Source: Heteronotia binoei
Lineage: Eukaryota
Assembly: GCF_032191835.1 (NCBI RefSeq)
Contig: NC_083229.1
Coordinates: 73,470,001 to 73,534,000, forward strand
Direction of reading: 5' to 3'
Length of the DNA: 64,000 nt
Made by a program: the position numbers and the translations under genes. Below are positions 1 to 64,000 of this stretch, one piece after another. The notes under the pieces were generated by a model, which was given only the letters and a program-made list of their open reading frames with translations, did not search any database and had not been told where the DNA came from. Positions within the stretch are counted from its first letter, which is position 1; the number at the start of each line of letters is the position of its first letter.

Positions 1-3000
1 ATAAAAAAGATATAGAAAGTTCTTGATGTTGTGGCAGCTGTGTATCCTTGATGTTAATTCATTGGAATTATGACATGAAAACAGTGAGATTCCAGACAGT
101 AAGGACAGTTTATGCAGCTGGCTGCTTCTGACCAGACTGCCAAAATAAAAGAACTCTTAACATTCCTGTTCCTTTCTCTAAGGGAGCCAAGAGGTTTTGA
201 TGCTACTGAAGAAGGTACTGCCGCTAGGCATTGGGAAAAAGCAAAATTTCTTATTTTAAAAGTTGACTTTAATTACAAGAATGGTGTTGATGGGGAAATG
301 AACTGAAAGAAGTTGGAAAAGAGGAAAGTCCTGCTGTCTACTACAAAACTAAAGAGAAAACTGGCAGCTTCTGGTATTCTTAGAGTCACATATTATTTAT
401 TAGATAACAGTTTTATGCTCCCCATTCATAGAACTTGTTTTAGAGGTTCTGAGTGCCGCAAGAAAGGTTAATGACAAGGGAAGATGGAATGTGTTGGACA
501 ATTTAGTAGATGTCTTCTAAAATACAATATGGGAAGAAAATTGGATGGGCATAGGGCCATGGCTTAGTAACAATAGTTTTAAATTCCATTAGAAGCTCCT
601 TGGGCCTTTCCTTCAGGGAGATGGTAACTTGCCAGAGTCTTATTTATGTTGTGGAACTTTCACAGTGCTTTAGTACTTATAATTGTGCCCCTCATTCTCT
701 AAAACTATTTAAATGTTATATTTAACAGGAAAAAGTACCATTTAAGAGGAGTGATTAATTATTATTTTACAAATTGTATTAAATTATGCAAACCCAGGGC
801 ATGTTTTATATCTATGAAGGCTAAATTTTCGGCTGTCTTTCAAATTAGTTTATGCAGTCAATAATGTTGCACACATTGAGATAATGCAGTGGTTATAGAA
901 GAACATTGTGATGTCATACTGCTCATGTCCGTGACATCACTTTTTTCTGTTATTGTTTAAGTGTAACAGTTTGAAGATAGACAATGTTAAATTAAAGAGG
1001 GGAAAGTACTTCATACACATTTTTAAATAACTAGTTTAAGGAATATAAAAAGCCATTGGAAATATTCAGTATCAATCATCCATCCATTACATACCACTTT
1101 TTCTGAAGACTGCATTAATATTAGGCAACCATGATATTTGATGGTCTTTGTATGTTTCAGAACTTTTATTTTGCCTTTTCACTGTGATTTAAAGTGAATT
1201 ATTGGTAATGCAGTGTTAGTAGGGAATGCTGTACTAAGATTCATAGTGTTTTCAATAGTATAGTGTGGTGTTCTTCTGTGGAAGACTTCACAAACGCTCT
1301 ATGTGTATGTATCTTGAGGATTTAAGTTTAGGAGATGACACTTGAATTGACTACAGAGGTAGTTTGATGAGATAGTGACCATCACATCTTAGCGTCCCTC
1401 AGTGCTTAACATTGGAATATAATGCAGCGAACTGGAAGTAAGTTTGGGGTCTTAGCAGTAATATGTCTGGTAATTGTCCCTATGAAACTCAGAATGTTTT
1501 GGCTCCCAAAGCATTCTTTAACCAGAATTCTGGACAGCACCGGGGTCATAATAGGGGCTCATGTTGTGGTGGATTGCTGAGATTTTTGGTTCAGTGCAGA
1601 TACCTTCCAGCTTCACTGGGCCATATCATTTGAAGGATATGTAGTGGTGTTCTGACCACCGAATGTTTACAGGTGCTAGGGATGCTGATATTTCTCCTGT
1701 TGGAGGCTGTCTTCTTCCTGTAAGTGAAAAACAGAAACAGACATAAAGTGGTATTTTTCTACAGCCATTTGGCAACTATGTAGCCAAATCAGGAGGATTA
1801 TGTGCTTTAAACATTTTTTTCCCATTTATAATATGCCCAGATGTGTTAAATTCTCCCTGAGTCTTCTGTGAAGGGGGACTATATATGAAGTTAATAAATG
1901 AATGAGAACTTGTCTGCCCTTAATTTCATAATATATTTAGGAAAACAGTATTTATGGGTTTTTCTTCTGTTAATATAACTAAAAGAAAGATTGTCTGTCT
2001 TCTTGCATATATAAATGTTTCAGGGATATATTCAGAGTATCAGAAGAAATTAACCTGTGTTATGTTAAAACTTTCATACAATTTTCAGATAACAGTCATG
2101 AAAGATTTACAATTGGCTATTGAAGTTTGACAGTCATACAATTCATATGCTATGTTAGCTTATGTATAACACACACACATAAACATTATTATTAAAAGTT
2201 TTAATAATACATATACATTTATTATTAAAACTTATTTAGGGTTCTTATTTAGGAAGAACAAAGAAATAAACGTTTTTGAAATAATTATCCCTGACTGTTT
2301 TAATGGTAAATAAAATCAAGGGGTTCTTCTAAAAGATAAATAAATGGTATTTGGAATTGTGGATTTGGAGGGGAAAGAAACCATGGAAGTAAAGTGATAG
2401 ATAGAAATTAATACAGAGAATGATTTCCAGACATCATTAGTGGTTTCCAGGGAGCAATAATGGTATAGGTAAATTAGAACTACATGAAACATTTTATGGA
2501 AAGATGTTGATTAAGGGTACTTATGAACATTGCTCTTTTTAAAAGAGATCTGTTGCTGGGTAGTTTCTCTCCCTGAGAGGTAAACAGCAAAGTTGTATAG
2601 ACATCTGCTTGGTACTCCATAATGAAGAAACATGGAATTAACACACCTGCTCTTAAAGACTGATTAACATCCTGCTGCAGACTCCCATTTACTTTAATGG
2701 GGGCTGTATCAGGCCTTTAGCATCATTTGATAACTGTCTTCCTTATTTGCTTCAAATAACACTTTTGTTCCTAATGCACTACTTAAAACTATAGCACACA
2801 GATGCTTTGGGATTTGCCCTAGTTACAGACTTTAAACTCCCACTGGAGAAATTGTAAATATCTAAAAACGTGAGCTCTGGTTCCAAAGTAATTGTGTGGA
2901 AATGATAACTTTATGTGTGTCCCATAAAATAGCCTCAAACTGTGCTAATTTTCTTGACACCATTGCAAGTACATATACATGAAGCTGAGTTAAATTTCAT

Positions 3001-3069
3001 TCAGATATACAACTAAAATGTTGACATTTCAAGTACATTATAGAGATACCACCAATACACCCTCTAAGC

Positions 3070-3367
3070 CAAGGGTGGCCACACTTGCTTAATGTAAGAA
3101 CCACATAGAATAAATGTCAGATGTTTGAGAGCTGCAAGACATGAACATCAGATGGTTGAGGGAAGGAAAATAGATGGGGAGGGAAGAGAGGTGGAAAGAA
3201 AGCAACTTTAACTTTAAATGTATTCTTCAGGCCTAGCCTGAAGAAGTGATTTAAAGAGGGAAATGCCTTCTCCAAACTGGTCGACATTGTGGTAGGGGCT
3301 TCAAGAGCCACACAACATGTGTGGAAGAGCCACATGTGGCTCCAGAGCCACAGTTTGACCACGCCTG
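3070..3367. mobile_element. hAT-type MITE (nested)
   Basis: Ends CAAGGGTGGCCACAC and GTTTGACCACGCCTG. Imperfect 8-bp flanks CTCTAAGC/CTTTAATA. Confidence 0.65.
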
Positions 3368-3394
3368 CTTTAATAAGCTGCGGAGTCTTGTGAG

Positions 3395-3574
3395 CAGGGC
3401 TTTTTAAAAGCAGGAGCGCACAGGAATGCAGGAATTAGGTGTGGCCTAATATGCAAATGAGGTTCTGCAGGGCTTTTTCTACAAAAAACCCTGTGTGAAA
3501 CAATGGTGACATCAGGAGGTGTAACCTAATATGCAAATGAGTTCCTGCTGGCTTTTTCTACAAAAAAAGCCTTG
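3395..3574. mobile_element. Octamer-bearing hAT MITE (CAGGGCTTTTT end family)
   Basis: TIRs CAGGGCTTTTT and AAAAAAAGCCTTG. Perfect 8-bp TSD CTTGTGAG at 3387-3394 and 3575-3582. Confidence 0.85.
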
Positions 3575-6500
3575 CTTGTGAGCTAAAATTCTACTCTACT
3601 GGCATTAAAGTTGTGAGCTACTACATAAATTAGTTTGCTCTGGGGCCATTTTTCTTGTGCCAAGATAATAATGTGTGAGCCAGAGGCTAAAAACTTGTGA
3701 GCTAGCTCACAGAAACTCGGCTTAGAGGGAACACTGAATACCACATAAATTCAGCAATCTCAGGTAGAAGAGACTCTTTCATACTCACAAAATGTGCATA
3801 TGTGATCTCTGAAGTTATTTGAAAGCAAGAAATGTAGAAACCACAAACATGTTGCAAACATTTTTTTCCTAGTAAAAATAAATCGAAATACTAACAGCCA
3901 AGTTCTAAACATGTTTATTCAGAAAGAAGTTCCACTAACGTCTAGCAAATACTTGTTAGAAGTTGCAGCTTTAAATCCTATAAAGGGCCAGGGCTGCTGA
4001 GAGCCACCATGGGCATCTGGATAAAGATTCTATTTGCCCCCACTCCACTCTAAACCAGATATCATAACAAAACAAATCACTTGGTTGGCTGTTACCATGC
4101 ATCTGTAAAAATAAAAGAATCAGCATGTCTGTCTGTGTATTCACTTGTGGCAGGCATAACTCAACAGCAGATAAAACTAAGAATCTCAAAATTGGCCACC
4201 AGCTTCAGGATGATTGTGGAAGTTCCAGGGCCAAAAATGAAAGGAGTCAAAATATCCTGGTCCAGGTTGTCTTCACCTCACACCCCCATGGTATTTGCAG
4301 TAGAAGCTAAACTAAGTTCTAACTTCTGTTCCTCATTTGTTATGACTAAAGCAGATTCACATTCTATTTTCATGCATGTAAAGGATGGGGGTGAGGAAGC
4401 ATTATTTTACTAATTTGATAGACTATGAGGAAATATTAGCTCCCCCCTTCTGTTCATAATATTAGCAAAGGTTTGATGCTGTGCTATTGTTAAATGCTTT
4501 CTAAATTGCTAACTTGGATGGATGATAAGGAGACTGAAAAACAAGAGGAAGAATTAAAAGTGTGGGTTTGGAGTGATGGCAGATTGTGAAAGGAAGAGAG
4601 TGAAACAAAGAAGATAGAAAAAACTTAGCGAAATTAAGGAAAAGACAGTGAAAGGTTTTAAAAAATATTTTGCTACCAGACACTAACAGGGCTGCCCCTT
4701 TGCAAAATCTGACTATGCAGACAGTACTATGGAGCTGGGTGGAACGAAAGGAAGAAGAAATCCATAGACTGCTGGTGATAACAACTTTATTGGGAGGCTG
4801 CATCCTGGCAATGACTGTACTGTGTTCTGGCTGGTCTTGCCTTGCTCTATTGCAGCTTGCCAGATGGATTAAGCAGGATCCCAGAAAGCAAGTTTTTCCC
4901 TCAGCCTCCTTCAAGTAAAGGTTGCAGAAAGACAATCAGAACTCCTGCTTACTGTGCTCTGCCTTCCCTTCCCCCCTAGTGGATGCAATGCAGAACTGTG
5001 TTTGAATTTTAAAAAGTAAATGCATTCCACAAATGCAGCATCATGCTGGCTTCAGGGGCCCTTCGGCTGACCTGGGCCCCAGGAATTTTCCACCTCTAGT
5101 CTGCCCTCTTGGCAGTTCTATAAAATGCTGAAACCCTTTTAGCTCTGATCTAGTAAATGGTTTAATAATATACTTAATTCTTGAGTATGCAACTAACATT
5201 AATAACACCTCTTAATACTTTGGCTACAAGGAGAACTCTTACATTCAAATGCTGTAATGAACCAGAAATCATATTTTAGTGCTCCTCATTAGGACATGTT
5301 ATGTGCTACTTGTCAACTGCTGTATCAAGGAATGAATGCTATCTTATTAAGTTATTGTTAAAATAATGTAAGTAACATACGAAAATAATGATACAGCATC
5401 AGTTCTTATTTTTTTTCCTCAATTGACTATGTACAATCAGTTGTCAGCAACCTAGTGGGAGAAACTTTTCCCTGGATTATGACTGATGATTTGTTGTTGC
5501 CTGGGACTGAAGAAAGATAATTTTCTTCTTGCTTTCAATTACTCTTAACTTACTATGGTCCAGAATAACAATATCCATGAATCTGAGAATTGGTAACACA
5601 GATAGGTCCTTATTTTTCTTACTGTTGTAGAAAGAATACAGTACTTTTCTGTGGGAAATGATGTTCAGTTCCCCACCCAGCAAACGAGTAGGGAGGATGA
5701 AATGACTTTGGCTTTTCACCTGGCCTTGGTTTACAAAGAAAGACATAGCACAGAAGGACAAGGTAGGGCTCTTTCTCCTGCCTGTTTCTGTCTAACATGG
5801 GCATTCTTTTTCTTCTATTGTATAATTATAATTGGAGTGAATGAGCAAGAGAAATCAAGTGAAACTGGTATAGACAATAGGCTACATGTTTTGCTGAAAA
5901 GTCATAATGTTTTGTCTCTGAGATGTACCTAGAAATTTCTGCCCACTTTTATCAATAAGTTAAATTAAGTTGTCTAAAAATGTCCCATGCACAATGTGCT
6001 TCATCATAATTCTATTAGGGAGATAAATTTTTGCTTTTGGTCCAAAACATTTTAGCTGTGAAGTGTGTTGTGTGATGGGTATGCCTTTCAATCACAGATG
6101 AATGCGTAAATTACCAGTGGATAATTTAATTAGGTTTTGCCATGCTGCTATCCAACAAGTAGACTGTATTTATCTGAATGTAACTGAGAATCTAGTGCAG
6201 TTTAAACTCCATTGTACCGTGTGCAACGGGGTGCATTGCTTTTCCCTGCCCCTATCACCATATAGTAACGGAGGCCTATGATTAGATGCAATCTAATATT
6301 TCACAGGCTGAAGGATTTCCACCCACAGATTATTATTCCCCCCACCCCCGCAGGAGTTTGAAATGCTCCCCCAAAATCCTGTTCCTGAATAACAGGATTT
6401 CTGAAGGCCTTTGGAATTTCCACAGGTGGGAGGAAATGGGAAAATTATGTTCTGTAGGCAAAAATCTTGGCATCTGCAAAAAAATCTAGTCTGAATACTG

Positions 6501-7110
6501 CTGGAGATTACTGTTTATATAGTATAATTCTGCAGTAGTGAAATCTGGGTGGGATACACATCAAAACACATGATGCAAAGATCATGGAAAAAGAAAACTT
6601 TCTTTGAAAATGGTGGGCTATTCCAGAATCATGTGTGTGGGTCTCTGAAGGCTGAATATGCCCAGGCTTACTAGGCCTGGTCTTTCAGGGGAGACACACA
6701 TGAGCATGATGCCCCTTCCAAGGCCAAGGGTAGGGGGAGTTGCCTTCATTTCAACAAATTCAAGACATGGTTTCCATGCCATTGGGGCCACAACACTGCA
6801 TATAGACATACCAAGGTTTTAATTCACTTGCCACTGGAAACAGGCTGGTACCAAATTATTATTGTTGCTGTTGTTAATAACAACAGCAACAACAAGGGTG
6901 TACCTATAAAAAACTGATTGGGGAAAAGGAAGAGAGACTCCTTCCCCACTCACATTTGCTCCCCCCCCCCACGAGTAAGTAAGGAGATCCACAAGTTGAT
7001 GCACTTTCTGGCATCAACTTGTCCAAGTGCACTGCATTGCTGTCTTTCCCCAGTGGTAATGTGCATTTGGACAGGCATCCAAGTTCACATTTCATTGAAA
7101 GTAGTGTAGT

Positions 7111-7268
7111 TAGGGGTTGTTTTGTAGAAAAATAGGTGGTGGAGTTCATCCAGGTGGTGGAGTTATACAGCTTCACCAACTATTCAGTGGACAAGGTGGG
7201 AAGGAGTGAAACTCTGAGAAAGGTTCAGGAGCTACACTCCTGTGAGCTCCCGCTGAATCCGAGGCCTG
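7111..7268. mobile_element. Short hAT-type MITE
   Basis: 8-bp TSD AGTGTAGT at 7103-7110 and 7269-7276. Homologous to 28719-28877. Confidence 0.8.
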
Positions 7269-7864
7269 AGTGTAGTACAGATAGCATCTTTACTCATTAG
7301 CTCATTCTATTACTGGTTCCCAAGTCAGTAAATAATATATGCAGAGATTTTTTTACCTGGGTGTTTTGGGAACAGGATGGGGCTCATATGTGCACTTTCT
7401 CATCATCCAATTTTTTCCTTGTTTTGTGATCCTTTAAACTATGAAGAGGGATTCCACATCAGTTTGAAGGAACATTTGCAGAGGGACTAGGTTCACATAT
7501 CCAAGAACAGGCATCATGGAAGCCCAGTTCCCCCATCCCAGGTAGAAGGGAAATATGCAGTATCCCACTTGCTTCTCCCTTCAGCCAACCCCACCTGGCT
7601 GAAAGTTTACACCTACATGCATGGTACTGTTCTCTGATGCCAACATTCACTATTTGCATAAGAACTTTATGCATATGTACCCGTACTCCTAGTGGCTTTT
7701 GGAGTTTGGATCTCAGCTTTTCTTTACTTCTAAAAAGTAGCATTTTTCCTTTATACTTTGGTGTTCCAGCCAATGTCATATAAAATTACTTGTACATTTT
7801 ATTTTTCTGGATTAATTAATTTGCTGTGCCGCACAGAGGTGATGTCATAAGACAAAAGAGGTGC

Positions 7865-8400
7865 ACTCCTGAATCAGACCATCTTGTCCAGCAACTTATC
7901 TTACACAGTGACCAACTAGTTACCATGGAGGGCCAACAACTAGAGGGCAAGGCCTCCCCTAATGCTGCTTCCTAGTGCTGGCATGCAGACTTTATGGAAG
8001 TTCCGTTTAGTTATCATGACTAGTAGCTGTTGATGAATCTATTCTCCGTGAATCTGACTAATCCTCTTTTAAAACCATGAATTCTAGGGGGCATCACTAT
8101 ATCCACTGGCAGTGAATTCCATAATTTAATTACTTCTTGAACTTCCTTCTATCTGTCCTGAATCTACTGCCCGTTTGAGGCATATCCTTTTGATGTACTT
8201 GATTCACTTCCTTTTGTCCATTCTGAATCTACCGCCTATCAACTTAATTGGGGGCTCTCATAGTCTAATATTATTGGAGAGAGGTTAGGTGGGGTTTTAG
8301 GAACTTCTGTCATGCCTTGTTCCCCTGAGGTTTCTCTAACCCGAATAGTCCTGAACTCTTTAGCCTTTCCTTGTAGGAAAAGTGCTTCAGCTCCTTAAAC
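7865..8400 (+). mobile_element. CR1-derived fragments
   Basis: CTGAATCAGACC..TCCAGCA..CACAGTGACCAAC..GAGGGCCAACAAC block shared with 17085-17225, and GGCAGTGAATTCCA. Confidence 0.5.
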
Positions 8401-9000
8401 CAGGGGTATCAAACTCATTTTGTTATGATGGCCAAATCTGACATAAATGAGACCTTGTCAGGCAGGCTGGGCCATGTCGGGCAGGGCTTTGAGATTAGGT
8501 AGCAGAGATATAAACTTTTATAAAGGACACAGACAAACACAATTAAATATTTTTTAAAAAAAATACTTAAAACATGCTTAAAACTTTAGCACTTGGTCTT
8601 AAAGGTGCTTTCTTTGTATTTCTCCCATGGGATCCAAGGAACTGGGCAAAAGAAGCTCTGGATCTTTCCTTCCTTCCCCAGGGGACCAGGAGGGAGAGGA
8701 GCCTCAGCCAATAGAAGGAAGAGAGGCTTGGCTCAGTAGCTCTGCAATAGAGAGAGCCTGACAAAGAAAGTTCTGCCTCTCCTCCCTTCCTCCCCAAGGG
8801 AGGAGTCTCAGCCAGTGGAGAAAATAAAGGCTTTGCTCTGTAGCTCCAGCATGATTAAGCAAGCCTTGCAAAGCAAGCTGTAATGCAGAAGGGAGAAAAG
8901 AGAGGGAGAAGGAAGCAGATGACAGCCAGCCACTGGGCGGCCTGATAGGAGCCTTCCAGGGGCCTGGTTTGGCCCCTGGGCCACGTGTTTGACACCCCTG
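8401..9000. mobile_element. hAT MITE, 600 bp
   Basis: TIRs CAGGGGTATCAAAC and GTTTGACACCCCTG. 8-bp TSD CCTTAAAC at 8393-8400 and 9001-9008. Confidence 0.92.
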
Positions 9001-9024
9001 CCTTAAACTATCTTAGTCACCCGT

Positions 9025-9163
9025 NNNNNNNNNNNNNNNNNNNNNNNNNNNNNNNNNNNNNNNNNNNNNNNNNNNNNNNNNNNNNNNNNNNNNNNNNNNN
9101 NNNNNNNNNNNNNNNNNNNNNNNNNNNNNNNNNNNNNNNNNNNNNNNNNNNNNNNNNNNNNNN
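9025..9163. other. Assembly gap (139 N)
   Basis: N run. Confidence 1.
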
Positions 9164-9204
9164 GATATAGTGCATGTCCTGATAAAATCTTGATAAGATT
9201 AGCA

Positions 9205-9560
9205 TAAAACACTCTTGATAAGTCTGTCCTTGAAGAATGTTTGGAAGCTACAGCAGGTGCAAAATGTTGTGGCTGGAATGCTGGCTGGACTGGTTTGTAG
9301 AGACCATATTATTCCACTTGTGTTCAGCATACACTGGCTCCTATTTTTGTTTTATGTCCAATTCAGGATGCCGATTTTAACCTTTAAATCCGTGTATAGC
9401 TTGTAACCAGTATACCTTAAGGACTGCATACTTCCATAAAACCTACCCAACCAGCATGGTAATAGTTGGAGGCCCAGTTTCAAGTGCCCCACCTCCGTCA
9501 CTGTCTTCTGCCAGTGGGTGAAAAAATTTCTGTTTTATTTGGCATTCCCTTAGAGAACCT
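9205..9560 (+). mobile_element. Degenerate L2-type 3' fragment
   Basis: Reads WKLQQVQN...DHIIPL..SIHWL...FK. Confidence 0.65.
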
Positions 9561-9939
9561 TCTTCCTGTTTGTTTGGGTTTGCTGAATTGTTTTTATTGT
9601 GTTCCATATATGTACTTTATTTCTTTATTGTTTTCGCTGTTTACTGCCTTGAGGACCCTGAATTGGGTAGGAAGGTAGCATAAAATATTTTAAATAAAAA
9701 AATAAATCTTACACAGTATTCCAAAGGAAGCCTCACCATAGATCCGTACAGGGTATTACAGTATAGGCTATTTTATTCTCAGTTCCTTTCTTAATAAGCA
9801 AGCCCTGGTATGGACTTGTCTTTTTTATAGCTTCTAGCTTCTGCGCAATGTATGTCACAATAAATTGTATGTTTGTATGGGCTTGATGCTAAAGGCAGAG
9901 CCAAGTCATCATAAGCTTAGTGACCTAACCCTGAATTCT

Positions 9940-10165
9940 AGTAGTGCAGGATAGTAGTTAGAATGTTGGCTAGGATCTGGGTGACCCAAGTTCAAATCCC
10001 CAGTCTGCTATGAAAGCTTTTTGGGTGACCTTCAGTCAATAAAATTTTTTGTGCTAGCTTATTTCACAGTGCTGTTGTGAAGATACAATGGAGGAATGTG
10101 AAACAATGTTAGAAGCTGCTTTGGGCCCCCATTACAGAGAACAGTGGGCTATAAACAACTGAATA
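9940..10165 (+). mobile_element. Older Squam3-type SINE
   Basis: Degenerate head, CCAAGTTCAAATCCCC box, and a body similar to 12416. Confidence 0.6.
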
Positions 10166-12415
10166 TACTACAAGCAGAAAAAAAAAGTATTTTGTATCCC
10201 ACTAGTGTCCACTGAAATAATCTGTGTAATGTGTGATCTGCAGTGTTTTCAGTTCTTAAATTACAACTATTTATGACTACCTACTAACATCCTTCTTCTA
10301 GAGGAACTCAGGGCAACGTACATGGAGTCATCACATTTTATCTCCACGAAAGATAAGATGGGTTAAGCTGAGACAATCACTCAGAAGTCTCCAAAAGCTT
10401 AATAGCTGAGCAGGAATTTAAGTACTTATTTGCAGGTCAGCATGTTTTATCAGCCAATTAGTGTGCATTTTTGTTTAGCAAATGTCTGAAGTACAAATGA
10501 GAAATGCAATATAAGTCAGTTTAAATGGCTCTTTTCTCTTGGGCAGCTGTGATATAAATCAGTTTAAATTGTTCTTTTCTCTGTGCAGTTGGGCTGCTTA
10601 AATACTGTTGACTTCAGTGGTGTTTAAGCGTCCTTACTGGATGAAAGACTGATTGATGGTGATTTATATCAAGCCACCATACTGGATGATACCACTCACA
10701 ATTATCAAGTATGTGGTGCTTGGCAATATCCTATTGCAGGTTCAATCACTGAAGAGATGCACCACCTGTCTGAAGGTGTTGGTGTGCTGGCAAACAAAAT
10801 GGGAAGGGAGTGAGGATTGTACCTGGCCACACTCTCTTGGAGCAAGCCAAGCCCCAGCAGTGTTGCCTGCATCTAAGAGATTTGCCTTGAACTTACTTTG
10901 TGACTATGCAGGATTGGGAGATGATGATGGGCATAAGAGGTTCATGTTGCCTTCTTTGCACTGCTGGTCCTGGCAGCGCCACCCATGTCCCAGTTGCTTG
11001 GCAGTGAGTCCACTGCTAAATAAAATGGTCTGATGTGCTGCTCTTGGCACACATGCTGGGGCTTGTCTATCCCTGTCCTGTTGAGTTCATTTGGACTTAC
11101 TTTCAAGTAACTGAGCATAGAATTGCAGCCAAAGTTAAATGATTGTTCCTTAGCCAGCATATCCTCATGTTTTATGTAAACTTCAAAATCAGAAGCCCCC
11201 TTCCACCTCAAGGTTGACCCCCCAACATTCAATGCCTTTTTGCACCACTCTTTTGCAGTCTTCTGCAGAAATTTGCCACAGGTGAAATGGAAATAATGAT
11301 GGCATAATCATCTCAAAATAGTGTAGTAGTTTGATGTGGCAACATTCATGCAGTGTGTGATATTGTCTTATAAGTAATCAAATATTCTAAGAAATATAGG
11401 GGGATTTTACCCCCTCAAAATGGTGAGGTGTTATCAGCTGCTCAGTAGTTAGTCCCCCCCCCCCATCATTGTATTTTTTTAAAATCCAGGAGTTACTCTG
11501 AAGACCATGAAGTGGAAGACCACCTGTAAGGTATTTCTTGGCATTGTTGTTTGTAGCTAGTTGTTACTCCTGGAACATTTTCAGGAATATCATGGCTTCT
11601 AGAATTCCTAGTAGCATATATTTCTCACTGTGTCACTGGAAGAGAGAGAACTGATTTAGCTCAAATAAACTCTGCCAAGTTGAAAGGAAGCTGGTCAGGG
11701 AGTGACTGAGGAAAGTAATGGCTAAACAGCAGACAAAAATGTAAAATCTCTGCCTTGTAAGGACCCCTGCAGGAGAAAAGATAGCCAACCTTAACATATA
11801 TTAACAAATCCTATATTCTAATAGAGAAGTTGGGGACCCTTTGGATACTTAAATTTAGTGACTGAAGCTGTGAATTGGCAAGACAGAAAAGGTTTGCAGA
11901 AAAATGTGAAATCTAAAAAAAACCCCACACTGGGCAGCTTTAAAAATCCAAAGATAAAAGGAGCACCTGTAGCTTTAAACAATAAGTTTTCTCAGTGGCT
12001 GTTGCTAGGCAACCACAGTATTCCAGGCTTCAGTTTCTGTGAGTAAAAAGCCAGAGGGAGGGGGCAAGGCCCTTTCCAGCCCTATTTTGGTTTTTGAGGG
12101 AGGACTCATAAGGGCCAGGCCTGACTATGATAGAAAATTCCTGGAGATTTTGGGGTAGAGTCTGACAGCAGGGTTTGGGAAGGGGAGAGGCTTCAACCAA
12201 ATTTAATACCATAGAGTCCACCGTCCCAAGCATTCCTTTTGTCCAGGGGGACAGATCTGTGTTGTGTGGACTTCAGTTGTGATTGTGGGATATTTCCAAC
12301 CTGGAGGCTGACAATACTAGGCCTGGAAGCAACTTCTGGATGACTTGATCCCACCCAATTTACATGACTAAACTAGGCCTTGCTGTTTGTTATGGTTCAG
12401 CTGTAGCCACCCTAT

Positions 12416-12655
12416 GAAAGCCAGTGTGGTGTGGGGGTTAGAGCTTCAGAGTATAGCATGTGAGACCCAAGTTCCAATCCCCATCTTGCTGTGGAAGCTC
12501 ACTGGGTGATTATGTACCAGTCACAAACTTTCAGCCTAATCTATCTCTCAAGGTTGTTGTGAGGATAAAAAGGAGGAGAGGATAATAATGTAAACTGCTT
12601 TAGTCTCTGCAGTGGAAAAAGGTGGGGTAAAAATGAAGTAAATGAATAATAAATA
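12416..12655 (+). mobile_element. Older Squam3-type SINE
   Basis: GAAAGCCAGTGTGGTGTGG head, CCAAGTTCCAATCCCC box and a TAAA-type tail. Confidence 0.7.
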
Positions 12656-13300
12656 TAGCTGAACATGGGAGGCAGATAAAAGGTAGATTGGTGAATGGCT
12701 GAGAAGACAGCAGGGAGAGGACATGGGGATTGCCAATAGGAGGGAAAATGGAATTGTGTGCGAAGAAGGAAATTGAGGTACTATCCCACAAGTCCTTGAG
12801 GGTTGCCTACCATGCCAGTGGCCAGCATCATACAACTGGACCACTGTTTTCCTAGGAAGAGGCTGCCAGGGGTGGGGTGAAATGGGAACATTAAAACAGA
12901 GGGACCAATAAAGGTTGGGTGGGAAGGAGATAGGTTTGCCAACTCCAAGTTAGGAAATACCTAGATTTTGGGGGGGGGGGGTGGACATGGACCCTGGAGA
13001 AGGTGGGGTTTGAGGAAGTGAGGAACCTCAGAGAAATATAATGTCATAGAATCTACCCTCCAAAGCAACCATTTTCCTTAAGGGGAATTAGGGCTACCAA
13101 CCTCCTCCAGCTAGGGGCTGGAGCTCACCCAGAATTACAGCTGCTCTCTGGATGACAGAGATCATTTCCCCTGGAGCAAATTGCTGCCTTGGAGGGGTTG
13201 GACTTTATGGCATTATATCCTGCTGACTTTTCATTCCTTTTCAAACCTCGCCTTCTGGAGCTGAGAACTGATCTCTATAGTTGGGAAATCGGTTGTGATT

Positions 13301-15946
13301 TTATAATTTTTATTGATTTTAACTACAAAAAGAAGAAGCACAAGCATAGATACATTAGAGAGGGGAAGTATATACAGAATGGGAAAAACAGAAACAAAGA
13401 AGAATACAAATATATCAGTTATAATTCTACCTCCAAATAAAATACCCAATTCTTTCTACCTGCAAGTATGAAGCTCTCCATATATTTTACCATCTTTGTC
13501 TTTCATTATAATTTTTTTTACTAAACTATTACTTGAAATACAAGTCTAAACAATTCTTCTTCAACATAGATAAGTATAAAAAAGTCAGAGCAGTCTCAAC
13601 ACAAAACTGGCTGACTGAGCTTAACCATATTGAAAGCACAGACAAACTTATTAGTTTAACAATATCATCATTAAAATAAGAATATAAAATTCATATCTTT
13701 ATCCTTAACAAGCTAAAAAAAATACAACATAGTAATTTATCTATCTCATTATAGACAGTTTTTCCAGACAAGCGTACTAAAATCTGCCAGATTACAAAGT
13801 AATTGTGCTGTCTGCCTTCTTAACAATTGATCCAAATAACTATTTATTTATATAACATTTTGAAGACCCTTCTTCCTTAAAATTCTTCTCAAAACTTATT
13901 CATTCTTTAACTCTTATATCCCTATTGTTTTAGGAAAAGCAACTTAATATAACCCAAAAATCTCCCTTGACCTTTAAAAATCACATACCAGTTCTTATTA
14001 AGAGTTCCATATCCAACTACCCACAGAGAGAGAGAGAGAGAGCGACAATTCAAAAACACTTCTTCCTAAAAAATTCTATATCCTGATTTTTGGCTAAGAT
14101 GCACCTTCTCTCTCCTTAATACAATCTAAGACAAATATCTTTATCCTTAACAAGCTAAAAATAGAGCACAATAATTTGTCTCATTATAGACAATTTCTTC
14201 TGACAAACATACTAAAAGCAGATCTATCAAATTACAAAATAATTGTGCAGTCTACCTTCTTAACAATTGGTCCAAATTAACTATTTATTTATATAACATT
14301 TTTGTAAAACTTTTCCATCTTTAAAATCTCACTTATCCTTTTGAAATCGCATATCAGTGCTCATTAAAAAATTCCATATCTAATTGCCCACAGTGGGAAC
14401 AATTCAAAAATCTTTTTTCCTCAAAGATTTCCACATCTTAGTTTTACTGCTTAATTCAACCATATGCAGAATACGGATTAGCTTGTTAGCTTAACAATAT
14501 CGTCATTATAATAAGCATAAGAAACAAATATCTTTATCTATTAAAAGCAAATTTACCAGATTACAAAATAATGATATTGTCTGCCTTCTTAAAAGTTAAT
14601 CTAAGTTAACTATTTTTACATAAAATTCTTTTCAAAACTTTTTAGTCCTTTAGTTTTTATATCCATATTACTCTAGGAGAAACAACTTATTATAGTCCAA
14701 AAATCTCACTTAGCCTTTTAAAATCACATATCAGTTCTTATTAGAAGTTCCGTATCCAACTATCCACGGAGAGAGAGCTAGCTAGTTCAAAAACCCTTCT
14801 TCCTGAAATTTCCACATCATGATTTTTTGGTTAAGATGCACATTCTTTCTCCTTAACACAGTCATCCCTCTCAGTAAAAGTAGGAAGAATTGCACAGCCT
14901 TTGTTCCTCTCGACATAACTTCAATCAGTCTCGATTTCCGGTCTCTCTTTTTAACTGCACCATAGGGTTCCATTTTGGTTTTCTTTTGTTAGTTTCCCAG
15001 CAGATCACTCTCCCTTTTCACTTCCACAGACGTCACCAGGTTCTCTTTAACACTCTGCTTGTGTAGACTTGAGATTTCACTAGCTTTCAGCACAAAAGCT
15101 CCCATTTGTTTCTTAATCAACTCTGTTAATGAACCAAGATCCTGCTTCAGAGAATTTATGCTGCTTAAAATGTCTTTTTTATGAAAGATTTCACTTGGCA
15201 AAGCCATTTTTCTCTGTCAACAAACTCAGTCTATTAATCTAAGTTGAAAAGGAGCTCAGAGACCCAGATAGTCTGTCTTTCCAAATCTCCTCCAGCTGAG
15301 ATTTTGAGTGTTAGCATTTCAATTTCAATCAGACAACAAAGAGAAATCTTTCTAAAATATATCTCGTTTTTGTTCAGACCATATTGCAGCCAAATAATAG
15401 CCTCTTTAACAGATATCCAATTATAGTCCAGGTCGATTTAAGTATCTATATTCAGATTAATTCAGATTATTTCCAATGTTTAAAAATGTTCTTTAACTTT
15501 TCGAAGCCTCATTCACAGGGAAAGTGGAGATGTAATCAACCTCTTTCCCTTGCTTTGAACTGACCCGCTTGTTGTTATGTAAAACGATCCATTAGCAAGT
15601 GGTATTGAAAGCACTTACTTGCCACGTAGAATTGTCATGCTTGAGGTAGAGAAGCGATAGATCAGAAGCTTAGTGAGAGAAAGAAAAGCAAGCGATCGGG
15701 TGTTCACCTCTTTCTGCTGTATTGGCTATCATGACGGGGAGCTTCGGGGCATACAAGAAGAACAGGAACAGCCGCTGCTGCGCCCCTGACTTGCTGTAAA
15801 ATTTCCATGCCAAAATAAGACCCCTTCATGGTCTCTTTGGGGGTGTCACATCTGTGGCATCCCTCCACCAGCCTGATTCAGAGGGGCCATGGCTGAGACA
15901 ACCTGCGGACCCTGCTGAGCTCAAGGCGACATAACCCGGAAAACCA
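13301..15946 (-). mobile_element. 2.6-kb non-autonomous L1-dependent (HAL1-like?) retroelement with internal triplication
   Basis: 16-bp direct repeat GAAATC(G/T)GTTGTGATT at 13285-13300 and 15947-15962. A-rich 3' end (AAAATCAATAAAAATTATAA). The 5' end TGGTTTTCCGGGTTATGTCGCC resembles non-mammalian L1 starts. It interrupts a TAGGGTTGCC-family repeat and has no long ORF. Confidence 0.65.
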
Positions 15947-16984
15947 GAAATCTGTTGTGATTACAGGAGATCTCCAGCCTCCATCTCGAGGCTGGCAAGC
16001 CTAGAAGGAGAGAAGGAAGCAGAAAAAGGGGAGAAACTATGGGGCTTTTAGGAAAGGGAAAAAAAGGAAATAGTGGGAGGTGAGGAAGTGAGATGTCTCC
16101 TGCAAGTCCTCAATTGTTCTTTTCAGAATTCCTGTGAGATGCTGATATTCTTAAGGGATTTGGGATTCAACATATACAGTATCTAGGACAGATTGAATTA
16201 ATGAGATAAATCAGGACACAATTTCTGATTAGATACTGATTAGAAGAGGTAACTTCATTTATTTAGGGCAGTTCTTTTCAGACATGTAATGGAACATAGA
16301 TGGGGAGGAGCTGTGTATAATGTTAGGTCTCAGATACTACGATCAAAAACTACCATTCAGCCATCCTCTGTTACTCAGTTCTTAAGTTGGAGGTTTTCTG
16401 TTCTGACCTTAAATAATAAGAAAAGGAGTCTGATGCAGCAAGAATCTTAATATTAAGATATGAAATAAGTTAATACTTTTATAGAATGGTTGCTGGAAAA
16501 TTATATGAATACTAATAAAGCAAAAAAAAAAAAATCTGTAGCAGAGTACATGTGGAAAATTTGTTACTGTATGAATACAGTTAAGGGAACACAGTCTTCC
16601 CTGTATTTAGATTTTAATTTAGAAAATGTATATGCTATCTTGCCAGAGACCTGCCCTTCCAATTTCTACATAACAGCATTGTACCATTGAAGCAATAGAC
16701 AAAGCTCTGTGTCTGGCTAGTTAAAGTATAACCACTAGAGCTGTGATTTCCAACTGGGGTATCATGAATGCTTTGAGAGTAGGTTATTAAGTTGCCTGCA
16801 GTATAATACAGCTGGCCCATGGAAAATTGCTTCTGGGTCAAGGCTGGGATCAGCAAGTAGGTCCTTAAAAGAGAATTCTTTTGATGGGCTTCTTGTCAAG
16901 AAGTTTAGAAATGATTATATTATAGCAAATTGTTGGTTGTATGACTTCAGGATCTCTTGATTGACATGGATTGTTTGTTTGGCT

Positions 16985-17740
16985 TCAGGCCTGGTTTTGG
17001 AACTGAAGCTGTCTTGATGACCGTGGCTGAAAACCTTTGCTAAGAGGCAGTAATGGTCTGGGTGAGGGCCAGTAAATTGCAAGGGGGAATGAGACCTGCT
17101 GAATCAGACCAGTGTTCCATCTGGTCCAGCATCCTGCCTCACATAGTAGCAAACCAGTTGCTCTGGAGAGCCAACAACAGGGCAAAGAGACCAAGATCTT
17201 TCCTGATGTTGCCTTCTGGCACTGGGTCTCAGATGAATTCTGCAAGTTGATAATAGGGCAGGTGAGGTTTGTGATGTCATCCTGTTCTAGGCAGGGTTGC
17301 ATTCTCAATTAAGAAGCAGGCTTGCAGTTTGGGTGTTCAGTTAGATCTGAGGCTACAGATGAAAATGCTTTTAACTATCCTGGGCTTATTTGCCAGCTGC
17401 AGCCTCTCTGTGAGAAGTATGATCTGGCCACAGTAATTGCACTAATTGCATTTAGATTGGACTACAGCAGCATGCTTTCTGTGGTCCTCAGAAAATTGCT
17501 TGGAAGCCTCAACTGGTTCAAAATATGGTATTTGGGCTGCTGGAAGGTATGAGCTAGAGACCACATCTCAGCTGTTCTAAAAAGTCTTCACTGACTTTGC
17601 TTCTCGGTACAATACAAGGTTTTGGTTATTATCTATAAAGTTATACACACTATGTGAAGTAGCGTTTTACACTGTAGAACCTTGCTTGCCATCTGAGGTT
17701 ATTATCAGAGGCTCTGCTTTGTGTGCCCTTACCTTTGGAA
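16985..17740 (+). mobile_element. Degenerate L2-type RT fragment interrupted by a CR1 3'-end fragment (about 17085-17225)
   Basis: Remnants of RPGFGTE and of KL.LVQN...DHIS.VLKSLH...YKVLVIIYK. Confidence 0.65.
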
Positions 17741-17902
17741 ATGAAGCATATGAACACCAGGAACAGGACTTTTGTACTGGTTTTTGCAAAGGTTGTGGAA
17801 CACCTTCTCCACAGACACAGACACTCCTCAGACACTTTAATGTGCCCAATCACACACACACATCTACCCCCCCCCCCGAGTCCCACCCTACCTACCCTGT
17901 CT

Positions 17903-18006
17903 GAGGACAGGCTGGGATCAGATTAAATAGTTACCAGGAACAAGTTCCGAAAGAGAGGACAGGCTGGGATCAGATTAAATAGTTACCAGGAACAAGTTCC
18001 GAAAGA
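17903..18006. repeat. Perfect 52-bp tandem duplication
   Basis: GAGGACAGGCTGGGATCAGATTAAATAGTTACCAGGAACAAGTTCCGAAAGA occurs twice. Confidence 0.95.
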
Positions 18007-18029
18007 GAGGTTAGTTATAGAAATTCAGT

Positions 18030-18163
18030 GACCACACCCCCTGACATCATTGTTTCTACAAAAAAGCCCAGCGGGAACTTATGTGCATATTAGGCCATAC
18101 CCCCTGATGTAAAGCCAGCCAGAACTGCATTCCTGTGCATTCCTGCTGGAAAAAAAACCCCTG
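18030..18163. mobile_element. Partial copy of the same MITE family
   Basis: Shared body CATATTAGGCCATACCCCCTGA..AAGCCAGCCAGAACTGC. The octamer is mutated. Confidence 0.65.
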
Positions 18164-18907
18164 GGGTGGGTTGATATGAGGCAGAGGCAACAGGAAGGTT
18201 GGCAAGTAGGCAACAAAACAAGAGAGGAAGCAGGGATCGGAAGAGAAATGGGATTTTCCTCCCCTATGAATCCTCACAGGTCCCCTTCTTTTAAGTGCAA
18301 AACATGAATGTTTGAAAAGGGAGGGATCCCATTGTGTTTGTTTTTGCTTTGTTAGTTCTCTTCAGCAGGCCTCTGGAGAGATGGTACATATTTTTTTGTA
18401 AGAATTACTGAATGCAAGAGAAGATAATCACTTTACAATGTATAGTCTTTAGGTATAGCTAGAAGATATTCTACTCATAAGGAGGTCTTTGAAGAAGACA
18501 CATAAGTGAATGTGATTAAAAAATAAATGGGCAGAGAAGAGACATAAAAACAAAACTACCTGTTACATTCAGTACATGTAAAGAAGCTCTAACATCTTTT
18601 GTACAAAATGAAGAACAGCAGCATCAGGGGGTGCAGCAGGAGAAATGGAATGCTAGACCCATGCACACTCCAAAGCTACGTCACCAGCCCTGCTCTGGAT
18701 GTACAGTCATCCTTGACAATATGTAAGAAAAAGCCCCCTACTTTTCATACACATGGACATCGTGATCACCAGTATGGTTGCCAGGGTGCTTGGAGTTTTG
18801 ACTCGCACACATTTGCTCTAAGAAGTGGACTTTGCCCACGGTTTCTAAGGCTTATGTGGATACTATAAGCCTCAGCTTTGCAGCAGCATTCTACATCTTT
18901 GGATGGG

Positions 18908-19980
18908 TGTTAGCCAGAACTACAGACGAGATTCCAGCTGTTCCTTGTGTGCCCAGTCTTGGCCGCTGCAGTGGAAGAAGCCACGCCACCATGAACTGTA
19001 CAGGCAAACAGTTTCCAGCCTGTTTCCATGAACCAAAGGCTAACACCACCAGAATCCATCTTGTTTTCCTGACTCCATATCCAACAGCTGCTTCAACTTC
19101 TGCATAAGGCAATCAAGCTCTTCTTAGGCGTGGATCCTGCCAGACTGCCTAAGCCTTTGTCTAACGGAACTCAAGACAAAGACTGATGCCAAGAGGAAGA
19201 CCATCTTCAGCCAGAGCCAAGTTCCTTTGTGTAAACCGGGTGTTACCTTAAGTAGCAATTTGGCCATCTGTTGTCACCTTTTTAGAGAAGTTTGGTAAAT
19301 TCAAGCACACCTCCACCCAGTAATTCCCTCCATTCTTTTCCTCATTTTGGAGCCTCACCCTGGTCCATTGCAACCTGAAAGTCCAACCAGGTACCCCTGG
19401 ACCAAGCTTGTTCATTGGTAAATCATGGGCACCCAATTAGGTGCCACCAATTAACTTGCTATTGGCTACTGCAGAAGTCCAGCCCTTATGGTCACTGCAG
19501 AGCCTCCCCTTTTCTGAGGTCATGTACCAGCTGACCACCTATCATCCACCCCTGTACCTCCCATCCCCTAAGGGATCAAGGTAGTCTATATAACCTGTAA
19601 CACAGTTCCCCACATGTGTGCTTCTAGCAGTATCCCAATTCCGCTGTCTAGATCCATCCTCGATTCTTAGGCCAAGTTTCGGGTCCCCTCTCCCATTTCC
19701 TCGCTCGTCGCCATTGGAGCCTTCCTCGAAGACTACGATAGGTAAATATCACCCTGTTCGTCTACCCATGTGTTCCTCTATATCTCTATCTATTTTTCTT
19801 GGAACTGTATGTATGATTTTATGAGTATTTTATCTTGTATGGAAGCCTATATTTTTCTGGAATAAATTTTAATTATTTTACTTAATTAGAGTCCCTAATA
19901 TTTTTAAGCATTAATTTCTGGACGTGGAATCCTGTATACACAGGTAAAAGATCCTGATTAAGCCAGGTGCCCACCTGACA
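18908..19980 (+). mobile_element. Possible solo LTR
   Basis: TGTTAG...CTGACA ends, CCAAT-type boxes (ATTGG), TATATAA near 19587 and AATAAA at 19861. No TSD found. Confidence 0.35.
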
Positions 19981-20409
19981 ATTCCCCAACCTCATTTTGA
20001 GAGCATTTTGGCTTACAAATATGCATCTGGAACCAATATAAGTGGATCAGCAGCCAGTAGATAAAGACTTGAGCCACACCTTACTATTTCTCCAGATTTT
20101 GACCTCCAAGGTTTTGTTATATGTTTTGTGTGTAATGTGTGGTTGAAAGGCAGAGTATAGACAAAGTAAATAAGAAAAGGATAAAGAATTTCAAAATCTT
20201 TTATATGAATTTAGGATCCAACAAAGAGGATTAAGAAGAAGGATAAAATGATCAGTATCCTTGGTCTTGCAAATCCAATGTGACATTTGACCCTTGGGAT
20301 GAAACAGAGCTTTTATCCAGGACTCTTTCCTTACTTACATTACATACATTAAGCTGCTGCCTTAAAGTAGATGTCAAAAAAGCAAGCACATGGGGTCCTG
20401 GGGGTAATC

Positions 20410-20934
20410 AAGCTCAAGCAAATGAAACCCCCAGTAAATAGTACATACAGTCTTCACTAATACTTTACCATGTAGTAGTAAATAATAATATCAAACAGAT
20501 ACCTCTCATATAATATCAAAACACACAGTAAGCAATGAACTTTCAATAATACAATTAGAAATTACACACAACAAAAATATACAAACATCCTCCAAATCCA
20601 TACTCCCAAGTCCATACTTCCATAAGTCAAAACTGTTCTCCTAAATTCTGTTACAAATTCTCTAGGTAATGGAAAAGTCTCTGATGGTGCTACTCATGGA
20701 GATTAAAGGTAATTGATGCAAAAGGTCCGGTTTCGGAATCTTGATCCACAGCTGAGCTCTCTCACAGAGCAATATCCTCTTAGTTCATCAGAGAGGAGAA
20801 AAAAATTTCAAAGATCAGAGCGCCCAAGCCTCAATTAATTTTTAAATGACCATCCTATGTCTTTCTTTCGGTGAACGCCCTACCTGCTGAGTACTGCATG
20901 TACTGTTTACTGGGGGTTTCCTTTGCTTGAGCTT
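20410..20934 (-). mobile_element. Probable Penelope-like remnant with inverted terminal arms
   Basis: 40-bp inverted arms at 20410-20449 and 20895-20934 with 3 mismatches. The minus strand has CTGATGA (near 20790) and CGAAACCGG (near 20730). Confidence 0.4.
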
Positions 20935-20952
20935 AAAGTAGGAGTCAGCACT

Positions 20953-21680
20953 AGGGATGGGCACAAACCAAGAAACAAACTGCGATTCGAGTACAAACAG
21001 GGCGGGTTCGTGATTCTTTTTGAACCGGTTTATCTGCTTGCATTATTCCTGAACAAAAAAATGAACTGCATTTTTCACGGTGGTTCATTTGGATCATTTT
21101 TGTGGTTTGTTCTGCAGACACCCTGGTGCTGATTCAGTCAATTCATAGGCAAAGCTTTGTTAATAGCTTGTTTGGCAGTTATGGGAGCCAACCATGGGGC
21201 TCCCATAACTGCTCTATGGAAACAGATTATATACCAATATAATACCACACCCTGAAGCAGCTGCCTTTTTTTTTGCAGCATGAAGAGAGAAGAATTAGTT
21301 CAGTTGTTGTTTGCTGCTTGGCTGATTTAGGGGAGGCTTTGAGGAACTCCTTTGCCTCACCCACCACAGTGGAACAGTTTTTAAAACACATCTCCTGGCT
21401 GGAGGGGTGTCCCTTGCTGTGGTTTTGGAGACTGAACCTGAAGCTAGAGCTGAGCTTTCCTTTCAGGCACCTACTTTGAGGGGCTATAACTCAGAGATCC
21501 AAAATCCAATCTTCACCAAACTTTGAGGGCTGGTGGAAGAGAGCATACTGAAGACTTGCTGTGAGTTTGGCATCTCTAACCTGCAAGGGGGCTGTTCTAC
21601 CACCTCCTGAACCAGATGAACCACAAGCCACTGGTCAGGCAATCAAATGAACCACCATTTCCCCAGTTCATGCCCATCAG
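20953..21680. mobile_element. MITE-like element (TAGGGATGGGCAC end family)
   Basis: Left end TAGGGATGGGCACAAACC, degenerate right end GTTCATGCCCATC, and GAACC/GGTTC subterminal repeats. Confidence 0.55.
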
Positions 21681-24600
21681 CATATTTATGGCCTACACAG
21701 AACAGGTCATCAATATAGTCTTTGCACAACATAAGTTTTCTTTGTCAGACTCTCTGATTTCTTTTCTCTTTTATCTTCAGTACACCTGTCAGCTGTGAAA
21801 ATAAAATTCTATAGAAGTCAAGGTTGCTATTTTTTTGTTCTAAATCTTGTTTTTTAAAAAAAATTAAATGTGAAACTGTCATATAAAAAGTAAACCAGGC
21901 TGTTGAAATTATATACCTGTATCCCAGAACAACTGGATTTTAAGACAGACAAAGATATATTGTTATTATCCATTCATTTTCTGAATAATACAGGCCACAG
22001 GTTTTTCAACCTAGTCATTTTCATTGTGAGTTCAAAGCTACGTGTAACAGCTTTTTGAAAAATGGCCTGTTGCTTAATTCTTTTATGGTGGAAAATTAAC
22101 CGTGAGTCAGACCCTATGACCCATGAGCAGAAGGTGCTTGCTGAAGTGGATCTTCCCTTCCTTCCCTTTCTCATAGCAGCACTGTGATCACTAAAAGATG
22201 GTGGGGGAGCACCATCTCGCAAAATGCTATGAAGCACTTGGGGCAGTGGCAAGAAGAGGAATTAAGTGAAATTACCCCTCACTCTTACATAAGTAGAAGA
22301 CTTTTTCACTGAGCTTATTCCACTCATGAGTCATTGGTGGCCTCTTGGTAACTCCATATTTATATGGAAACACTATTTATATGAACTAGTGTTTCCACAT
22401 CGGTAGTATACATGTGATTAGGGTTGCCAACAGGCCTGGGAAAATGTACTGCTTCTTGTGTTATATATGGAAATAGGTGCTGAAGCTTTTTATGGCGTAG
22501 AGGTAAATATCAACTGGTAGCTAACATCCCAGTCAAGATCTATAAAAGGAACAATTTTTTTTCCTCCAAGCAGCTGGCAATTGTAACAGTGATAGCGCTT
22601 TAGAGCAATGGCATTCTTTTAAACAACTGCTTCCAGAAAATGGTAGCTACACATAGAGTATCCAGGTGAAGGTCCCTGCATAGCATGTCCTGGTTTGGAG
22701 ACTAACAGCAACTGCACTTGTTCCCAAGATGATTGCGATGTTGGGAGAGCATCTTTTATCATGTACCTAAAATTACAAATTGCTTATATTATTAAAAGAT
22801 TTATCTTTCATTGTTCAATAATGCTTTTGCTTTGTGTGCTGTGGCCTGTTGTTAGAATTTGAATCTGTATTTTCAATTAAAATAACTGCTGTTTTCTTGA
22901 GAAAACCAAAAACATAAAAACATATTGGCAGACCTGGATAGAAATTCTTACATTAGTGGGGTTTCTTATGTAAGCAGTTCTTCATGTGATAGGTGAACAT
23001 GGAAATCAACACAGTTTAAAACTTCTCCCACAAATTATGTGAAGCACATATTCATCTTAATTTGACTAATTGGCATAATGTATTCCAGATGCAGAATATG
23101 GAAGTCTTTAGTATAGAATTTTAGATCTGTCATCTCCTGAGGGGCCTTTTCACATTATACAGGTTTGCCAATAACTGTACACTAATCATAGCTAATCACA
23201 GCTCCCTGACAAGTTCACACTTTACATTTTTAAGTGCGTGCTCAAAACATCTTGAATGCACAACTGAAAATTTGAACTAGGTTTCAATGGTGAAATTATT
23301 AGAGATTTCGACAAGGATGCTGTACTGTCTACCAGATTGCAATGGATACTATTCAGTATTGGATAGATCCTTTTTTCTTCTGTAGATCATTAAAAAATCT
23401 TTTAATTCACTTTAACAGTACACAAATGCACATTTCAAGTACATCCAATTTTATTTAACTTTTACAATGGTGGCACAAAACATATATTGTACCATAAACA
23501 TACAAAGCTGGATTTTTTTAACAAATAAGCACATATATCTTAGAAGAAGAAACTTCAAGAATTCCCTTGCACTAACCGATCACTAGTTCTAGTGAGGGTC
23601 AGATTTATAGGGGCTCTTAAGTTCTGAAGGAGTGAGAAATTAGTTGAATCCTTAAAGGCTGATGGATCCTGATGATTTCTCAGAGAGTTTTCTGTTGTCA
23701 GGTCATGCTCTTGTTGAAGTCTTGGTCAGCTTTTAAAACATGGACGAGACCTGGGTGCTTGAGTAAATATTTCCTGGATGTCTTCTCCCATGGATTAGAG
23801 TCTGAAATCAAATGGAGGAAATCTCAATGTGAGTCCAACTCAACCTGGGCTTCCCTTATTGACCATTCTTGATAGTATTATACTACTGTTGCATCTAATT
23901 AGTGCTTTCCAGATGAGTGTTTTATATTCTAAGGGAGCTTCTTCAAGTGGGGACTGTGCATGGTCTTTTTGAACGTTTTCCAGTATGCTATTACTTGTTT
24001 GCAAAGTACTTTGTATGCTAAAGTTGCTTGTATCCAGTGCAGCCTTGAAGCTCTATTAGGTGTATTAACAGCTCTCAAATGTTCCCTTAGGCTTAGTGGC
24101 TACCTGCTTCGATAAGTGACAGTTACTGCTGCCAGATTATGTGGACTGGATGTTTGGAGGGGTGTTGCCTCCCACTCTTTTAATTGACTGTTCTTGACTG
24201 ATATCTGGTTAGGAGGAAGAAGTGACCCATTGAATCTGAGAGGAGCTGAATGCCACATTAAGGAAGATGCAAGCAGTTTTGCCAATGATTGACCTGTTAG
24301 AAATCCCCCCCCGCCCCCTCTTAGATAAGGTGCTCAAGCAAAGGATGGCTGCTCAGGTATTTCTGAATGGAACATTTTAACCTGATTTCCTTTCCACTTT
24401 TAGGACTGAATAGCGTTGGCCATTCTGGTAGGAGAAAAACAGAGATAGTGTGAATCTGTTAAATCTTCCTGAGCTTTAAATGTGTTTTGATTTAACTGAA
24501 TATGGCTGCAGTCAAACAAGCTGTTTGATCCAATGTCACTGTTGTTTGTTTCCAGATTTAAAGTACACAATCAAACAGTGATATCTTCCTCCTGTTCCCC

Positions 24601-25419
24601 AGTCATTGGCACCCTGTTCTGACCTGTCTTCAAATTGGAGTTCTTAGCAACTGATGAAGGTTCAGTTTTTACGGATGTCAGCACTTTTACTCTGCATTAC
24701 AGATGTCTGAATTCCCGTTGTGAACTCAAGGCATTTGGGAAGTGTGAGCTTACCATTCTGCTGCTTTTTAAAAAATCAGGTAGTGATTTGCCCATAAGTT
24801 GATATTTGTGCCCGGGGTTTTGAATCCTCGTTTGTGCATTTCTGCACCCAACACTCTGTCAAGGTTGGGAGCCCCTGGGGGAGTTGTTTTTGAGTGACAG
24901 CTCCCCCCCTCAAAGAAAAACCCCTCCTGTTTCTTGGGGTTGGAAAGCCATGGAAATAGTTCCTAGTTAGGCTCCCATATTGGCAGAAGGAAGCTTGCAA
25001 CCCTACTCCCTATCCCACTTCCCCCATGCAAACTGTGTTAGCAGAAAAAGGGTTGCTGTTGGGGAGCATCCCATGCTTGACACAACAGTAAATGTACTGA
25101 AGTCATTGGGGCTGCTCTCATGTAAATCTGCATGATGCTTACACCCCCCCCCCCCATTTTTTCCAAGGAAGTGAGGTAATATGAAAGAGGCTGAAGGGGC
25201 CACAGTACTCGGCACAGGGATTGTGGAGCTGTCAAAAAGGAGAGGAACTTCAGATACATGCTTATGCACGTGTGTGAAAGAAAAAAAAAGTGGCACAACA
25301 ATCTGAATGATCAGCCATGGGACAAATGTACAGTGAAGCCAGTTCAGGATGGGATGTTTGATCAAAAGGTGTAATTAGCGGCATGGCCAGGTCACACCAA
25401 GCCCGTAGTCTGAGCGCAG

Positions 25420-25612
25420 CCCATGATACCTTTCTGGATTGCTTAGTTAGGACAGGTGGAAGGTTGTGCTAGAGAAGTATTATCTTCCTTGATGGCCTTT
25501 GTATTACAGGGTGTCACAGGTTTCCGTTTTAAATCACATTCTTGCTAGGTTGTCATCTAACCCATCTGTGGCAGTGGATGTTCTGAATAGGTGCCTGGAG
25601 TTGATAAGGGGC
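25420..25612 (+). mobile_element. Old L2/CR1-group RT fragment, left part of the host of the RTE-X-like insertion
   Basis: Degenerate RT sequence ending AVDVLNRCLELIRG, which continues after the insertion. Confidence 0.65.
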
Positions 25613-25993
25613 GGTGATTAACATGTGGAATTCACTGCCACAGGGAGGTTGCTTGTTCTCTGCTCTCCGTGAGACTCTGCCTTTTGTCTTTCTTTCTTCT
25701 ACGCTCCCTCAAGGTTGTCCTGGCAGGGAGTGGACTTGTTTAATGTTACATGGTTTCCCTGCTCTTTGGTCTAATAAGAGCCTCTAAAGCTTAGGAGCTG
25801 CTGTTTTCGCCTTATTTACTGCGGCTGTTATCTGTGGTGTGGTAGCGAAGGATTTATGGCCTTGGCCTACAGCAGGCAAAATCATTTCCTCCCCCACACC
25901 TTATGAAGATACTTGTGTGTGGACAGTTGTCTTTTCCCTTCAGTGTGGATAGTCATAAGATAAGAAACTTAAACAGCTTAAACAGCCCATTAA

Positions 25994-26968
25994 ATGGCGG
26001 GCAAGCGGCCTAGAGATGACGTTGATGAATTTGGCGTTTCACCAAAGAGCAAACAGTTGAAAATTAAAGACTTTTTTGGACCAAAGACAAAGCAAGCTGG
26101 GCACTCTGTGGAGTATAATATCAAGACAGCTAACCGTTTTACCCCACTTGAGGAACATTTAGACCTACCAGAGGAAGTGGAGTGTAGTTGCTCGCCTCGG
26201 CCGGTTGGGAGGGCAGCAGCTGTGGATGATTCTGGGGCGTGGCAGTTGCCCAGCAAGAATTTGACTGAGGGGGACTGTGTTGCATCAGCAGGCAGCAATC
26301 TGCTTGACCTAATTGCAAGAACTGTTGATTGCATTTTTCAAGGTATGGAGGAGATTTCGAACCAACTTAAATCTCTTACAGCAGCGATAGTAGGACTGTC
26401 CCTCTCAGAGAATAGTAATCAACATATGCCAATCAGATCATTAACTTTGAAAAATTTTAGCAGTCCACGGAGGCCTGGGCAGCTTACACCCCAGAGAGAG
26501 AAAGGTGAGAACTATCAGCAATTGATTCTCCAGCCATGTAAGATCTGCTTGATGGTATGTAAGTACAGGGGATCATATCCATACTGGGGAAATAAATTCA
26601 TGGCTAAGAGTCGGCTTAGCGAACTTTTGAGGATTAATCCAGCTACAATTGACCTTATATCAATAGAGCCGCTCAATCATCAGAGCCAAGCAAAGAAAGT
26701 TTTACTCTCTTTTTCTTCCCCTAACGTCCCCACTTTACTTCTCAGACAAAAAATGAAACTGAGCACAAAAGGGGTTTTTCCGGTACGTGTATTCCAAGAC
26801 AATGTTGTTCGGGTCCTATATCCTATGAGGCCTTGTGTCAACACTTGCTCTAATAATAGACGTGGAACGCAGAATTTTGCTACTCCCCCAAAGGCAGATC
26901 AGAGGAATCTATCCTCTGTTGGTCTACCAGCTTCTGTAAGCAAGTTGGGAGTGATTCCCATGATATGA
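25994..26968 (+). CDS. LINE ORF1a, 324 aa (basic N-terminus with PIP box, NRFxxL motif, helical segment, RRM-like region)
   Basis: Open 975-nt frame directly upstream of the EN-coding frame. It contains KRPR, QLKIKDFF and NRFTPL. The RRM-like assignment of the KICLMV...KKVLLSFSS...FPVRVF region is inference. Confidence 0.7.
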   Translation: MAGKRPRDDVDEFGVSPKSKQLKIKDFFGPKTKQAGHSVEYNIKTANRFTPLEEHLDLPEEVECSCSPRPVGRAAAVDDSGAWQLPSKNLTEGDCVASAGSNLLDLIARTVDCIFQGMEEISNQLKSLTAAIVGLSLSENSNQHMPIRSLTLKNFSSPRRPGQLTPQREKGENYQQLILQPCKICLMVCKYRGSYPYWGNKFMAKSRLSELLRINPATIDLISIEPLNHQSQAKKVLLSFSSPNVPTLLLRQKMKLSTKGVFPVRVFQDNVVRVLYPMRPCVNTCSNNRRGTQNFATPPKADQRNLSSVGLPASVSKLGVIPMI

Positions 26969-27486
26969 GGACGGAGTCCGAGGGTGTTTCTTCAGGTCAA
27001 ACTATGGAGGGCATTACTTCGCTGGCTTGTCAGATGGGAGATGGAAATGGCTGGCTAGAGAGCACTGAGGAAAAAACGCTGCTGCAAGATTTTGCATACC
27101 TGCCAGCGGGGGATCAAACAGCTATACTTTCCAGACTGGGCGGGGTTTATAAGAGATTGGAAGAAGTTTACCAAGCCCGTCTGGAGAAGGAGGCATCAGT
27201 GGACAAATCGGTAGCAAGGGTTGATAGCCTAGGGGAGTTTAACCAGGGAACTGGGGCCGCAGGAGTGAACCCCTCCTTGCCCACATACGCAGCCCAAATT
27301 TCAGGGAGGACAAATGAAGTGAGCCCCACCGCGGAAAAGGACTGCCATTATGGATTTTGCCCCCATTTGTCAGATAATCCTGAGGTCACCAAGCAAAAGG
27401 TCAAAGAAGGACTGAAGAATCAGAGCAACAATGGATGTGTATTCCAGGATGCCAATGGGGTCCTGGATGCAATAGAGACAGATTGA
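26860..27486 (+). CDS. LINE ORF1b (-1 frame relative to ORF1a; 173 aa from the ATG at 26965)
   Basis: The frame is open from 26860 (after TAG 26857-26859) to TGA 27484-27486. The ATG overlaps the ORF1a stop as ATGA at 26965-26968. Confidence 0.6.
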   Translation, partial: TWNAEFCYSPKGRSEESILCWSTSFCKQVGSDSHDMRTESEGVSSGQTMEGITSLACQMGDGNGWLESTEEKTLLQDFAYLPAGDQTAILSRLGGVYKRLEEVYQARLEKEASVDKSVARVDSLGEFNQGTGAAGVNPSLPTYAAQISGRTNEVSPTAEKDCHYGFCPHLSDNPEVTKQKVKEGLKNQSNNGCVFQDANGVLDAIETD

Positions 27487-28148
27487 CTGACCCCTAGCCA
27501 ACAGAAGGAGGGTTTGACATTCCATTCTCTCTCTGTAATATCATGGAACATCATGGGATGGGCTGCTAGATCTAGGGAACCAGATGCCAAGAACCTCTTG
27601 AAGAAATATGATGTTATACTCCTCCAGGAGACTTGGTCCTTAGAGTCTATGACTCTGGACGGATATAACATATATGAAGCCCAGGCTGAGCCGTCAGTGA
27701 GAGGTAGAGCCAAGGGAGGTTTGGGAATACTAATATCAACAGCTCTGAGAGTCCAAGTCATCCAACCACCTTTCTATACCAGAATGGCAATGGCTCTGAT
27801 CCTCAAATTTAAAAAAATTGATTGTTTGTTTTTGAATGTCTATATTCCCCCCACTAAAATCAAGGCCCACACAGAGCTTGCCTGGAGAGATTTGGAGAAT
27901 TATATGGAGGAGTTATTTAGGACACACCCGACAGCGTATGTTATAGTGGGAGGTGATTTTAATGCTAGATTGGGAAAAGATGATAAGTCTTTAAATAGGG
28001 GATACGATGTCTGTTTTCAGTTCGCCGAGTTGCCCAATTTGCCCCATGAAAGAATATCTAAAGATATGAAGTGCAATTATGCTGGTCGTCTATTAGATCG
28101 CACGGCTAGGGCCCTAGACCTAAAAATTTTAAATGGTTCCCACACTAA
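27487..28148 (+). CDS. N-terminal APE endonuclease of LINE ORF2, truncated
   Basis: Motifs SWNIMG, LLQETW, GRAKGGLGIL, LNVYIPP and GGDFNARLG. In frame with ORF1b after a single TGA. The last residues of the listed ORF (GLDKDQ*) come from the TSD and host flank. Confidence 0.92.
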
Positions 28149-28159
28149 TGATAAGGGGC

Positions 28160-28560
28160 TGGATAAGGACCAATAAACTGAAGCTCTGTCCAAACAAGAT
28201 TAATAGATGGCTTGGCTGGCCATAGAAGTAGTATTTGGTTCATTCTGGATGAGGCTGTACTCTGTTTTAAGAGCTAGATTTGTGGTTTTCTGATGCAGTT
28301 AGACCTTAATTATGGACACCCACATGCTGTCTGCCATTCAGAACACCTTTTGCCAGTGTCAGTATGCCACCTTTTTTGGGCAACCATAGTCTTGCAACAA
28401 TTATCCCCACTTTAGTAGCATCCGATCAATGCTGATTCAGAAAATCAGCCTATCATCACAGTCTATATCTTATTTCAAAGGGCTATGAAAGCACAGCCCT
28501 AATTTCTACCTGCTCACAATAGTTGGATTTGGGCTCAATGTATAGGACCTGTGACCATCA
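28160..28560 (+). mobile_element. Old L2/CR1-group RT fragment, right part of the host
   Basis: TGG ATA AGG ACC AAT AAA CTG AAG CTC TGT CCA AAC AAG reads WIRTNKLKLCPNK, resembling the squamate L2-type W.R.NKLKLNPDKTE motif. Confidence 0.7.
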
Positions 28561-28718
28561 TTTGATCATTCAAAGCAAAGTGTTATAATTCATCTTGCAC
28601 CTAAGACAAGTGAGCGTTTGTTTTGTTTTTGTTTCGTCATAGTTCTATGAGGCTTGAAATGGGTTATTTAGATGAGAGTAACATGCAAAAGTGAATAAGT
28701 TTGTTTACTGGCTAACCG

Positions 28719-28877
28719 AAGGGGTCGTTTTGTAGAAAAATAGGTGGTGGAGCTCATCCAGGGATTGTTATGCATCTGCACCTACTGTTTAGTGGGCATG
28801 GTGGGAAGGAGGAGGAGGAACACTCAGAAAGGTTCAGGAACTGTGCTCCTGTGAGCTCCTACTGAATCTGAGGCCTG
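28719..28877. mobile_element. Short hAT-type MITE
   Basis: 8-bp TSD GCTAACCG at 28711-28718 and 28878-28885. Homologous to 7111-7268. Confidence 0.8.
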
Positions 28878-30507
28878 GCTAACCGTATCAGGGTTTTCAG
28901 AATTTTAAAGTACAAATGAAATGGATTGTGATAGAGATAGAATATGGTGCACAAGGGTGTTTGAAAAAACAATTTAGTCTCTCTCATTAAGGATGATCAT
29001 GCATAAGTGACTTATGGCTTAACTTTGCTCAGTCTCTTTCTATGTGTTTAGTCGTCCTTTACTCAAATTTTAAAAATGGTTCATTCTACTCCCTCTTTGG
29101 AGGGACTGAATAGAATTAAGATTGCATATGGAGATTTTCATATATCAGTCATGAGTCTGAAGACAGAGTATGCTGACAATGATTGTGGGACTGATTTGAT
29201 CTCCATTGTTGAAGACTTCCCTCATTTTCATGAGCTTTGTTAGTGCCCGCTACCTATTCGGCGTCTAAATTATTTTTAAAGCACATAATAGCTATCATTT
29301 TACTTTTAGAGGCAGTCTTGGTATTAATGGTTTAAGGTAAATTGTCAAGGAAACCAATGCTAGGTATTCTTTCTTTCTTCATGTTCATAGGCACTTAAGT
29401 GGCAAGGACCTTCATAGTCATTGCTGTTCCTTGTTGTAAATGAAATCAGATGTTTCCCTTCTGAACTATGTTGGCCAACCCTCAGCATGTGTGCCACAAA
29501 TAGCACAGGCATCAGGGGTATGTTGTATTCCTAGATAAGAACAGGCCTGTGGGCTTCGCTGTGGCAGAGAGTCCAACTTGCACATCCCATGCTGTGATGC
29601 TTCTTGCTCTGGGCTTAATAAAATAGGAGTAAATCCATCCTAAAGCAAAGGGGAGTAAGCTGCATACATATACATTAGAGTTGCACTGTCTTGGAACTTC
29701 AGGCAACTTTTTGTAAACTTGCCAAGAAGGTTTGATCATTGCTGCTGTAGTACCTTTTGTACGTCTCTAAGGGACTCTTCCTTTTTGTTTCTTTTTGATA
29801 AAACATCCCTAATTTGTTTTAGGTATAATCCTTAATACCTTAATTGAAGGCTATACAGAAGGAATTCCACATTTACCTGAGTCTGTCATCCAGATATTCC
29901 TGCCAGATATAGTAAGCAAGCATTATTCTTTTTAAATGCAGTATGTAGACATTGGTGATAAAGCTCCCTCTGTTGGATTTTTTCTCTATCAGAAGCTTTG
30001 CCCCCATTTTTATTGTACCTAAATGACATGGTGATGATACCAATTGATTATAGGAAGGAAGCCCTGTTCTTTTCTTGCACAAATCACTGATCAACACAGA
30101 ACAGGTAACTAGAAGAACACCAAGCGGATCAGCATAAACTGAACTGACCATCATACAGTGCTGTATCATATTCAGTGTGGACAGTAACATGTGCTCATAC
30201 TTAAATTTAACATTGCAGTAACATAGTAGAATGAATTGCCTTACCATGGTTCTCTATTTAGATTTTATCACTTTCCAGGCTTTGTGTAACTGATAGATGT
30301 TCAATTATATGTGAAGTGACTATTAAGGCATCAGTACTCATCTAGGGGTCTAGGTCTCCTCTCCCTTCTTCCCTGGAAATTGTGTTAAATCCATTAATGT
30401 ACAAAGAAACGTGCATTCATCAGGTATAGTGATGGAGGCCAGGGTGCATATTACAGCTTTTACTGCATATAAGATGTTGCAGTCCTGTTCTTAAGAACTG
30501 CCAGGCA

Positions 30508-30751
30508 NNNNNNNNNNNNNNNNNNNNNNNNNNNNNNNNNNNNNNNNNNNNNNNNNNNNNNNNNNNNNNNNNNNNNNNNNNNNNNNNNNNNNNNNNNNNN
30601 NNNNNNNNNNNNNNNNNNNNNNNNNNNNNNNNNNNNNNNNNNNNNNNNNNNNNNNNNNNNNNNNNNNNNNNNNNNNNNNNNNNNNNNNNNNNNNNNNNNN
30701 NNNNNNNNNNNNNNNNNNNNNNNNNNNNNNNNNNNNNNNNNNNNNNNNNNN
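30508..30751. other. Assembly gap (244 N)
   Basis: N run. Confidence 1.
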
Positions 30752-31392
30752 GCCAGTGGTGCTCAGAGGGAGAGCAGAGAAAGGAGGGGTTGTGGAGGAG
30801 GGGGAGAAGAGAATGCAGGAGACTGGGCTAAATGAAAGAGAAAAAAAGTATTTTGTAAGTAAGTCAAGTTCAGGCTATAACTGTTAGTAAGATGCTGTTA
30901 ATTGTACAGAAGTACCAGAATTGAAGTTTCAGTGTGTGATTAAGAAGTTGGCTTACAAATTCTCAGCATAACCTTAATTTTTTCAAGGTTCTTTGGGTGT
31001 AGAATGGCCTATAATAATGATTTTGACTAATACGATTTTTGACATGCAACTTCAGTGCTTAACCTTAGAACAACTCCAGAGCATTTCATGTGTATTCAGC
31101 TGTAAAGAATGATGATTTAAAGGGATAATATAAGAAAAAGGTCGTTTTAGAATGAACCTTTAACAAATTGCATAAAGGAAACTTATTATTCCACAAGTAG
31201 AAGGCTGTGCAGCTTTTCTGATTATTTTTTCTGCTTGATTCAAAGTTGTCGAGACATGATAGGGAAAAGAAACAAAAAATGAAATAGAAAACTGCAAGCA
31301 GTGAATATTCTTGTGATGGTTATGATTTTGTTGCTGCTAAAAATACTCAGCAATAATGTGGTTATTCATCTTCTTTCTTCTTTTGGGTGAAG

Positions 31393-31514
31393 AATTCGCT
31401 CTAACAAGAAAATGCTTTTGTTGGTTGGAGGACTGCCTCCTGGACCTGACCGGCTACCCAGCAATTTGGTTCAGTATTACGATGATGAAAAGAAGACATG
31501 GAAAATACTGACAA
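31393..31514 (+). CDS. KLHL14: Internal coding exon of Kelch-like protein 14 (start of the Kelch region)
   Basis: AG at 31391-31392 and GTAAGC from 31515 flank 122 nt reading A + IRSNKKMLLLVGGLPPGPDRLPSNLVQYYDDEKKTWKILT + A. This matches the vertebrate KLHL14 sequence as I recall it. The adjacent exons were not found in the window. Confidence 0.95.
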
Positions 31515-33099
31515 GTAAGCAGTTTATTCTACGTTGAATTACCTTGATGAATTTTAAAACATGGTTAATCAAATTAGACACTTTATTGATCTGCTTCCCT
31601 GCAGAGATTTGTTTATATATTACAAGGGATTCACAACTGAAAAATGAATTGAGATTGCAGAAGATAGTAAATTTACAATGGAATAGGCCTAAATTAAAAC
31701 TGGCTTAAAATCATTTCAATAAGTTTTCAAAGCAAACTTGCAAAGTTTTCTTAAATACTCCCCTTTCCTTTATATATCCTTCCATTATGCTATTAATGCT
31801 ATGCATATTACATGCTGTGGACACAACCAAGCAGAATCAAGCATTGTTAAGCTACATTGATTTCAGTAAGAGAGCTAAACTTGTGCTTAAATCACTGCCA
31901 TCAAAACTAGGGGGGACTTAGAAACGCTCACCTTTGGTCAGAGTATGTCCAGTGAATATTTCACTTTAGTGTTCATGGAATTTGTATTCTATACCATTTT
32001 AGTTCCTTCTTTTTAGCTTTCATTTTGATGTCTACACTAATAAAGAGAGTTTCTTCTGTAGTCCCCTAGAGCTCTTGCTGACACAAGCAGGTATCAGTGA
32101 CTTAATGTCAGCTTTGTTAAAATGTGTTGGCAGGCTTTCTAGCCAGGTTTTATGCCTTCTTTCTTAAAGGGCAGCTATGTTTTACAAAAAGCATTTAGTC
32201 TGGAGATTTGAGCTTTGGAAAGTATTTTATATTGGTTACAATTTCCAATCTAACTTGGTCATGGAATCACATAATAGTTTTGTGTGTGTGTTTTCCAGTG
32301 CAGTAGGCTGTGTATGTACTGGTCCCCTTGTGGCAGACTAGCTGCATTGGTCAATAAAACTAAATTTTTAACTGTCAGAATTGCCTAAAGCAGTTCAGAT
32401 AAAATTATAAATGAGCAGTTTTGATCCATAAATCAAAGCCATAGTTTAAAAAGCTAGACAACTGCTGAAACTTGGATTTACTAACAGAAATGTTATTTCT
32501 CTGGCAGCCTGATCCAAGGGGGGCACTTTAGCTGCTATAGTGCAAAAAAAAAAAGGTCACATGTAGAAGAACTACACTGGTGTAATAGGGTAACCAGGGG
32601 AAAAGCCCACAGGAAAAAAGTTAACAGAACCCCCCCCCCCCCCCGCCAGTCATAAATGATCACAGGAAAAAAGCCCAAACGTAAAAATGCCCACATGGAA
32701 GAATGCCCACACAGAAAAAAGACCATACGGAAAAAGCCCACAGAGAAAAAAGCGCACATGGAAAGAAGCCCACATGGGAAAATATCATGTAAAGCTCCAT
32801 AGATAATTTATAATTATGGATAACCATTCACCTCCATTTATGAGAATGAACAGGTATATTTTATGTTATTTTAGAATTAAAATCTGTCATATTCACATGC
32901 AACAATTTGTGCTGTGATTTTATCAAGTGATTTTATCAAGCTATGTTATTAGAATATTTGATGGACTGCAGAAGGACCTGGCTTGCCACAAACTAACACT
33001 GGCTAATGCACAGGCAGTTTGCTGAGAGGTGAAAAAGAGGAAATATGAAGCACTACATGACATGGTTGCCACTTCTGTGCAGCAATTTGAACATGGTCA

Positions 33100-33825
33100 G
33101 CTTGTGGGAGTAGGCAGCTGCCTGGGGTGCCACCTCACCTATGGGGTGCCGCTGGGTACCCCCTCCCCCACCCTGCCGCTCTTGGCTTCCTAAGTTACAG
33201 TCTCGGGAAGCTAAGAGCGGTGGGACGGTGCATCAGCGTGGACTCTCCTCTAAACCTGGCTTCCATTGCAAAGGAAGCCGGGCTTGTAGGAGAACAGCCC
33301 CTGCCCAGCTGCTCTCATTCTGAAGGTGAGAGCCGCTGGATGGGGCGCATTCTTTTATAAGCTCAGCTTCCCTGGCAAGGAAAGCCAGGCTTGGAGGACA
33401 ACGCCTGCACAGTGCGCTTTTGGAGGCACTCCTGAGAAGGACAGTCTTGAAGTGCCTCCAAAAGCACACTTCGCAGGTGTGGCTCGCCTGCAGCCCCACT
33501 CTCAGCCTTCTTGGGCAGACCAAAAAAGGCTAAGAGTGGGGGCTGCAGGCAAGCCATGCCTGTGCAGTGCACTCTTGGAGGCGCTCTGAGACAGCTCTAA
33601 GAAGGGCAGACTTGGAGTGCCTCCAAGAGCACAGGCACAGCTTGCCAGTGAGCTGTGCCTCTAAGAGTGCACTGTGCAGGCATGGCATGGCCGGAGACTG
33701 GCCTGCCCTCCCCTGATGCACAGCCACACCTGTGCTCCCCATGGGTGCGGCAGCAGGGCAGGAGTGGGTGGGCGGCGTGGGGTAGTTGCTGGCCTGGGGT
33801 GACCGAGGCCCTAACACTGGACCTG
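33100..33825. repeat. GC-rich element made of serial hairpins, nested in the long-TIR element
   Basis: Inverted arms at 33176-33190/33206-33220, 33411-33430/33451-33470 and 33481-33509/33526-33555, plus others. Confidence 0.7.
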
Positions 33826-34099
33826 AATATGAGCAGGTAGAAGATAAACTTAATTCGTTAAGGAGCCTGACTAATTTGCGATGAAGAATTATATCTGAAT
33901 TGTTGTTATTGTCATTGTTGTTCTTAAATAATTGTAACTGAGAAAGAAATGCCCTCTCTTTGGCCTAGGCTTATACAATAGAGTGATTAACAGACATTCT
34001 CGCATTTTTACATATTACTGTTTTATTGCTTTTTCATACTCATGCTATCCAGATCAAAGGTTTGCTCAGTTTGTTAATTTTGCTATTCTGTCATTGGAT

Positions 34100-34270
34100 C
34101 TTAATTTTTTTACCATTTTGCATTCTAAACCACTGCCTACCAGCTATATGTAGCTCTGCTCATTGTACCTGATTCCTCGTCTGATGAAGTGTGCTTGGAG
34201 CACGCGAAAGCTTACATTCCAAATAAAACATTGTTGGTCTTAAAGATGCACTTGACTCCTACTTTGTTCT
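34100..34270 (+). mobile_element. Penelope-like element terminal (pLTR) fragment with hammerhead-like motif
   Basis: CTGATGA-A-GTGTGC-TTGGA-GCACGC-GAAA-GCTT at 34181-34213, followed by AATAAAACATTGTTGGTCTTAAAG, as in amniote PLE ends as I recall them. Confidence 0.7.
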
Positions 34271-34927
34271 GTAGCTTTTACTATTAGGGCTGGTAGTCTT
34301 TTATAGTAGTCATTAGGTGTAGCATGATGTATTTGTTAAAATACAAGTAAAGGAAAATTGAGCTAGGAAATCAACTTATTTTAATGTTATCTTATGGTTT
34401 TGTTATCTTATTGTATTAATTTTAGTAACAAAATAAGTAAATAATATTATTTGAAAAATTTTAAGCCATATGGTTGATCAAAAGCTGTGAATACTAGACA
34501 GTACTTTAGAAATTACTTCATACCAACATCAAAAAGGTTGACAAATTGTAAATTAATAAAGTATTAATATAAAGTATTTTAAAATATTTTGATATAGAGT
34601 TTAATTTTGGTTATTGTTTTTCCTTCTTAATAAAGTTCATTGATAATAAAATGGTCACTTTTATTTCCTGTGTTTTCCGTTCTAAACCTTTACTCTCAAG
34701 AGCATTAAAGCCTTCTTCATACAGGTCATTTCTGTATAGTAATGAGTTAATATACTAATAGCATAGCAAAATTATTTAATTATACTTGATAAAATCACAA
34801 CACAAATTGTTGCGTGTGAATATGACATACTTTAATCCTAAAATAACAAAATATAGGTAATACTTGTTCATTCTCATAAATGGAGATGAATAGTTATCCA
34901 CAATTATAAATATCTATGATTCTTTAA

Positions 34928-35085
34928 AAGCCAGTTTGGTGTAGTGGTTAAGTGCGTGGACTCTTATCTGAGAGAATCGGATTTTATTCCCCATTCCTCC
35001 ACTTGCAGCTGCTGGAATGACCTTGGGTCAGCCATAGCTCTCGCAGAGTTGTCCCTAAAAGGGCAGCTTCTGTGAGAGCTCTCTC
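34928..35085 (+). mobile_element. 3'-truncated Squam3-type SINE inside the right arm of the long-TIR element
   Basis: Same head as 43888. It is absent from the matching left arm. Confidence 0.8.
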
Positions 35086-36041
35086 TACATTTTTCCATGT
35101 GGGCTTCTTTCTGTGTGGGCTTTTTTCTACATGGGCATTTTTCCATGTGGGCTTTTTTCCTTTGCGCATTTATGACCATGGGGTTTCTTCTGTGAGTTTT
35201 TTTCCTGTGGGCTTTTTTCATGGAGCCGTGTAATATTACTGATTTTCCTGCAGCACCAACATGAACATTGTAGTGATTCATTTCATCATCTGTTACCCAG
35301 TGACACTGTCCCAGATATTTTTACAAACTGTTATATTGTCTTCTGTATTTAAAACTTTTCCATAAGCCAATATTTTGACTACAAAATATATCTAAGTTAA
35401 AGATGCGTTCAATGTAGCTGGAACACTTCTTGGATGTTGTTTATTGCCAAATATATGGGTATTAGCAATTGATTGCAGCGAAAAGATTCCCTGAGCACTA
35501 GTATGCTGGATATCAGGAGAAGATATTGTATGTAGCAACTAGAAGAAGAAATGAGCCATAGAATACAAAGTCTACTGTGTTATACAAGAGGCACAATGCC
35601 AGTTGCTTTTTATCTGTAAACAGAAAGCATGATACAGTATATATAGAATAGCAGACAACTTTTTTTTTTTTTTTTTATATGAATATATTTATTGTTTTAG
35701 TCATTTACATTGAGCTTATCCTTTTTCTCATACAGAGTATACATCTGAATCTCTATCTCCCTTTACAAAGTATTCTTGCTCGGTCCTTTTAGTTTAAATG
35801 TTCTTATATCAGTCCATATTGAGGTCTTCTTGCTTCCAAGTAGTACCGTCGTTCTTTAGTCTTCTCCTTCTAGGCCTTATTAAGTCCATTTTCTCTTTCA
35901 CCTTCATATTCTTGTCACTTCCGAGCTTTTCCTGCCCTGACGATAGGGATGAGAATGTTTTAATACATAGGATTTGATTTCCTATCACATTCATCAATCT
36001 ATTTTTCTCTTCCCTAATCCCTCCCTCCCTCCCTTGCGTGC

Positions 36042-39000
36042 TCAACTTTCTAGCCAGGGGCACAAATTAAGAAGCTTCCACCGAATGTCCCGCCGTTGAC
36101 CTTCTAGTGACCACTTTAAATATGGATACCATTTCTCCTTTATCCTTTTTGTTTTTGACCCCCATTGTTCATCACGATTAAGCATAGCTATAATGTCCGA
36201 CTGAACATATTCAAATAAATAATTATGCCAGTTTTGCTCCGTCCATTTGGTTTTATCCTTCCAGCCAAAGGCTATTACAGCCTTGCCAGCTAGCACCATT
36301 GCTTTGAATAGATCCAGCCCTTCTTTATTGATTCCGTATTTATTTAATATGCTCCCGAACATTAAATCTAGATCTATCGTTGGTCTTATAGCAAAAAAGT
36401 TATGGATATGCTCTATTACCTTTTCCCAAAAGGGTTTAACTTCTGAGCATTCCCACCACATGTGGGAATACCATCCTTTTTTCTTTCCACAGTGCCAACA
36501 GTTAGAATTCAAACCCTGGAACATATTGGCTAATGTTGCTGGTGTTCTGTACCATTTTGTGAGGAACTTTAACTCCAGTTCTCTAAATTTATGCATTTTG
36601 AGCTGATGTATACCTTTCTTGAGACTGTCAAATACATTATCAGCTAAGTTGGTTTCAGAGCTCCATTTTTTTTTAACTAAATTTTTTATCTCCTCCTTAT
36701 CCGTCGTCATTTTCCTATATATCCTTCCTACTGTCCCTTTCTTTGTTTTTATCATCCCTTTTAACAACTCCTCCATTGGTTCTCCTTCAGTCACCAGTCT
36801 GTCTTCTATTGTCTTCCTAATTCTGTTATATAATCCTGTTATTTTCAGCCAATATTTCCTACCTATTTCATCGTATAGCGTTTGTAATGGTTTGAGTGTC
36901 TGCCCAACTAACATATCTTGTAGCTTGTTATACCCTTTTTTACTGAGTAATCTCCACCATCCTTTATCGTCATTCTTTTCATCCAAGGCCTCTAATGGGG
37001 TTTGTTTAGATGTTCCCTTTAACCATTTTAATTGCCATTTTCTCCAAATCATTAGTGCTGTTTTCCTCGGTCCTGTTTCTAATATGTTAACTTTGATCTT
37101 GCGTCCAGTGAAAACCCCTAAATTCCCTATTCCATTATTTGCCTCATTCTCTACTCTTACCCACTTCCTCTCCCTTTCCTCTCCTATTTCCATTAATGCT
37201 TTTAATTGAAATGACTCATAGTAACTCCTCAGATCTGGGGCCCCCCAACCCATGTTTGTATTATGCGCATATATGAAATGCCTTGAAACTCTACTTTTTT
37301 TGCTACCGAATATCCATTCTTTTATTTTCGCGTTCCAACTATCGAGTTTTTGTTTTTTAATTTCTAAAGGTATCGTTTGGAATAAGTACAATAGTTTCGA
37401 AGTCCAAAACATTTTCGCTGTATTAATCTTGGTTGTTATGTTTGACATCTTCTTGCCCCATCTCTTCATATCTTTTACTATCGTACTCCATATTCTGTTA
37501 TAATACTTTTCTACCAACTTTTTAACATTTTTGACTAAGTCTATTCCTAAATATCTGATTTTCTTGACCCCTAGTCCTATCCCCGTTCGTTCATGAATCT
37601 CTTTCCTTTCCTCTTTTTTTACATTAATGTACATTATTTCTGATTTTGCCATATTGATTTTTAGTCCTGAGTTTGATTCAAAGTCCTCTAATATAATCTG
37701 TATCTCCTTTACTGCTTCTTTTGGATTAACCATGACTATAATCAGATCGTCTGCAAACAAGTTCAACTTAATTTCTTCCTTGCCTAAATGACATCCTTCA
37801 ATTCTCCCCGAGTTTCTAAGACGTTGGGCTAACTGTTCCATTGCCATTATGAAGAAAAAGGGGGAGATCGGGCATCCCTGCCTAACTCCCCTCTGGATTG
37901 CAAATTGTGCTGTGTGTTCTCCATTAAGTCTAACTACAGCTGTACCTTCTCTATATATCTCCTTAAATGCCCTTATTGTTGATTGACTTATCCCATATTT
38001 ATCCATAACTGTCCACAAAAAATTATGTGACAATGTATCAAAGGCTTTATAAACATCTAGCTTCAATAACGCCAATTTCCCGGACTTGTTATGGCTCAAG
38101 ACATTTATTATGTTTCGGATTGGATGTGCAATGTTCCTACCTTCTACAAAACCATATTGGTCTTCTTTTATAACTTTTTGTATAATATTTTTAAGCCTAT
38201 TGGCCATTACTTTGGCAAAAATTTTATAATCCTGATTCAATAGGCTAATTGGTCTGTATGATCCTACTTCTTGAGGATCCTTTTGGGGTTTTAAAATCAC
38301 TGTGATTTCTGCCTTTCTCCATGTGTCTGGAGCTATGCCCCCTTTAAGTATATTATTAAATACTTCTTGCAATTCTGGTACTAATATTTCTCTCATTTCC
38401 TTATAAAATTCTGCTGAGAATCCATCCAGTCCAGGAGATTTTCCTACCTTTAAACTATCTATCACTCTTTCAATCTCTTGTCTTGTTATATTGTCCTCTA
38501 ATCCTCTCTGCTCTGTATCTGTCAACCTTACTCCTATCTCTTCTTGAAAATCCTTCACTCCTTTTTCTCCATATAAGTCTTTATAAAAAGTCTCAAATGC
38601 TGCTTTTATTTCCTCTGAATTCTGTGTTAGCTTTTTATCCACTCTGATACTTCTCACACTTTGCCTTTGTTTCTTATTTTTTAGAAAATTTGCTAGTCTC
38701 TTAGCTGAGTTAAGAGTATTTCTCTGGTATTCATTTTTTACCATGACCTGTTTCCTCCATAATGCCATAGAGTCTAGATCATCTAGTTTTTTCTGTAAAT
38801 CCCTAATTAACTTGTGTCTAATGGGGCAAAACTTCTGAACTTGGTCTTTTTGCAGTTTACCTAATTCTTGAAGCCTGCCTTCTCTGTCTGCATACCATTT
38901 TTTCTTTATCTCCTTTTCTTTCATAATACATTGTCCTCTGATCACCGCCTTAGCTGCGTCCCATAAGATATTTGTTCCCACTGTACCTCTATTCTCTTGA

Positions 39001-39764
39001 AAGAATAGCTTCGTTTGTTCCATAATATGTTTTTTATCCTTATCCTTAACCATAACCATATTATTGTATCTCCATATTCTTTTGGTTTGCTTATATGTTG
39101 TTTTAAATTCTACACTTATCGGGGCATGGTCCGATATCCATATTGGGTGGGTAATAACTTTTTTAATTTCCCAGTTGCATGTTCTATTAATTAATACATA
39201 ATCTAAACATGAAGTCGTTTTATATCTCCCTGAGAAGTATGTGGGTTCAGGTACCAATTTAAGAGCTTTATATACTTCAATAAAGTTCCATTGTCTCCAA
39301 TTTATTATTTTATCCTTATTAACATCCTTATTAAAGTCACCCGCTAATATCACCTCCCCTTCAATAAATTTACTAGCTTTTTTTAGAACTTTTAATAAAA
39401 AGGTTTTCTGTCCTGTATTTGGAGCATATATATTTATCAATGATGTTAACCTATTTTCAATCAAACACTTAACCATGACAAATCTCCCTTCAGCATCTCT
39501 TATCACCTCTATTGTTCTTATATCATACCTTTTATGAGTTAGGATTGCTACCCCCCTTGCTTTATTTGATCCCCGTGCCTCTGCCAAAATTTCCCAATTT
39601 GGGTCACTAATCAAGGGTCTTTTATCTCTTTTAGATTTATGAGTTTCCTGGAGCCAAACTATGTCTATATTTTGTTGTTTAAGGAATCTAGAGAGCTTGT
39701 ATCTCTTTAAGTCTTATCCCAAGCCATTGACATTCAGTGTCAGCATCCTTAATGTTTTATCCAT
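36042..39764 (-). pseudogene. L1 ORF2p (APE endonuclease, RT, CCHC), 1240 codons with one internal TAA at codon 17
   Basis: ATG at 39764 reads MDKTLRMLTLNVNGLG*DLKRYK...WLQETH, in frame with the listed 1190-aa ORF. The stop is at 39714-39716. Motifs NIYAPN, GDFN, LDY, SDH, PGLDG, KAFD, QGCPISP, FADD and CWHC...HMWWEC are intact. Confidence 0.93.
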
Positions 39765-40017
39765 ATTTAGATCGAAAACTACCATTCTTTTGTACCCCTG
39801 GCTGAATACTTAGTTTACTTTTGTACCCCTTCCCATTCCCAAATACCTCTTCCCTCCCCTTCCCCATCTCTCCCCCCCCTTTGTGTAGAGCCATAGACTG
39901 AGGATGATCACTCATCCCTTCTCTACACCTTGAGCAAGCGCACTCCCCCCCCTCCCGGGTTATGTTACTACTTATTTAACCATTTTGTTTTTATTTGGAT
40001 ACTTCCCTTAATATGTC

Positions 40018-40833
40018 TCAGTCTCGAGACAGTCTTATCCTTTTCTCCGATCGAGTGGATGCTCCTTCCCCTGGGTCCTGCTCCTGTGACTGGGGTTGGT
40101 GAGGTTCCTCCATAAGCATTGGATCACTGCTCCTCTCATCTGCTCCCAATGTCTTTAATAGCTCCCGTGCCTCTTCAGGGTGCCGTGCACAAAGTCTTCT
40201 TCCATCCTGGTAGATAACTAAAGACGCTGGATATGCCCAGCTAAATTTAATGCCGCTTTGATTAAGTTTCTGTGCATAGGGTTTCATTTGAGACCTTTGG
40301 TGTAATGTTTCTTTACAAAAGTCTTCTTTCACATAAACTTTTCTGCCTTTAAAAGTTAAGTCTTTGGCTTTTTTAAGTGTTTTGAGGACTCTTTGCTGCA
40401 GTTTCTCTCTTGCTAGTTTCATTATGACTGGGCGGGGCGCCCCGCCCTGCCTTCTTGTTTGAAGTCTGTGAGCACGTTCTACTTCTTCTAGTTGTATCTC
40501 CATGCCCTGGTCTAATAACAAATCCACCAGTGTTTGCTCTAAATCGCAAGACTTAACTTCTTCTGAAATGCCAAAGAAGATAACATTCTTCCTCCTGCTT
40601 CGGTCTGAAAGTTCTGTGGATTGTTTTTTCAAAAGGTCAATTTCCCCTTTATTTTGCAGTGAAAGAGCCTTTGCCTCTGTCGCAATACCAGCGACTGTCT
40701 TAAGTTCTGCGCCTAAGCTCTGCATCTGTGTTGTTAAATCAGCCAACGTTGCATGTACTTTAGCTTGAGAATCAAGCATTAGAGTTTGGAACTGTGCTAA
40801 TTGCTCTGAGAGGCTTTTCACAGTGACCGCCAT
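40018..40833 (-). CDS. L1 ORF1p (coiled coil, RRM, CTD), 271 aa, open
   Basis: N-terminal heptad region, then SRRKNVIFFGISE, ERAHR, PRPVIMK, EDFCKETLHQR and YPASL motifs typical of L1 ORF1p. Confidence 0.92.
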   Translation of the reverse strand: MAVTVKSLSEQLAQFQTLMLDSQAKVHATLADLTTQMQSLGAELKTVAGIATEAKALSLQNKGEIDLLKKQSTELSDRSRRKNVIFFGISEEVKSCDLEQTLVDLLLDQGMEIQLEEVERAHRLQTRRQGGAPRPVIMKLAREKLQQRVLKTLKKAKDLTFKGRKVYVKEDFCKETLHQRSQMKPYAQKLNQSGIKFSWAYPASLVIYQDGRRLCARHPEEARELLKTLGADERSSDPMLMEEPHQPQSQEQDPGEGASTRSEKRIRLSRD

Positions 40834-41444
40834 GTTATCTCAGCTTCCTCAGCCTCCCCTCCTTTTCTTTGATATTATTGCTTATTTAAGCTTACTTATC
40901 TTTAAGCCACTTATCTTTTCACTCTGCTCCTCCTTATGTTAGACGTCTCGCAGCCAGTTTCGATGACTCCCGCTTTTAATTACGTTCTTTTACAGCTTGT
41001 ATCTTTGTTTTCTTAGGGAGAGTGGGGACGAGGCGTCCGAGTCCTAGCGCGTGCGCATTGCTCTCGAATAGCAGACAACTGATAGATCTTTTTAAAATCA
41101 TCTGACATACAGGAAAAATGTCAGTCCAAAAAAACAGCCTACAAAACAGTTCCTGAAATTGATTGTGCAATAAACTTCTTTAGCAAATGAAAGAGAACTC
41201 ACTTTGGAAGTAAGTTTGTGAGAATGCTCACTTGTGCGCCATTATCAGTTTTATCAAATACATGTCCACTGCTCTAAGGACGCTGCTATTAATTTACTAG
41301 TACCAGGTAATAAAGAAAAAAATGTTCGATTCCTGAAGAGTCAGACTTGACTGTGCAACTGAACAACAGCAACAACAATTGCTGTGGGTTAGTTTGCTAA
41401 ACATTGTCATTTGAAACATCGTTACATGTTCAGAATATCTAGGG

Positions 41445-42646
41445 CAGGGGTGTCAAACTCATTTGTTATAAAGGCCAGATCTGACATAAATGGGACTTTG
41501 TCAGGCTGGTCACGTGTGTCATAAAATGTAATGCCAGGTAGCAGAGATATAAACTTTATAAAGGACACAGACAAAACACAATTAAAGACTAAGTTTTTTA
41601 CTTAAAAGTACAAACATGCTTAAAACAGTAAAACTCTTGTGATACTTAGTTTATGTAAGTCTTTGACATCTGACACCTCCCAAACCTTCCCCCTCCCACT
41701 CATGATACCTGCTTAAAATGGAAAGATGGTGGAATTGTGGGAGTTGGCAATGCAATTTTTAAAATAAAACATGAAGAGAAAGCACATGGCTCATAGTAGA
41801 AACTTAAAAAATAAACTAAAAACTATAAAAAGCTCTGAGCCTAGGAAAACATGAAATGGCAAGCTTCTCTCCCCCACCCCCAGGTCTACTCAGAGTGGCA
41901 GTGGCTCTCCATGTAATGTTTCCCTTTGGCTGTGGGTTCCCAGCTTAGAATACTCACTTAGGCACCCAGTCTCAGGTCCATTCAGCAGAGACAAGCTGGC
42001 TCAATATATCAGCTGTTTATTCAAAAGGGGATAACCCACACAACTAACAACCACAGCTGAGATACAAAACTGGAAACTGAAACAAGAGGTTCACCCAATA
42101 TAGGATCAAATTAAATCACACAGGTATCAACGGGGGGAAGCAGACTGTTCCATTATATGTATACATATTTACAATAAATATACCACATTCCAGGGTCTGT
42201 TTTTTAAACAGGATGGTTTGAGATGAGAGGCCCACTGAAGATAGAGGGAGCCAAGAATGCCAGTTGACTTGCATGGGGAACCATTGAAATACATTGCAGC
42301 ACAAAAAATGTTGCAAAGAAAATGCGGAATGGATTTTCCATTAAGGTCTCTGGGCCCAGAAAGACTACTCTGGGAATGGAAAATCCATTCCACATTTTCT
42401 TTGCAACCTTTATTGTTCTGCAATGTATTTTTTGTAGTGCAATGTATTTTATACTTTACAGGAGGAGAAGCCCATGAAGACCAGCTGGGTAATTCAGCAG
42501 CCCTGTCCTAAACTCCCTGCACTCAGCAGCTGGTCAAGCTCGGAAGGGTAAAGACAGGGAGGGGATGGGGAGAAGAGAGCCATGGGCCAGATTAAAGCCC
42601 TGGACAATCCAGTTCTGGCCCCCAGGCTGTAAGTTTGACACCCCTG
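41445..42646. mobile_element. hAT non-autonomous element, same end family as 8401-9000
   Basis: TIRs CAGGGGTGTCAAAC and GTTTGACACCCCTG. TSD ATCTAGGG/ATCTAGGA. It shares about the first 190 bp with 8401 but has a different interior. Confidence 0.88.
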
Positions 42647-43128
42647 ATCTAGGATGTTCTCATTATAATGTTCAAAATGAGTTCCTTACATTTATCCAGG
42701 AAGTCTGTGGTCTAGCAAAAGGATTGTTACATGGCCAGAATCTCCTGTCAGTCCCAAACCTCAAGCTGCATGAACAGTTTTGTCTTGCAACAGCTTAACT
42801 GTATGCAGACATCAAAAGTTGTATGTAACATATTCCAGTAGAAGAGGGAGCAGGATTTTTCTTACAATTCCCCCTCCTTGTGTTCATGAGTCCCCACAGA
42901 CATTAACAGCAAGTCCCATGTGTGCACAAGAGTACATGTGCAAGCTGTTTCCTGCTGCTCTGAATGTTACACCTTTCCTGCTCATTTAGAAGAGGACTTG
43001 CTGCAGACCTTTAGGGGAATGCATGTATATTGCCTATGGAGTCAGCAGATGCAATCCTGCTCAACTGTGCATACCTCAGGGTTTTTTTTAATGTCTACTA
43101 AGCACTACAACATTCCTGGCAATGAAAG

Positions 43129-43245
43129 CAGGACTTTTTTGTAGAAAAAGACAAGCAGGAACTCATTTGCATATTAGGCCATACCCTCTGATGCCAAGCC
43201 ATCCAGAACTGCGTTCCTGTGTGTTCTTGCTCAAAAAACCCCCTA
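43129..43245. mobile_element. Octamer-bearing hAT MITE, single-unit form
   Basis: CAGGACTTTTTT start and ATTTGCAT at 43165-43172. Confidence 0.7.
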
Positions 43246-43887
43246 AACGAGCATTTTTACAGGTCACTCCTATGTTAAAACTGTAATACTGGCTTGTATC
43301 CAGCCATGAACCTCCAGAGACTTAAGGGCACCCCCGTCTTTAGAAGGAGATGGTGGTTTATGATAGTTCCCTCCTCTCACTTCAGATCCATACTTTACTG
43401 CCTGTGCTGCCCACTGTCGTACAAGAGCAAAATTGGAGGGTGGGATTTGTTTGGTTTAGCAAGAAGGCGAAAGCTCTGCTCATGAGGGCCACTCTGCAAG
43501 CAGATCTTCTTGAATATAAACTGAAGGATGAGATCCTAAGCTTGTTTCTGCTTACGTAGTGCCCTTTTCTATTGCAGGGGCGTAAATTCACTGTGGAGTG
43601 CATTCCTCCAGCATTAGAAGCTTCCACTCAAGCAAGAGCTTTCAATAAACAGAAAAGTGCATAGTATCAGAGGAACATGGTCCATAGCAAAGGACTGCCT
43701 TTGCATTGTAGAAAGAGGTGTGCTATCAGAAGGCAACCTTGGGACCCAAGCTAGTGTTTCTTTTACTCAAACATAAACACCTCAGTCAACAGCCACAATT
43801 CAGAAAGCGCCGGGCTTTTACTGTTTTAGATCTTAATATTTGGCGATCCTTGAGAGAGACAGAGGAAGAGTATTAAGCTTTGCTTCT

Positions 43888-44169
43888 GAGAGCCAGTTTG
43901 GTGTAGTGGTTAAGTGTGTGGACTCTTATCTGGGAGAACCAGGTTTGATTCCCCACTCCTTCACTTGCAGCTGCTGGAATGGCCTTGGGTTAGCCATAGC
44001 TCTGGCAGAGCTTGTTCTTGAAAGGGCAGCTGCTGTGAGAGCCCTCTCAGCCCCACCCACCTCATAGGGTGTCTGTTGTGGGGGGAGACGATATAGGAGA
44101 TTGTAAGCTGCTCTGAGTCTCTGGTTCAGAGAAGGGTGGGGTATAAATCTGCAGTCTTCTTCTTCTTCT
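43888..44169 (+). mobile_element. Squam3-type tRNA-derived SINE
   Basis: Head GAGCCAGTTTGGTGTAGTGGTTAAG, B-box GGTTTGATTCCCC and a (TCT)n tail. Confidence 0.85.
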
Positions 44170-44597
44170 CTTTGCCCCAAAGTCCTTTCTGTTCCCTTTG
44201 CCCCAAAGTCCTTTCTGTTTTCTACTCTAATTATTACTTGGAAGGTACAATTTTACACTAATATCTACCTAGCTAACTAATGAATATTGATTAATAACTT
44301 AAAGCTGTGCTCTACCACCTACTGCTCTGACAGGTTGCTGGATAGCCTTGAGGCCTTATGCTACCACTACGTGGTTGGAGGTTAAGAGATCTGGAATCTG
44401 CTTTGTGCATTAGCATATTATTCTTATATCTTGTGGAGAAAAAGATTCTCACTCTAACAGTTAGATGAAATACATGTTTTTCTAGCAGAGATGAATTCCT
44501 ATACGTGGAAAAGGAATATGTGATAAAATCGTGTTGCTTCTTGTGTTGTTCTGGCAAAATCCTGGTGGCCCTCTACCATTGAGAGTCATCCTTCCCT

Positions 44598-44973
44598 TAG
44601 GGCTGCCAAGTTCTCACCAGGGGTGGGGGATCTCCCAGTTTGGCAGAGAGGAGGCTGCCAGGGGGAACCCCACCCCTTGAAGAGTCCTGCCACCATGCAG
44701 GGTGCAATGATGTCACCCAGAAGTGACGTATTGTGCTGGGCACATCACTTGGGGATGCTCATGGAAATTGTGGAAAACTCCATGGTTTCACACGGGGATG
44801 CTCTAGAAACTTTGGGGAAAACATAGAGCATCCCTGGGCGAAACCATAGAGTTTCCTAGAGCATCTCCGCACGACGTGCCTGATGTGATACATCACTTCC
44901 GGGTGATGTCATCATGCTGCATGCATACGAAAAAAGTCCCCCACCAGCAGCTGGTGGGGACTTGGCAACCCTA
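44598..44973. repeat. TAGGGTTGCC-ended MITE-like repeat with a palindromic interior
   Basis: Ends TAGGGCTGCCAAG and CTTGGCAACCCTA. Confidence 0.65.
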
Positions 44974-45696
44974 AATTACCACCCTACATGCGGTGCTTTT
45001 CAGCAACTGCAGTCATTAACAGTTCACTCTGTCCTCACTGCCAGGTTGCAGGTTGCAATGACCCTCCTCTGCCCACACAAAATGTGCCCTGTGGATGGAG
45101 GGGTGAATAGGGAAAAGGGCTGAGGGTTCACTTCTAATCTCAGAGATTGACTGAGTGGGAGAGGACCTAGAAAATATTTGCAGAAGAGAATCAAAGTGAA
45201 GGAACATCTCCTTCCATATATCTCTGTGTGCTAGCTATTGTCATCAGGCAGCCATTTGTTGGCAATGCCATCACTTAGGGTAGCCCATCTGGCATTGACC
45301 ATATCCCAGGCCTTTTCCATCATAGCTCCGGCTCTGTACAATGGGCTCCCTAAAGAGATGAGAGGGGCTATGTCCTTGGAGGTCTTCAGGAAGTGCTGCA
45401 AGGCCTGCCCACACTTGAGGGGGTTTGAAAAGCAAGCATCTTTTCAAGCAGGAAGGGATTGAGGGATTGTTATTTTATCTTTCATTTTAGCTGAAGATAT
45501 TTTAATTATTAATGTAAATTTCCTTGAACTAGGAGAAAAAACAGGATATAAATGTTGTAATAAACAAATAAATAAGGGCTGAGAATCCTGCTGATTTTTC
45601 CCATAAATGCCCTGTTTGTCCATCCCCACACTGGAGATCCATCCATTGTCACTGTCAACGAATTGCTGGATAGATTTAAGTTGAGTAATATGAACA

Positions 45697-45984
45697 GAAA
45701 GAGCCCCGTGGCGCAGAGTGGTAAAGCTGCAGTACTGCAGTCAGAGCCCTCTGTTCACGACCTGAGTTCGATCCCAATGGAAGCTGGTTCAGGTTGACTC
45801 AGCCTTCCATTCTTCCGAGGTTGGTAAAATGAGTACCCAGCTTGCTGGGGGGGAAGTGTAGATGACTGGGGAAGGTAATGGCAAACCACTCTGTAAAACG
45901 TCTGCCGTGAAAACGTTGTGAAAGCAACATCACCCCAGAGTCGAAAACAACTGGTGCTTGCACAGGGGACTACCTTTACCTTTT
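45697..45984 (+). mobile_element. Sauria SINE (Squam1), gecko-type
   Basis: tRNA-like head GAGCCCCGTGGCGCAGAGTGG with a B-box GTTCGATCCC, an (ACCTTT)n tail, and TSD TAATATGAACA at 45686-45696 and 45985-45995. Confidence 0.88.
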
Positions 45985-46082
45985 TAATATGAACATATTT
46001 GAGAGGAAAGAATATGCATCCTGGAAGGACTCATTTTTGGTTTTTTTAGTACTACTGGTTACAATACAAAGCAAATTCTCAA

Positions 46083-46113
<31 letters not shown>

Positions 46114-46738
46114 TTATATTAAGGTTAAACATGCCTTACAGCAGATGAAGACATCAGTTCTGAATTCATGCCAATGCATATAGACAGAGGATTTGGCCCA
46201 AATATATATGATTGCACAGTTTGTCCATGGACAAGGCATGTTTAACCTTAATTTTAATTACATTATTATTTCTCCTCATTAAGCCACTGATGTAATACAG
46301 TGGATTCTACCAATTGTGTTGTTATGAGTTGTGTTGTTTAGCTGACACTTTCATTACATGCTGACATACTAAAAGCTTATCTCAGGTCAAGAACAGACAT
46401 CATTGAAAAAATATTTGCAAAAATAAGATTGTCATATATTGCTAATGGACTACATTCATCCATCAGAGATTTAGGACCAACCCTTATATTATCTTTGTAG
46501 TTGTCAAAAACAAATGATAATGCCAAAAAAAATGTTACCTTTGGGACACATATTCTAGAGCAACTTGGAGTCATTTTGATTGTAGAGGCATTTTGAAGCC
46601 TCCATGCCTTCTGGAAAACATTTGCAGGTTTGGGTTCCTTGGCATGAAATATATCAAATGGAACCACAGACCCTTGGACCCTCAATCAAATTGTGTATCA
46701 GAGAAGCATCTGATACAGAGGAAGATACTTCCTCATAG

Positions 46739-46924
46739 CAGGGCTTTTTTGTAGAAAATGTCCAGCAGAAACTAATTTGCATATTAGGCTACACCCCAAC
46801 ATCGCCATTGTTTCACATAGGTCGTTTTTGTAGAAAAAGGCCAGCAGGAACTTATTTCTCTATTAGGCCACACCTCCTGACACCAAGCCAGCCAGAATTG
46901 CGTTCCTGCTCAAAAAAAGCCCTG
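46739..46924. mobile_element. Octamer-bearing hAT MITE
   Basis: Ends CAGGGCTTTTTT and AAAAAAAGCCCTG. TSD CCTCATAG/CCTCATAC. Confidence 0.85.
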
Positions 46925-47119
46925 CCTCATACCCTTTTCAGCAATATCAAGCTGTACCAGCTGATTTAATATACAGGAAAATTATTCACAGTACTGATAT
47001 CCACAAGAACTAGGGTTACCAGCTACTCAGAGGAAAAGAGTCCTTTCCTTTTAGTAGAAGTTTAATGAAATGTTATTTACCAAATAGTGTTACTTACATC
47101 TGGGGGTGGGGGGGGGGGC

Positions 47120-47309
47120 GTGTTGAGCAGGAATTAACAGAAACACAGTTCTGGCTGGCTTGGTGTCAGGGGGTGTGGCCCAATATGCAAATGAGTTTCT
47201 GCTGGGCTTTTTCTACAAAAAGGCCTGTGCAAAACAATTGTGACATCAGGGGGTGCAGCCTAATATGCAAATGAGTTGCTGCTGGGCTTTTTCTACCCAA
47301 AAAGCCCTG
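47120..47309. mobile_element. Octamer-bearing hAT MITE
   Basis: Two 80-bp units with ATGCAAAT at 47185 and 47265. Ends AAAAGCCCTG. Confidence 0.75.
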
Positions 47310-49256
47310 CTTGCACCCATGCCATGAAAAGCTTCAGATCTGTCCATGCCTACACAATTAGGCCTCTGTTAACTCTGGGTCATTTTAGTCAGGTCAGAAT
47401 TAAGATAAGAGTTGATGGTGTATTGTGTATGTTAGATACAGGAAAAATGCTCTTTTGCTGACTCATGCTTTATTTCCACTCCCTTGGCCTATGCAAAATA
47501 TGTTTCAAATATTTGTGTCATAGAGCTCATATACAATAATTTTGAACAATGATGGTTCCAGGTGGTTCAGGATAGCAACAGAAGCCTTTCATTGTGATTA
47601 CCAAGTACAGCATTATAAAAGTCCCCATAATTGTACTTTAAATAGAGTTTGATACCTGTTTTATGCTGGAATTGGTGCACAGCAAACAAATGAAACTAGT
47701 GAGTGCTATGCTTTAATTATGGTAAAACATATTGTATAGCTATGGTTTTCTGTAATACTAAAATTGCTTCGATAAAAAATTATTGGACTGAATTTTACTA
47801 ACAGATAAGCAGGAAAAAGAGAGCTTTGCTTCAATTGTTTGAAGTTAGCTAAAATAATTGTAATGTCTAAAAGAAAGAATCTATAGTTTTTTTCATATTC
47901 AGAGTTGCATAGCACTTCCCCCCAAAATTCCTACTACTAAGGCAATGATGTATTACTTTTACTTTCATTATATGTTTTTAATCAGAGCGAGACTTCACAC
48001 TAGACAAAGCGATGCTTTATGCATGGTCTCACTTGTTTTTGCTAAAATCTTTTGACATGATTAATTTTACTTTAATGCTTTTGTCTTGTAGTATTGGTTA
48101 AGATGATAGGGATAAACCATGGCTAAAAGACTTGCTTTTCTATCCCAGTGTCCCTGAGCATTTAATAAAAACACTTAGATGTGAGGATAAATCCAGTTGG
48201 AATTAAATTTGTTGCTGTCCAAATGTAAGGCTGCATATTGTTAAAAAGAAAGTATCATTACTGGGTGTTAGTTTTACTGCTTATATAATAATGTACATTA
48301 TATAATAATGTAGTTAACTGTCAATGTCATTAATGGAGACTGAATTTTGTACCTAACCCTATCCAAATTTACTTGGAAATAGATAGGACTGAATTCACAG
48401 GAACTGTCTTTCAAGAAACTGTCTGTGGGATTGCTACCTTAGTGGTTGCTTTGTTTTAAAAAATGGTGTATTGTCCATTGTGCTGTGGATTTACTTCCCT
48501 AAGCATTTGAGTGTGACTGTGTATTTGCATGTTAAAAATTAGAAGGCATATTCCATATTAAACTGCAGCATTGTTTCATATACAATGCTGAGAATTAAAT
48601 GATTCCCTACAATAGGAAAGCACATTACTGAAAGCTAGATCATAGTTTGATGGACACTAAGCATGCTGCACATGTTTCTAAAAATAGAAACCTACAGCCT
48701 GACCCTTATGCATGTTTACACAGAAGTAAGCCTCATTAATTTTGATGGACTTCCTCCCAAATAAATGCACATAGGATTACTGCCAGGCAGGGTGACCTTC
48801 TGATCTCAGCTCTACAGGCAGACACTATACCAGGGCTAACACCAGCATGATGTAATCACAGTCCCATCCTCAGTTGACAGCAGCCAAAATTAGTTGTTGA
48901 AACAGAAAACTGTTGTGGCAAAAATTTTCTCTTTCAAAGTACCCTGTCTGTTCTGCCACTTTCAATCGTATCATTGTGCACCTTTGATGCCCCCACATTA
49001 ACCATGTATTGCAGTCAGCAGTTAACCCATGTTGACAGTTGAATAATCCTGTGATGTCACATAGCCTTTTTTGCATATCACACACAATGCATAACTAGTT
49101 AGTCAGAGAGAGACTGTATTATCTCCTCACTCACAAGCCTTTATAGGTCTAAGGACAGGCTTCCTATTCACAGAATCCTGAGGGGTCTCAGCAGAAGGGG
49201 TGGAGTTCCTGTGCAGAAACAGTGTCTTCCTGAATAGCTTCCAAGAATACTACACA

Positions 49257-49452
49257 AAGGGCTTTTTTTGAGCAGGAATGCACAGGAACACAGTTCCGGC
49301 TGGCTTGGCATCAGGGGGTGTGGCCTAATATGCAAATGAGGTCCTGCTAGCTTTTTCAACATAAAAACCCTTTGTTTAACAATGATGATGTCAGAGGGTG
49401 TGGCCTAATATGCAAATGAGTTCCTGCTGGCCTTTTTCCAAAAAAAGCCCTG
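49257..49452. mobile_element. Octamer-bearing hAT MITE
   Basis: ATGCAAAT at 49330 and 49410. Ends AAAAAAGCCCTG. Confidence 0.8.
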
Positions 49453-50885
49453 ACTGCACCCAACACATTTATGTTGATGTCTAGGGAGCCAATATTGCAA
49501 AGGGAAGAATGGAAACCACAACAGAAAGCAGATATGATGTGAGCCATCTGGTACCTTCGCTGGCAAGGTAATACTGGGGTAAGCAGGTGATAGTGGTTTG
49601 AGTCCAGTCTGGATTGATTTAAATCAGGAGCTAAAAGGTTGACAAGGGAATAATGGTATGGGGTGAGTTCACATTTTTTTAAAAAGTGTTGAAGAGATAC
49701 CTCTGCTGATGTTTGTAACTTGTGCGAGAGGGCAGACTAACAATCAAAACAGAACTACAGTGCTTTGTGGGGATCTTCTTGGAGCATTTTGATCACTTTG
49801 AAATATAGAAATACTGTGAAATAATATAGTTCTTGCCTACCCCACTCAGTTGTGGGTAGATTATAGAATATTTGGTAGTGAGGAGATAAAAAGAGAAAAT
49901 GCCTAAAATACAGACCATAAAAAAAACAAAGTTGGATTTCAGTCCTCAATGTTTCGTCCTTCCTTCCTCCTTTCCCCATTTCTTTTTGTTCATCTAACAT
50001 GAGAGTTTAAAGTCTTCATGGTAGATTCCTTTAAGTAAAAGAGCTCAGTATAATATTTTCATTTTTCTAAAGAATGAATTTGTAAACCGCTCTTTTCTTT
50101 GCCTTCTTGTAGTTTTTGTGTCAAGTAGATGCTTTCTGCCGCCTCATGTAGACTTTACCTTTCCTGTTCCTAAACATGAAACTGAGCCAGTGAATCACTG
50201 AGGGGTCTTTTCATAGTTAGCATCCAGTGACTTGTCTTGATAAGTTATAGAATAATAGGAGCAAAATTTGGTGTTTAAGGAAATGGGGTAAATTTAATCT
50301 CTTGATAACTCCCCCATTATAACGCTCAGAGACTAGCAGTTTACATTTATCTATTTACACAGAATCTGTACACAATTTGGACACCCAATTTGATTTGGTA
50401 AACAATTATTCTCAATGGCCCAGTACATTTTCCGCATCTCACTTTATTTAGTAAGCAGTTGCAAGCACCAGGGCTTCAGCTTCAGTGTTGTGTTGAGGTT
50501 GGTTTCAGCCCTGCACTGAAAAGCTTGAGCAAGCATTGGCACAGTACTAAAGCAACAGCCTCAACTGTATGTGCTAGACAGCTTTAATGAAGACTGGCTA
50601 TCTGTAGAACTAATGACTCTTTTAGCTCATACAACTGCTGCGGTAATATAAGCAATATTTACTTCATCGCTTTTTAAGTTCTTTACTGTGATTTTCTAGA
50701 ATGTCTTATGGTTACTTTTACCAGATACAAGAGAGAAAATACATGTAGTATTCAGATGAGGAGGTTACAACAATAAATAACTGGTTTATTAGAAGATGGA
50801 GCTTGTTTCCAAAAAGCCATGGGTTTATTTTTCACAGAGAAATGACTATGGATAATTGTAAAAAAGGATAAAGGCAGTGATAATT

Positions 50886-50914
50886 GTGTGTGTGTGTGAG
50901 AGAGAGAGAGAGAG
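50886..50914. repeat. Compound (TG)n(AG)n microsatellite
   Basis: Read directly from the sequence. Confidence 0.9.
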
Positions 50915-51817
50915 CTACACAATGTCTGTTGTAAGCATGGGTTGAATTCCCATGCAACTCCATTAAGGATGCATGGCAGCTTATCCTTTCTCTTGTACCT
51001 AAATTTTTAAGTTATCCAATTTTTAAAATCTGCTGTGATTTAGCAAATAAGTCTTTATTCATTTCCAATTCATGCAAGAATATGTGAAATTTTATTTAAA
51101 TATCTTGTGCAAAAAAACAACAACCAAATAATCATTTATTGCTTTCTATGTCTGTACTAGTTCTTCTCCTCACAAGGCAACAAAGGAATTACTTAGAGAA
51201 GTAGTGTGTCAAGTGGCACACTGGGATACTTATTTGTGAATTAATCTGCTGGCAAGTAAGCAGTCTGGTCTGCCACTTGACAGCAAATATGAGCCACCTT
51301 TGCCAGCAGGTCAACTTGTAAGGAAGGGTTTTAGCTTCTATATCAAGCTGTAGATTGCTATGCTTACTCACAAGCAAATATGGTGCCACACCACACATTT
51401 GTGCAACTGAGCAGTGGCATATAGGAAGAGGGGAACTGACGCCCTTATGAAGGGTGAAGGAGGAGGCAGTGTCAGAGGCATGGAAGTTGCTATTTCAGCT
51501 GTACAAGGTGAAAAAAGGGCTGAGCTATGAAATCAGCAGCATGAAAAGGTGCTGCTACACATTCATCTACCATGCTAAAGTAACATCCCCAGTGCTTCTG
51601 CCATAGTGTCATAACACCTTTTGGTAAGGGTACCATATTCCCTCTTCTGTGCAACAAGACTCAGTGGTAAATTTCCACACAAGCTGCTGGCAGTGACTGT
51701 GAAGGATTCCTTAGTGAATAGAGTACACAGATACTTTTGTGGTAAGTCTACAGATTCACATATTGTACCAGATGTTCCCTGGAACCTTCCAGCTGTGTAC
51801 CCTGCTCAGAAGACAGT

Positions 51818-52104
51818 GGTCGTTTTCGCACTCACCTCCAGCCGGCGCGACCCCCCCTCTTCACCGCGCAGGATCTGCACGGATTTCGCACTAAATGCCG
51901 CGGAGCAGCCTTTTGCGCCGGAAACTCCCGGCGCAAAAGCCGCTCAAACGTAAATCGCCAAAAAGCAGTTTGGCGTTTGCGCGGCTTTTGCGATGGGAGT
52001 TTCCGGCGCAAAAGGCTGCTCCGCGGCATTTAGTGCGAAATCCGCGCAGATCCTGCGTGGTGAAGAGGGGGTCGCGCCGGCTGGAGGTGAGTGCGAAAAC
52101 GACC
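51818..52104. mobile_element. Near-perfect palindromic MITE (PIF/Harbinger-like), CpG-rich
   Basis: GGTCGTTTTCGCACTCACC...GGTGAGTGCGAAAACGACC with self-complementary arms over almost the whole length. 3-bp TSD AGT at 51815-51817 and 52105-52107. Confidence 0.88.
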
Positions 52105-55100
52105 AGTCTGTATTTTCAGGTATTTAATTTGCTTTCCTTTCTATGTAGCCATATTTCATCTTTTTACTATTTACACAAGGTTGGACATCTGCTTTTTCTT
52201 TGGTCATCTTTTGAAGGACTCTGTATTTGTGCCTTCTCCTAATAGTCATTTGCTTTCATTTGCTTCTGGTATTCAAAACTTTCTATATTACTTTTCATAA
52301 AGAAATTTCTATTTTATTTCTGATATGCAAAGTAGTTTTATCAGAACATCTCAAAAGCACTAATCATTTCTAAATATCCTTTAGAATGGCTTGTTAGGGA
52401 TGTAGTGAAATTGTCCCATTTCTGTGCAGCAGTCAAAACTTCTGTCGTTTCATACCATATGTAAACAGAGATACAAGACTCTACCATCTCTGCTGCTTTA
52501 TTTATTATTTTATTTTATTTATATCCCGGCCTACTCCACCGAAGTGGGCTCAGTAGATACAGTAGGTACCCTGTCAGTAGGTACCCTGTCGCATACATCG
52601 AAAGATTTGTCTGAAAACTCTGTTGCACTAAATTGCATGCTCAAAGGCATGCATTCACTCTATAATATGGGGCAAGGCCTGTGGAATACAACTATGTCTG
52701 TTTCCAGCAAAGCTGTGTAATAAAGTTATAGTCTGCAAAAAGATTTGTCTTGGATCAGTAATATATATCCATTAAAACTGAAATGTATGTAGCATCCTTC
52801 ATGGTTAAAAAATGTAGGTGGAATTGGGTTGCAGACAGACTGCAAGTCTGTGTTCAGAACGTGGATTGTGAAAAGATCATGAATAAGAAAAGTACAAGGA
52901 GTGAATCGCAGTTTGATGTAAGAAAAAGAGTCAAGAGCTCAGTAGTAGTGGAGAATATATATTTCGGAAAGGGACCAAAGGTAACAAATCAGAGTCAAAA
53001 CTAGGCAGTACCTCTTTTACTAACATTCTGAACCACAAAAACATTTAGATAGGCTTCCCATGGAAACAAAGATAATACAGGCATTACAGGATAAGTTAAA
53101 ATACAACTCTATATAGCTATTTCCTACTGAGACATTTACAAAATAATTCTGTAGTAGCCATTGAGGGCTGTCCGCCTTTTAAACAAAGCTTTTGCGCCTT
53201 TAATAGCTGGATAATAGAAATTTTAGTGAAGAAACCTTTCTGCATAAAAGGTAAAGGTGAGGTGAAGGAAAAATTAACACTTGTTAAATTTCTTTCTATG
53301 GTATGCCTACAGTGGTCTCCTGATCAAGCACTACTACTCAGGAAGAATGACTATAATTGTGTTAAGCAAACCCAGCATTCTCTTAAGTTATTTGTGACTT
53401 TGTTATTTCAAAAATTCAGACTTAGGCAAAGAACCACACATGTCTTTACTAATCTGTAATTATCTTATAAATGGCTTGTGGTGTTGCATGTAACAGTAGC
53501 AAATCCCAGAATTGTTGCTACATTACATGGTGAAATGAGTAAATAGGTAACAGCACAAAACTTTTAACTTGATCTCATGAGAATTGTACTACAATAGTAG
53601 AGGTTTTCAGAAAATAGGGGGTTCAAAAAGGCATGGCTTGAGTGGCATTAAAGAAGATTTCTGTCAGTGGCCAGGTACCTCTGTAATCTGTCTGAGCAGT
53701 TACACTGCCTTGGTAAGAATCTACAAAATTTATGTAAGACACAAGATTGTACTGTCAAATGGGTGAGCAGATCCAGCTGCCTTGCTTATATGTGAAATGT
53801 ATTCTTCTCAGGGAAAGTGTGATGTTTGAAACACATTGGAATTATGTGACTGCACAGCTGGGAATGTTGCTAGTTTTTCTTGTATGTTACTTGTTTTTCT
53901 TGTTTTTTTCACAACAAATCCATTTTGTTGATTCCGTTTGCAGTAGAAAATTACCTCTAGCTGTGGTAGATGGGAAACCTGCATCTGAAGCATGTCAGTT
54001 TAAACAAGCTATTCTTAGCATTTGCTTCAAGAAATGCCATGTTCCTGGATATGAGTTATAACAATATCAGGGAAAAATTTTGTCTGAGATTTTGACTGTT
54101 AAATATTTTTCAAAGGAGTGGGAAATTTAATGCAAAATTACAGGTGAATAAACTCTTAACTATTTGGTAGAAATTTTGATTTTTAAAAAATATACTAAAA
54201 CACTAAAAATTGAATGGGCACACTGAGATAAACACTCAACAGGGAAGGTGGTTCCTGTTTATGAGATAGAAGCAATCACATGTTATGGTGCTGGATGACC
54301 AAAGAAAGCTAAATATCTCCTACATTGGGTGCTCCTTTTCATCCTAGGTGATGAAATTTATTCCACCACGCCTAGGCATCTCAGATCATTCAGTTGCTAA
54401 CTTATTTGAAGGGCATTCACATATGTACAAGCATGCAGTAACCCTTATGCCATTACAGTCAGATGTTCCCACACAAAAATTTAATGAGTGTTTTCAATCA
54501 TAAGGTTTTTCAAATCTTACAGGGAAAAAAAGTGGTCAATCCATAAGGTGGAATCAAAGGGCTCTCTTTTGATATAATGTGTAAAAGAGGTATAAGGCAC
54601 TGAGCAGAAGCAGTTCTTTTACTAGTAATGAAGTATGGAATGGCAAAGCAGATGTGTTTGGACTGCCAGAGGAATCACAGACTGATTCTCATTCAGCTTA
54701 GGTTCGGGGAACCGAGACAAGAAGAGACAAAGCAGATATTACAGATTTAGTGCCAAAACTATTGCATTCAATGGAAGATTTAGGAACTCAGCATTTCACA
54801 GGATTGGCACCAGATACATTTGTTTTCTGTACACTACATTTGATTTCTTTTCCTCAGTCTGAACAGAAGGAACAAACAGAAGTTAACTGCTGAGGAGAAA
54901 ACTAGCTATGTCATTCATGTTGCATTTCACTTCTTTGTTTTTGGTTGGCTGCAAGTTCTGATTAATTCAGTAATTTGGATTATCTTGAGGTAGAGCACAG
55001 GAGGGCAGGCAGCACTGAACATCCTTTGTAATGGATGAGGGAGTGTCTAGTTTTTAAAAAGGGCAACAGGAGACTGTTTTAACTTAGGACTTGGCAGACA

Positions 55101-55149
55101 GATTTACATTCTAAAAACATTTTCTCAGTCTATCCTTTCCAGGGGGAGC

Positions 55150-55825
55150 AACACTTTGGAGACTCACTAGACAAGATAGAGACTTGGGACAAGAAAAAGA
55201 CCATGCCCCAGACCCTCAGTAGATCAAATAGAGGGTCATTCAACATGCATTTCTTTCATCCCCAGCACTCATTACCAAAATTCAAGCAATACTTCAAGAG
55301 GCCTACATGGGGCTCTACCAGGCAAACCTTTAGGAAAAGGACTTACTGGCAACAAATTCGACAAACAAGCATCCAGCAGAAGTGACAGGCCTAATCGGTG
55401 CAAGAAGTCCCCAAAAGCATGACTCACAATCCGTTCGTGAGGGAGGGAGACTTTTCCAATTTCAGGAAGCCTGGATCAGTTCTCAGGAGGACTCCTGGGC
55501 CCAGGAGGTGGTCCTTCGAGGCTACTCACTAGAATTTACCAGAATTCCACCTGAAAAGTTTGTGCTGTCTCTCCTACATAGAAACCCAGTGAAGAGGAGC
55601 AAGGTAAAGCAGTATCTTCTGGACATCCAAGTAGTGATACAGGGATTGAAGAGCCATACTGGACTTGAAGTTCTTGAACAAATACATTAAACTTCAACAT
55701 TCCACATGGAAACACTAAGAACAGTCTCAATCAGGAGACTGCTTAACATCTATAGATCTCACAGAGGCCTATCTCCATGTCCACGTACTGGCTACCTCTG
55801 AAAGTTCCTCAGATTCTGTGTGGGA
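55150..55825 (+). mobile_element. DIRS-like retrotransposon fragment (gag end and RT start)
   Basis: Reads ..GGRLFQFQEAWISSQEDSWAQEVVLRGYSLEF.., AILDLKFLNKYIK, MET and SIDLTEAYLHV with frameshifts. These are typical DIRS pol motifs. Confidence 0.8.
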
Positions 55826-55829
55826 TATC

Positions 55830-56485
55830 TCCATCTCTTGGGAAAGTGTTTTTTCCCCCAGTCATGTTTATGCCCATATATTTGACTAAACTGGGAACAA
55901 GATCACAGCCTGTGGTTATTTTCATATTATCTTCTTGTTTGATAAAAAGCTTTGCAATTATTTTAGTTTTTTTCCTATTAATTTGAAATCTTGAAAAAGA
56001 ACCAAACTTTTCTATATGTTCCATAACAAATTGTGTATTATCTTCTGGATTTAAAATGGCACTACATCATCTGCATAATTCTTTAAATTAAATTCTCAAT
56101 CCCATGATGTTTTAATCTTATCTGATTCTAGAAGTAAAAGTTTCCATTGCGAGAATTAGTAGTAATGGTGACAATGGGCATCCTTGTCCCCTGTCTGAAA
56201 TCCATTAGTTAACATATTAATTAGGATTTTTGCATTTTGTTTCGTGTAAATAACTGGAATCCAACTCAGGAGTCTGGGTCTGCATTTTATATACTGTAAT
56301 ACTTTTAGCAGAAAAATCTAAGACAGGTTATCAAAGGCTTTTTCAACATCCAGAAACATAAAAGCTGCTTTTTCTTCTTTGCTTTGCATGAGTTCCATTG
56401 CATCACATCAATTATAAAATGAAGATTATCTTTCAAAAATCTCTTTGTGACAAAACCTGTTTGGTCTTGATTAATTAAGTCGCTC
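55830..56485 (-). mobile_element. Degenerate L1/Tx1 RT fragment
   Basis: The minus strand encodes QDQTGF, FLDVEK.FD, QGCPLSPLL and FGSFSRFQINRKKT..VKYMGI. Confidence 0.8.
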
Positions 56486-56489
56486 TGCC

Positions 56490-57350
56490 ATTATTGAAGT
56501 AAAAAGTTTATAAGTAGAGGATAAAGGGGATTGGTCTTCCATAGAGGGGACTCCTGGAATTCTAAGCCTTCTGTGATTTTGGACAAAAGATATTGGTAAT
56601 CCTCACTCTTTAAAAATCTTATATTTGTTCTGAGATCCCCTTTATCTTTATCAGAAAGAAATTCACCCTCTTCCCTTTCATTTGGAGTATTATCAGAAGA
56701 TGTTTCTTTCTCCAATTAGAGTGCACTGTCTCCCTTTCTTTTAAAAAACTAACACCTCCTTTTTGAGCCACTTTGGGAGCTATTTCTGTTTGGCAGTGTT
56801 CATTCTATGTATCTCTGAGGGAAGGGGAGGAGAAGGAAGAAGAACAAGCTGTATTTATTAGTTTAAGCCTTGTTTGTTGACAGAAGTTAAAAATCTCTTC
56901 TCTCATCTTTCGCCTGATGAGAGCAAAGAAGTCTGGGGAAACAGAGAAGATCCCAGGTTTGTTTACATTACTAGGCTGTTGATACGGAGCAATGATGTCT
57001 TGGATGGACTCACAATCCATAGCTGAAGTCTTTGGCTTCTTATCTCTCTGAATGGTGTTGTCAGCCTCTGCTCCCTCCAGGAAGTCAGCGGTGGTGGAAG
57101 AGTCTTGCTGTGGCTTTCATTTGAGCACACAGAGTGCCAGCAGATATTGAAGCACTGACTAAAGCCTCAGCTTCAGGAGCCTGCTGTTGCAAGCAGTGTT
57201 CTTTTGTGTACTTTTTAACCTCGTCACCCTAAGGTGACCTCGTTGGGGATCCCAAGGCAAGCCTGCTAAGGGTCTTGCCAGCTCATCTGGTGCTTTTTTG
57301 ATTGCCAGCAATGAGGGGTTCCTCCAACTCCTTGGCTGATAGAAAGCCAT
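56490..57350 (-). mobile_element. Probable DIRS gag (ORF1) N-terminal fragment
   Basis: EEGEFLSD...SEDYQYLLSKITEGLEF resembles squamate DIRS ORF1 as I recall it, and it lies next to the DIRS RT piece. Confidence 0.5.
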
Positions 57351-58063
57351 CACTATCTATTTGATGTGCTGACACCTTATAAGTGATCAAAGGAGTTTGC
57401 TCTTCAGGTTGGTAGGTCAGCAAAATGGCTGCCACTAAGAGAATGGCTCTTAGGGTGCTGTTCTAATACTCCCTGGGAGATTTAAAGGTTAGAAGCAGAG
57501 CTGAGATTAGATGGAATATATATAAAGAAGAATGTAGAAGTTAGGTATAAGGAAGGAAGGTAGAGATATGAATGAAGCTGTAGAATTTGGATATTAGATG
57601 CAGGCAAAGCCTAATCTAAGCTGCTTTCTCTTTGAGTCAAGGAAAGGACTGAAAGGAAGGGTGACTTCCACATCAAAGGCAGAAAGTAAGAAGAACTTGT
57701 TCTTGCCTCCCTGATAGATGATGGTGGGAAATACCCACCAAAAGGTCCTCAGAGAGAGAACATGAATATTTCAGTCTTTCCTTATTGATTTATAATTAGC
57801 TCTCTGTCTAGGTTTTCAGTTGCGGCACAATACCTGCCTAATATTATTAATTCTCTGAAAAATCCTATGAGGAAAATATTTCCATTTCACAGAGGGAGGG
57901 TCAGTTAATGTATAACATTTGGATTCTGAGATAAGAGTCTTGAAACAAGCCACAGATCCATAATATCAGGTTCTTTTTCATAAGGCCAGGGAAATCCCAT
58001 ATTTGAGCAATTATGTGACCTCATGGTTCACTGTGGGGAGTGGGAGACTGAGCATTTGCACAC

Positions 58064-59961
58064 TCTCTCTCGGCTTGGCTTCGCGAACGAAGATTTAAGA
58101 AGGGTGCAATAGTCCACGTTTGCTGCAGGCTCGCTGGTGGCTGACAAGACCAATGTGGGACAGGCAGGTCCGGCCACAGCGGCTGCAGGGAAAAGTCTGA
58201 TTTAGGGTTGGTCCTGTAGCAGTGCGATTCTTCCTCAATCTCCTTTTGTCCTCAAGACCAGCTATGCGCGTGTTCTCAAAGGAAGAGACAGCCTGGTGGA
58301 TGGTGTGCCTCCATGCTTTGCGATCTGAGGCTAGGTCAGACCACTGGTGATGGTTGATGTGACAGGTGCTAAGGGATTTCTTCAAGGAGTCCTTGTACCT
58401 CTTCTTTGGTGCCCCTCTATTTCGATGGCCGGTGGAGAGTTCGCCATACAGGGCAATCTTGGGAAGGCGGTGGTTTTCCATCCTAGAAATATGCCCTGCC
58501 CAGCGCAGCTACGTCTTCAACAGCAGTGCCTCGATGCTGGTAACCTCTGCCCGCTTGAGGACTTCAGTGTTGGTCACAAAGTCACTCCAGTGGATGTTGA
58601 GGATGGTGCGAAGGCAGCGCTGATGAAAGCGCTCAAGGAGTCGCAGGTGATGACGGTATAAAACCCACGATTCGGAGCCATAGATGAGGGTTGTCATCAC
58701 AACCGCTTTGTAAACATTGATCTTTGTGCCTTTTTTCAGATGCTTATTGCTCCACACTCTTTTGTGCAGTCGGCCAAATGCACGGTTTGCCTTTGCCAGC
58801 CTGTTGTCAATCTCCTTGTCGATCTTGGCATCTGAGGAGATGATGCACCCCAGGTAGCTGAACTGCTGGACTGTCTTCAGAACTGATTCACCCACAGTGA
58901 TGCAGGGAGGGTGATAATCTTCCTGGGGTGCAGGCTGGTGGAGAACTTCTGTCTTCTTCAGACTAACTTCTAGGCCGAATAGCTTGGCAGCCTCTGCAAA
59001 GCAGGACGTCATATGCTGCAGAGCTGATACCGAGTGGGAGACGAGTGCAGCATCATCAGCAAACAGTAGCTCTCGGATGAGTTTTTCCATTGTCTTGGAG
59101 TGTGCCTTTAGTCGCCTCAGGTTGAACAGGCTGCCATCGGTGCGATAGCGGATGTAGACACCATCGTCCTCATCTAGATCTACTGCGGCTCTTTGAAGCA
59201 TCATGCTAAAGAAGATCGTAAAGAGAGTTGGCGCGAGAACGCAGCCTTGCTTTACACCTGTGCCTATTGGGAAGGGCTCCGAGAGGTCGTTGCAGTGTCT
59301 GACTTGGCCTCGCTGGTCTTCGTGTAGCTGGATGATCATGCTGAGGAACCTTGGGGGACATCCTAAACGTTCCAAGATTTGCCACAGGCCTTTCCTGCTA
59401 ACGGTATCGAAAGCTTTGGTAAGGTCGACAAAAGTCACATACAGACCCTTGTTCTGTTCCCTGCATTTCTCTTGGAGCTGCCTGAGAACAAATACCATGT
59501 CGGTGGTGCTCCTGTTAGCTCTGAAGCCGCACTGGCTCTCTGGGAGGAGTTCTTCTGCAATGGTGGGCACCAGTCTGTTCAGGAGTATTCTGGCGAGGAT
59601 TTTGCCTGCGATGGAGAGCAGGGTTATCCCCCGGTAGTTGGAGCAGTCTGACTTTTCCCCTTTGTTCTTGTATAGGGTGATGATGATTGCATCGCGAAAG
59701 TCCTGTGGTAATTTGCCTTGTTCCCAGCAGGTGACAAGTACTTTGTGAAGTGAGCTATGTAGTACTGTGCCCCCATGCTTCCAGATCTCTGGTGGAATTC
59801 CATCAACTCCTGCTGCCTTGCCACTTTTCAGTTGCTTGATGGCTTTAACAGTCTCTTCTAGGGTGGGGATCTCATCCAACTCTGTTTTCACCGGTTGAAG
59901 TGGGGTGAGGTGGATTGCTGAATCTTGAACTACGCGGTTGGCACTGAAGAGAACTTTTCAG
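58064..59961 (-). mobile_element. 5'-truncated RTE-clade LINE (RT plus C-terminal C2H2 finger), young
   Basis: TSD ATTTGCACAC at 58054-58063 and 59962-59971, with a (GA)4 tail. The 460-aa and 128-aa ORFs are in frame, separated by one TAG at 58509-58511 (LLKT*LRWAGH). Motifs GKAAGVDGIP, NYRGITLLS, DLTKAFD, QGCVLAP, FADD and CSRC..SH. Confidence 0.95.
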
Positions 59962-62953
59962 ATTTGCACACAAGACCCACTATTATCCCCAAAAACATTT
60001 TTCTTAAAGCAGAATAATAAAGTGCAAAAAATACATCCAAAGATAGTTTTAAAACTTCCTACACCTAACAAGTACCATCCATCTACCTTTTCTGTCTTCT
60101 GTACTGAGTATTGTGGCTGGGACTACATTACACATAGTTCCATGATTACTTTCCTAAATATTTTTAAACAAAGTGCCATTTTAAATGCAATGTAAGAAAG
60201 CAGACTGGTGTTGGGGAGAGATGATAGACGCTTTAATATCTTCCTATTTTCCATGCCAAAAATATTCTACCCAAGCTTATTTTACCCCCGTTAAGGAAAA
60301 CTTATTGATGCATATATTTTCCTCTAGTGTGGACAGAAGCAACCTGTTATGGCAAGTTTCAGCAGGAATATGACGTGAGGAGAATAGCTTCACTCCCCCT
60401 TTATAGCAGCCCCATATCTGCATAGGTGGGAGGAAAAGAATATTGGAGAAAATAATCACAGGATTACATATAAAGTTTGATTCTGCCTAATTGACAGATT
60501 GTGGTATTTTCTTCTGTAAAACATTTGTCCTACTGTATGATGATAGTAAGCATTGTATGCTGCTGCAAACATATTCTGTAGTCTTTGCTCAAGCAGTCCA
60601 TCTTTATTGTTCTTCCATCTAAAGTTCTCCCTGCAGCCCAAAAATGTGTGAACTACTGACCAGAAGCCTACTGTGCTTAGTTATTAATTCATTCCAAATG
60701 AAAAATAGTTTGCATTCAGAAAGAACATCTCACAAACAGCTGTTCTGCTGAAATTTATTGGCATATACAAATTTCTGAATAATTATAAGAAGCAAACTGG
60801 GGGCAAGGGGTAGAAATTATTTTAAAATTACAGGCAAGATTAAGAAGAAAATATGTCCCTGATAATTTAGCCCCTGTAAATAATGCCATCTACTCTGATG
60901 CCCTTTTTCTTTTTGGAGCAGAATTGAATGCAAGAGGAATGAATATTTGCATGTTTAATTTTTATTATTATTATTTTCAAGTTACTTATTCCCTTTGAGG
61001 AGAGCATAGTGTGCCTCTCCTTTCTGAAATATACTGTATATGTCCGTTGGTTTAAATATTTTATTTTTTTCCAAAACTTTGGATATATATCCAGATAATA
61101 AGCTACTCTGGTACCTTTCCAGAAGTTGTCCAGTGTCCATGTATTTTCCCCTCTATTTTTATTCACTGATTCTAATGATATGTTGCTGAAGAGCTAAAAT
61201 GTGTGAGCTGAACTTGCTGCAGTAATTACATATATTGTGAGGAAGAGGCATGGCAGGTGCTCACTGTATGTTTCTTCACACTATAACAGAAATGTGGACC
61301 CTGTATGTGTTTAGGATGAATTAGGTTATGTTTCTGGAGATGCAGGATGTGTTACATTTCTGAAAGGAGCAAATTAGATTGATGGCACAAATTTACCCAC
61401 TAAAGTACCTAACCCGTAAAAAGGATACTGTACTGTCACAGTAGTGTGGTGGCACTACTTGGTGCTTCACAGACGTGGAAAATTATATATTATTATGTTA
61501 CACCAGAAGATAGTGGAGCAGAGACAGGACCTGGGTCAGCTCACCTACCAGCCATCCTTTAAAAAAAAAAACACCAAGTTTGCATTGATACTAGGGAACA
61601 GAAAGTGTTTAGACCAGAGATCCTCTGCATGGCACCCACAGGCACCTTTCCTGGTACCCACCAAGTGTTTTTAGAAAGTGGGTGGGGCCAAGCAGGTGGC
61701 TATTGGAGATTTGATTGACTGTGCAGAATTTTTAATACATTGCTTTGGCAGCAGCTGCAGCTACAGTACTGGGATCTTCACTGTGTGACTGAAAGTGAGC
61801 TGCAGCAGCTATTTATTGGCTGGCTTCACCTCCAGTGACAGCCATTTTATAGTGGTGCCCACCATATTACTGATGCAATGAGATGGGCATTTTGGCCCAC
61901 CATAGCCATCCCCCCATCTCTGGATTTAATGGGCACAATCACACATGAACATCTGTCCCCCACAGCCCACTTGCACTTACCTCATGCTGTGGGACACCTC
62001 TATAATTCATTAAACAGATATCCTGATGGTGGAGGTGGTGAAGCACTTCCATGGTGTGTTTCTGGCTGTGTGATCAGACCAGGTGCACCATGGAAGCACA
62101 GAAGCGATGTGATTGCTCCTTTCTGTGCATGTGCAGCCAATCCTGACTTCATGGGACCGCATCTGTGTTGCCTGTGCCATCTTATCACCGTGGCACATAT
62201 CTAACAGGATCGACTTTTTAAAAGTCGAGAGACCACCACAGCAACCGGCTCATCTGATCTCACCCTATGTCAGAGTTCCAAAGTTGCTCTCATGCCCAAA
62301 GAGGCTGGGACCTCTGGTTCAGATGCAAGTTAATCTATGGTAGGAGATTATGAAAAAGTACCTAGGGAAGGGAAGTGGATATGAAAGAGCAGATGACAAA
62401 TAGCTCTTTTCCTCTGTAAGGAAAGGACTCTTTCCCTTTTGCCATGTGTGTTTGTGGTGGAAGAAATACATTATAATGCCTCATTATTGGTTGTTACTGA
62501 TGAGCAAAGAATTACATGTGCAATCCAAGCAATTGACCTTCCTACAAACTTTATGTCTGAGGAAACCATCTCTCTTCACTGAGAACAGATTTCTGGTCTG
62601 CTGGTTAAAGAGTAGAGATGCTCCTCTTGAATTTCTGAAGGAGTTTTCTCTGCACTTCTATTACACCATTATAATGGAATTGCAGAGTTGGGGGCATGAA
62701 AGGTAGGTTACCCAAGAAGCTGTCTGTGTTTGTCCTCTTTTTAATATGTCTTTCCATGTGTAATTTATTTATAGGACACCAATACCTTGGTCCTTGCACA
62801 TGTTTTTCAGATGTCAATTTTCTCTTTTTATTTATTGGTCCTTTCTCCTTTCATTTAACCCCACTAGTTTGTTTAATAAAGCTGAGAGTTCTGGCACAGA
62901 GCTTTATAAACACATGTTATTAGATTTTTAAACCTCTTTTGAAAGTGCCTCTA

Positions 62954-63269
62954 NNNNNNNNNNNNNNNNNNNNNNNNNNNNNNNNNNNNNNNNNNNNNNN
63001 NNNNNNNNNNNNNNNNNNNNNNNNNNNNNNNNNNNNNNNNNNNNNNNNNNNNNNNNNNNNNNNNNNNNNNNNNNNNNNNNNNNNNNNNNNNNNNNNNNNN
63101 NNNNNNNNNNNNNNNNNNNNNNNNNNNNNNNNNNNNNNNNNNNNNNNNNNNNNNNNNNNNNNNNNNNNNNNNNNNNNNNNNNNNNNNNNNNNNNNNNNNN
63201 NNNNNNNNNNNNNNNNNNNNNNNNNNNNNNNNNNNNNNNNNNNNNNNNNNNNNNNNNNNNNNNNNNNNN
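62954..63269. other. Assembly gap (316 N)
   Basis: N run. Confidence 1.
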
Positions 63270-63670
63270 ATGGCGTACAAACTTATTTTCAAATACCTTT
63301 TTTGAGGGGAAGAGAGGTACTTATCTGCAATGAAATGAAATGTAAAGATGAGGAAGACTAAAGCTTGTGTTAAAACAAATTGGCAAAATAGAGGACAGCA
63401 TGCAATTAATGAGTGTTGTTCTGCATCACTAGACAGAACATTGGCCCATATTTTGTATTATTTACACCTTTGAAGTTTTAGTGAATACTTTGATGCAGCA
63501 AGGATGAAATATGGGAGGCTCATTGGACTAAAAACTTTTTGTTCTTCAGAAATGTATCAAAATCCAAACAGCTCTTCTAGGTGTTCCCAAAGGCTTCACC
63601 AAGAGTTATTTGATCTCTGCCTCATGCCATAAGTGCCACATTCAGAACACTGCAGAGTCCCTGCTTTGGG

Positions 63671-63881
63671 TAGAGTTGCCAACCTCTAGATGGGATCTGG
63701 AGATCTCCCAGAATTGCAACTGAACTCCAGACAAGAGATCTTTCCCCCTGGAGAAAATGATTGCTTTGGATGATGGATCTTGTGGCATTCGGCTGAGGCC
63801 TCTCCCTTCCCCAAACCCTGCCCTTCTCTGACTACACCACAAAATCTCCAGAAATTTCTCAACCCGGAACTAGCAACCCTA
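63671..63881 (+). repeat. TAGGGTTGCC-family interspersed repeat
   Basis: TAGAGTTGCCAACC...TAGCAACCCTA. Homologous bodies at about 12050-12318 (-), 12930-13085 (-), and 13087-13300 plus 15947-16002 (+). Confidence 0.7.
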
Positions 63882-64000
63882 AGTTAGGGTCCTCTCTCAT
63901 TCTGAGATTAGATGGAGGGCCTTCCTGGTCATGGCATCAAAACTGTGAAACTTCAGGTACGTTCATCTGTCCCTTTCTGTTGCCATCTTCTGCCAGTGGG

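Follow-up and report, generated by a model that had tools for sequence, protein, structure and literature searches.

The locus studied here raises the question of how the second open reading frame of a LINE is translated when no start codon is at hand. The way in which bicistronic LINE RNAs give rise to ORF2 protein has long been debated, and the answers so far have been models of unconventional reinitiation (L1, SART1) and 2A peptides. The window, by which we mean the whole stretch of 64,000 nucleotides that was analysed (Heteronotia binoei, contig NC_083229.1, positions 73,470,001 to 73,534,000), contains a LINE ORF1 and an APE-type endonuclease that lie in one frame on either side of a UGA followed by C. 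A preliminary description, made from the letters alone, had proposed that ORF2 is produced here as an ORF1-ORF2 fusion by stop-codon readthrough. The features considered below are as follows.

25994 to 26930, plus strand: 5' part of ORF1, in frame 2, recognized as an open reading frame with 37.5% identity to the ORF1 of the related locus L011.
26930 to 26931, plus strand: break private to this copy, which is one letter short here according to genomic reads of other copies.
26932 to 27483, plus strand: 3' part of ORF1 ("ORF1b"), in frame 1, with the C-terminal motif NNGCVFQDANGVLDAIETD common to relatives.
27484 to 27487, plus strand: stop TGA of ORF1 plus the C at +4 (UGA-CUG), the candidate readthrough site, with TGA+C kept in relatives.
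27487 to 27537, plus strand: linker from the stop to the APE, 17 codons without an ATG, with coding-type evolution in the ORF2 frame.
27538 to 28152, plus strand: APE domain of ORF2, the N-terminal ~205 residues, recognized by a PF03372 match, homologues and tblastn.
27553 to 27555, plus strand: first in-frame ATG after the stop, two codons past the Asn of SWN.

What these features mark out is the junction of ORF1 and ORF2 in an old and inactive LINE copy, which belongs to a multi-copy, APE-type family of a reptile. The piece after the stop matched Pfam family PF03372 (Exo_endo_phos) over 27487-28173 with an E value of 3.6e-11, the match beginning at residue 19 of that piece, and the catalytic Glu of QETW lies at 27628-27630. 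Homology of the APE to the relatives P0005, P0006, P0007 and P0014 stopped at 28152 (tblastn). In P0006 and P0007, a reverse transcriptase (RT) follows the APE (RVT_1, E 4.5e-36), whereas tblastn found no RT of the element on the plus strand after the APE within the window, and thus the window copy is a truncated member of its LINE family: a dead copy, 3'-truncated, frameshifted and without an RT. [quoted passage not shown] Self-BLAST found no second copy of the element within the window. Whole-genome reads of this species, aligned at a likeness threshold of 80%, covered the stretch at a depth of ~12-30 per run, and nearly all of them were 80-95% alike to the window copy, which points to a diverged multi-copy family. 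In two deep RNA-seq libraries of this species from 2026, just 1 and 3 reads fell over the site, without splice joints at the stop. Locus-specific 31-mers from window positions 26000-28170 were held to 59% and 30% by two metatranscriptomic assemblies of one study, which indicates some transcription or DNA carry-over. Elsewhere in the window, RT fragments of other families lie on the minus strand at 37494-38639 and 58527-59870, being 26-31% identical to the RT of P0006/P0007.

Among 1.8 billion representative proteins, 625 APE homologues were found, many of them APE-RT proteins of ~1100 aa; only 3 close APE relatives were present in the 90% clustered database. Placement in a clade was attempted by PDB sequence search, Pfam and ESM Atlas, and its yield was limited to the statement that, on sequence comparison, the element is an APE+RT LINE and not an L1. 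In the PDB sequence search, the APE had no match to human L1 ORF2p, and only the RT core of P0006 matched that protein (E 2e-25), with R2 nearly as good (2e-20). The ORF1 had no Pfam match, including to the L1-type Transposase_22. A WFDxEC-type motif after the APE and a 4-nt microsatellite tail in L007 presumably recall the CR1/L2/Jockey side. Vingi is by description a single-ORF element. Among the relatives, P0004 comes from the annotation of Rhineura floridana.

At the junction itself, the window reads GAG ACA GAT TGA CTG ACC CCT, with the TGA at 27484-27486 and the C at 27487. The ORF1b frame (26965-27483) resumes after the stop as LTPSQQKEGLTFHSLSVISWNIMGW, so that two coding regions stand in one frame with a single stop between them, as readthrough would require. 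The catalytic Asn of SWN (27547-27549) corresponds in the alignment to the first catalytic strand conserved among LINE endonucleases, and from the stop to SWN there is no in-frame ATG in the window. At the ATG at 27553, the Met is unconserved, relatives having A, M or N. The preliminary description was therefore correct in its coordinates, in placing ORF1b and the endonuclease in one frame across UGA-C and in finding no usable ATG, since the one at 27553 follows SWN. The same pattern recurs in relatives, including L001, which is 84% identical to the window in DNA and shares with it the TGA-CTG, the 17-codon length of the spacer and the frame. Among the best 40 of 154 variant places in the genomic reads, the TGA was absent from those at which the majority differs from the window, and no indel was found over 26931-27698. 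The family majority thus keeps the TGA and the spacer length, while minority variants of the TGA may exist, given that this refers to the best 40 of 154 places.

If the linker between the stop and the APE is translated, it should evolve as coding sequence. We compared the 17 codons after the stop between the window and L001 and obtained a pN/pS of 0.21 in the ORF2 frame, with 10.5 synonymous versus 6.5 nonsynonymous changes and a distribution of 4/3/10 over the codon positions, compared with a pN/pS of ~1.4-1.5 in the other two frames (Fisher p 2.6e-4, for one pair and 17 codons). The value is close to that of the APE in the same pair (pN/pS 0.25), and ORF1b had a dN/dS of 0.37, its two indels relative to L001 (18 and 6 nt) being in frame. 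In a second close pair, L041 versus L042, the 15 codons from the stop to the first ATG had a pN/pS of 0.30 and the end of ORF1 one of 0.27, both based on few changes. Coding constraint thus begins directly 3' of the stop, albeit in small samples, and because synonymous changes appear from the third post-stop codon on, translation must enter the frame at or before the stop.

To see how widely this junction is kept, DNA was fetched around eleven of the 625 homologues, which together with the window gives 13 loci in 11 families; the families are 30-50% identical at the amino acid level over the first 110 APE residues, with window/L001 and L041/L042 as close pairs. The last in-frame stop before the APE was TGA+C in 12 of the 13 loci (10 of the 11 families). 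The contexts were GAT TGA CTG (window, L001), GAT TGA CTC (L011), TGA CTT (L006), TGA CAA CTA (L003, L002), TGA CAT (L008, L009), TGA CCC (L010) and TGA CCA (L041, L042, L007). Positions +5/+6 vary among the families (CU, CA, CC). A long ORF1 of 72 to 658 open codons that ends at this stop in the ORF2 frame was found in nine loci from seven families (window, L001, L003/L004, L006, L008, L009, L011 and L041/L042), among them the intact element L003/L004, with an ORF1 of 649 aa, an ORF2 of 1113 aa and the same junction architecture. Across these seven families, the spacing from the stop to the Trp was 14, 14, 14, 17, 19, 39 and 57 codons, and the C terminus of ORF1 also varied in length and sequence. 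Such variation implies many indels, all of them frame preserving, which argues that selection rather than inertia holds the frame.

Not all loci were as clear, and three families (L007, L002 and L005) deviate. L010 has its ORF1 off by one nucleotide in a decayed copy, L005 (NCBI assembly GCA_009733165.1) contains several frameshifts, and in L002 an ORF1-like frame is offset by one nucleotide just before the TGA. In L007 (1818-1935), the stop of ORF1 and the start of ORF2 share the letters ATGA, and ORF2 is in the -1 frame; this copy is decayed, and a private indel is possible. A -1 frameshift model for L002 and L007 was set aside: the L002 overlap has no slippery heptamer, and the offsets may reflect either private indels or a genuinely different arrangement. 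The end of the L002 contig (3620-3666) is sequencing adapter (CTGTCTCTTATACACATCT...), the last ~45 nt not belonging to the element.

Among the findings that, in the preliminary description, would speak against readthrough were a sense codon in place of the stop in most copies and an in-frame ATG upstream of SWN. Regarding the first, the apparent ORF1-APE fusions among the homologues were artefacts: in P0084 (L006), TGA is read as Trp and three TGAs are passed, and in P0025 (L005), a 48-nt "intron" of the gene model removes two stops, while the family majority keeps the TGA, as far as the best 40 of 154 places tell. Two further candidates, P0026 and P0075, were discarded since the supposed ORF1 motif sits 3' of the TGA-CCA stop. 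The second finding holds for part of the families. An ATG occurs 5-16 codons after the stop in L003, L008 and L041, which means that an ATG-independent route is not the sole option in every family, whereas the interval from the stop to the catalytic Asn is free of ATG codons in the window, L001, L006, L009, L011 and L002. In L002, the ORF2 frame is open for ~1120 codons despite the missing ATG, so that the absence of an AUG is not just decay.

As a control, we scanned JGI metagenome contigs with the APE alignment and obtained 29 distant LINE loci (22-34% identity) in 18 families. Their last in-frame stops were, by family, TAA-A in six, TGA-A in four, TAG-G in three, TAA-C and TGA-G in two each and TGA-C in one, and where an upstream ORF1 was visible, it lay in the ORF2 frame in ~2 of 6 families. 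TGA-C is thus found in 10 of 11 target versus 1 of 18 control families (Fisher p 6e-6), and, with a chance expectation of 1/3, at least 7 of 10 families would be in frame with a probability of 0.02; shared ancestry weakens both values, as the families are not fully independent. Together, these comparisons describe a conserved stop of the leaky type with variable flanks, which is a pattern expected of readthrough.

The context of the stop is in line with this reading. Termination is weakest at a UGA with C at +4. Readthrough of stop codons is raised by a C at this position, type II readthrough motifs are UGACUA and UGACGG, and UGACUG, UGACUU and UGACUC are variants at viral type II sites of alphavirus and dicistrovirus-like genomes, while motifs of the CAAUUA type are active in mammalian cells (PMC13517186). 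The window (UGACUG), L006 (UGACUU) and L011 (UGACUC) carry such catalogued type II variants, and L003 and L002 carry UGA-CAA-CUA. In seven loci, the sequence 3' of the stop showed no RNA structure that was stable or conserved, with z-scores of -0.05 to +1.4 versus shuffles; a stimulatory structure of this kind, which some types of readthrough require and which is optional for UGACUA-like sites, is thus lacking, and efficiency would be low and dependent on the sequence context alone.

Taken together, we propose, with a probability of roughly 55%, that ORF2 is made by low-level, context-driven readthrough of UGA-C in the family, though not in the dead window copy. In the living ancestors of this copy and in the wider squamate LINE clade, one long ORF1 with an RRM-like core would end in UGA-C, and ORF2, the APE followed by the RT, would follow in frame behind a linker that is short and variable, in many cases with no AUG. 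Most ribosomes would stop at the weak UGA-C and release ORF1p, a few per cent would decode the UGA with a near-cognate tRNA and produce an ORF1-ORF2 fusion, and readthrough would thereby set a high ratio of ORF1p to ORF2p. The fusion put forward in the preliminary description thus finds support in the shared frame, the conserved UGA-C, the missing AUG and the coding linker, and the ATG of some relatives, the deviating junctions of L007, L002 and L005 and the lack of a downstream structure in the seven loci speak against it. That a whole clade of squamate LINEs makes its endonuclease and RT only as an ORF1p-ORF2p fusion via UGA-C readthrough is a bolder claim, which we consider tentative and somewhat doubtful.

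The main competitor of readthrough is termination-coupled restart without an AUG, in which ribosomes would end ORF1 at the UGA, remain on the mRNA and resume at or close to the next codon, yielding separate ORF1p and ORF2p. Termination-reinitiation has been reviewed for SART1 (UAAUG) and L1 (PMC5972666, PMC3894237), and restart at the first post-stop codon would likewise explain the coding linker. The stop-start overlap of L007 and the ATG 5-16 codons after the stop in three of the relatives also fit this model. An ATGA overlap is typical of stop-start coupling. However, restart needs neither a shared frame nor UGA+C, yet both are strongly enriched, and five families have no AUG at all. Moreover, the first post-stop codon is no conserved near-cognate start but CUG, CUC, CUU, CAA, CAU, CCA or CCC, and initiation at the CUG after the stop was discarded as a candidate because this codon is unconserved in relatives. 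We therefore regard restart as unlikely, though a serious contender, and we infer readthrough at the ribosome from the frame and stop context that restart would leave unexplained.

Alternatively, there may be no recoding at all: the TGA without an ATG would be an accident of decay, and living elements would start ORF2 at an ordinary ATG, lost from this copy. Indeed, the copy is dead, being frameshifted at 26930 and truncated at 28152, and the distant homologues P0002, P0004, P0005 and P0006 begin with Met 4-40 residues before SWN. On the other hand, the junction is the same in L001, which is 84% identical, an ATG is also missing from L006, L009, L011 and the long-open L002, the genomic majority matches the window in both the TGA and the length of the spacer (among the best 40 of 154 places), and the linker is under purifying selection. 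This makes decay alone an improbable explanation.

Far less probable still is the scheme of the preliminary description in which one mRNA undergoes two sequential recoding events, a -1 frameshift at ~26965 at an "upstream slip site" and then UGA readthrough. In its favor, ORF1, which lies in frame 2 of the window, overlaps at 26965-26968 with ORF1b, which lies in frame 1 (173 codons, 26965-27486). Behind 26930, however, an extra C is present in all covering genomic reads from other copies (4 of 4 and 6 of 6), and the loose ends of a further 10+6 reads clipped at 26931 fit the same extra letter. The letter missing from the window copy at 26930 shifts the remainder of ORF1 to frame 1 and thereby creates the apparent slip site. 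Consistent with this, one continuous ORF1 in L011 spans the homology of both ORF1 and ORF1b and ends in the C-terminal motif of ORF1b, and L003 (649 aa) and L009 (521 aa) each have a single continuous ORF1 over both parts. Since the extra letter is found in all covering reads and the ORF1 of L011 is continuous, ORF1 and ORF1b are one ORF1, split in the window copy by a private loss of 1 nt, and the slip site is dismissed. The ORF1 of the window is related to that of L011 with an E value of 3e-23 and to that of L009 with one of 5e-8. ORF1b alone returned no homologues at E<=0.01. The L011 ORF1 ends in ...NGCVIYDTNKTLDQLVEID and that of L008 in ...GAVFMDSMGILNQITELK, each directly before the stop.

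The core of ORF1 (26522-26806) is predicted to fold as beta-alpha-beta-beta-alpha-beta, a ferredoxin- or RRM-like arrangement (pLDDT ~90), and RRM domains are among its top PDB fold matches, although these are weak (E ~0.01-0.04). Such a predicted RRM-like core fits an RNA-binding ORF1p. Near the N terminus of ORF1, at window positions 26054-26077, lies QLKIKDFF, which resembles a PIP box (PCNA interacting), and similar motifs occur at the same place in L003 (QSKITQYF) and L009 (QLKIETFL). In human L1, the PIP box sits in ORF2p; in the window element, it would be in ORF1p.

Finally, decoding of the UGA as selenocysteine has nothing in its favor beyond the in-frame UGA and can be set aside as negligible, given that searches of the window stretch, L001, L002, L003 and L009 turned up neither a SECIS nor any other Rfam family and that the UGA lies in a variable linker rather than in an active site.

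Readthrough between a structural gene and a polymerase gene has known counterparts. The gag-pol readthrough of MoMLV is of type III, with UAG-GGA plus a pseudoknot. As in gammaretroviral gag-pol, the LINE has a nucleic-acid-binding structural gene and a polymerase gene in one frame with a single stop between them, and a minority fusion would set the stoichiometry if the predicted readthrough takes place. Unlike in gag-pol, the stop is UGA-C (type II-like) instead of UAG-G, there is no pseudoknot or stem-loop downstream in the seven loci and no protease, and the element is a non-LTR one. With alphavirus nsP3/nsP4 and mammalian UGA-CUAG genes, the junction shares the stop and the +4 base and, in the case of nsP3/nsP4, the position of the polymerase downstream of a stop that in the LINE is predicted to be leaky. 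It differs from the alphaviruses, which often have a downstream stem-loop, in the lack of such a structure and in its varying +5/+6 bases. The strategy is thus a predicted one, well supported by comparison, that may be seen as the LINE counterpart of gag-pol and nsP3/nsP4 readthrough. Among LINEs, L1 reinitiation, the SART1 UAAUG and the 2A "StopGo" of Ingi/L1Tc and some CR1 elements solve the same problem, that of making little ORF2p from a bicistronic RNA, with the same gene order of ORF1 followed by APE-RT. These models yield separate proteins, and neither a shared frame nor a weak stop is needed for them. Reviews of LINE ORF2 strategies list reinitiation, IRES and 2A only, without readthrough (PMC3894237, PMC5972666), and for human L1 ORF2 an unconventional AUG-independent termination/reinitiation has been proposed (PMC5972666). 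No description of ORF1-ORF2 readthrough in a LINE was found in the literature searched, in which subscription papers were sparsely covered. An in-frame amber stop that separates orf1 from orf2 has been noted for some Arabidopsis ATLN LINEs.

The clade offers a simple and directly testable alternative for the translation of ORF2. If it was confirmed, readthrough would join the repertoire of LINEs, and gene finders and curators of transposable elements would have to drop the demand for an ATG at the start of ORF2. Under the bolder claim of a clade that makes only the fusion, the RT would be covalently tethered to an RNA-binding protein, which could by itself explain both cis-preference and the ratio of ORF1p to ORF2p, and non-LTR retrotransposons would possess a true gag-pol strategy. 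A natural ORF1p-ORF2p fusion would also matter for cis-preference and for efforts to turn reptile LINEs into gene-writing tools.

A similar arrangement was seen outside the squamate clade. The locus L017 (131-4651; JGI contig Ga0209567_10004049) is an apparently intact, unrelated, L1-like metagenomic LINE. Its ORF1, which has a tail rich in RGG, spans at least 449 codons, its ORF2 frame is open over at least 1057 codons, and the two lie in one frame with a single TAG GGA between them. No ATG precedes SWN in this element, and TAG GGA is the type III hexanucleotide of gammaretroviruses. The junction of another locus, L028, reads TAG GGG. In-frame leaky stops may recur in other LINE clades, with L017 hinting at more than one origin of the strategy, if it is real.
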